In this document: positions 1-5,615 of the stretch, one piece after another
How positions within the stretch are numbered: the first letter of the stretch is position 1
How the letters are laid out: the number at the start of each line of letters is the position of its first letter
Notes under the pieces: generated by a model
What the model saw: the letters and a program-made list of their open reading frames with translations, nothing else
Told to the model about the DNA's origin: nothing
The model's database searches: none
Program-made: the position numbers and the translations under genes
IMG/VR virus record: IMGVR_UViG_2695420369_000012
Direction: 5' to 3' (one strand)
DNA length: 5,615 nucleotides
Origin: a virus
Taxonomy: Duplodnaviria; Heunggongvirae; Uroviricota; Caudoviricetes

Positions 1-55
1 GTTTGATATTGAAGAAGCATGGGCTGAGCGGCAGTTAAAAAAGGTAACTAGGTAA
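1..55 (+). CDS. 3' end of an upstream gene (...FDIEEAWAERQLKKVTR*), probably the late antiterminator Q; partial, 5' end outside window
   Basis: Open frame 2..52 with TAA stop at 53-55, sitting immediately upstream of a lambda pR'-like promoter and tR' terminator. Position-based call; the 17 residues are too few to identify by sequence. Confidence 0.35.
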   Translation, partial: FDIEEAWAERQLKKVTR

Positions 56-60
56 CAAGG

Positions 61-88
61 TTGATTTTTCCGGAATCTGTGGTAAATT
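61..88 (+). promoter_or_regulatory. pR'-like late promoter (-35 TTGATT, 16-bp spacer, -10 TAAATT) with qut-like downstream sequence
   Basis: TTGATT at 61-66 and TAAATT at 83-88, followed by cgtcATAACGATGGG, which resembles the lambda pR'/qut region (TAAATTtgactcAACGATGGG, from memory). Confidence 0.4.
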
Positions 89-136
89 CGTCATAACGAT
101 GGGCGTTTTATGCCTGACGTTAGAAGAGTTTCTACA

Positions 137-159
137 ACCCGCCGCCGAGCGGGTTTTTT
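137..159 (+). terminator. tR'-like intrinsic terminator
   Basis: Stem ACCCGC / GCGGGT with loop CGCCGA, followed by a T6 run. The same stem-loop recurs at 3595-3618. Confidence 0.6.
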
Positions 160-279
160 ATGACTGAAATCGCGTCAGTACAGTAAACGCGCTGGTGGCG
201 GTGAATACCTGTCTTTCAGCTTGCTGGCTTTTTCGACAAGAGTTATTGGTGTGTCACGTTAACCGGAAAAGGAAAAGAC

Positions 280-477
280 ATGCTAAAACAGCAGGATATG
301 ACAGAAACCGCCAGAGTGGTGTTTAATGAATTAAGCGTTACCGAACCGGCGACAGTCGGGGAGATAGCGCAGAATACTTACCTTTCACGCGAACGCTGCC
401 AGTTAATACTGACCCAGCTGGTTATGGCGGGTCTGGCAGACTATCAGTTCGGTTGTTACAGACGCCTTCCGCAGTGA
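280..477 (+). CDS. small (65 aa) protein with HTH-like segment (ATVGEIAQNTYLSRERCQLIL); hypothetical DNA-binding protein
   Basis: ATG at 280 preceded by a good Shine-Dalgarno (AAAGGAAAAGAC-ATG). The ORF ends in the stem of an intrinsic terminator. It lies directly upstream of the methyltransferase. Confidence 0.55.
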   Translation: MLKQQDMTETARVVFNELSVTEPATVGEIAQNTYLSRERCQLILTQLVMAGLADYQFGCYRRLPQ

Positions 478-490
478 AGGCTTTTTTATT
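464..490 (+). terminator. intrinsic terminator overlapping the stop codon of the 65-aa ORF
   Basis: Stem GCCTTC / GAAGGC with loop CGCAGT, followed by TTTTTTATT. Confidence 0.55.
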
Positions 491-504
491 TGTGGTAAAT
501 GGGC

Positions 505-535
505 GGCTGGTGGGTGTTAGGGGCACCCACCAGCC
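505..535 (+). other. perfect 12-bp-stem hairpin (GGCTGGTGGGTG ttagggg CACCCACCAGCC) containing a Chi octamer GCTGGTGG in the 5' arm
   Basis: Exact inverted repeat read from the sequence; no U-tract follows, so it is not a typical terminator. It lies in the 5' leader of the methyltransferase gene. Confidence 0.5.
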
Positions 536-627
536 ATCTGCTCATGCGTTGGGTTCACAAGCAAACCTCAGGCCCACTGCTTTGCGCAAAAGCAGAATGA
601 GCCTATCAGAGACAGGCTTAATGATCC

Positions 628-1686
628 ATGCTTAATACTGTAAAAATATCCAGTTGTGAGTTAATCAACGCCGACTGCCTGGAATTTATCCGGTCGTTAC
701 CCGAAAATTCTGTTGACCTGATAGTCACGGACCCGCCGTACTTTAAAGTGAAGCCTGAGGGCTGGGATAACCAGTGGAAGGGCGACGATGATTACCTGAA
801 GTGGCTGGACCAGTGTCTGGCGCAGTTCTGGCGGGTGCTGAAACCTGCCGGAAGTCTTTACCTGTTCTGTGGTCATCGCCTGGCATCTGATATCGAAATC
901 ATGATGCGTGAACGCTTCAGTGTGCTGAACCATATTATCTGGGCGAAGCCGTCCGGACGCTGGAACGGATGCAACAAGGAAAGCCTGCGGGCGTATTTCC
1001 CCGCCACAGAGCGCATTCTGTTCGCGGAACATTATCAGGGGCCGTATCGTCCGAAAGATGCCGGGTATGCGGCGAAGGGCAGTGCACTGAAACAGCATGT
1101 GATGGCCCCGCTGATTTCTTACTTTCGTGATGCGCGAGCTGCCCTGGGGATAACGGCAAAACAGATTGCAGATGCCACAGGAAAGAAAAACATGGTGTCG
1201 CACTGGTTCAGTGCCGGTCAGTGGCAGTTGCCGAATGAAAGCGATTATCTGAAATTACAGGCGCTGTTTGCCCGGGTGGCAGAAGAGAAGCATCGGCGTG
1301 GTGAACTGGAAAAGCTCCACCACCAGCTGGTGGATACGTATACCTCACTGAACCGGCAGTATGCGGAGCTGCTGAGTGAATATAAACATCTGCGGCGGTA
1401 TTTTGGCGTGACGGTGCAGGTGCCGTATACCGATGTGTGGACGCATAAACCGGTGCAGTTCTATCCCGGGAAACATCCGTGCGAAAAACCGGCAGAAATG
1501 CTGCAGCAGATAATCAGCGCTAGCAGTCGTCCGGGTGACCTGATTGCAGATTTTTTCATGGGGTTGGGTTCGACAGTGAAAGCGGCACTGGCGCTCGGGC
1601 GTCGTGCAATTGGCGTTGAGCTGGAGACTGAACGTTTTGAGCAGACGGTTCGGGAAGTACAGGATTTAGTCAGCCAGAACGGATGA
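628..1686 (+). CDS. DNA methyltransferase, beta-class (motif IV DPPY near N-terminus, motif I FxGxG near C-terminus); most likely N6-adenine, N4-cytosine not excluded
   Basis: 352-aa ORF with DLIVTDPPYF at about residue 30 and HPCEKPAEMLQQIISASSRPGDLIADFFMGLGSTVKAALALGRRAIGVE at the C-terminus, the same order and layout as CcrM/YhdJ-type enzymes. A central insert of roughly 130 aa has an HTH-like stretch (ITAKQIADATGKK). Weak RBS. Confidence 0.9.
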   Translation: MLNTVKISSCELINADCLEFIRSLPENSVDLIVTDPPYFKVKPEGWDNQWKGDDDYLKWLDQCLAQFWRVLKPAGSLYLFCGHRLASDIEIMMRERFSVLNHIIWAKPSGRWNGCNKESLRAYFPATERILFAEHYQGPYRPKDAGYAAKGSALKQHVMAPLISYFRDARAALGITAKQIADATGKKNMVSHWFSAGQWQLPNESDYLKLQALFARVAEEKHRRGELEKLHHQLVDTYTSLNRQYAELLSEYKHLRRYFGVTVQVPYTDVWTHKPVQFYPGKHPCEKPAEMLQQIISASSRPGDLIADFFMGLGSTVKAALALGRRAIGVELETERFEQTVREVQDLVSQNG

Positions 1687-1726
1687 TATTGAAGAATTAA
1701 TTACGCGTCGTTATTATGCGGCTCCC

Positions 1727-1802
1727 GGCCCTTTAGCTCAGTGGTGAGAGCGAGCGACTCATAATCGCCAGGTCGCTGGTTCAAATCCAGCAAGGGCCAC
1801 CA
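1727..1802 (+). tRNA. ileZ: tRNA-Ile2 (anticodon CAU, lysidine type; ileX/ileZ-like). Could be scored as tRNA-Met by anticodon alone
   Basis: Hand-folded cloverleaf: acceptor GGCCCTT/AAGGGCC, D-arm GCTC..GAGC, anticodon loop CTCATAA, T-arm GCTGG-TTCAAAT-CCAGC, encoded CCA. Near-identical to E. coli ileX as I recall it. Confidence 0.85.
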
Positions 1803-1809
1803 TCACATA

Positions 1810-1886
1810 CCGCCATTAGCTCATCAGGAAAGAGCGCCAGCCTTCGAAGCTGGCTGCGCGGGGTTCAAGTCCCCGATGGCGGTCCA
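1810..1886 (+). tRNA. tRNA-Arg (anticodon UCG)
   Basis: Acceptor CCGCCAT/ATGGCGG, anticodon stem CCAGC/GCTGG with loop CTTCGAA, T-arm CGGGG-TTCAAGT-CCCCG, encoded CCA. Confidence 0.8.
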
Positions 1887-1899
1887 TTATCTGCATCAT

Positions 1900-1976
1900 G
1901 CGTTGTTAGCTCAGCCGGACAGAGCAATTGCCTTCTAAGCAATCGGTCACTGGTTCGAATCCAGTACAACGCGCCA
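1900..1976 (+). tRNA. tRNA-Arg (anticodon UCU)
   Basis: Acceptor GCGTTGT/ACAACGC, anticodon stem ATTGC/GCAAT with loop CTTCTAA, T-arm ACTGG-TTCGAAT-CCAGT, encoded CCA. Resembles argU-type tRNA. Confidence 0.85.
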
Positions 1977-1990
1977 CACTTATTTTCCCT

Positions 1991-2016
1991 GGCTCGCTTT
2001 TGCGGGCCTTTTTTTT
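1991..2016 (+). terminator. intrinsic terminator after the tRNA cluster
   Basis: Stem GGCTCGC / GCGGGCC (one G-U pair) with loop TTTT, followed by a T8 run. Confidence 0.6.
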
Positions 2017-2236
2017 AAATGTCTCACAATTCAGACGGTTGACAGTTGTCTGTTTTGCGGGGAGTTTGTTAAAAGAAACTGGCATGGTGAATCCCCCTGT
2101 GCGGAGGGGCAATCAGCGAGTAGGTATATGGGATAATCGCGGATTCAGGTGCTGGTACTGAATTCACCGGGAGGCACCCGGCATCATGCAATGGCACATA
2201 GCGCCACTCTCCAGCCCTCTCCGGAGGGGCTTTTCT
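2013..2236 (+). repeat. conserved ~225-bp structured element, copy A (candidate small RNA with its own terminator)
   Basis: Matches 4566-4790. The 3' ~170 nt are near-identical (1 substitution, 1 indel); the 5' ~50 nt carry about 6 substitutions. Contains TTGACA at 2039-2044, an extended -10-like TGtTAAAAG at 2068-2076, several internal hairpins, and a terminal GC hairpin + U-tract at 2213-2236. Confidence 0.7.
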
Positions 2237-2463
2237 GTGCCGGATACATCACAGTTTCTGGAACCTTAGGTACTACAGTATCAGTCAGGGTGCTATATTT
2301 TCAGATGTGATGAAAGCCTGTCAGCAGGCAGGGCGTATCGGAAATGACCCAGTAGAGAAAACGTTGACTCAGATACCGGTGCTGAGTTACCGGGAAACCG
2401 GCATCACATGACCGCTATCCTGAGGTGTACTGGCAATAGCGGACACTACCATTTGTTCTTTTT

Positions 2464-3282
2464 TTAAGCAGCCATCTGATGATATTTTTCCCTGAAGGCT
2501 GCCGGGGAGATATTCCCCAGACGAGAGTGACGACGCTGACGATTGTAGAAAATCTCAATGTATTCCCGTATTACTGAGATGGCTTCATCCCGGTTATTAA
2601 AACGATAGTGGCTCAGGCTCTCATTTTTCAGCGTTCCCCAGAAGCTTTCCATCGGAGCGTTGTCGTAACAGTTACCTTTACGCGACATTGATGTTTTCAG
2701 ACCAGACTGCTCCTGTATGACCCGGTAATCGTATGCGCAGTACTGTGAACCTCGATCAGAGTGGTGGATTAGCCCGGCAGGTGGGCGCTGGCTCCTGAGC
2801 GCCATAAACAGGGCTTTACCTGTCAGCTCTTTTGTCATGCGCTCTCCCATGGCGTAGCCGACAATTTCGCACGTATAAACATCTTTGATGCCAGCGAGGT
2901 ACAACCATCCCTCCTGTGTGGCAACATACGTCAGGTCCGCCACCCAGACCTGATTTGGTGCTGTAGGAGCGAACGTCTGGTTCAGCAGATTTGGCGCAAC
3001 TGGCAGATTGTGGTTCGAGTTCGTAGTCGCTCTGAACTTGCGTTTCTGCTTACAGCGTAGCCTTAGCTCCTTACGAAGACGTGCCAGTCGGTCACGACCA
3101 ACGATGATGCCATTCTCTGCCAGCTCCGTCTGGAGCCGCCGGGTTCCATATGTTTCGCGAGTGCGGATATGTGCCACCTTAATCTCCAGTTTTAGCCGCT
3201 CATCACTTTGTTTTCTGTCTGAGGGTTCATGCTGTACCCAGTTGTAATAACCGCTCCTGGATACACCAAATACCTGACACAT
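2464..3282 (-). CDS. IS3-family transposase OrfB (DDE integrase core)
   Basis: 272-aa ORF with hallmark IS3 OrfB segments: VWVADLTYV...GWLYLA, HSDRGSQY, SMSRKGNCYDNAPMESFWGTLK, YNRQRRHSRLGNISP. Confidence 0.9.
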   Translation of the reverse strand: MCQVFGVSRSGYYNWVQHEPSDRKQSDERLKLEIKVAHIRTRETYGTRRLQTELAENGIIVGRDRLARLRKELRLRCKQKRKFRATTNSNHNLPVAPNLLNQTFAPTAPNQVWVADLTYVATQEGWLYLAGIKDVYTCEIVGYAMGERMTKELTGKALFMALRSQRPPAGLIHHSDRGSQYCAYDYRVIQEQSGLKTSMSRKGNCYDNAPMESFWGTLKNESLSHYRFNNRDEAISVIREYIEIFYNRQRRHSRLGNISPAAFREKYHQMAA

Positions 3283-3317
3283 CGCTTCAATGGGAAATTG
3301 TTGTCGCCATTGTTCGA

Positions 3318-3589
3318 TTAACGCGTATTTTTCAGCGACTCCTGTGCAAAATACGCTGTTGCTTTTTTTAATATATCTCGCTCAAGGCGAGCTTCATTTA
3401 ACGCCTTACGCAGTTGCAGAATTTCAGATTCCAGTTCAGCCACCGTGCGGGAACCAGGAGTACCGAGCCCTTTTCTGGCGGCGGTAACCCATTGTCCTAA
3501 AGTGCCTTCAGGAAGAGATAATCGGGAAGCGCCTTCACTGATCGAAAGTTGATTTTCAATTTCTTTATTTCGGTTCCATACCCACGCGC
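3318..3589 (-). pseudogene. IS3-family OrfA, 5'-truncated (C-terminal ~90 codons remain)
   Basis: Minus-strand frame reads ...EIENQLSISEGASRLSLPEGTLGQWV...ELESEILQLRKALNEARLERDILKKATAYFAQESLKNTR*, with stop at 3318-3320. The N-terminal start is missing because the IS is cut at 3589. Confidence 0.7.
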
Positions 3590-3594
3590 CTACA

Positions 3595-3618
3595 ACCCGC
3601 CGCCGAGCGGGTTTTTTA
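3595..3618 (+). terminator. second copy of the tR'-like terminator, fused directly to the truncated IS end
   Basis: Same hairpin as 137-159 (ctacaACCCGCcgccgaGCGGGTttttttat), but with no pR' or Q upstream. Confidence 0.5.
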
Positions 3619-3656
3619 TTGCGGAATTAATTACGGACCGTTATTATTCTGCTCCC

Positions 3657-3732
3657 GGCCCTTTAGCTCAGTGGTGAGAGCGAGCGACTCATAATCGCCA
3701 GGTCGCTGGTTCAAATCCAGCAAGGGCCACCA
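3657..3732 (+). tRNA. ileZ: tRNA-Ile2 (CAU), second copy
   Basis: 76/76 identical to 1727-1802. Confidence 0.85.
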
Positions 3733-3739
3733 TCACAAA

Positions 3740-3819
3740 CCGCCATTAGCTTATCAGGAAGAGCAGACGACACGATAACAGGGTTGTTGGTGCGGGGGCG
3801 GGTCCCCGATGGCGGTCCA
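3740..3819 (+). pseudogene. degenerate tRNA-Arg-like gene: acceptor stem and D-arm kept, anticodon arm and T-loop replaced
   Basis: Same acceptor stem (CCGCCAT/ATGGCGG) and D-arm as the tRNA at 1810-1886, but the interior reads AGACGACACGATAACAGGGTTGTTGGTG and the T-loop is GCGGGT rather than TTCAAGT. I could not fold a canonical anticodon stem. Confidence 0.5.
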
Positions 3820-3832
3820 TTATCGGTATTCA

Positions 3833-3909
3833 GCGTTGTTAGCTCAGCCGGACAGAGCAATTGCCTTCTAAGCAATCGGTCACTGGTTCGAATCCAGTAC
3901 AGCGCGCCA
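3833..3909 (+). tRNA. tRNA-Arg (UCU), second copy
   Basis: Identical to 1900-1976 except one acceptor-stem position (A to G), which leaves a G-U pair. Confidence 0.85.
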
Positions 3910-4019
3910 TATTCATTCTTCCAGATTCCTTCCGGCAGAGCCTTATACTGAAATATACCTGGCTCAGGATATTGTTGAAAATATTTTATGTTTGTCAAAA
4001 ATAAAAGTTCTGTTAAGTA

Positions 4020-4373
4020 TTGATTGAGTGTTTGTTATACGGTCTAATGGTTTTTTCAGCATTAAATATTTATCATTCATATGGTGTGGGTAGAGTGAAT
4101 ATTGATGAGGCGTCGGGGTGTTTCATCCTTAGGCAGCGTATTGATATAGTCAATGCAGCACGAGCAAAGGCCTTCAGCCGTTTGACAGTTTTGTTCTGTA
4201 CTCCTGATCGTCTTTCGGGAAGAGACGTTATTATTCTGAATAGTGATGCTATACAGAGGGTTTGCGATGAGTTCATGGTTGCTAATTCAGAATTATTTGC
4301 TCTTGTTCAGGAGTACAACAGAATAGCCAGGACCTGTGGTATGGATGAACTTCGGATTACTCATCTGGGGTAG
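4020..4373 (+). CDS. hypothetical protein (up to 117 aa) in an AT-rich insert; start uncertain (TTG 4020, ATG 4047 or GTG 4095)
   Basis: Open frame in an AT-rich segment that is absent from the first module. No convincing Shine-Dalgarno at any candidate start. No recognisable motif. Confidence 0.4.
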   Translation: MIECLLYGLMVFSALNIYHSYGVGRVNIDEASGCFILRQRIDIVNAARAKAFSRLTVLFCTPDRLSGRDVIILNSDAIQRVCDEFMVANSELFALVQEYNRIARTCGMDELRITHLG

Positions 4374-4565
4374 ATACATATCTGGATTATCACCTGTTAC
4401 GGTAAAAAGTGATTGCTTACTGTTTTTGTGAATGGCATTGCAGCAGCCGGATAATGTCAGTGCTGGCTGACGGTGTGCTGGTGGCGGGTGTGGTGGTTGT
4501 TGCTTTCCCGTTGCTGAAAAAGAAAACGCCAGACTGTTAGCCGGGTATCAGTTAGCGGGAGAAAT

Positions 4566-4790
4566 TTTTAAATACTTCACAATTCAGGCGGTTGACTGTT
4601 GTCTGGTTTGCGGGGAGTTTGTTAAAAGAAACTGGCATGGTGAATCCCCCTGTGCGGAGGGGCAATCAGCGAGTAGGTATATGGGATAATCGCGGATTCA
4701 GGTGCTGGTACTGAATTCACCGGGAGGCACCCGGCACCATGCAATGGCACATAGCGCCACTCTCCAGCCCCTCTCCGGAGGGGCTGTTTA
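4566..4790 (+). repeat. conserved ~225-bp structured element, copy B
   Basis: Matches 2013-2236. Terminal hairpin CCCCTC tccg GAGGGG followed by ctgTTTaTaTT. Confidence 0.7.
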
Positions 4791-4820
4791 TATTGATTTT
4801 GTCAGATGTGAGTAAACTCC

Positions 4821-5156
4821 TTATGGACTTTGTTGTTTTAGTCCATAAGGACATATTTGCAGAGTGCAACGGTTATTAAAGCATTCATTCAATACGTTAT
4901 CTGTATTTGTAGGGCATTCCTGGCTATTTTTGATTGAATTCCAGAATGTTTTATTGAATGGTACTACGTTGTAAATGGTTACAGGTAGCACTTTGTTATT
5001 GAGCATGATGCCTGTGTGAGTCAGTGTAAATATACTTTCAGGAGGTAAGAAAGCATCCGATTGATACCAGATTATTAATTTTATTTTACTCCATATGACT
5101 GAAAAAGATATTCCGCATGATGGCTGGATAACTGTATCAATCACAATCCACTTCAT
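4821..5156 (-). CDS. iraM: IraM-like anti-adaptor protein (YcgW/ElbA family, RssB inhibitor that stabilises RpoS); 111 aa
   Basis: Strong Shine-Dalgarno (AAGGAAactaa-ATG). The N-terminus [19 protein letters not shown] and the C-terminal ICPYGLK with conserved cysteines (SQECP...C...C...ICPYG) match my recollection of E. coli K-12 IraM, at roughly 60% identity overall. AT-rich context. Confidence 0.65.
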
Positions 5157-5196
5157 TTAGTTTCCTTGTTTATGCCTTGCTGGTGATGTTCTGAAA

Positions 5197-5223
5197 AGTA
5201 TAAATGATATTTTTGAATGTAAA
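5197..5223 (-). promoter_or_regulatory. candidate sigma70 promoter for the IraM-like gene (-35 TTTACA, -10 TATACT, 15-bp spacer)
   Basis: Read on the minus strand: TTTACA is the reverse complement of 5218-5223 and TATACT of 5197-5202, about 40 nt upstream of the ATG. The spacer is short. Confidence 0.25.
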
Positions 5224-5416
5224 CCATAGAGCAGAATTATTTTTCTGATGTTGTTTATTGTTTATTTAAATGCAGGGTGGTTTATATCTCGTCTTGTAGT
5301 TTATCCATGCATATCTGCTTGATAATCAGGTTTTTATTTAAGGTATGGTTTTGTGTTTTTTCTGTATTACATGTCAGGTATTTTAAAGAATTATTTTTCA
5401 GATGGTGGAAAGAACC

Positions 5417-5543
5417 ATGGCATTTAAACACTATGATGTTGTCAGGGCGGCGCCGCCGTCAGATCTTGCGGAAAAGCTGACACATAAACTGAAAGAGGGC
5501 TGGCAGCCGTTTGGTAGTCCGGTGGCCATAACCCCTTATACCC
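5417..5543 (+). pseudogene. DUF1737-like small phage protein, 3'-truncated by IS insertion
   Basis: ATG at 5417 with RBS GGTGGAAAG. MAFKHYDVVRAAPPSDLAEKLTHKLKEGWQPFGSPVAI resembles the small proteins that precede holin genes in lambdoid phages. The frame runs into the IS end at 5544 and picks up IS-derived residues. Confidence 0.4.
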
Positions 5544-5615
5544 TGAGGTGTACTGGCAATAGCGGACACTACCATTTGTTCTTTTTTTAAGCAGCCATCT
5601 GATGATATTTTTCCC
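5544..5615 (-). mobile_element. second copy of the same IS3-family element; only its terminal 72 bp fall in the window
   Basis: 5544-5615 matches 2421-2492 (TGAGGTGTACTGGCAATAGCGGACACTACCATTTGTTC...). Confidence 0.75.

Follow-up and report, generated by a model that had tools for sequence, protein, structure and literature searches.

Two late-gene cassettes of Shigella sonnei prophages joined by a truncated IS600 and a 30-base nadB fragment

Introduction

How does one stretch of phage DNA come to hold two non-identical late-gene modules with an insertion sequence (IS) between them? The question is raised by a sequence of 5,615 nt, IMG/VR record IMGVR_UViG_2695420369_000012, whose whole length we refer to as the window. 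In Stx-converting and related lambdoid phages, the accessory (moron) cassette of the late region comprises Q, pR', tR', a methylase, the ileZ-argN-argO tRNAs, stx, an STnc100-type sRNA, a nanS-p-like DUF1737 esterase and a holin. The original prediction read the window as the product of IS-mediated recombination or deletion between two related prophages and not as a simple tandem duplication. To judge from the alignments reported here, the window is best explained as a chimeric, derived arrangement in a Shigella sonnei-type genome, in which two late-gene cassettes are fused; between them lie an IS600 that has lost one end and 30 bases of nadB.

Results

Parental loci of the two modules

Comparing the window with sequenced genomes, we found that positions 1-3559 are 99.9-100% identical to one S. 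sonnei cryptic prophage located beside ompW (locus A) and that positions 3590-5615 match a different prophage remnant of S. sonnei (locus B) with 100% identity. The ompW-side prophage of 53G (HE616528) matches positions 1-2421 with 100% identity, and that of CP104423 matches positions 1-3559 with 99.9% identity, sharing the site and orientation of the IS600. In Ss046 (CP000038, ~1.33 Mb), locus B is 100% identical to 3590-5615, the DUF1737::IS600 junction included; this locus is bordered, via an IS600 rearrangement, by prophage DNA reaching the yecN-cmoA-cmoB region. Loci A and B have the same orientation and lie 661-780 kb apart in three complete S. sonnei chromosomes. The original prediction had named modules at different loci as grounds against itself, and this is the arrangement of the complete reference genomes.

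Shared segments of the two modules are just 87-96% alike, while each module is closest to a different S. sonnei prophage (99.9-100% identity) and not to the other module. A tandem duplication is thus rejected, in agreement with the original prediction. Its further claim, that two related prophages were joined via an IS, held as regards two separate S. sonnei prophage loci and failed as regards an IS-mediated join in the usual senses. The zero divergence from the parental loci indicates that the event was recent. The cassettes themselves are ordinary S. sonnei cryptic-prophage parts that had been sequenced before.

Gene content of the modules

All parts claimed for module A (tR', a small ORF, a methyltransferase, three tRNAs and a repeated element) were located (Table 1), as were ORF117, the element, the iraM-like gene and DUF1737 of module B and the tR'-like terminator hairpins of both modules. 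The repeated element is real and corresponds to the Rfam prophage sRNA STnc100; its two copies are 94% alike and cover model positions 1-206, and copy A has its own terminator at 2213-2231. The putative pR' of module A matches the consensus at 8 of 12 positions and was unlisted by the promoter scan; a promoter-like site lies at 1689-1717, upstream of the module A tRNAs.

Table 1. Features of the 5,615-nt window.
Feature	Position	Strand	Basis
Q antiterminator gene of prophage A, 3' end (reading FDIEEAWAERQLKKVTR, then stop)	2..55	+	Direct reading; continuous with the 273-aa PF03589 Antiterm gene of comparison locus L004 (8607-9428)
Putative late promoter pR' (TTGATT, 16-nt spacer, TAAATT)	61..88	+	Inferred from its place between Q and tR'
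tR' intrinsic terminator, module A	136..162	+	7-bp GC-rich stem (136-155), then T-run
65-aa ORF with weak winged-helix (TrmB-like) similarity	280..477	+	E = 0.0026, below Pfam cut-off; hypothetical protein in L001
N6/N4 DNA methyltransferase	628..1686	+	Pfam PF01555, 144 bits; exact protein in S. sonnei chromosomes
Three intact tRNAs: CAT, Arg-TCG, Arg-TCT	1727-1802, 1810-1886, 1900-1976	+	RefSeq labels the CAT one tRNA-Ile
STnc100 sRNA, copy A	2053..2242	+	Rfam RF02076, 123.6 bits (gathering score 47)
TCC target triplet	2418..2420		Duplicated by IS600 insertion in reference genomes
IS600 copy 1, truncated	2421..3559	-	Aligned to full IS600 copies; Pfam rve 90.6 bits, HTH_Tnp_1 43.4 bits
nadB internal fragment, 30 nt	3560..3589	-	Window plus strand antisense to nadB; coding nt 542-571
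tR' terminator of prophage B, without pR' and leader	3590..3620	+	Stem 3594-3613; 100% identical to L020 from position 8189 on
Intact tRNA(CAT) and tRNA-Arg(TCT)	3657-3732, 3833-3909	+	
Arg(TCG) pseudo-tRNA, decayed, centre scrambled	~3740-3825	+	
ORF117	4020..4373	+	Equivalent position in E. coli prophages
DUF3927 small protein	4409..4540	+	Pfam PF13064, 95.6 bits
STnc100 sRNA, copy B	4606..4795	+	Rfam RF02076, 132.4 bits (gathering score 47)
Predicted IraM-family anti-adapter gene	4821..5156	-	NCBIfam NF007393, 162 bits (cut-off 121); RefSeq 'anti-adapter protein IraM'
DUF1737-SASA esterase gene, first 42 codons, interrupted by IS600	5417..5543	+	Pfam PF08410, 57.6 bits
IS600 copy 2, IRR end	5544..5615	-	Identical to 2421-2492; same junction in S. 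sonnei Ss046 and others

In module B, the three tRNAs of the original prediction proved to be two intact genes and one decayed Arg(TCG). A search of Pfam and NCBIfam with ORF117 gave no family match. The small DUF3927 ORF was missing from the first inventory of the window. The intact form of the DUF1737-SASA esterase gene is 617-658 aa in L004 and L016. Upstream of position 8189, L020 carries a normal pR' leader, and at locus B tR' lies downstream of RusA, a 284-aa Q gene and the pR' leader, all belonging to that locus and missing from module B of the window. Module B need not be silent in the absence of pR', as its tRNAs, STnc100 and iraM have putative signals of their own.

In the reference genomes, both prophages are remnants riddled with IS copies, and the lysis and structural genes of prophage A are broken or missing; for this reason the module A prophage is defective. 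The original prediction had likewise considered the prophage defective, but on the ground that the antisense position of the IS copies cuts off Q/pR' from the lysis genes. In lambda, terminators are read through by Q-modified RNA polymerase, and given such read-through this ground is weak.

The IS600 copies

The IS between the modules is a minus-strand IS600 without its OrfA/IRL end, as had been claimed. It is identified as IS600 by the IS3-family frameshift layout of OrfA (HTH_Tnp_1) and OrfB (rve), the start of OrfA being absent, and it keeps 1139 of 1264 bp, which are 99.8-100% identical to S. sonnei copies. The IRR end (2421) and OrfB are intact, while homology ends at 3559, 125 bp before IRL, and the missing 125 bp hold IRL, the promoter and OrfA codons 1-20; copy 1 is therefore not a complete element with both inverted repeats (TGAGGT...ACCTCA). 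Given that it has no IRL, OrfA start or OrfAB fusion, we concluded that it is dead and unable to transpose. The claim that a second copy interrupts DUF1737 was also borne out; just 72 nt of this copy fall inside the window, its IRL and far flank lying beyond it.

The original prediction had proposed a search for target-site duplications and for strains lacking the IS, and both indicated that, in the reference genomes, the first IS is intact and arrived by simple insertion. There the A-site IS600 is of full length; in L004 and L005 its left flank ends in ...TATCC and its right flank opens with TCC, indicating a TCC duplication, and in 53G (L008) the site is empty and reads ...CGCTATCCTTCCAGG. 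The reference loci show no target duplication around the IS600 that lies in DUF1737 (CCC vs CTA). The flank that follows IS600 reads TCC-TTCCAGGCCC... at locus A and CTAATCAGCTTAGCC... at locus B. In the ompW-side S. sonnei prophage, the genes for the DUF1737-SASA esterase and the holin come after the full 1264-bp IS600; in the window, nadB and prophage B sequence take their place.

The nadB fragment and the junctions

The IS had been described as abutting the tR' hairpin exactly, but IS600 homology ends at 3559 and a 30-nt nadB fragment lies between the two. Foreign to both IS600 and prophage, the fragment matches nadB at 30 of 30 positions (E = 2e-6), occurs once each in 5420 of 5426 E. coli genomes and is absent from the other 37 loci examined. 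Such an exact counterpart at another genomic locus fits a templated insertion. Where nadB meets prophage B, 12 of 14 in-register nt are common to the two parents, a match equalled by 0.13% of random partners, whereas the IS600/nadB junction has no in-register microhomology and a weak 7-nt offset match, equalled by 2.2% of random partners. As read from its letters, the junction is illegitimate and built from three templates: IS600, nadB and prophage B. It was absent from 24 other B-type tR' loci and from 7 loci with an A-site IS600, as well as from GTDB species representatives, IMG/VR and JGI metagenomes. The join is no new type of genetic element; it is either the scar of a single illegitimate repair event or an artefact of chimera formation.

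Discussion

We favour, at about an even chance, an in vivo origin of the junction in S. sonnei by break repair that was primed from IS600 homology and then switched templates. A double-strand break would have occurred in the IS600 of prophage A near its position 1139, and the IRL-side end would have invaded the identical IS600 that interrupts DUF1737 in prophage B, ~0.67 Mb away. Repair synthesis could then have left IS600 and copied ~2 kb of prophage B up to tR'; there the microhomology C.ACAACCCG.CGC would have let the nascent end jump to nadB, and after copying 30 nt it would have been joined to the remaining broken end of IS600. Overall, ~3.1 kb would have been inserted between direct IS600 sequences, while both loci and nadB would be otherwise unchanged. 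On its right, the copied B segment ends exactly where DUF1737 already meets IS600 at locus B, as IS600-primed synthesis predicts. In LR213449 (L011), an A-locus IS600 adjoins DNA whose usual neighbour is the B-locus IS600, indicating that recombination between the IS600 copies of A and B already takes place in nature. The mechanism as a whole is reconstructed from one junction, the process itself being unobserved. For bacteria, it is unusual that a template switch spans hundreds of kb, which counts against this origin, as do the restriction of the junction to the window among the sequences searched and the lack of strict microhomology at its IS600/nadB side.

That uniqueness, together with the 100% identity of both halves to the parental loci, would fit an artefact, whether a chimeric molecule of library preparation or cloning or an error of assembly consensus or gap filling, with the modules really at separate loci. 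We regard this as possible but less likely. All other sampled S. sonnei chromosomes keep the modules separate, with a full A-site IS600 and a normal B-site pR' leader, and a plain A-to-B join would need an implausible deletion of ~0.67 Mb. Repeat-driven misassembly, however, joins within shared sequence, and here the break in IS600 leads to a third, single-copy locus; the stretches shared at the junctions (7-14 nt) fall below what k-mer or overlap joining needs; and the nadB/prophage B microhomology, given its rarity by chance, is unexpected under blunt co-ligation. By reading, the window holds no adapter-like sequence.

A real junction could also have arisen stepwise, through IS600-mediated inversions or translocations that gathered A, a piece of nadB and B and two local deletions that left 30 nt, a course we consider improbable. 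IS600-mediated rearrangements of these loci do distinguish S. sonnei chromosomes (L011 from L004 and L020), and the lack of a target duplication at the DUF1737 IS600 suggests that this copy had already been party to a rearrangement. A known inactivation target in Shigella (PMC7373316, PMC5723341), nadB speaks for such an origin as well. But at least three independent events with end points no more than 30 nt apart would be needed, the intermediate was seen in no sampled genome, and nadB of E. coli, by its locus context and map position, is far from the ompW and yecN-cmoA regions. The originally predicted route, a transposase-mediated adjacent deletion or a simple IS600 x IS600 crossover between the prophages, seems very improbable to us, even with two IS600 copies in the same orientation and crossovers between these loci in other strains. 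An adjacent deletion would keep an IS terminus at the junction, where 125 bp including IRL are lost, and a crossover would give a full-length hybrid IS with exchanged flanks, where a truncated IS is followed by nadB; a crossover between direct repeats would moreover delete the 661-780 kb between the loci. The junction sequence, with no IS terminus, a truncated IS and nadB filler, thus contradicts both forms of this route, and the nadB match argues against 3560-3589 belonging to an undescribed variant of IS600.

If break repair with template switching is the true origin, the IS copies of Shigella, which number in the hundreds, would also seed ectopic break repair, beyond their part in insertion and recombination; to our knowledge, change of bacterial genomes by this route has seldom been documented. 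As prophage cargo, tRNAs, an sRNA and an RpoS anti-adapter gene would have been copied to a new place with templated filler DNA left behind, making the window a natural bacterial case of multi-template (MMBIR/SDSA-like) repair that duplicated a prophage accessory cassette. If an artefact, it would be a warning case, in which a chimera inside a repeat mimics biological recombination and is betrayed only by 30 nt of nadB filler.

In gene order, the modules resemble the late cassette of Stx phages (synteny with L001, L004, L016 and Stx2a phages). Stx2a phages are 92-93% identical to module A over the methylase, the tRNAs and part of the sRNA; their matches begin at position 136, the sequence from the tR' hairpin onward being common. 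The window has no stx ORF, whereas Stx2a phages carry stx2AB in a stretch absent here. The pR'-tR' leader of the window is ~66 nt, compared with the 258-nt StxS precursor of the Sakai Stx phages (PMC7547250), the terminator hairpin being the sole shared part. An E. coli ST131-type prophage has a single cassette that corresponds to the left part of module A and the right part of module B. As for the join, it differs from the junctions of MMBIR/FoSTeS and of alternative end-joining in E. coli in that one junction is seen, the process is inferred and the donors lie hundreds of kb apart. Like them, it contains a short, exact insert from a distant locus and combines microhomology at one junction with what would be homology-primed entry on the other side.

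Two Shigella sonnei prophage loci meet in the window

Reaching the S. sonnei chromosomes via exact-protein look-ups, we found that window positions 1-2421 are 100% identical to strain 53G and positions 1-3559 are 99.9% identical to CP104423 and others, all at a cryptic prophage adjoining ompW (locus A), and that positions 3590-5615 match another prophage remnant at 100% identity, e.g. in strain Ss046 (locus B). These identities exclude a tandem duplication of the two modules, a reading that the original prediction had also dismissed. As computed from the coordinate ranges in three complete chromosomes, loci A and B share their orientation and are separated by 661-780 kb. The original prediction proposed a search for strains without the IS and for target-site duplications. 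In most strains, locus A carries a complete IS600 at exactly the same site, bounded by a TCC target duplication, and 53G has the empty site. IS600 is full-length in all seven fetched loci that carry it there, and its right flank reads TCC-TTCCAGGCCCATCCGC, followed by the DUF1737-SASA and holin genes.

In locus B, tR' follows RusA, a Q gene of 284 aa and a pR' leader of the normal type, and the normal leader is present in all 24 fetched loci with B-type tR'. The DUF1737 gene of this locus bears the same IS600 junction as the window. This IS600 (10143-11406 in the fetched locus, L020) lacks a target duplication (CCC vs CTA), indicating that it had already been party to a rearrangement; its far flank reads CTAATCAGCTTAGCC. 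Beyond it lie oppositely oriented prophage genes (203-aa ORF, Dam, resolvase), which together with the missing duplication shows that an earlier rearrangement mediated by IS600 had already shaped locus B itself. In LR213449 (L011, 1-5385), the DNA normally right of the locus-B IS600 (L020, 11394-16161) sits inverted, left of an A-locus IS600, a layout that indicates a large inversion between the IS600 copies of the two prophages. The IS600 copies of loci A and B thus do recombine in nature.

Organization of the two modules

Mechanical scans recovered most features of the original prediction, except that module B has two intact tRNAs rather than three and contains a DUF3927 ORF that had been overlooked.

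Features of modules A and B
Feature	Position	Strand	Basis or remark
Q antiterminator gene, last 17 codons	2-55		opens module A
Weak promoter-like TTGATT-16-TAAATT	61-88		putative, assigned by position
Terminator, module A	136-155 + T-run		terminator/promoter scan
65-aa ORF	280-477		
N6/N4 DNA methyltransferase	628-1686		PF01555, 144 bits
tRNAs CAT, Arg-TCG, Arg-TCT (three)	1727-1976		
STnc100 sRNA (RF02076), copy A	2053-2242		123.6 bits vs gathering score 47
Terminator, module B	3594-3613		same as in module A
Intact tRNAs, only two in module B	3657-3732, 3833-3909		
ORF117	4020-4373		
DUF3927 ORF	4409-4540		absent from the original prediction
STnc100 sRNA (RF02076), copy B	4606-4795		132.4 bits vs gathering score 47
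IraM-family gene	4821-5156	minus	NF007393, 162 bits vs 121
DUF1737 gene, first 42 codons	5417-5543		end of module B

The CAT tRNA of module A is tRNA-Ile in the RefSeq annotation. The middle tRNA of module B (3740-3825), corresponding to Arg-TCG in module A, keeps its acceptor, D-arm and T-arm ends around a centre of unrelated sequence; the same two-tRNA state is also annotated in an E. coli prophage locus (L001). A promoter scan placed a promoter-like site ahead of the module A tRNAs (1689-1717; TTGAAG-17-TATTAT), and its module B counterpart (3619-3647) has a weaker -35 hexamer, TTGCGG, so that tRNA expression from module B may differ. According to a 2026 preprint, STnc100 frequently marks prophage regions that derive from Stx phages (10.64898/2026.05.13.724894). 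In 53G (L008, 11863-12095), a third, diverged STnc100-like copy (~70% identity) is found downstream of the equivalent of position 2420, with a weak match at 2281-2469 of the window; it lies between the locus-A IS600 site and the DUF1737-SASA gene, placing IS600 between two sRNA-like elements and not inside a protein gene. CP050202.1 (L012), the only contig above 1 Mb with the exact ORF117 protein, is listed at 7.62 Mb, an unusual length for a chromosome of Escherichia, and has genes for T3SS translocator and invasin/intimin-like proteins close to the prophage.

The IS in the window is IS600, of the IS3 family. Alignment to two complete IS600 copies showed that copy 1 runs from its IRR at 2421 to the end of homology at 3559, keeping 1139 of 1264 bp. 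Loss of the OrfA end had been predicted; IRL, the promoter region and the first 20 OrfA codons are all missing, and copy 1 therefore cannot transpose. The second copy interrupts the DUF1737 gene, again as predicted, and is present as its first 72 nt alone (5544-5615), identical to 2421-2492. The DNA just outside IRR is alike for both copies (TATCC, 2416-2420, vs TACCC, 5539-5543), and BLAST matches to other IS600 copies run 8-15 nt into their flanks, a likeness that may reflect an IS600 target preference. Copy-specific SNPs were uninformative as tracers of the origin of copy 1, which equals the S. sonnei IS600 consensus; the A-site copy is strain-variable at 2705 (G>A) and 3134 (A>T). Identity of copy 1 to the consensus of most other copies is compatible with gene conversion among them.

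A stretch of nadB separates IS600 from tR'

IS600 homology ends at 3559 and identity to locus B begins at 3590; the 30 nt in between, TTTCTTTATTTCGGTTCCATACCCACGCGC, match a segment inside the core gene nadB at 30 of 30 positions (E = 2e-6; coding nt 542-571, antisense in the window). The matched segment occurs as a single copy in 5420 of 5426 E. coli genomes. Beside tR', the filler was found in no E. coli genome searched, and it is absent altogether from the 37 other fetched loci compared. The IS thus does not abut the tR' hairpin, as had been thought, and the join has three templates. We considered whether the filler is a variant of prophage B's own pR' leader and rejected this, since E. coli homology begins exactly at 3590 and the leader differs in all 24 other loci. 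The perfect nadB match and the absence from the other loci likewise led us to reject a diverged piece of IS600 or of a related IS. Across the nadB/prophage B junction the parental sequences are C-A-ACAACCCG-T-CGC and C-T-ACAACCCG-C-CGC, agreeing in register at 12 of 14 positions, a score matched by only 0.13% of random partners. The IS600/nadB junction has no in-register microhomology; an offset shared AACCGTT is all that is found, and 2.2% of random partners equal it. The literature searched offered nothing usable on nadB structure in S. sonnei.

Origin of the junction

The IS-mediated recombination or deletion of the original prediction does not fit a truncated IS followed by nadB: a transposase-made adjacent deletion would retain an IS terminus at the junction and a crossover between two IS600 copies would yield a full hybrid IS, neither of which is seen. 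Plain deletion between loci A and B would cost ~0.67 Mb of chromosome, which, from its size and general map position spanning the terminus region, we take to be inviable. We give about even odds to a specific break-repair event, in which a break would occur inside the A-locus IS600, the IRL-side end would invade the identical B-locus IS600, and synthesis would exit the IS through DUF1737', iraM, STnc100, ORF117 and the tRNAs to tR', where the nascent end would re-anneal on nadB at the microhomology, copy 30 nt and be joined, without any homology, to the remaining IS600 end. Such repair would account for four features: the copied segment ends on the right exactly at the DUF1737/IS600 junction that already existed, the second IS shares the orientation of the first, microhomology is present at only one of the two junctions, and neither half has diverged. 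It predicts that the second IS600 is complete and runs into the right flank of locus A, TCC-TTCCAGGCCC..., with locus B and nadB intact elsewhere.

That a real junction arose stepwise seems to us improbable. An artefact, either a chimeric molecule or an assembly error, is the main, though less likely, alternative to break repair: the exact string of the junction turned up in none of the genome, viral and metagenome collections scanned, the junction-spanning 42-aa ORF has no record in protein look-ups, and the arrangement is standard in all S. sonnei chromosomes sampled. When the 41-aa truncated OrfA, the 62-aa and 57-aa DUF1737::IS600 ORFs, the methylase and ORF117 were looked up, all matches were to standard loci. 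Repeat-collapse misassembly, on the other hand, would join within shared sequence and not via 30 nt of a third, single-copy locus, and the joints have only 7-14 nt of similarity. Together, the data partly confirm the original observation and partly support its interpretation. The components of the window are already known, and the junction, if real, is a new example of illegitimate, IS-associated rearrangement of prophages, a type of event already known; the nadB filler is its unusual and informative part.

Prophage state and relatives of the cassettes

In established lambda biology, Q-modified polymerase ignores terminators, and the tRNAs have a promoter-like site before them; the proposal that antisense IS copies cut the Q/pR' region off from the lysis genes is therefore poorly founded. 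In Stx phages, mapping has placed a tRNA promoter downstream of tR' (PMC7547250). The prophages are indeed defective, as predicted, the cause being that most lysis and morphogenesis genes are missing from the reference loci, which are also riddled with IS1, IS21 and IS600.

Related E. coli prophages of the ST131 type carry one single cassette, its left part corresponding to A and its right part to B. Stx2a phages match the window at ~92% identity over the methylase, the tRNAs and part of the sRNA, with stx2AB in between, whereas the window cassettes lack toxin genes. These relatives indicate that the cassettes are the ordinary cargo of the late region in Stx-like lambdoid phages. Membership of the pR'-tR' leader in the StxS family was not supported: the leader is ~66 nt and the StxS precursor 258 nt (PMC7547250), and they have only the hairpin in common, which makes the leader an analogue of StxS and not a member of its family.

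Follow-up and report, generated by a model that had tools for sequence, protein, structure and literature searches.

The window (the whole stretch of DNA that was analysed, 5,615 nt) carries the passage from a tR' terminator to a group of tRNA genes in two versions, termed here modules A and B (Table 1). Junction alignment of the two revealed that module A contains 1,527 bp (+/-3) of additional DNA (162-1688): positions 3590-3618 of module B correspond to 132-160 of module A up to ...GGGTTTTTTAT, after which module B resembles module A again from about 1688 (TTGxxGAATTAATTACG). The junction is ambiguous by some 3 nt, since AT/TAT occurs at both ends of the additional DNA. This segment consists of three parts, namely a gene for a 65-aa winged-helix protein, a structured leader of about 130 nt and a gene for a beta-class N6-adenine methyltransferase. 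The same segment (hereafter the cassette) is also missing from natural empty-site phages and from E. coli prophages with the same Q/pR'/tR' arrangement, and two phages (mEp460_ev081 and vB_EcoS-640R1) as well as E. coli chromosomes show the same Q gene followed by the same empty junction; module B therefore represents a naturally occurring allele, not an artefact. Among the matches listed, only those starting at window position 3590 were counted as empty sites; the 1142 genomes returned by the empty-site search include cassette-bearing loci (which also exceed 80% coverage) and do not represent an empty-site count.

Table 1. Coordinates of the features in the window (positions are those of the whole stretch).
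Feature	Position	Strand	Remarks
Q antiterminator gene, 3' end	1-55	+	backbone, outside the cassette; window position 1 aligns to position 4001 of L001; the antitermination protein annotated there ends at 4055
Putative pR'	61-88	+	TTGATT, 16 nt, TGG-TAAATT; read from the sequence
tR' intrinsic terminator	136-161	+	stem 136-142/149-155, then T run; left landmark, also in module B (3590-3618)
Cassette	162-1688	+	absent in module B and in natural empty-site alleles (alignment with L010 and L011)
Conserved block TTGCTG-N12-AGAGTTA-N3-GT	221-250	+	upstream of the small ORF; possibly a weak promoter or operator
65-aa winged-helix protein, PHROG 331	280-477	+	ribosome-binding site AAGGAA at 269-274
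Terminator-like hairpin	464-487	+	stem 464-481 encloses the small ORF stop (TGA, 475-477), then T6
Structured leader RNA	499-627	+	about 130 nt, six helices, 3' end at the methylase AUG
Leader P1	499-504/540-545	+	
Leader P2	505-516/524-535	+	perfect 12-bp inverted repeat; the hairpin of the earlier note
Leader P3	551-555/623-627	+	
Leader P4	559-562/616-619	+	
Leader P5	570-576/598-604	+	
Leader P6	577-583/589-595	+	
Orphan beta-class N6-adenine DNA methyltransferase, M.EcoGI/GII family	628-1686	+	352 aa
Promoter-like site TTGAAG-17-TATTAT	1689-1717	+	right junction, before the tRNA genes; backbone (module B version TTGCGG...TATTAT)
tRNA genes ileZ-type (CAT), Arg-TCG, Arg-TCT	1727-1976	+	right landmark, backbone; RefSeq names the first tRNA-Ile
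Module B empty site	3590-3660	+	tR' copy fused directly to the tRNA leader

The cassette was recovered (at >=80% coverage) in 2007 of the 5426 complete E. coli genomes (37%), often in several copies. In E. coli, S. sonnei, phiP27, 1720a-02, SfV, mEp460 and Hafnia yong2 it directly follows Q and the terminator and precedes tRNA/stx or lysis genes, while the Q genes that it adjoins belong to three unrelated families (PF03589, PF06323 and PF06530; in the S. sonnei loci identical to the window, Q is a 273-aa PF03589 Antiterm protein). In Shiga-toxin phages it is located directly upstream of stx. Otherwise syntenic phages either carry or lack the cassette at one fixed position, between tR' and the lysis genes, which is the pattern of late-operon cargo (a 'moron'); this site can also hold other cargo (stx; a kinase and a phosphatase in L296). 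The segment 162-1688 is thus a conserved, self-contained cargo cassette of temperate phages and the first unit of their late operon; an earlier note on this DNA had reported some 1.5 kb of extra DNA in module A between the shared tR' and tRNA landmarks and had taken it for a self-contained module, and both statements hold, the first to the nucleotide (within the junction ambiguity) and the second through the empty-site alleles that share the Q gene.

With regard to transcription, the putative pR' was not called by the consensus promoter scan, and its position matches the lambdoid layout (a promoter between Q and the terminator) given in PMC7547250. The same scan returned no sigma-70 promoter from 161 to 627, on which ground a sigma-70 promoter of the cassette's own was rejected. 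The conserved block ahead of the small ORF, which lacks the -7 T and was likewise not called, is invariant in 7 phages carrying three unrelated Q families and could be a promoter, in which case the small ORF would be expressed independently of Q. A minimum-free-energy pairing of the 5' arm of tR' with 188-203 was set aside as incidental, as it would form only once the terminator has been made.

The small ORF, described in the earlier note as helix-turn-helix-like, matches the PHROG 331 profile (E 1.4e-37), as do N15 gp51 (5.7e-28), mEp460 gp52 (4.6e-26) and phiKO2 gp51. Its Pfam matches are all sub-threshold and all of winged-helix type (TrmB, MarR_2, DprA_WH and HTH_24). The TrmB family name assigned by NCBI denotes a generic winged-helix resemblance only (PF01978 scores 18 bits vs a cut-off of 25.6, and no NCBIfam model matches the protein). 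The AlphaFold2 model (pLDDT 90) has the topology H1-b-H2-H3-b-b of a winged helix, and its closest PDB matches are winged-helix domains of IclR, MarR and methyltransferase proteins. The ORF is a real gene, given its 334 homologues, the confidence of the model and the constraint on its sequence (dN = 0 and dS = 0.24 against phiP27; pN ~0.08 against Salmonella and Kluyvera, with synonymous sites saturated). The methylase follows it in 32/32 evaluable species-representative genomes (339-356 nt from start to start), making the winged-helix gene a constant neighbour of the methylase in the Enterobacterales loci evaluated. Upstream of N15-like and Vibrio-type methylases it was detected in 55/80 and 25/80 loci respectively, and its absence before many of these indicates that it is not indispensable to the enzyme. 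A hairpin comparable to the one that encloses its stop codon, with a T-rich tail, was present in 23/35 loci.

The DPPY methyltransferase named in the earlier note is likewise in place: the 352-aa product matches PF01555 (N6_N4_Mtase, E 7.9e-42), and the succession of DPPY (residues 35-38, nt 730-741) and FxGxG (residues 310-314, nt 1555-1569, here F-M-G-L-G) is the beta-class motif order. Its identity to M.EcoGII extends over 324/349 residues (93%; the M.EcoGII sequence was machine-read from a PDF, PMC11551740 supplement 5, so that the true value may be slightly higher), and it is 96% identical to a 349-aa paralogue at the syntenic locus of the O104:H4 outbreak strain 2011C-3493 and 95% identical to the enzyme of phage 1720a-02, a phage named as carrier of a very similar enzyme (PMC5778455). 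Domain and motif order, full-length identity and a prophage site devoid of an endonuclease together place it in the M.EcoGII/M.EcoGI family. This family is described as non-specific, prophage-borne, unexpressed in the lysogen and deleterious when constitutive (PMC5778455); M.EcoGI, M.EcoGII and M.EcoMV lack a sequence motif and stay silent in the lysogenic state (PMC5778455, PMC6602927, PMC4659465), and O111 and ST131 strains reportedly carry silent homologues. Context-free adenine methylation and silence in the lysogen are properties published for the orthologues; the present allele, which carries Ser313Leu (see below), may or may not be active.

The juxtaposition of a small DNA-binding protein and a methylase resembles the C-M gene order of a classical type II restriction-modification system (and PADLOC models label the enzyme 'MTase_II'), in which case the small protein would be a controller (C) protein and the endonuclease would lie just beyond the window. 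We regard this as so improbable as to be negligible, since no endonuclease-like ORF is present in the window, none turned up in the 6 kb on either side of the identical S. sonnei loci, and the annotated phage genomes examined have Q, lysis or tRNA genes as neighbours and no endonuclease; moreover, the enzyme family is catalogued as orphan and non-specific. The parallel with C proteins (e.g. C.PvuII and C.AhdI) extends to a small protein of DNA-binding type just upstream of the methylase, for which a regulatory role is plausible. C proteins, however, are Xre-type helical bundles, whereas the cassette protein is a winged helix with no match to PF01381 or in PADLOC; between 161 and 279 there is no inverted repeat of at least 7 nt that could serve as a C-box, and an endonuclease gene is missing. 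Fold, family, C-box and endonuclease therefore all rule out the controller identity that the earlier note had entertained, while its proposal of an orphan enzyme is borne out in the window and in every neighbourhood whose genes were examined, including the flanking DNA where it had suggested looking for a restriction gene. The cassette is not a restriction-modification system.

Between the two genes lies the leader, of which the earlier note had recognised a 12-bp hairpin; the perfect repeat is there, yet it is only P2 of a larger, conserved six-helix RNA. The covariance model scores the window copy at 136.8 bits (R1) and 116 bits (R2), an independent RNAalifold consensus supports the fold, and each locus with a match yields a single one, always on the + strand. 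The matches mostly end at the AUG or a few nt from it (in one Vibrio-type group they end ~160 nt upstream of the methylase match). In the first search the leader was present at each of the 38 hit-bearing loci (genomes and phages), and subsequently in 78/80 close viral, 71/80 N15-like and 53/80 Vibrio-type loci; the model found no match in empty-site loci. Its range comprises Enterobacterales, Vibrio- and Aeromonas-type phages and N15-like plasmid prophages. Within the alignment, 86-96% of cells are paired (vs 29-41% in slid controls), double changes affect 26/40 pairs and the covariation score is 0.405 (vs about 0.06); nucleotide identity remains at 78-83% between sequences whose flanking genes are saturated at synonymous sites. 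A reading of the leader as coding sequence was discarded on account of an in-frame UGA (622-624, within or beside the 3' arm of P3), loop indels that are not multiples of three and compensatory changes in the stems. At the usual distance of 5-9 nt before the methylase start there is no Shine-Dalgarno sequence.

No family in Rfam 15 (4227 families) reached its gathering threshold for the leader (the whole window was searched at E <= 0.1 and positions 440-660 at E <= 10), nor was there a match at gathering thresholds in three homologous loci. A hit to Rfam P26 was dismissed as chance (opposite strand, 24 bits vs a threshold of 36, arising from the P2 hairpin alone). Literature searches by leader sequence strings and by topic retrieved nothing relevant, and the leader is apparently an undescribed structured RNA. 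We tentatively suggest that it may represent an uncatalogued cis-regulatory RNA class specific to methylase genes of the M.EcoGII family, which would gate the translation or processing of a toxic, non-specific methylase in response to a SAM/SAH ligand, the PHROG 331 protein or the RNA-methylating enzyme itself.

Alternatively, the 12-bp repeat (505-535) could act as double-stranded DNA, being the operator at which a winged-helix dimer represses the methylase, with symmetric half-sites giving the appearance of covariation. The palindrome is perfect, MarR- and IclR-type winged-helix proteins bind such dyads, and the winged-helix gene and the repeat are adjacent in all Enterobacterales loci; nevertheless, we deem an operator unlikely, as the five other helices, which are not palindromic, also covary. 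Furthermore, the stem sequence is wholly changed in Proteus, N15 and VHML, whereas the predicted recognition helix (RCQLILTQL) does not vary among the lambdoid-type homologues of Enterobacterales, including those of Proteus and Plesiomonas. Wobble pairs, which would be mismatches on the other strand, exceed A.C combinations by 109 to 18 in the enterobacterial (best-aligned) set, an asymmetry that is absent in the two most diverse, less well aligned sets. In addition, the structure keeps its register to the AUG in most loci, and the scan placed no promoter in the gap that separates the methylase from the small ORF.

The window copy itself is the Shigella sonnei allele: positions 1-3559 are 99.9-100% identical to S. 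sonnei chromosomes, and the junction between IS600 and module B occurred in none of the compared loci. Its Leu313 codon (TTG, 1564-1566) replaces an otherwise near-invariant Ser at the middle of FxGxG, a position that in 223 loci is occupied by Ser in 214 and by Gly in 1, with Leu found only in this allele. Because the substitution falls in the AdoMet-binding motif, the copy (an S. sonnei allele in an IS600-broken prophage) may encode a weakened or inactive enzyme. One could go further and regard the cassette of the window as a dead relic of a defective prophage, its methylase inactivated by Ser313Leu, a view in keeping with the uniqueness of this Leu and with the IS600 copies and the second, truncated late region that adjoin the cassette. 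We find this conceivable and yet lean against it, for both ORFs are intact, as are the leader (at the score given above) and the remaining motifs, and S. sonnei retains the exact protein in thousands of its assemblies (4314 index blocks). Moreover, a hydrophobic residue at the middle of FxGxG is tolerated in other methyltransferase classes.

We consider it likely that the cassette is late-operon cargo whose methylase is made only late in lytic growth and hypermethylates progeny DNA against restriction. In the lysogen, transcription from pR' would stop at tR', with the second terminator-like hairpin (over the small ORF stop) placed to act in the same manner, and the enzyme, toxic if constitutive, would thereby be kept off. 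Upon induction, Q-modified RNA polymerase would pass both terminators (as their position suggests), and the winged-helix protein and the methylase would then be made ahead of the lysis genes. On the published properties of the family, the methylase would modify adenines of the replicating phage DNA in any context, and progeny DNA would be shielded in the next host from the numerous restriction enzymes (types I, II and III) that m6A blocks. The leader would most likely set the level of methylase translation or process the transcript, and the winged-helix protein would be the most likely trans-acting partner of the leader or of the enzyme. The methylase thus most likely serves to protect phage DNA, a role that the earlier note had named as a possibility.

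The earlier note had also envisaged an epigenetic action, i.e. an enzyme expressed during normal growth of the lysogen which, in the manner of Dam or CcrM, alters host gene expression. Such effects are known from another phage-borne methylase (M.EcoGIII in O104:H4), and the conserved block before the small ORF might supply the promoter; even so, we hold this to be very improbable, given that the gene lies behind two terminators, that its orthologues show neither a methylation signal nor a transcript in lysogens, and that the enzyme is motif-less and harmful when constitutively expressed. For the same reason (orthologues without a sequence motif that stay silent in the lysogen), the lack of an attributable methylation motif, which the earlier note would have counted against the enzyme, would mislead and cause a working enzyme to be wrongly rejected.

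Taken by itself, the window holds nothing unusual: its gene pair is annotated and widespread in prophages, and here, in a decayed Shigella prophage, a single substitution may have crippled it. The locus to which it belongs is now a defined three-part unit with controls (two serial terminators, a covarying leader that extends to the start codon and a winged-helix partner), which is carried by more than a third of complete E. coli genomes and in Shiga-toxin phages has stx directly downstream. M.EcoGII itself is in standard use as a reagent, both in chromatin footprinting and in RNA-methylation tools.

Among known systems, the closest are M.EcoGI and M.EcoGII (O104:H4 strain C227-11) and M.EcoMV (ST131 strain EC958), with which the window enzyme shares 93-96% aa identity, a length of 349-352 aa, the order of DPPY, helix-turn-helix-containing target-recognition region and FxGxG, and a lambdoid locus composed of DUF968, RusA, Q, small ORF, methylase and tRNAs; it differs from them in a C-terminus that is three residues longer (..VSQNG, shared with phiP27 and 1720a-02) and in the Ser313Leu of motif I, which is unique to it. 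N15 (gene 51-gene 52) and phiKO2 (gp51-gp52) have the same succession of PHROG 331 gene, terminator, leader (43-57 bits), methylase and lysis genes, with methylases 56-60% identical to the window enzyme; in contrast, their records annotate a predicted late promoter and terminator in the stretch that separates the winged-helix gene from the leader, and with this promoter annotated after it the small gene would there stand outside the late transcript. The Dam-type methylases of T4 and P1 and the alpha-class promiscuous adenine methylases (the latter cited in PMC5778455) are similarly phage-borne, lack an endonuclease and are presumed to protect progeny, whereas the cassette enzyme has the beta-class order, no specificity, the place of the first late gene and a conserved structured leader. 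This leader in turn resembles start-occluding leaders and riboswitch platforms in being a multi-helix 5' leader with covarying stems, invariant single-stranded nucleotides and a last helix that abuts the start codon, but differs from them in having no Rfam match and in that its terminator lies before it rather than within.

Two incomplete late regions of lambdoid prophages (modules A and B) make up the window, and alignment of both module A junctions to module B confirmed the earlier suggestion that the difference between them is a real insertion. The two modules are the same as far as ...GGGTTTTTTAT (A 161) and B picks up again at A ~1688 (TTGxxGAATTAATTACG...GCTCCCGGCCC), so that the extra DNA in A spans 162-1688 (1,527 bp) and ends 2 nt past the methylase stop codon, with a boundary ambiguity of ~3 nt because AT/TAT is present at both ends. 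The empty junction is a natural allele, found also in E. coli 120899 and phage vB_EcoS-640R1, where the same hokD-DUF968-rusA-Q genes and the same sequence of pR' (the putative late promoter) and tR' (the terminator after the Q antiterminator gene) are present and tR' leads straight into the tRNA leader. With a coverage cut-off of at least 80%, the occupied form was detected in 2007 of the 5426 complete E. coli genomes (at most 10 places per genome); many Stx2a/2c/2d/2e phages carry it too, with Q on one side and the tRNA-stx genes on the other. In one metagenomic prophage (L296, 3650-5591) the post-Q site is occupied by genes for a Ser/Thr protein kinase and a PP2C phosphatase and, after them, a truncated methylase remnant of 89 aa, which indicates that the site accepts other cargo.

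Features of the window and predicted helices of the leader RNA
Feature	Position	Strand	Remarks
Q antiterminator gene, 3' end	1-55		module A
Terminator (tR')	136-161		module A
65-aa ORF	280-477		module A
P1	499-504 / 540-545		encloses P2
P2	505-516 / 524-535		12-bp hairpin
P3	551-555 / 623-627		closes at AUG (628)
P4	559-562 / 616-619		
P5	570-576 / 598-604		
P6	577-583 / 589-595		
352-aa ORF (methylase)	628-1686		module A
Three tRNA genes	1727-1976		module A
STnc100 sRNA (RF02076)	2053-2242		module A; 123.6 bits
IS600 copy	2422-3559	-	closes module A; 100% identical to S. sonnei copies
Terminator, second copy	3590-3618		start of module B
117-aa ORF, without family	4020-4373	+	module B cargo; between tRNAs and second STnc100
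STnc100 sRNA (RF02076), second copy	4606-4795		module B; 132.4 bits
111-aa ORF	4821-5156	-	module B cargo; annotated elsewhere as anti-adapter protein IraM (Pfam PmrD)

Positions 1-3559 match Shigella sonnei chromosomes, that of strain 53G (HE616528) among them, at 99.9-100% identity, and module B matches the equivalent part of an E. coli prophage at 98.9%. In module B the terminator copy leads directly into the tRNA leader, followed by the second STnc100 and a DUF1737 gene interrupted at ~5543 by another IS600 end (5543-5615). The truncation of the first IS600 within orfA at 3559, the 30 nt of unmatched filler between it and the module B tR' (3560-3589) and the second IS600 end indicate that two late regions were joined by IS-mediated rearrangement. 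ARAGORN and Rfam recovered all three tRNA genes in module A; in module B the middle one (Arg-TCG, argN; 3733-3832) is degenerate and only Met/Ile(CAT) and Arg-TCT were returned. Each STnc100 copy ends in a terminator-like hairpin. A promoter-like site (TTGAAG-17-TATTAT, 1689-1717) lies at the right edge of the insertion site, just 5' of the tRNA genes, with a module B counterpart (TTGCGG...TATTAT, 3619-3647), and such sites could give the tRNAs Q-independent expression. The putative pR' (with an extended -10) lies ~65 nt 5' of tR' (61-161), and the pair would yield a short terminated RNA, by analogy with the StxS sRNA described for Stx phages (PMC7547250).

On every feature testable in sequence the 352-aa protein belongs to the M.EcoGII family, with the corresponding activity predicted, since it matches PF01555 (E 7.9e-42), has the beta-class motif order (DPPY at residues 35-38, FxGxG at 310-314) and is closely identical to characterised enzymes: 324/349 residues to M.EcoGII (an approximate value, as that sequence was machine-read from the supplement of PMC11551740), 96% to the 349-aa protein that O104:H4 strain 2011C-3493 encodes at the syntenic position, and 95% to the methylase of phage 1720a-02, named as a very similar enzyme in the M.EcoGII paper (PMC5778455). 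M.EcoGII itself is prophage-encoded, not expressed in the lysogen and harmful to the cell when constitutive (PMC5778455), and the O111 STEC and ST131 homologues (92-99% similarity or identity) are catalogued as non-specific and silent. At the motif I position flanked by the two glycines, 214 of the 223 homologous loci have Ser, as does the solved homologue 9c3u, and one has Gly; Leu occurs, among these loci, only in the window and the identical S. sonnei copies. The Leu313 codon (TTG, 1564-1566) is one transition from TCG, giving FFMGLGST in place of FFMGSGST in the AdoMet motif (Ser313Leu), and the S. sonnei allele may thus be weakened or dead.

The view that the methylase is an orphan proved essentially right. 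No endonuclease-like ORF was found in the window, none in six S. sonnei loci inspected over 6 kb in each direction, and none in the annotated neighbourhoods of phiP27, 1720a-02, SfV, mEp460, Hafnia phage yong2, phiKO2, N15 and VHML; in every case the cassette lay between a Q gene and genes for tRNA, stx or lysis. The accompanying proposal, that the small HTH protein could act as controller proteins do, fails: the protein has no PF01381 match and a different fold, no inverted repeat of at least 7 nt was found upstream of its ORF, and there is no endonuclease to control. The small ORF is nevertheless a real gene, with 334 homologues, a good RBS (AAGGAA, 269-274) and a dN/dS far below 1 (against phiP27, dN 0 and dS 0.24; against Salmonella and Kluyvera, pN ~0.08 with synonymous sites saturated). 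Its AlphaFold2 model (pLDDT 90) is a canonical winged helix (H1-b-H2-H3-b-b), and the best PDB matches (winged-helix domains of IclR and MarR regulators, O-methyltransferases and SelB, all with weak E-values) point to a generic predicted fold. The protein falls in PHROG 331, a family annotated without function and small in size (84 representative clusters among 1.84 billion proteins), and its NCBI name ('TrmB family transcriptional regulator') is based on a sub-threshold resemblance (18 bits vs a cut-off of 25.6). Upstream, the block TTGCTG-N12-AGAGTTA-N3-GT (221-250) does not vary between phages carrying Q genes of three unrelated families; it was not convincing as a sigma-70 promoter in a promoter scan, and is neither a clear promoter nor a palindrome. 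The stop codon of the small ORF is enclosed by a hairpin of high G+C content with a T run after it (464-487), an arrangement with counterparts in 23 of 35 loci and missing in the Proteus/Providencia group.

The ~150 nt between the two genes are more conserved than the small ORF itself: nucleotide identity is 78-83% in comparisons with Salmonella, Kluyvera, Klebsiella and Enterobacter, in which the genes on either side are saturated at synonymous sites. The 12-bp hairpin reported in the earlier note is there (P2), but as one of six predicted, covariation-supported helices of a larger leader RNA (499-627). With alignments fitted to the covariance model, 95.8% of cells were paired in the enterobacterial set (vs 29-41% with slid partners), with double changes in 13 pairs (vs 3-7); in a diverse set (48 distinct rows) 86% were paired (vs 31-39%), double changes occurred in 26 of 40 pairs (290 doubly changed cells vs 22-58), the covariation score was 0.405 (vs ~0.06), and four of five measures were reached by none of 500 shuffles. 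RNAalifold alone recovered P1-P5 and part of P6. In the best alignment G.U pairs outnumbered A.C pairs (109 vs 18), consistent with a sense-strand RNA; the asymmetry is absent in the diverse sets. The leader is not coding, since its reading frame is closed before the AUG by an in-frame UGA (622-624, within or beside the P3 3' arm). The invariant single-stranded motifs include AAAUGGGCG, GGCCCAC and GAGCCUAUCA, and an alternative pairing of UGGGC (P1 5' arm) with GCCCA (P5 5' arm) is possible. Rfam 15 holds no family matching the leader, and a literature search found no paper carrying its sequence.

A covariance model (R1, built from 31 sequences) gave a single match per locus, always on the gene's strand, in each of the 38 genome and phage loci that had yielded hits in the first search, one of them a remnant without methylase, and none in the empty-site loci searched. 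Among viral contigs it matched 78/80 close, 71/80 N15-like and 51/80 Vibrio-type loci (53/80 with a second model, R2), and the leaders of N15, phiKO2 and Vibrio phage VHML scored 43-57 bits with entirely different stem sequences. In most loci the match ended at the start codon or within a few nt of it; in one Vibrio-type group (L136-L152) ~160 nt separate its end from the methylase match downstream. Across loci L001-L292 the leader lies upstream of M.EcoGII-family methylase genes, in a register to the AUG described as fixed. In the N15 record (L051) the start of gene 52 is annotated at locus position 2035, while homology and the leader RNA put it at 1801; the deposited gene is probably ~78 codons too short.

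Small gene, leader and methylase form a three-part linkage. In a small-protein search using one genome per species (34 loci; Escherichia, Salmonella, Klebsiella, Citrobacter, Kluyvera, Enterobacter, Buttiauxella, Mangrovibacter, Mixta, Proteus, Providencia and Plesiomonas), the methylase lay 3' of the small ORF on the same strand in 32/32 evaluable loci (start-to-start 339-356 nt). The linkage is looser in more distant groups: in a profile search, 74/80 close methylase genes had the small gene upstream, against 55/80 N15-like and 25/80 Vibrio-type ones. N15 gp51 and phiKO2 gp51 are distant members of PHROG 331, and in both records a late promoter and a terminator are annotated as predicted features between this gene and the methylase. 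As the pair adjoins three unrelated Q families (PF03589, PF06323 and PF06530) and precedes holin and lysozyme genes, we regard it as a mobile unit with a constant functional address, namely the first position of the late operon, directly after Q and tR'.

Taken together, these observations make it likely, in our judgement, that the cassette supplies a late-made, Q-dependent, progeny-protecting non-specific methylase with a regulatory leader. In the lysogen, transcription from pR' would halt at tR'; after induction, Q-modified polymerase would pass tR' and the second hairpin, the methylase would be produced just before lysis, and it would modify progeny DNA in every context and so protect it in the next host. 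Non-specific adenine methylation, lysogen silence and toxicity are taken here from the literature on orthologues. The leader may limit or time methylase translation, because the AUG has no Shine-Dalgarno sequence at the usual distance (5-9 nt) and directly adjoins the last helix; a processing site is the alternative role. The winged-helix protein might act on the leader, the DNA or the enzyme, and we hold any particular role for it with much less confidence than the overall picture. The earlier note would have taken the lack of an attributable methylation motif as refutation, which fails as a test since a motif-less, lysogen-silent enzyme would look 'absent'. As a genomic feature the cassette is ordinary and already annotated, encoding a member of a characterised enzyme family and occurring in more than one third of E. 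coli genomes, and the copy in the window belongs to a decayed Shigella prophage and has a suspicious substitution in an active-site motif. What is unusual is the apparently uncatalogued, strongly covarying leader RNA with its uncharacterised protein neighbour, and these we consider worth study in their own right.

Follow-up and report, generated by a model that had tools for sequence, protein, structure and literature searches.

STnc100 small RNA genes on either side of a partial IS600 in a lambdoid prophage segment

Gene order and the repeated element

The stretch of DNA analysed here (the window, 5,615 nt from the Caudoviricetes record IMGVR_UViG_2695420369_000012 of IMG/VR) consists of two prophage modules separated by a partial IS600. 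It carries tRNA genes, the 3′ end of a Q antiterminator gene, an iraM homologue, two near-identical copies of a small RNA (sRNA) element and a third, divergent unit of the same family. The following features frame the two copies:

1727-1976, plus strand: prophage tRNA cluster (CAU Ile/Met-type, Arg-UCG, Arg-UCU), from ARAGORN and Rfam
1991-2008, plus strand: terminator after the tRNAs, directly 5′ of copy 1, from a terminator scan
2299-2415, plus strand: third, divergent STnc100-family unit ('unit B'), core kept, linker and terminator cut by IS600 at 2416
2416-3559, minus strand: partial IS600 separating the two prophage modules (repeat D4), 99.7% identical over 1144 nt to annotated IS3-like IS600 elements
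2464-3282, minus strand: IS600 transposase ORF
5539-5615: second IS600 end, interrupting a DUF1737 ORF at 5539

Positions 1-2415 match one type of prophage, an intact version of which is present in Escherichia coli ATCC 11775, and positions 3590-5546 match a second type with 98% identity. The arrangement of the window is absent from complete E. coli RefSeq genomes, none of which covers at least 80% of it; the source may therefore be a Shigella or some other strain rich in IS600. Since two prophage types are joined here by a partial IS600, the two copies are neighbours through an IS600-mediated rearrangement and not through local duplication of an sRNA gene. Matching E. coli prophages have the order Q, 65-aa ORF, DNA methylase, tRNA-Ile/Arg/Arg, STnc100, iraM or DUF1737/SASA esterase, holin and lysozyme, and tRNAs followed by STnc100 are also found in prophages of O157:H7 and ATCC 11775. 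In phage VT2-Sakai, the homologous unit lies 52 nt 3′ of stx2B, upstream of the SASA esterase and lysis genes. The element thus occupies the late region of lambdoid prophages at the 'moron' site that Tree et al. described 3′ of PR′, and does so in several copies, with three family units in the window.

Several neighbouring features are recorded here in their own right. At the left end of the window, TTGATT-16-TAAATT follows the 3′ end of the Q antiterminator gene (1-52), and a strong terminator (136-155) with a T-run comes next; positions 1-165 are a candidate PR′-tR′ short leader, analogous to lambda 6S RNA or StxS. The 136-155 terminator is repeated at 3594-3613 (3590-3626), adjoining the IS600 remnant. 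In the second tRNA set (3733-3832), the flanking tRNAs are intact, and the middle tRNA-Arg(UCG) is degraded and called by neither ARAGORN nor Rfam; E. coli relatives of this module likewise have two annotated tRNAs only. The iraM homologue (4821-5156, minus strand) is prophage cargo convergent with copy 2, and its terminator hairpin (4819-4851) lies about 25 nt past the sRNA terminator. IraM is an anti-adapter protein that stabilizes RpoS.

A repeat search of the window aligns 1999-2217 with 4552-4770 at 94% identity without gaps. Base-by-base comparison sets the limits of the repeat at 2012-2233 and 4565-4787, showing that the coordinates given in a preliminary description of this DNA (2013-2236 and 4566-4790) were right. 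The promoter part (2012-2081 versus 4565-4634) has 6 mismatches in 70 positions (91% identity), and the transcribed part (2082-2217 versus 4635-4770) a single mismatch in 136 (T2184 versus C4737; 99% identity). Right after 2217, the terminator stem contains a 1-nt indel (CCCTCTCC in copy 1 and CCCCTCTCC in copy 2), with one further mismatch between the indel and 2233. Identity ends abruptly on either side: 5′ of 2012, 13 of 22 bases differ, as in an unrelated flank, and past 2234 the copies differ at 54 of 67. These values bear out the pattern originally noted, of a near-identical 3′ part, a diverged 5′ part and unrelated flanks. A chance origin is impossible for a repeat of such length and, because the tRNA blocks adjoining both copies are only 91-94% identical, its transcribed part is better preserved than its surroundings.

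STnc100 family membership and the covarying core

STnc100 is a gammaproteobacterial sRNA first listed in Salmonella. Searched against all Rfam families with cmscan, copy 1 (2053-2242, 123.6 bits) and copy 2 (4606-4795, 132.4 bits) both match RF02076 (STnc100) over model positions 1-206 of 206, compared with a gathering score of 47 bits. It is therefore nearly certain that both are full-length genes of this catalogued lambdoid-prophage sRNA family; the element is of an already known kind, and no new kind of element is added. The preliminary description had proposed a prophage sRNA gene whose RNA is under selection, and could not name a family. The Rfam scan provides the name, and the RF02076 matches support the proposal together with compensatory substitutions in 129 homologues. 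The window copies have the helices, terminator, prophage context and multi-copy habit of the Rfam family, with nothing essential different. The published qPCR primers for STnc_100 have exact matches at 2083-2102 and 2156-2175 and at the equivalent sites in copy 2, and these positions agree with the published 93-bp amplicon; primers identical to the window have been used to quantify STnc100 RNA in outer-membrane vesicles of STEC by RT-qPCR. STnc100 is reported as a multi-copy prophage sRNA, with 11 copies in EDL933, one of them Northern-positive. A megablast search with copy 2 gave matches in 2786 of the 5426 complete E. coli genomes, with as many as 11 sites in one genome, and many complete E. 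coli genomes contain sequences 100% identical to it.

Unit B gives a weak cmscan match (2281-2469, 21.8 bits, E 0.13), and its core has the closing stem AUGUGAUG ... CAUCACAU and a P5-like CCGG-GAAA-CCGG. The intact orthologue in ATCC 11775 reaches 30.1 bits (E 2e-4), ends in a terminator of its own and lies between two strong STnc100 units. In that prophage, three units (L249, 3317-3994; 136, 30 and 161 bits) are arranged in tandem, a separate terminator ending each of them.

A 19-mer spanning helix P5 was searched in public genomes and viral contigs, yielding more than 240 loci in Enterobacterales; cmscan confirmed STnc100 units at most of the 19 loci sampled. From Enterobacterales genomes and viral contigs, 129 cores of less than 88% identity were aligned with MAFFT (alignment A2). 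The core comprises the following parts, with compensatory changes and paired cells as counted in the alignment:

2082-2189, plus strand: structured core of STnc100 copy 1, from RF02076 and covariation on alignment A2
2082-2089 / 2182-2189, plus strand: P1 closing stem, compensatory changes in 6 of 8 pairs, 91.7% of cells paired
2090-2092, plus strand: junction AAU of the copy 1 core, between P1 and P2
2093-2097 / 2103-2108, plus strand: P2, A2105 bulged, loop UGUGC, compensatory changes in 3 of 5 pairs, 99.4% paired
2109-2140, plus strand: variable region of the copy 1 core, between P2 and P4
2141-2148 / 2158-2165, plus strand: P4, compensatory changes in 7 of 8 pairs, 74.6% of cells paired
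2167-2171 / 2177-2181, plus strand: P5, loop AGGCA, 100% paired, invariant because it was the search pattern and hence uninformative
4635-4742, plus strand: structured core of STnc100 copy 2, with P1 at 4635-4642 / 4735-4742

Across the 129 homologues, the family fold pairs 89.6% of cells, versus 41-46% with slid partners, and its covariation score is 0.377, versus 0.05-0.125. The preliminary description had named covarying stems in homologues as a check on its proposal, and such stems are present: the STnc100 fold is backed by compensatory changes in P1, P2 and P4, and P5 is consistent with it. RNAalifold independently recovers P1, P2 and P5 from alignment A2. It places P2 in the register CCC|CC ... 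GG-A-GGG, with a bulged base, a UNNGC loop and CG-to-GC swaps (A2 columns 52-68, window 2093-2108); the register of the Rfam consensus (CCCCU/AGGGG) was rejected, as it pairs 81.4% of cells versus 99.4%. The long-range closing helix is GCAUGGUG/CAYCAUGC (2082-2089 / 2182-2189). The complementary arms to which the preliminary description had pointed, GGTGAAT (2086-2092) and ATTCACC (2162-2168), do exist but are not the covarying pairing: 15 of 15 homologues with GAUGAAU compensate in the arm 3′ of P5 (CAUC), which is the real partner, and not in UCACC 5′ of P5. We note that the fold has a topological resemblance to a cloverleaf with a long variable arm. A tRNA-like gene was considered separately and rejected, ARAGORN calling five true tRNAs only.

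The two copies differ in condition. The minimum free energy fold of copy 2 is the family fold (-69.2 kcal/mol, z -2.66), and isolated copy 1 RNA is no better folded than shuffled controls (z -0.38). Copy 1 keeps all core pairs, one pair of P1 being G-U owing to T2184. Comparison with the ATCC 11775 orthologue shows this G-U pair and the loss of 1 nt from the terminator stem to be derived; copy 2 is intact, and copy 1 carries these two lesions.

The covariation bears on whether the similarity of the copies reflects an RNA at all. Shared modules are sites of recombination between lambdoid prophages, core and 3′ modules have been reassorted between phages, and the window itself is an IS600-mediated chimera, all in keeping with a DNA-level repeat that recent recombination or gene conversion between prophages has kept similar, with no RNA function. 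However, homogenization cannot yield base-pair covariation across genera, and the homologues are expressed, making this explanation very improbable.

The core also contains a 25-codon ORF (ATG2084-TGA2161, encoding MVNPPVRRGNQRVGIWDNRGFRCWY), which the preliminary description called conserved. The ORF is intact in both copies, and ribosome footprints on some EDL933 copies, with coverage up to 3.2, would be compatible with a small-protein gene. However, coverage of the EDL933 copies ranges from 0 to 3.2 and is inconsistent between them, with other copies at 0-0.1. Variation in the stems is compensatory, and no Shine-Dalgarno sequence was found 5′ of ATG2084, which lies inside P1. At the level of the family the ORF is not conserved in start, length or frame: among the 129 homologues, 24 have ATG at the aligned start, 70 have GTG and 35 have a codon that is no start, ORF length varies from 5 to >37 codons, and the spacing between conserved blocks falls evenly into the three frames (46/42/41). 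Codon-position entropy in the same set (1.00/0.64/0.69) has no excess of variation at third positions, which are not the most variable. A small-protein gene at 2084-2161 was rejected on these grounds, and we give it hardly any credence.

Promoter-like signals, transcript ends and terminators

The signals on either side of the cores are as follows, hexamers having been read from the sequence:

2039-2075, plus strand: promoter region of copy 1
2039-2044, plus strand: TTGACA of copy 1, 25 nt from the -10 element, too far
2046-2051, plus strand: TTGTCT of copy 1, 18-nt spacer
2067-2068 and 2070-2075, plus strand: putative extended -10 element of copy 1, TG and TAAAAG
2190-2212, plus strand: single-stranded linker of copy 1, AAUGGCACAUAGCGCCACUCUCC, between core and terminator
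2213-2231, plus strand: stem-loop of the intrinsic terminator of copy 1, then UUUCUGU to 2238, from the terminator scan; stem one C short
4592-4628, plus strand: promoter region of copy 2, with TTGACT (4592-4597), TTGTCT (4599-4604), TG (4620-4621) and TAAAAG (4623-4628)
4635-4794, plus strand: STnc100 copy 2, intact, with core, linker, terminator stem-loop and UUUAUAUU
4743-4764, plus strand: linker of copy 2, between core and terminator
4765-4786, plus strand: terminator stem-loop of copy 2, then UUUAUAUU (4787-4794), from the terminator scan

A consensus scan found no canonical sigma-70 promoter at either copy, and one was rejected for copy 1, where TTGACA at 2039 is too distant from the best -10 element. 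Judged from their hexamers, the promoters would be of the extended -10 type at best. The terminator scan finds a terminator-like hairpin and a T-run at both copies. Most family members, across genera, have a TATAAT-like hexamer ending 7-12 nt 5′ of P1, and RpoD ChIP-exo signal has been reported at Salmonella copies of STnc100. The transcript of PasD2, an sRNA of EPEC, is 172 nt long; its 5′ end, estimated from RNA-seq, coincides with the opening G of GCAUGGUG, with which P1 begins, and its 3′ end is the terminator U-tract. Transferred from PasD2, the 5′ end would place the transcription start of the window copies at G2082 and G4635, only one or two bases from the starts predicted in the preliminary description (2083 and 4633). 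TAAAAG would then lie at -12 to -7 and TG at -15/-14, as in an extended -10 element, and the predicted RNA would be about 153-160 nt long.

The U-tracts of both terminators are short or interrupted. Copy 2 has a closing stem around hairpins followed by a terminator hairpin; the same plan is found in copy 1, where the terminator stem is one base short, without one C that is present in copy 2 and in the ATCC 11775 orthologue. Across the family, a terminator occurs no more than 90 nt from P5 in 127 of 231 members, with a median linker of 24 nt. VT2-Sakai and PV11-77, both Stx2 phages, have identical STnc100 cores and different linker-plus-terminator modules, a difference that indicates recombination at the P5/P1 boundary; the module of PV11-77 is that of this window. 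An 18-nt similarity between the linker and IS600 (repeats I1/I2) was rejected, as it has the same sense as the transposase mRNA, allows no pairing and is at chance level.

Relatives, mode of action and significance

Published E. coli copies and relatives of STnc100 (EcOnc27/sRNA103 and PasD) are discrete Hfq-associated RNAs of about 170-190 nt at the same prophage position. EcOnc27/sRNA103 overlaps a predicted STnc100 3′ of stx2B. EcOnc27 is among the RNAs crosslinked to Hfq (Hfq-CRAC) and is visible on Northern blots, and overexpression of EcOnc27/sRNA103 raises fimZ and espA transcripts, the effects on espA being judged indirect. Its site in the Stx2 phage Sp5 (VT2-Sakai, 933W) holds the STnc100 core motifs, in the same position 5′ of the SASA esterase and lysis genes. 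However, it follows stx, whereas the window units follow tRNA genes; its BLAST identity to the window is only 71-81%, over parts of the element, and its linker/terminator module is different. A convergent AsxR-like partner was not detected in the window by the Rfam scan.

A 2026 preprint proposes common descent of STnc100 and the EPEC sRNAs PasD1 and PasD2. Northern blots confirmed PasD as one of the Pas sRNAs, for which Hfq-dependent stability is reported, and corroborated the size of PasD2. PasD forms RIL-seq chimeras with many mRNAs, and the chimeras and a predicted seed lie in the 3′ linker. The PasD1/PasD2 locus (EPEC E2348/69; EcOnc13 in EHEC) has the order Q, hypothetical gene, DUF3927, sRNA, SASA esterase and holin, like the window type. 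PasD1/PasD2 and the window copies have the same 5′ arm GCAUGGUGAAUCC, and PasD RNA likewise runs from P1 to the terminator. P2 and P5 of PasD2 differ from those of the window copies, and PasD2 scores 41.4 bits with the STnc100 model, below the gathering score. The resemblance is one of core similarity only and not near-identity, and the UGUGAG seed (TGTGAG) is absent from the linkers at 2190-2212 and 4743-4764.

Other lambdoid RNAs offer parallels in position or organization. The anti-sRNAs AgvB and AsxR are likewise found at the moron site 3′ of PR′ and bind Hfq, and in them a conserved module is joined to a variable one that does the targeting. However, they are 51-60 nt long and structurally unrelated to STnc100, and their models (RF02702, RF02703) have no match anywhere in the window at E up to 1. 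Lambda 6S RNA and StxS are short terminated late-region transcripts read through by Q-modified polymerase, and StxS binds Hfq. They start at PR′ directly after Q, corresponding to 56-165 in the window; STnc100, in contrast, is found about 2 kb 3′ of that position, past the methylase and tRNAs, with promoter-like signals of its own. With this distance from Q, and with a VT2-Sakai homologue that follows stx2B and not Q, the element was rejected as a late-promoter (PR′) leader. The HK022 put antiterminator RNA was also rejected as a relative, STnc100 having no match in HK022 22000-40751 at E up to 5, a comparison of homology to STnc100 only.

The wider family includes tandem arrays of 3-5 STnc100 units, found on six viral and genome contigs from Pantoea, Superficieibacter, Enterobacter and metagenomic phages, with a spacing of about 253 nt in several viral contigs. 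Some arrays adjoin tRNA genes and isrI-type RNAs, and some of their units consist of the core only (model positions 31-147) or have no terminator of their own. Variants with another P2 sequence (GAAUGCGGCUNAGCGCACG), at nine loci and others, keep P1, compensated P2 pairs and P5; among six scanned, only one reaches the Rfam gathering score (47.8 bits). Several of these variants precede an ORF of unknown function by 25-70 nt, as a 5′ leader would. The downstream ORFs have no common Pfam family, with DUF1317 and a sub-threshold DUF5983_N match only.

The overall explanation that we favour, and judge to be somewhat probable, is an STnc100 family gene in the moron zone, between the Q-dependent late promoter and the esterase/lysis genes, that works as a trans-acting sRNA. 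For the mechanism as such, the odds are roughly even on the most economical model, in which the copies are independently transcribed, Hfq-dependent, base-pairing sRNA genes with a core scaffold and an exchangeable 3′ seed. Transcription would begin at G2082 or G4635 from a weak extended -10 promoter and end at the intrinsic terminator. By comparison with homologues, the RNA would be bound and stabilized by Hfq, and would pair in trans through its single-stranded 3′ linker, while the conserved core may serve as a scaffold in which the 5′ end is sequestered. In lytic growth, polymerase modified by Q would continue through the STnc100 unit.

We are cautious about the seed mechanism because the literature holds no validated direct target for any STnc100 proper, and because conservation is strongest in the core (GGUGAAU, the P2 loop GC and P5) and not in the linker. 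Such core-centred conservation is unusual for a seed-driven sRNA, suggesting that the core itself does something. Also against the favoured explanation are the scan for sigma-70 promoters, with none of canonical form in the window, the short or interrupted U-tracts and the poor folding of isolated copy 1 RNA. The main alternative to the seed mechanism accordingly makes the conserved multi-helix core the functional part, as a domain binding protein or RNA, for instance a decoy or sponge for a conserved host factor (Hfq, ProQ or an RNase) or for core sRNAs, with linker and terminator as no more than its expression cassette. It would fit the identity of the P5 19-mer in Escherichia, Salmonella, Klebsiella, Kosakonia, Pantoea, Erwinia and Rahnella, although this invariance is partly a selection effect of the search pattern, and the 19-mer varies in PasD2 and unit B. 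In the 129 sequences the junction GGUGAAU and the P2 loop GC vary little or not at all, with linkers unalignable; the tandem arrays, including units without their own terminator, and the neighbouring prophage sRNAs AgvB and AsxR, which are proven sponges, also speak for a function of the core. Against these stand the PasD interactome, which maps to the 3′ part and not to the core, and the fact that no partner is known, and we consider a core-centred function possible at a rather low probability.

The constant position between late promoter and cargo on one side and lysis genes on the other, the terminator at the end of each unit and the convergent sRNA dyads reported at the moron site would be compatible with a different, cis-acting role in the late operon. 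The element would then be a terminator or insulator keeping lysogenic tRNA/cargo transcription from the lysis genes, or would act in processing or stability of the late mRNA, with the short RNA as a by-product. However, a terminator needs no 108-nt covarying five-helix core, a separate terminator (1991-2008) already follows the tRNAs, and promoter-like -10 elements lie at a fixed distance from P1 across genera. The occurrence of homologues as discrete Hfq-associated RNAs, the recovery of PasD in chimeras with many mRNAs and the lack of similarity to HK022 put antiterminator RNAs argue in the same direction, and we regard the cis-acting role as distinctly unlikely.

STnc100 is among the most frequently annotated sRNA families in bacterial genomes, and variants in the STnc100 copy directly behind the Shiga toxin 2 genes were among the features predicting HUS in a machine-learning study. 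The practical value of the window lies in annotation, since RefSeq shows an antisense partial 'hypothetical protein' instead of an ncRNA; PGAP places this pseudogene over STnc100, with the ncRNA unannotated, at L247 2491-2616, L248 2991-3116, L249 3336-3461 and L001 8697-8822. The family-wide analysis adds experimental handles in the form of strong covariation, a corrected P2 register, the shuffling of core and 3′ modules, and tandem arrays. As a speculation to which we attach low confidence, the role of the ~108-nt core may go beyond that of a scaffold: it could be an RNA domain in its own right, autonomous and of ancient origin, that is carried by enterobacterial mobile elements and binds a conserved factor of the cell or the phage. 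STnc100, PasD and the unannotated variants with another P2 would then belong to a single superfamily of modular 'platform' RNAs, disseminated as single units, tandem arrays and 5′-leader-like variants and fused to exchangeable 3′ seed/terminator modules.

Follow-up and report, generated by a model that had tools for sequence, protein, structure and literature searches.

A probable argN pseudogene between two intact tRNA genes in the late regions of Escherichia coli prophages

The closest described systems to the element reported here are the tRNA cassettes of Shiga toxin phages. Stx2e phages have been said to possess "only two genes" for tRNA, and one Stx2a phage a Met-Pro-Arg set (PMC7366253). 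The cassettes of stx2i phages have been annotated with a "tRNA-pseudo" or with a tRNA of unknown amino acid (PMC13641118). In Stx2a phage records, the gene lying between ileZ and argO is annotated as argN. We analysed an element that occupies this middle slot in a 5,615-nt stretch of viral DNA (the window). The element shares with argN its slot, acceptor stem, D-arm, T-stem, discriminator and CCA, but it carries an unrelated 28-nt block and the T-loop GCGGGT, and no detector calls it. We conclude that it is probably an argN pseudogene (hereafter, the relic), which would amount to a co-transcribed spacer between two tRNA genes that are under selection.

An element of the same kind is present in phage phiP27 (AJ298298, 17236-17326) and in a porcine STEC (NZ_CP122588). 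It lies between ileZ and argO, directly 5' of stx2e, and is either unannotated or labelled "tRNA-OTHER" by PGAP. Its block and its D-loop deletion are identical to those of the window relic, but it differs in its canonical T-loop, TTCGAGT, in a T-stem mismatch and in sharing its spacer types with the cassette that has intact argN. With the Rfam tRNA model (RF00005) it reaches 26.4 bits, short of the gathering score of 29 bits. Like tRNA pseudogenes generally, the relic descends from a tRNA gene, has lost its anticodon loop and T-loop, and has acquired independent further lesions among its copies. Unlike them, its first lesion was the substitution of a block and not point decay, and it is found in a third of complete E. 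coli genomes.

The prophage late region in which the relic lies also encodes agvB, an sRNA directed against GcvB (PMC4104026). The relic resembles AgvB in this location and in having a CA-rich sequence that is partly complementary to R1 of GcvB. However, the anti-sRNAs AgvB and AsxR are 51-60 nt long and have a conserved 3' domain and a Rho-independent terminator (PMC4104026), and the relic has neither of these.

The window and its two tRNA clusters

The window is pieced together from late regions of lambdoid prophages of E. coli (Table 1). Two prophage late regions have been joined in it by IS-mediated events, and none of the complete E. coli genomes covers at least 80% of the window in one place. 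The IS3-family element has no inverted-repeat partner and appears to be cut short at its junction with cluster 2; a 77-nt end of the same IS recurs at 5539-5615, the right edge of the window, where it breaks into a small ORF. A 37-nt repeat with the terminator hairpin AACCCGCCGCCGAGCGGGTT is situated both 5' of the methylase module (132-168) and directly 5' of cluster 2 (3590-3626), and marks the module boundary that the two prophage types have in common. One STnc100 copy lies 3' of each tRNA cluster, and the two are 94% identical over 219 nt. At another locus (L060), STnc100 is adjoined by an AgvB gene on the other strand; neither STnc100 copy in the window has AgvB. Just 3' of the second copy is a strong hairpin (4824-4858; CTCCTTATGGACT ... 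AGTCCATAAGGAC, with the loop TTGTTGTTT), which overlaps the 3' end of a minus-strand ORF (4821-5156) and may be a bidirectional terminator.

Table 1. Features of the window, with the argN relic and its parts
Feature	Position	Strand	Evidence or remark
DNA methyltransferase ORF	628-1686		
tRNA cluster 1	1727-1976		
tRNA-Ile2 (CAT), cluster 1	1727-1802		ARAGORN
Intact argN (tRNA-Arg-UCG; ARAGORN TCG), cluster 1	1810-1886	+	ARAGORN; Rfam 58 bits; clean cloverleaf, z = -2.85; comparison reference
tRNA-Arg (TCT), cluster 1	1900-1976		ARAGORN
sRNA STnc100, copy 1	2053-2242		Rfam 123.6 bits
IS3-family element	~2416 to ~3575	minus	ORF 2464-3282, minus
Terminator hairpin	3594-3613		Listed by scan
Promoter-like site, TTGCGG-17-TATTAT	3619-3647	+	5' of cluster 2, after the terminator hairpin at 3594-3613; read by eye
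tRNA cluster 2	3657-3909		
Intact tRNA-Ile2, anticodon CAT, ileZ type	3657-3732	+	ARAGORN; Rfam 72.5 bits; PGAP tRNA-Ile
argN relic, 80 nt	3740-3819	+	Positional homologue of 1810-1886
Retained 5' part of relic: acceptor 5' strand (3740-3746), U8-A9, D-arm	3740-3764	+	
Replaced block AGACGACACGATAACAGGGTTGTTGGTG, 28 nt	3765-3792	+	Stands for 23 nt (position 26, anticodon arm, variable loop)
T-arm relic	3793-3808	+	Stem CGGGG/CCCCG kept; 6-nt loop GCGGGT at 3798-3803
Acceptor 3' strand, discriminator U, encoded CCA	3809-3819	+	Identical to argN
Intact tRNA-Arg-UCU, argO type	3833-3909	+	ARAGORN; Rfam 68 bits
sRNA STnc100, copy 2	4606-4795		Rfam 132.4 bits

ARAGORN calls three tRNAs in cluster 1 and only the two outer ones in cluster 2, and the Rfam tRNA model yields the same five matches. 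When the clusters are aligned, the Ile2 genes are identical at 76/76 positions and the Arg-UCU genes at 76/77, as expected from the original prediction, in which these two genes were said to be conserved. The relic begins 7 nt 3' of Ile2 and ends 13 nt 5' of Arg-UCU. The promoter-like site in front of cluster 2 is at the position homologous to a site reported by the scan in front of cluster 1 (TTGAAG-17-TATTAT, 1689-1717), and transcription may start from it.

A pattern scan of IMG/VR recovered 120 cassettes, of which 60 have the block, in 18 distinct alleles. In these 60 loci, ARAGORN calls the neighbours of the relic, Ile2 in 60/60 and Arg-UCU in 58/60, and both score 68-72 bits everywhere. 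Within the T-stem of Arg-UCU, each member of the pair 51-65 varies among the loci (C51G, n = 9; G65C, n = 10), which we read as a compensatory change on the basis of per-site counts and not of joint genotypes.

Anatomy, alleles and distribution of the relic

The relic is homologous to argN. With 80 nt against 77 nt for the argN of cluster 1, its length is as originally described, and its retained parts have 2 changes in ~44 nt (~42/44 identical). Positions 1-19 differ by a single substitution, C13T, which maintains pairing as U.G. The D-stem (3749-3752 with 3761-3764; GCUU/GAGC) is paired in 18/18 alleles and encloses the loop ATCAGGAA (RNA AUCAGGAA), which includes G18-G19 and has one A fewer than that of argN. 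The acceptor stem has 7 bp (CCGCCAU/AUGGCGG), with U and CCA after it. Over the final 18 nt, comprising the 3' strands of the T-stem and acceptor stem, the discriminator and CCA, relic and argN do not differ. The middle gene had been predicted to keep only its acceptor stem and D-arm; both are indeed kept, but so are both strands of the T-stem.

The prediction that the anticodon arm and variable region are replaced by unrelated sequence agrees with our comparisons, in which the block was no more similar than shuffled sequences to every cassette tRNA anticodon arm and to the reverse complements of these arms. Derivation of the block from the original anticodon arm, or from another in the cassette, by mutation or inversion is ruled out by the same comparison. 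The block can fold with 5 bp around a loop of 11 nt, with 7-9 bp around a loop of 3 nt or, in the covariance-model alignment, as GACGA/UUGUU around a loop of 13 nt; none of these foldings provides a 7-nt anticodon loop with U33. The T-loop was likewise correctly predicted to be replaced. In the alignment of the clusters, TTCAAGT of argN corresponds to GCGGGT, and the window allele, with its 6-nt GCGGGU, is without the 7-nt UUCRANY T-loop. The predicted fold of the relic is cloverleaf-like with a long hairpin in place of the anticodon arm, and is no better than that of shuffles (z = -1.29), in contrast to argN (Table 1).

ARAGORN leaves 3740-3819 uncalled, and the Rfam tRNA model has no match in 3735-3825 even when these 91 nt are searched alone at E<=10. 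Other Rfam families give only meaningless matches to the relic (E = 4-6), and the scan lists no terminator or promoter inside it. PGAP, which uses tRNAscan-SE, annotated only tRNA-Ile and tRNA-Arg in 30/30 listed exact matches of cluster 2, placed no feature under the block core in 38/40 sampled genomes, and left the relic blank in every inspected record with the window-type allele. A canonical fold that was overlooked in folding by hand is ruled out, as ARAGORN, the permissive Rfam tRNA search and PGAP are all negative for the window allele.

The block-bearing alleles make up a series of decay. Two alleles (L060 and L022) have perfect acceptor, D and T arms, and the L060 allele carries the block in this otherwise intact scaffold. 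The phiP27-type allele has the block, the D-loop deletion and the T-stem mismatch, and the window-type allele has also lost the T-loop and has no Rfam tRNA score. Further alleles have U8-to-G together with a T-loop G-run of 9, 10, 12, 14 or 16, or have unpaired acceptor positions. Variants at the T-loop of the relic thus include TTCGAGT, CCGGGT and G-runs of 6-16. The most decayed form is the commonest form.

G-run lengths of 5, 6, 9, 10, 12, 14 and 16 are found among the genomes (the window at 3794-3798, and L025, L075, L083, L055, L074 and L116), and the alleles with long G-runs all carry U8-to-G too. This variation looks like slipped-strand expansion in one sub-lineage.

One argN allele (L120) has an intact anticodon arm but the T-loop AGCGGGT, and scores 44 bits. 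Conversely, some alleles combine the block with an unaltered T-arm. The lesion in the T-loop and the loss of the anticodon arm to the block are therefore independent modules, brought together by recombination, and the window allele joins at least two independent lesions, namely block replacement and T-loop change. The original prediction of an internally rewritten gene was therefore right that sequence has been replaced, but the replacement was not one event.

Other occupants of the middle slot are also variable. The argN of the window scores 58 bits, versus about 43-44 bits for the commonest argN alleles, which have an A.A mismatch in the acceptor stem, an A.C mismatch in the T-stem, G58 and the T-loop TTCGGGT. 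Low-scoring argN genes are located at L016 7828-7901, L007 2878-2951 and L120 10743-10816, and many annotated argN genes may be impaired. Phages Evi and PPompW have a Lys-UUU anticodon arm on the same scaffold (L002 1507-1583 and L003 1507-1582), and the L003 allele scores below the Rfam gathering score. A 64-nt deletion relic of the Lys allele is uncalled at 9 loci (e.g., L014, about 2777-2856). The Arg and Lys alleles of the slot likewise differ blockwise in the anticodon arm and share the rest of the scaffold. Blockwise switches of identity have occurred in the middle slot more than once, and these sequence comparisons suggest that block exchange in the anticodon arm may be a recurrent mode of change there. 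Spacer types are recombined relative to the alleles of the middle gene.

Cluster 2 (281 nt) is found at 99% identity or more in 1007 E. coli records, and all matches listed are exact. Phages that carry the relic include mEp460_ev081, several vB_EcoS phages and phiP27. Exact copies in many complete genomes and in phage genomes rule out an artefact of assembly or sequencing. A 35-nt core of the block is found at 2071 places in 1819 of 5426 complete E. coli genomes, where nearly all copies are at least 95% identical, versus 1001 complete genomes for the intact argN core. Of 185,579 species representatives, only that of E. coli contains an exact 27-mer of the block. Neither 50,697 phage records nor the remainder of the E. 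coli genomes revealed a donor of the block, and two scans of IMG/VR in which another base was imposed on the flank gave nothing but unrelated chance matches.

Patterns of variation within the relic bear on whether its structure is maintained. In neither hairpin register did the 18 alleles include a pair with both sides changed. The pairs of the block hairpin are all invariant with the exception of G35C, which breaks a pair in the minimum-free-energy register and is widespread, with O157:H7 among its carriers. Uncompensated acceptor mismatches, in the 5' or 3' strand, occur in 5/18 alleles. Some measures do indicate conservation. In the 60 loci, the only polymorphisms in the block are A33G and G35C, and polymorphic sites are fewer in the block than in the rest of the gene (2/28 vs 15/52, p = 0.025). 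Between the two clusters of the window, the retained parts have 2/44 differences and the spacers 6/20 (p = 0.009). Rare variants in the 60 loci, tallied from the variant listing, have a similar density in the relic (about 0.12 per site) and in the intact Ile2 (0.105), and do not set the two apart. The conservation of the retained parts and the block can be explained by a recent single origin combined with recombination of cassettes, and residual selection would give the same result. We attribute the pattern to a block that arose once and recently, and to scaffold and spacer variation that is older and has been shuffled among cassettes. A single, recent origin of the block fits its restriction to E. 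coli and the fact that few of its copies fall below 95% identity.

Origin of the relic and competing explanations

The original prediction had left the choice between a tRNA pseudogene and a tRNA-like RNA put to another use. The former is well supported: the element is uncalled by ARAGORN, Rfam and PGAP, it has neither an anticodon loop nor a T-loop, its alleles form a series of decay and they exhibit no compensation. Replacement by the block would have removed the anticodon arm and variable loop of argN and abolished decoding, and presumably also recognition by arginyl-tRNA synthetase, in which case the RNA would not be charged. The remainder of the gene would then have decayed differently in different lineages, with the window allele additionally losing its T-loop. 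The relic may persist because it is confined within about 100 bp between two tRNA genes under selection. It is probably transcribed with the flanking tRNAs, excised during their maturation and degraded, presumably having no function of its own, and prophage recombination could have spread it widely. A further point counts against a pseudogene: a clean swap of 23 nt for 28 nt by a self-complementary sequence, for which the searches above gave no donor, is an unusual route to one.

Bacterial RNase P cleaves minihelices made of acceptor and T stems, and separates some tRNA operons of E. coli. The relic could accordingly be imagined as a processing module, i.e., a non-decoding acceptor/T-stem minihelix with CCA that is kept for RNase P and separates Ile2 from Arg-UCU. 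The window allele has kept both stems, conservation is higher in the retained parts than in the spacers at the significance given above, and the short distances to Ile2 and Arg-UCU suit such a module. However, acceptor mismatches are present in 5/18 alleles, T-loop and T-stem lesions are frequent, and the flanking tRNAs possess their own determinants for RNase P and 3' processing. They are, moreover, intact next to the 64-nt deletion relic and in Lys cassettes with a 1-nt spacer. We therefore consider a processing module unlikely. A functional non-canonical tRNA with an expanded anticodon loop, used in frameshifting or unusual decoding at least by the alleles with an intact T-arm, seems extremely improbable. 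The L060 and L022 alleles, the "tRNA-OTHER" label that PGAP gives to the phiP27 type, and the persistence of a 5-bp stem in three different registers are compatible with such a tRNA, but the 11-13-nt loop has no U33 context, the C35 element that ArgRS needs would, by known identity rules, be gone, the phiP27 type scores below the Rfam gathering score, the commonest descendants have lost the T-loop too, and covariation is absent.

If the relic were a regulatory tRNA-like RNA, the excised piece might act as a GcvB sponge, with its CA-rich arm on R1 in the manner of AgvB, or as a decoy for a tRNA nuclease. Sponges derived from tRNA spacers exist in E. coli, as exemplified by 3'ETS-leuZ, and the relic resembles that RNA in its position between processed tRNAs in what would be, from the layout of the cassette, a single tRNA transcript. 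The sequence GACACGAUAACA can pair with UGUUGUUGUGUU of GcvB over 12 bp, 3 G.U pairs included, and the predicted gain from co-folding with GcvB is -8.5 kcal/mol vs 0 for argN. Nonetheless, the R1 duplex (-24.0) is within the range of shuffles (-21.7 +/- 3.4), 24% of which do as well, and the consensus R1 target CACAACA is absent from the block, whose CA-rich arm is already paired within the hairpin of the relic. An 11-mer, ACACGATAACA (window 3770-3780), is common to the block and to the promoter/5' end of agvB (L060 5418-5428, minus strand), and has no other context in 1.09 Mb of loci. This length of match is expected by chance, as exact matches of at least 11 nt to this pool were obtained in 86% of trials with shuffled blocks and unrelated 12-mers match too, and three bases of the 11-mer are 5' of the mapped AgvB 5' end. 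With both the duplex energy and the 11-mer within chance, a GcvB sponge and homology to AgvB are improbable; the Rfam AgvB/AsxR models also have no match in the window at E<=1. The relic has no terminator or U-tail, and the scan lists no terminator-like site 3' of it.

The near-invariance of the block and its very wide distribution are what a regulatory RNA would lead one to expect, but the lack of an Rfam family and of covariation, together with the outcome for GcvB, lends no support to the alternative use that had been proposed, and we regard a regulatory tRNA-like RNA as very unlikely. The more specific possibility that RNase P and RNase E free an ~80-nt RNA that acts in trans, as a sponge for a GU-rich core sRNA such as GcvB or as a decoy for a tRNA-directed nuclease, is very improbable. 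A study of Hfq crosslinking in O157 disregarded peaks lying up to 100 nt from transcribed features, and with them positions such as that of the relic.

Significance of the middle slot

The anomaly that was first noticed in cluster 2 is genuine and was accurately described, and its nature is most likely ordinary. A functional processed RNA would add a new prophage example to the regulatory RNAs that stem from tRNA operons, although nothing that we found supports this, and a role in trans would explain a near-invariant block in a third of E. coli genomes. As an argN pseudogene, the relic matters mostly for annotation: some of its alleles go unannotated, others carry the label "tRNA-OTHER", and it could be mistaken for a novel RNA. 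In the ileZ-argN-argO cassette beside Shiga toxin genes, only the outer tRNAs, which decode ATA and AGA, are kept. The middle slot turns over, being occupied by Arg-UCG, Lys-UUU, a deletion relic or the rewritten relic, and this turnover bears on arguments that phages retain tRNAs for codon supply.

Follow-up and report, generated by a model that had tools for sequence, protein, structure and literature searches.

It appears probable that positions 4095-4373 (plus strand) of the DNA analysed here are a real gene, 92 codons long and starting with GTG, and a mobile "moron" of the late operon whose product would be a self-associating, protein-binding helical hairpin. This DNA (hereafter the window, 5,615 nucleotides in all, from the IMG/VR record IMGVR_UViG_2695420369_000012) is over its whole length a piece of an Escherichia coli lambdoid prophage. 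The initial annotation had pointed to an uncharacterised ORF of 117 aa at 4020-4373, lying in an AT-rich insert, and the homologues, the purifying selection and the plus-strand coding described below indicate that this ORF is genuine. The feature is real but ordinary; it belongs to an already catalogued family and represents mainly an annotation gap. We refer to the 92-codon form as ORF92.

The window begins with the 3' end of a Q antiterminator gene (1-55, stop at 53-55), followed by a PR'-like promoter (61-88, TTGATT-16-TGgTAAATT) and a tR'-like hairpin terminator (132-168); the organisation of positions 1-168 is the same as that of 4560-4710 in L001, a prophage locus with the window type of the ORF. 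In the module A stretch after this hairpin there are a 65-aa ORF and a DNA adenine methyltransferase gene (628-1686). Module A, placed by repeat analysis at 1687-2217, is collinear with module B (3617-4770). The first copy of the three tRNAs, called by ARAGORN, is at 1727-1976, and the first copy of the STnc100 sRNA gene, detected by Rfam, at 2053-2242, with a weak third STnc100 match at 2281-2469. An IS3-family element on the minus strand (2416-3589, transposase at 2464-3282) lacks its far end and abuts module B, the start of which lies inside a second tR'-like intrinsic terminator (3590-3626, plus strand, CAACCCGCCGCCGAGCGGGTTTTTT), a 92% identical copy of 132-168 (repeat family D5). Two tRNAs and a degenerate one follow at 3657-3909, the last of them a tRNA-Arg(TCT) (3833-3909, plus strand, by both ARAGORN and Rfam) that is the upstream neighbour of the insert and marks its left edge. 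The first tRNA, with anticodon CAT, is Met according to ARAGORN and tRNA-Ile according to PGAP, and we take it to be the ileZ type familiar from Stx phages. The middle one is a tRNA-Arg(TCG) in module A (1810-1886, ARAGORN) and degenerate in module B, where ARAGORN called no tRNA at the counterpart (3733-3832). Then come the AT-rich segment of 629 bp (3923-4551) bearing the ORF and a DUF3927 remnant, the second STnc100 copy (4606-4795, Rfam), an iraM homologue on the minus strand (4821-5156, NF007393 IraM, E 4.7e-48) and a DUF1737 gene cut at 5539 by a second IS copy (5539-5615). The ends of the two IS3-family copies share a 77-nt repeat with 99% identity. The presence of two copies of the same IS end, the first without its other terminus, suggests that two prophage late regions were joined by an IS-mediated rearrangement or deletion, and since the terminator copy at 3590-3626 begins at the end of the truncated IS, the Q-PR' of module B itself has been lost.

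The ORF listing contains the 4020-4373 frame as claimed, on the plus strand, with a TTG start and 117 aa. The insert was said to span 3910-4565 and to be missing from module A, and this was borne out with slightly narrower limits: 3923-4551 in module B is matched by merely 9 nt (1990-1998) in module A, the D3 repeats ending at 3922/1989 and the D1 repeats starting at 4552/1999. Its AT-richness is also evident in the GC profile (0.335-0.47 over 3901-4500 vs 0.49-0.57 in the tRNA and STnc100 flanks). As described, the 117-aa product has no recognisable motif, with no significant Pfam match (the best, RHIM at E 0.09, is below the cut-off), and there is no clear ribosome binding site at TTG 4020, where the anti-SD duplex has a dG of -0.4 kcal/mol. 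The longest stop-free run in 3910-4565 has 118 codons; among 2000 dinucleotide shuffles of this segment 3% reach that length and 21% reach 92 codons, so that the length of the ORF is weakly unusual. Length alone being weak evidence, the case for a gene rests on comparative data. Rfam detected no RNA family over the ORF, and a terminator-like hairpin at 4209-4227 was judged to be due to chance because it has only three GC pairs and is located inside the CDS.

Three E. coli subtypes of the gene (the window, L003 and L004 types) could be compared. Their DNA identity is 67-72% and their protein identity 59-63%; the 92 codons align without indels, and the Nei-Gojobori dN/dS is 0.26-0.27. The differences at codon positions 1/2/3 in the three subtype pairs are 24/23/44, 19/19/40 and 24/18/40, i.e., about twice as many at the third position as at either of the others. 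The plus frame is open in six lineages (window, L003, L004, L088, L089, and L090), kept through ca. 30% nucleotide and 40-65% protein divergence, while all other frames have stops in at least some of them. At closer range, the 92-codon ORF is intact in 83 of 83 near-identical copies drawn from IMG/VR and genomes, and among the 72 of these that align without gaps the core (4095-4373) is the least polymorphic part of the insert, with 0.032 segregating sites per nt against 0.10 in the upstream intergenic stretch. Five of these core sites are synonymous and four nonsynonymous (pN/pS ca. 0.25). All this identifies the ORF, as far as sequence comparison goes, as a genuine plus-strand protein-coding gene under purifying selection.

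Two other explanations of the open frame have to be considered here. One would be that there is no functional gene at all, only a chance or decaying ORF in the leader of the late operon, its conservation due to recent spread or to an RNA or DNA element. Such an ORF might well go uncalled by PGAP and RAST, as this one does, and have a marginally unusual length (p ca. 0.03) and a weak RBS; besides, 1175 of the 1314 matching E. coli genomes are at least 99% identical. However, neither the survival of the frame across the six divergent lineages nor the codon periodicity of the substitutions and the dN/dS of 0.26 are expected from it; the low polymorphism of the core and the lack of an Rfam family there also speak against it, and we consider it quite improbable. 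The other alternative, that the real gene is on the minus strand (the 67-aa ORF at 4073-4276 or, in L004, the equivalent one of 95 aa), has even less to recommend it and is hardly credible. A stop-free antisense ORF of 95 aa does exist in L004 and L087, and the antisense frame that shares the wobble positions gives a dN/dS of 0.22-0.38, but this low value is the expected artefact of shared third positions. The antisense frame has two stops in the window, two in L003, six in L088 and four each in L089 and L090, against none in the plus frame, and the database homologues and the PHROG profile are all plus-strand products. The initial annotation had named an absence of both homologues and expression, or a minus-strand gene, as the outcomes that would speak against its ORF. 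Homologues were found, with the frame kept at 59-63% protein identity, and the minus strand is excluded on sequence grounds: stops interrupt its frame in several lineages (the window, L003, L088, L089, and L090) but the plus frame in none of the six.

The strand and frame of the ORF were thus correctly described, but its length of 117 aa is not supported, as conservation, polymorphism and the distant homologues all point to 92 aa. The true CDS is most likely 4095-4373 on the plus strand, 92 codons plus a stop, with a GTG start, a choice that follows from the onset of identity, the polymorphism, the starts of distant homologues and the Shine-Dalgarno (SD) energies. Identity across subtypes sets in precisely at GTGAATATTGATGA, whose GTG is at window position 4095, and all ten divergent family members examined (from Citrobacter, Providencia, plasmids, and metagenomes) begin at the equivalent position. 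In the L004 type, the PGAP call is also the 92-aa form with a GTG start. A weak SD-like sequence, GGTGTGGGT (4083-4091, plus strand), is found 4-12 nt upstream of this GTG. The anti-SD duplex has a dG of -4.5 kcal/mol for GTG 4095, -2.4 for ATG 4047 and -0.4 for TTG 4020, with -4 or better reached by 24% of window positions, and homologues have an SD in the same place (AGGAG, -6.9, in L004; AAGGGA, -5.1, in L088).

A longer product, 117 aa from TTG 4020 or 108 aa from ATG 4047, is an unlikely but not negligible alternative. Most near-identical copies have no stop in the frame from 4017 onward, the phrog_2873 profile has 108 positions, all of which (1-108) are matched by the 117-aa query, a 108-aa "hypothetical protein" has been deposited on more than 1000 contigs, and some L003-type variants (P0014, P0015) also have an in-frame extension. 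Nevertheless, the polymorphism of the 75 nt at 4020-4094 looks neutral (one synonymous and four nonsynonymous segregating sites, 0.067 per nt, pN/pS ca. 1.3), with one frameshifted and one stop-truncated variant among the 83 copies. The equivalent tract has indels of 2, 2 and 3 nt that break the frame, plus stops, in L003, is unalignable in L004 and is absent from every distant homologue, and the SD energies of the two upstream starts are the poorer ones. Positions 4020-4094 are therefore probably a non-coding 5' leader, with 25 upstream codons that appear to evolve neutrally, and both the 108-aa form found in GenBank and PHROG and the 117-aa form are probably over-extended. The comparative data in this way correct the start codon of the deposited 108-aa versions and of the PHROG profile. 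The L003 locus has a short upstream ORF of its own at ca. 5000-5073 (beginning with TTG, MIDCIRYSLNVFSIKSYNHLVFA*), the TGA of which overlaps the GTG of the 92-aa gene (GTGA); this could be a coupling uORF or noise. In P0014 and P0015 a GT-rich indel fuses it in frame with the 92-aa gene.

The 92-aa protein is a typical member of PHROG 2873, a catalogued phage family with no assigned function. Its residues 1-92 match positions 17-108 of the 108 in the profile (E 5.6e-58), the 117-aa form gives E 3.8e-70 and the L003 and L004 homologues 1e-46 and 9e-47, while phrog_4827, a remote relative, is matched at E 2e-5 to 5e-8. Two homologue searches against 5.8 billion proteins returned 17 and 32 matches. 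An exhaustive HMMER pass gave just 21 among 1.84 billion representatives, which makes this a narrow family. All the matches are hypothetical proteins, from Escherichia/Shigella, Citrobacter, Providencia and a few metagenome contigs. No relatives of P0035 were found in IMG/VR, and literature searches on the accession and the PHROG identifier found nothing. Pfam and NCBIfam gave no significant match for the 117-aa and 92-aa forms and their homologues (Pfam none in 11 members at E<=1), and no PADLOC-DB family of anti-phage defence proteins was matched by the three subtypes at E<=1. The profile search against PDB sequences was also insignificant (best E 0.038; GapR/UPF0335 0.14-0.46; Rop 0.59). 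A UniRef entry for the 92-aa L004-type protein (A0A4C9WQW5_ECOLX, in the cluster of P0022/P0058) bears the name "GGDEF domain-containing protein"; this is probably a mis-annotation, as no scan gave a GGDEF match.

In the AlphaFold2 model two long helices (residues 3-34/35 and 50-81), with a conserved TPDR-x-SG loop between them, pack antiparallel as a hairpin; the mean pLDDT is 83.8 (7 sequences) or 88.6 (11 sequences). Fold searches with this model retrieved generic hairpins only. In the family alignment R23, P37, N64, Y74, N75, and A78 are invariant or nearly so (R23, Y74 and N75 invariant by eye) and there is no conserved Trp. The conserved positions of helix 2 fall on one face of the model, which may be a seam for interaction or oligomerisation. 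We saw no hydrophobic segment, and acidic and basic residues are roughly balanced (12/11, counted by hand), features that do not suggest a membrane protein or a basic binder of nucleic acids; judged from its sequence, the protein would be soluble, roughly neutral and non-membrane.

The gene is common. Of 5426 complete E. coli genomes, 1184 (22%) cover at least 80% of a 411-nt query, although much of this prevalence reflects recent spread given the near identity of most matches. In 36 sampled copies not one RefSeq feature covers the ORF, and in the sequenced phage mEp460_ev081 the plus-strand ORF is present and likewise unannotated. RefSeq thus misses a constrained small gene in about one fifth of complete E. 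coli genomes while the adjoining remnant ORF is annotated. The L003 type was found in 80 genomes, mostly of non-O157 STEC, and is unannotated; the L004 type was found in 51, mostly of pig ETEC and bovine isolates, where PGAP calls a 92-aa hypothetical protein. The practical value of this finding is modest, but the gene is a clean candidate for small-protein work and for the study of accessory genes in the Q-to-lysis hot spot of the Stx-phage type.

In lambdoid prophages (L001-L004, L087, L088, L098, and L100) the gene is always found between Q/tR' and the lysis cassette. In L001 the Q gene, a promoter-like site (TTGATT-16-TGgTAAATT) and the tR' hairpin precede the tRNAs and the ORF, after which come the DUF3927 remnant, STnc100, iraM (minus strand), DUF1737 and a holin; L002, also of the window type, has a TolA-like gene in place of iraM. 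The neighbours vary widely in the rest: an AraC-like HTH gene 89 bp upstream and four tandem STnc100 genes and a nanS-p-type esterase downstream in L003; a methylase before the ORF, and DUF1883 (minus strand) and a holin after it, in L004; a methylase, the ORF, TerB, DUF3927 and a holin in L087; an AraC-like gene, tRNAs, the ORF and holins in L100; a Q-like gene followed at some distance by the ORF (here ORF95), a TerB-like gene, holins and an endolysin in the Citrobacter locus L088; and simply Q and the ORF in L098. More distant members occur among the clustered tail genes of Providencia and Mu-like phages, behind a bfpH-like gene in a type IVb pilus operon (compared with pMAR2), and, flanked by IS, next to chaperone-usher fimbrial operons on F-type plasmids. 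No neighbour is conserved across all these contexts, and hence the gene behaves, on this sequence evidence, as a single-gene mobile accessory "moron" of temperate phages. It is present or absent between otherwise collinear modules, has a deviant GC content (0.34-0.47 vs at least 0.49 in the flanks) and has homologues in unrelated phage modules and on plasmids.

Some loci have features of their own. The L003 strain RM10042, an STEC, has five STnc100 genes in a single prophage late region (3668-3880, 5639-6618), four of them head-to-tail in the 1.5 kb, unannotated in RefSeq, that directly follow the ORF92 homologue. L087 (JAEWMQ010000075.1) is a 2.7-kb contig in a "Bacillota bacterium" MAG with an E. 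coli-type prophage stretch, and its ORF92 product is identical in amino-acid sequence to that of L004; the contig is probably mis-binned.

The usual setting of the gene, with Q, PR', tR' and the tRNA block upstream and the lysis cassette downstream, points to transcription with the late operon. The lambda/933W late-transcription model provides an established basis for read-through by Q. In the L001 arrangement, RNA polymerase modified by Q would proceed from PR' through tR' and the tRNAs into the ORF, and an additional weak promoter may exist in the AT-rich leader. A scan found no terminator between 4373 and 4409. A TTGATT-17-TCTAAT sequence was seen by eye at 4020-4048 and is not conserved in L003; the consensus scan gave four promoter-like sites against 2.6 expected, i.e., background level, and demonstrated no local promoter in the window. 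As the cognate Q-PR' has been replaced there by the truncated IS, expression in the window would depend on read-through out of module A or on a promoter nearby. The product most likely self-associates through the helix-2 seam (N64, L67, L70/V71, Y74-N75, and A78) and acts by binding another protein and not by catalysis, as might be expected of a small soluble hairpin that has a conserved surface but lacks catalytic motifs. Our best guess is, then, a small oligomerising protein-binding factor that is transcribed with the late operon.

Other roles can be proposed from the genes found around it. A partnership with IraM had been suggested by analogy with ycgX, the DUF1398-family gene next to iraM in K-12. 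In 54 of 77 near-identical loci (70%) iraM is indeed found within 1.5 kb downstream, but it is absent from the other 23 and from all 7 divergent homologue loci, and the K-12 iraM, flanked by icdC, ymgK, ymgL, and ycgX, has no homologue of the ORF nearby. In the window the two genes are on opposite strands, with the DUF3927 ORF and an STnc100 gene between them. At E<=1 the Pfam search did not match the 117-aa and 92-aa forms to DUF1398, nor 11 members to this or another family, and Pfam and NCBIfam models of the anti-adaptors IraM, IraP and IraD did not match the 92-aa protein. The co-occurrence counts and the K-12 locus lead us to reject the IraM-partner reading; ORF92 is not a DUF1398 or IraM-partner gene, and the chances of such a role, or of one analogous to YcgX, are very slim. 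The prophage IraM is 60% identical to that of K-12, and its gene, lying between STnc100 and the DUF1737 gene, itself behaves as a late-region moron.

The DUF3927 neighbour leads to another proposal, namely that the ORF is the first gene of a stress or exclusion module together with a TerB-like TciA and the small membrane protein TciB (DUF3927). Full tciA(TerB)-tciB pairs exist in L087, L088 and phage JLK-2012, and the gene orders of L087 (ORF92, TerB, DUF3927, and holin) and of the Citrobacter L088 (ORF95, TerB-like, and holins) speak for it. In the window the DUF3927 ORF (4409-4540, plus strand, 43 aa) is annotated by PGAP and matches positions 7-53 of the Pfam DUF3927 profile with E 1.7e-27. 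It is 36 nt downstream of ORF92 and its homology to the tciB of JLK-2012 starts only at 4441, in mid-gene; this ORF appears to be chimeric, a 3' remnant of a tciB-like gene, and in 3 of 72 copies a G>T change at 4430 makes it a nonsense allele. However, JLK-2012 carries tciA-tciB without the ORF, the ORF is found without TerB/DUF3927 in L003, L004, L100 and the plasmid and tail-cluster loci, and it is under purifying selection in 1184 genomes without tciA. We find it improbable that such a module exists, and give the same small chance to its having decayed in the window to the ORF and a tciB remnant.

A link with AraC-family regulators has been considered too, since three subtypes of the ORF have an AraC-family HTH gene directly upstream: L003 (4257-4982, 89 bp from the ORF, in 79 of 80 genomes), L100 (4109-4696, 305 bp upstream, across the tRNAs) and, within the window type, loci L014 and L039. 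The two AraC-like versions are 60% identical, a divergence about that of their ORF92 neighbours, and PsrA/PsrB/PatE, regulators of O157:H7, may be their relatives. Loci of a kind typically regulated by AraC, namely fimbrial and type IVb pilus operons, adjoin other members of the ORF92 family. ORF92 might then be a small regulator working with AraC/XylS-family activators, by analogy with the ANR anti-activators, which are also small, all-helical and oligomerising binders. On the other side, most window-type loci have no AraC-like gene, and O157:H7 and other STEC widely carry an AraC+tRNA module (ca. 90% DNA identity) that lacks the ORF, which weakens the coupling. Altogether we see little likelihood in this role, and as little in any particular partner, be it a prophage Psr/PatE-like regulator or the host GadX, GadW or YdeO. 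Were it correct, the helical-hairpin family could be a new class of small mobile regulators that bind an AraC/XylS-type or other host regulator, an equally long shot, travelling as single-gene morons among lambdoid late regions, tail clusters and plasmids with fimbrial or type IVb pilus operons; ORF92 would then be a functional ANR analogue of unrelated sequence. The AraC and BFP-like contexts also brought PerC and PerB to mind, but with the EPEC plasmid pMAR2 proteins as references hhalign gave probabilities of 0.2% (PerC) and 2.6% (PerB), and this identity was rejected. Membership of the ANR family was likewise rejected: no NCBIfam or Pfam match was obtained, and the published ANR signature residues were not seen on inspection of the family alignment by eye.

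Among known systems the closest is PHROG 2873 itself, with a full-length match, a similar size and a phage or prophage origin in common, the difference being the 16 additional N-terminal residues of its profile (from ATG 4047), which the comparative data indicate to be non-coding. In fold, the prefoldin beta subunit and generic coiled-coil hairpins may be the closest to the modelled ORF92 hairpin. ANR proteins such as Aar are small (<10 kDa), all-helical, oligomerising binders with three predicted helices and the signature A10, E14, A22, W26, A29, W43, and R47 (PMC4983702). ORF92 is similarly small, all-helical, probably oligomerising and cytoplasmic, resides on mobile elements of enteric bacteria and sometimes adjoins AraC-family genes, an adjacency that is not obligate, but it differs in size (92 aa), in having two long helices and in the absence of the conserved Trp/Arg signature and of any HMM match to that family. 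With the morons of the lambdoid Q-to-lysis region (stx, the nanS-p esterases, tciA/tciB, and the Psr/PatE AraC-like genes) it shares no sequence or fold relation; what it has in common with them is the zone in which it is inserted (after Q, PR', tR' and the ileZ/arg tRNA block), the AT-richness and the presence or absence among related phages.

Follow-up and report, generated by a model that had tools for sequence, protein, structure and literature searches.

Induction of the E. coli anti-adaptor gene iraM by Mg2+ starvation is PhoP-dependent. According to the 2023 report of its structure, IraM acts upon Mg2+ starvation; it contacts RssB at the linker and at the alpha4-beta5-alpha5 face of the receiver domain, and in this way RpoS is excluded (PMC10844676). 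The IraM N-domain superposes on PmrD (PDB 4HN7) at about 1 A r.m.s.d., and both proteins bind response-regulator receiver domains (PMC10844676). IraL, from the 'potB island' of strain CFT073, was described as a paralogue of IraM with 58.9% amino acid identity (Hryckowian et al., 2014, mBio, PMC4045071). Deletion of iraL lowered log-phase RpoS in both CFT073 and Shigella sonnei and halved its half-life, and iraL under its native promoter raised RpoS in K-12 (PMC4045071). [quoted passage not shown] The gene is reported to be sigma-70-driven and active in unstressed log phase, and its discoverers connected it with the adaptation of uropathogenic E. coli and Shigella to their niches (PMC4045071). 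Later work found iraL mRNA to be higher at 37 °C than at 23 °C and reported increased IraL levels in CFT073 without Fur. Salmonella RssC is the third member of the iraL-iraM-rssC family, with rssC and iraL being about 49% identical by ClustalW (PMC4045071).

The window analyzed here is a 5,615-nucleotide stretch from a Caudoviricetes virus record (IMGVR_UViG_2695420369_000012), and the features found in it are listed in Table 1. It contains a 111-aa minus-strand ORF, exactly where a preliminary description based on the letters alone had placed it. We are nearly certain that this ORF corresponds to iraL, an iraM paralogue of horizontal origin that lambdoid prophages carry as a moron, with transcription of its own, in their Q-to-lysis region.

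Table 1. Features of the 5,615-nt window, with position, strand, and supporting evidence.
Feature	Position	Strand	Evidence
IS600 copy 1, truncated at OrfA end	2421..3559	-	BLAST breakpoints; PGAP 'IS3-like element IS600 family transposase'
tRNA, CAT anticodon (tRNA-Ile by PGAP in the homologous E. coli 042 locus)	3657..3732	+	ARAGORN, Rfam
tRNA-Arg(TCT)	3833..3909	+	ARAGORN, Rfam
Small phage ORF, phrog_2873	4020..4373	+	PHROGs, 3.8e-70
Small phage ORF, DUF3927	4409..4540	+	PGAP name in E. coli 042 and CFT073
STnc100 prophage sRNA gene, convergent with iraL	4606..4795	+	Rfam RF02076, 132.4 bits (gathering score 47)
iraL cassette (moron), 627 bp, AT-rich	4789..5415		Absent from iraL-less sibling prophage
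Perfect 12-bp hairpin across TAA; arms 4818-4829 and 4840-4851, 10-nt loop	4818..4851	-	Inverted repeat
iraL CDS, 111 aa, ATG start, TAA stop at 4823-4821, Shigella allele S74	4821..5156	-	ORF list, NF007393, CFT073 comparison
iraL 5' UTR, 33 nt, start inferred at A5189	5157..5189	-	CFT073 5'-RACE sequence
Shine-Dalgarno AAGGA, 6 nt before ATG	5163..5167	-	Read from sequence
Sigma-70-type promoter; -35 TTTACA 5223-5218, 15-nt spacer, -10 TATACT 5202-5197	5197..5223	-	
DUF1737 gene, 5' part (MAFKHYD...), cut by IS600	5417..5543	+	Pfam PF08410, 57 bits; PGAP start in E. coli 042
End of second IS600 copy, same orientation as the first	5544..5615	-	99% direct repeat of 2416-2492

The closest match was to IraL of CFT073 (c1429, WP_000871291.1), which is identical to the ORF protein at 110 of 111 residues, the sole difference being L74S. 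At the DNA level, 2 of the 336 coding nucleotides differ, as do 4 of the approximately 264 nucleotides upstream. The thresholds used to call iraL in the 2014 study were at least 95% identity to CFT073 in the coding region and at least 96% in the promoter region (PMC4045071); both parts of the window exceed them. The two loci also share the promoter hexamers, the mRNA 5' end, the genomic slot and gene order, a C-terminal QQSP tail, and the hairpin at the stop codon. They differ in residue 74 (Leu in CFT073) and in their setting, with a complete lambdoid prophage at potB in CFT073 versus an IS600-eroded prophage here. The gene order, which follows the CFT073 potB prophage and not the K-12 iraM locus, is that of the iraL clade.

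Profile searches placed the protein in the same family. It scored 162 bits with the NCBIfam IraM model NF007393, for which the curated cut-off is 121, and residues 1-110 covered profile positions 1-113 of 114, making this a full-length match. K-12 IraM (b1160) aligned without gaps over 107 aa at 61% identity, and residues 1-78 matched chain A of PDB 8TWD, which is IraM(1-78) bound to RssB (E = 6.3e-31, or 1.6e-39 with the family profile as query). The IraM-like termini noticed beforehand are thus borne out by HMM and similarity searches. The current Pfam library gave no family for either the ORF protein or K-12 IraM, even at E <= 10, so the assignment rests on NCBIfam, the pairwise comparison, and the PDB match. 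In the protein collection, the IraL/IraM family bears the precomputed Pfam label PF11183 (PmrD); the disagreement with the silent library is probably a version difference. In PHROGs the ORF falls in phrog_4407, whose function is unknown. A protein search did not recover RssC.

With K-12 IraM (YcgW/ElbA), the window protein shares the NF007393 family, most of the RssB contacts, four C-terminal cysteines, and the ICPYG sequence. The K-12 gene, in contrast, has its own canonical intrinsic terminator and has no STnc100 neighbor, QQSP tail, or stop-codon hairpin; it adjoins the e14 element and not a Q-to-lysis region, and its upstream region is unrelated to that of iraL. The DNA on both flanks of the ORF is likewise unrelated to the K-12 iraM flanks, which argues against K-12-type orthology. 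Because of these unrelated flanks and the 61% protein identity, we read the 'IraM' in the PGAP product name ('anti-adapter protein IraM') as a family label and not as a statement of orthology. The preliminary description was right to see a divergent copy of IraM, in that the gene is an iraM paralogue, but it missed both the name IraL and the 2014 functional paper.

Conservation extends to the residues through which IraM touches RssB. Eleven of the 15 contact residues (PMC10844676) are identical in the ORF and the other four are replaced conservatively (T13S, L75I, H63N, and I64V). By cluster, all five contacts of cluster I are identical, as are three of five in cluster II (the others being T13S and L75I), two of four in cluster III (with H63N and I64V), and Pro66. 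Judging from the 8TWD alignment, the N-terminal beta-barrel domain appears to be homologous to the crystallized IraM(1-78). In the C-terminal part, C81, C92, C97, C102, and ICPYG, all present in the ORF, do not vary among 14 family sequences whose identity goes down to 53%. The motif CP-x9-C-x4-C-x4-CPYG as a family-defining feature is our own reading of the alignment and not a published criterion. In the structure paper, the Cys-bearing C-terminal tail was removed as unstable, and neither the cysteines nor zinc are discussed (PMC10844676).

By analogy, the docking of IraM on RssB is likely to be the mechanism of IraL too. In a lysogen, iraL would be transcribed from its own sigma-70 promoter, with 5189 as the first base, against the direction of phage late transcription. 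The resulting 111-aa protein, with its IraM-like N-terminal beta-barrel, would bind the response-regulator-like adaptor RssB, and RssB held by IraL would not deliver RpoS to ClpXP. RpoS would then be more stable, even in unstressed exponential growth. A prophage-delivered protein of this size could in this way rewire the general stress response of its host, shielding RpoS from ClpXP in normal growth. RssB binding, RpoS stabilization, and the transcription start as given here are carried over from the literature on the 99%-identical CFT073 protein. The proposal that the product blocks RssB and stabilizes RpoS accordingly agrees with what has been published for that protein and for the S. sonnei deletion.

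The fold of IraM nevertheless raises the question of whether RssB is the main target. Its sole resemblance is to PmrD, which acts as a connector by binding phospho-PmrA (PMC10844676), and the PF11183 label on the family points in the same direction. The two-hybrid contact of IraL, moreover, is with the N-terminal receiver domain of RssB only, a fold common to all response regulators. IraL might then be a PmrD-like connector acting on another response regulator, or serve a phage function, with the effect on RpoS being secondary. We give this reading next to no weight, since IraL co-purifies with RssB, its deletion alters RpoS stability, and 11 of the 15 RssB-contact counterparts are identical. 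Neither hmmscan nor the family profile found a sequence relation to PmrD; the 14-member profile recovered 8TWD only from the PDB sequences and did not detect PmrD, so the relationship to PmrD comes from the structure paper. PmrD also differs from IraL in its partner (PmrA, not RssB), in having no Cys-rich tail, and in showing no detectable sequence similarity.

A promoter of its own had been suggested for this gene, and TTTACA and TATACT hexamers were indeed found; the upper limit of 5223 given to the feature in the preliminary description is the edge of the -35 hexamer. A generic promoter scan missed this promoter because it accepted spacers of 16-18 nt only. The 5' end of the CFT073 iraL mRNA, determined by 5'-RACE (ACATCACCAGCAAGGCATAAACAAGGAAACCA; PMC4045071), matches window positions 5189-5158 with one mismatch in 32, where 0 matches are expected by chance. 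This match, which gives the promoter experimental validation, puts the start at A5189, 7 nt past the -10 hexamer, and yields a 33-nt leader; the start was mapped in CFT073 and is inferred for the window. Both hexamers are identical in the window, CFT073, and E. coli 042, and the Shine-Dalgarno sequence is unchanged relative to CFT073. Near the start, the window departs from CFT073 at two bases, one of them at -1 and the other within the 5' UTR.

A variant elsewhere bears on the assignment of the -35 element. Phage 640R1 has TTTATA instead of TTTACA, and a -35 point mutation was described for iraL2 of JJ1886 (PMC4045071). The 640R1 hexamer looks like the JJ1886 mutation, which supports TTTACA as the intended -35. 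The ribosome-binding site, previously called strong, is present as AAGGA at 6 nt; it is decent, not exceptional. Regulation of the PhoP type, which had been put forward as something to look for, belongs to iraM and not to the sigma-70-driven iraL. Inspecting the promoter by eye for a PhoP box, we found one GGTTTA half-site overlapping the -35 and no second half-site at the 11-nt spacing.

The gene and its promoter lie in a discrete cassette. In comparison with an S. sonnei 53G locus that carries a methylase prophage and no iraL, homology stops at 4788 and resumes at 5416, with the left edge of the cassette just past the STnc100 terminator and the right edge one base before the DUF1737 start codon. 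The DUF1737 ORF as originally listed (5402-5590) continues into IS sequence. As had been noticed from the letters, the DNA is AT-rich: GC content is 0.30-0.35 over 4801-5400 (32% over 4790-5401 and 0.345 in the ORF) versus 0.479 for the whole window. Intact prophages show Q, then tRNAs, small ORFs, STnc100, iraL (antisense), DUF1737(-esterase), and holin, in this order. The same slot is filled in the CFT073 potB prophage, the E. coli 042 prophage, and the phage record vB_EcoS-640R1, in keeping with the earlier view of the gene as phage cargo between the tRNA module and the DUF1737 gene. Where the prophage is intact, as in CFT073 and E. coli 042, iraL runs opposite to Q, holin, and lysozyme. 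The gene had been called antisense to the late operon, and this holds for those two prophages; the window itself contains only a remnant of that operon.

The bor gene of lambda is a moron with its own promoter, needs no late transcription to be expressed from the prophage, lies opposite to the late genes, and has an atypical base composition. Morons of the bor type share these features with iraL, and bor is annotated in phage 640R1. In contrast to Bor, which is a surface protein, the iraL product is a cytoplasmic regulator of host proteolysis, and no terminator belonging to iraL was found. The iraL locus has the discrete insertion, own promoter, and atypical composition expected of a moron, and lacks an intrinsic terminator of its own; iraL with its promoter is thus textbook moron anatomy save for the terminator.

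A hairpin overlapping the stop codon had also been described beforehand. The hairpin is there, but it is 12 bp long and spans 4818-4851, not 11 bp at 4819-4850, and it is neither of the terminator type nor conserved. No U-tract follows it, which rules against an intrinsic terminator, and a scan of the window for terminators found no minus-strand intrinsic terminator for iraL. As RNA, the hairpin folds with a dG of -17.5 kcal/mol (z = -5.4), and none of 200 shuffled sequences was as stable. We rejected it as a selected RNA structure, given that changes in the arms are uncompensated in relatives at 88% and 75% protein identity. The corresponding regions of these two relatives fold no better than shuffles, with z = -0.27 and -1.33, respectively. 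The first arm encodes the invariant PYGL, and the clade-specific QQSP tail and the stop codon come from the loop and second arm. This pattern suggests an inverted duplication that lengthened the ORF by four codons. The hairpin is real, but it is probably neither a terminator nor functional.

The terminator of the convergent STnc100 gene was also considered. It consists of a stem at 4765-4786 followed by a T-run and ends 25 nt from the iraL stop. Its hairpin, which lies 25-55 nt past that stop, is invariant in all five lineages compared. A bidirectional role that would serve iraL was not supported: read along the iraL strand, GAGAGUGG and not a run of U's comes after the stem.

The surroundings of the cassette have been reshaped by IS600. 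The first copy stands where S. sonnei reference genomes have the Q antiterminator gene upstream of iraL, and the repeat marking the end of the second copy begins at about 5539-5544, where S. sonnei loci carry a full IS600. Window positions 3590-5615 are 100% identical to one of six S. sonnei loci compared, and positions 1-3559 are 99.97% identical to another S. sonnei prophage locus, which carries a DNA methylase. In the reference genomes this methylase locus lies approximately 0.7 Mb from the iraL locus. The two parts of the window join at the IS600 truncated at 3559, followed by 30 nt (3560-3589) for which the only match was a 44-nt one in chromosomes of S. flexneri and E. coli, where the surroundings differ. 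With IS600 on both sides, the iraL segment is here an island of about 2 kb that has no Q upstream and no lysis genes downstream. The 'late operon' of the window is therefore a relic, and the antisense arrangement is true of the ancestral phage. Within such a remnant, iraL would behave as a domesticated host gene and not as part of a live phage.

The DUF1737 gene is cut by IS600 and the Q side is replaced by a truncated IS600, bases have changed at -1 and in the 5' UTR relative to CFT073, and L74S adjoins position 75, the counterpart of an IraM residue that contacts the RssB C-terminal domain. It could be argued from this that erosion and L74S have left the ORF silent or unable to bind RssB. 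However, the ORF is intact, the -35, -10, and Shine-Dalgarno sequences are unchanged, and the IS elements lie outside the 4789-5415 cassette. The S74 allele is also kept unchanged in very many Shigella assemblies, a pattern unlike decay: the S74 protein is encoded exactly by six S. sonnei chromosomes (including 53G, HE616528.1), is labeled as the Shigella form in public sources, and is found on at least 999 contigs. In addition, deleting iraL from S. sonnei lowered log-phase RpoS (PMC4045071), in a strain that may carry another allele than S74. We thus consider a non-functional iraL very unlikely, and we infer that the exact S74 allele is expressed and active in this setting. What the sequence itself establishes is gene identity, family, conservation of the promoter and RssB contacts, cassette bounds, and context. 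Two findings that the preliminary description had named as fatal to its reading, a lack of similarity to the IraM family and a lack of transcription or translation, did not emerge, as the family match and the published iraL data attest.

The gene is already known. Among 5426 complete E. coli genomes, 1446 have the ORF with its promoter at 90% nucleotide identity or more, in as many as three copies each, and four UK phage records carry iraL at 97% protein identity. It is known both by experiment (2014) and in routine annotation, where the PGAP name already points to the family; being published and labeled by the pipeline, iraL is not made new by being found again here. What this locus adds is modest: a clean 627-bp cassette, survival in an IS600-eroded Shigella remnant, a hairpin that is probably non-functional, and sister lineages next to Shiga-toxin genes.

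The sister lineages came from a tblastn search, in which a further lineage was found in 41 phage records, nearly all of them Stx2-converting, at 74% identity to IraL and 65% to IraM. Examples are phage 1717 (YP_002274253.1) and phage 2851, and in most records the gene is unannotated. A literature search found no study of IraL/IraM-like lineages of Stx phages. In a 2026 preprint on prophage sRNAs, STnc100 is regarded as a relative of PasD that marks prophages, and neither iraL nor iraM is mentioned. The 2014 study inferred additional mechanisms from STEC strains in which log-phase RpoS is high and iraL is absent (PMC4045071). At 74-75% identity, paralogues in Stx phages would escape both the BLAST criterion of at least 95% and the allele-specific PCR of that study. 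As a tentative idea that we think more doubtful than probable, the iraL cassette could be one allele of a wider phage module, consisting of an IraL-family gene antisense and convergent to STnc100 in the DUF1737/esterase slot. The 74-75% lineages beside stx2 could then be the 'additional mechanism' of STEC, and antisense, Q-dependent late transcription could switch iraL off at induction. If so, this late shut-off in an intact prophage would make RpoS stabilization specific to lysogeny.

Across the Stx-phage lineages, the gene holds the same antisense position ahead of the DUF1737/esterase gene and comes directly downstream of stx2 genes. In phage 1717, the IraL-like gene lies antisense directly after stx2cB and is convergent with STnc100; this lineage has neither the QQSP tail nor the hairpin. 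A lineage represented by P0019, at 75% identity to IraL, adjoins a Shiga-toxin operon, and its locus shares the conserved terminator hairpin sequence of STnc100, the resemblance to STnc100 being shown to that extent.

Stx2-converting phages carry IraL/IraM-like lineages encoded antisense to, and directly downstream of, the stx2 genes. The proteins of these stx2-adjoining lineages are 74-75% identical to IraL and 65% identical to IraM, and their gene occurs in 41 phage records, most of which leave it unannotated. These lineages are uncharacterised, and both the BLAST criterion (at least 95% identity) and the PCR survey used for iraL and iraM in 2014 (PMC4045071) would have missed them. The positions of two such genes are listed with the other features in the table below.

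Positions of features in the window and in comparison loci (L handles; L011 is phage 1717, and L020 is a second locus with an iraL/iraM-like gene next to stx2)
Feature	Position	Strand	Source
STnc100, copy adjoining iraL	window 4606-4795	+	Rfam RF02076
STnc100, other copy	window 2053-2242	+	Rfam RF02076
STnc100 in comparison loci	L004:23251-23440; L011:5335-5546		
Partial "hypothetical protein" pseudogene opposite STnc100	window 4622-4750; L001:9626-9751	- (window)	PGAP annotation
Cys-rich C-terminal region, IraL residues 81-105	window 4821-4916	-	
IraL/IraM-like genes next to stx2	L011:5001-5324; L020:2501-2836		
"DUF1737" ORF, 62 aa	window 5402-5590	+	
Direct repeat, 21 nt, 90% identical	window 5233-5253 and 5387-5407	+	
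tRNA genes with CAT anticodon	window 1727-1802 and 3657-3732	+	ARAGORN: tRNA-Met (CAT)

The prophage small RNA STnc100 is present twice in the window (132 and 124 bits), and the copy that adjoins iraL is convergent with it, with 25 nt separating the end of the STnc100 terminator from the iraL stop codon. The same convergent pairing with an iraL-type gene was found in uropathogenic E. coli CFT073 and in the Stx2c phage 1717, and no such pairing with STnc100 was found at the K-12 iraM locus. Transcription that continued past the end of iraL would yield RNA antisense to STnc100. An iraL-type neighbour of STnc100 goes unmentioned in a 2026 preprint about prophage sRNAs. Opposite each of the two STnc100 copies in the window lies the same 42-aa ORF, so the pseudogene that PGAP annotates there is probably spurious, the underlying gene being an RNA gene. 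In a separate observation, the iraL-less sibling prophage of S. sonnei 53G has a second, diverged STnc100-like copy (L015:7864-8089, approximately 70% identical to the first) in the position of the iraL cassette.

Four cysteines of the IraL family (C81, C92, C97, and C102) and the ICPYG motif show no variation among the 14 family members aligned, with identities as low as 53%, and are spaced CP-x9-C-x4-C-x4-CPYG. This pattern suggests that the region may be a metal site or a structural knot. In the crystal structure of IraM the Cys-containing tail was left out, and neither zinc nor cysteines are discussed in the paper describing its complex with RssB (PMC10844676). Precomputed Pfam labels in the protein collection assign PF11183 (PmrD) to every IraL-family member, whereas hmmscan of the window's IraL and of K-12 IraM against the current copy of Pfam-A returned no PmrD match, even at E ≤ 10; the two Pfam versions used probably differ.

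The window itself is a mosaic, of which positions 1-3559 and 3590-5615 match two separate prophage-remnant loci of S. sonnei, approximately 0.7 Mb apart in reference genomes. At the joint (3560-3589), an IS600 element truncated at its OrfA end is followed by 30 nt whose sole match (44 nt, in another context) is to chromosomes of S. flexneri and E. coli. This structure arose through IS-mediated rearrangement in the source strain, or else it is an artefact of assembly. An inverted IS600 end also supplies part of the "DUF1737" ORF, which is a fusion: only approximately its first 47 residues are DUF1737, and the remainder is read from the element, starting near 5544. In intact phages, DUF1737 either forms the N-terminal end of a SASA esterase of the NanS-p type (approximately 617 aa) or is a stand-alone 67-aa gene.

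The 21-nt direct repeat flanks the segment that runs from the iraL promoter to the start of DUF1737, and an imperfect 10-nt inverted repeat (5217-5226 and 5278-5287) overlaps the iraL -35 element. These repeats could be recombination scars, operator-like sites, or chance occurrences in AT-rich DNA. Finally, the homologous gene of the CAT tRNAs is annotated as tRNA-Ile by PGAP, in contrast to the ARAGORN assignment; the tRNAs of the window are presumably ileZ-type and decoded as Ile once modified with lysidine, like those in Stx-phage tRNA modules.
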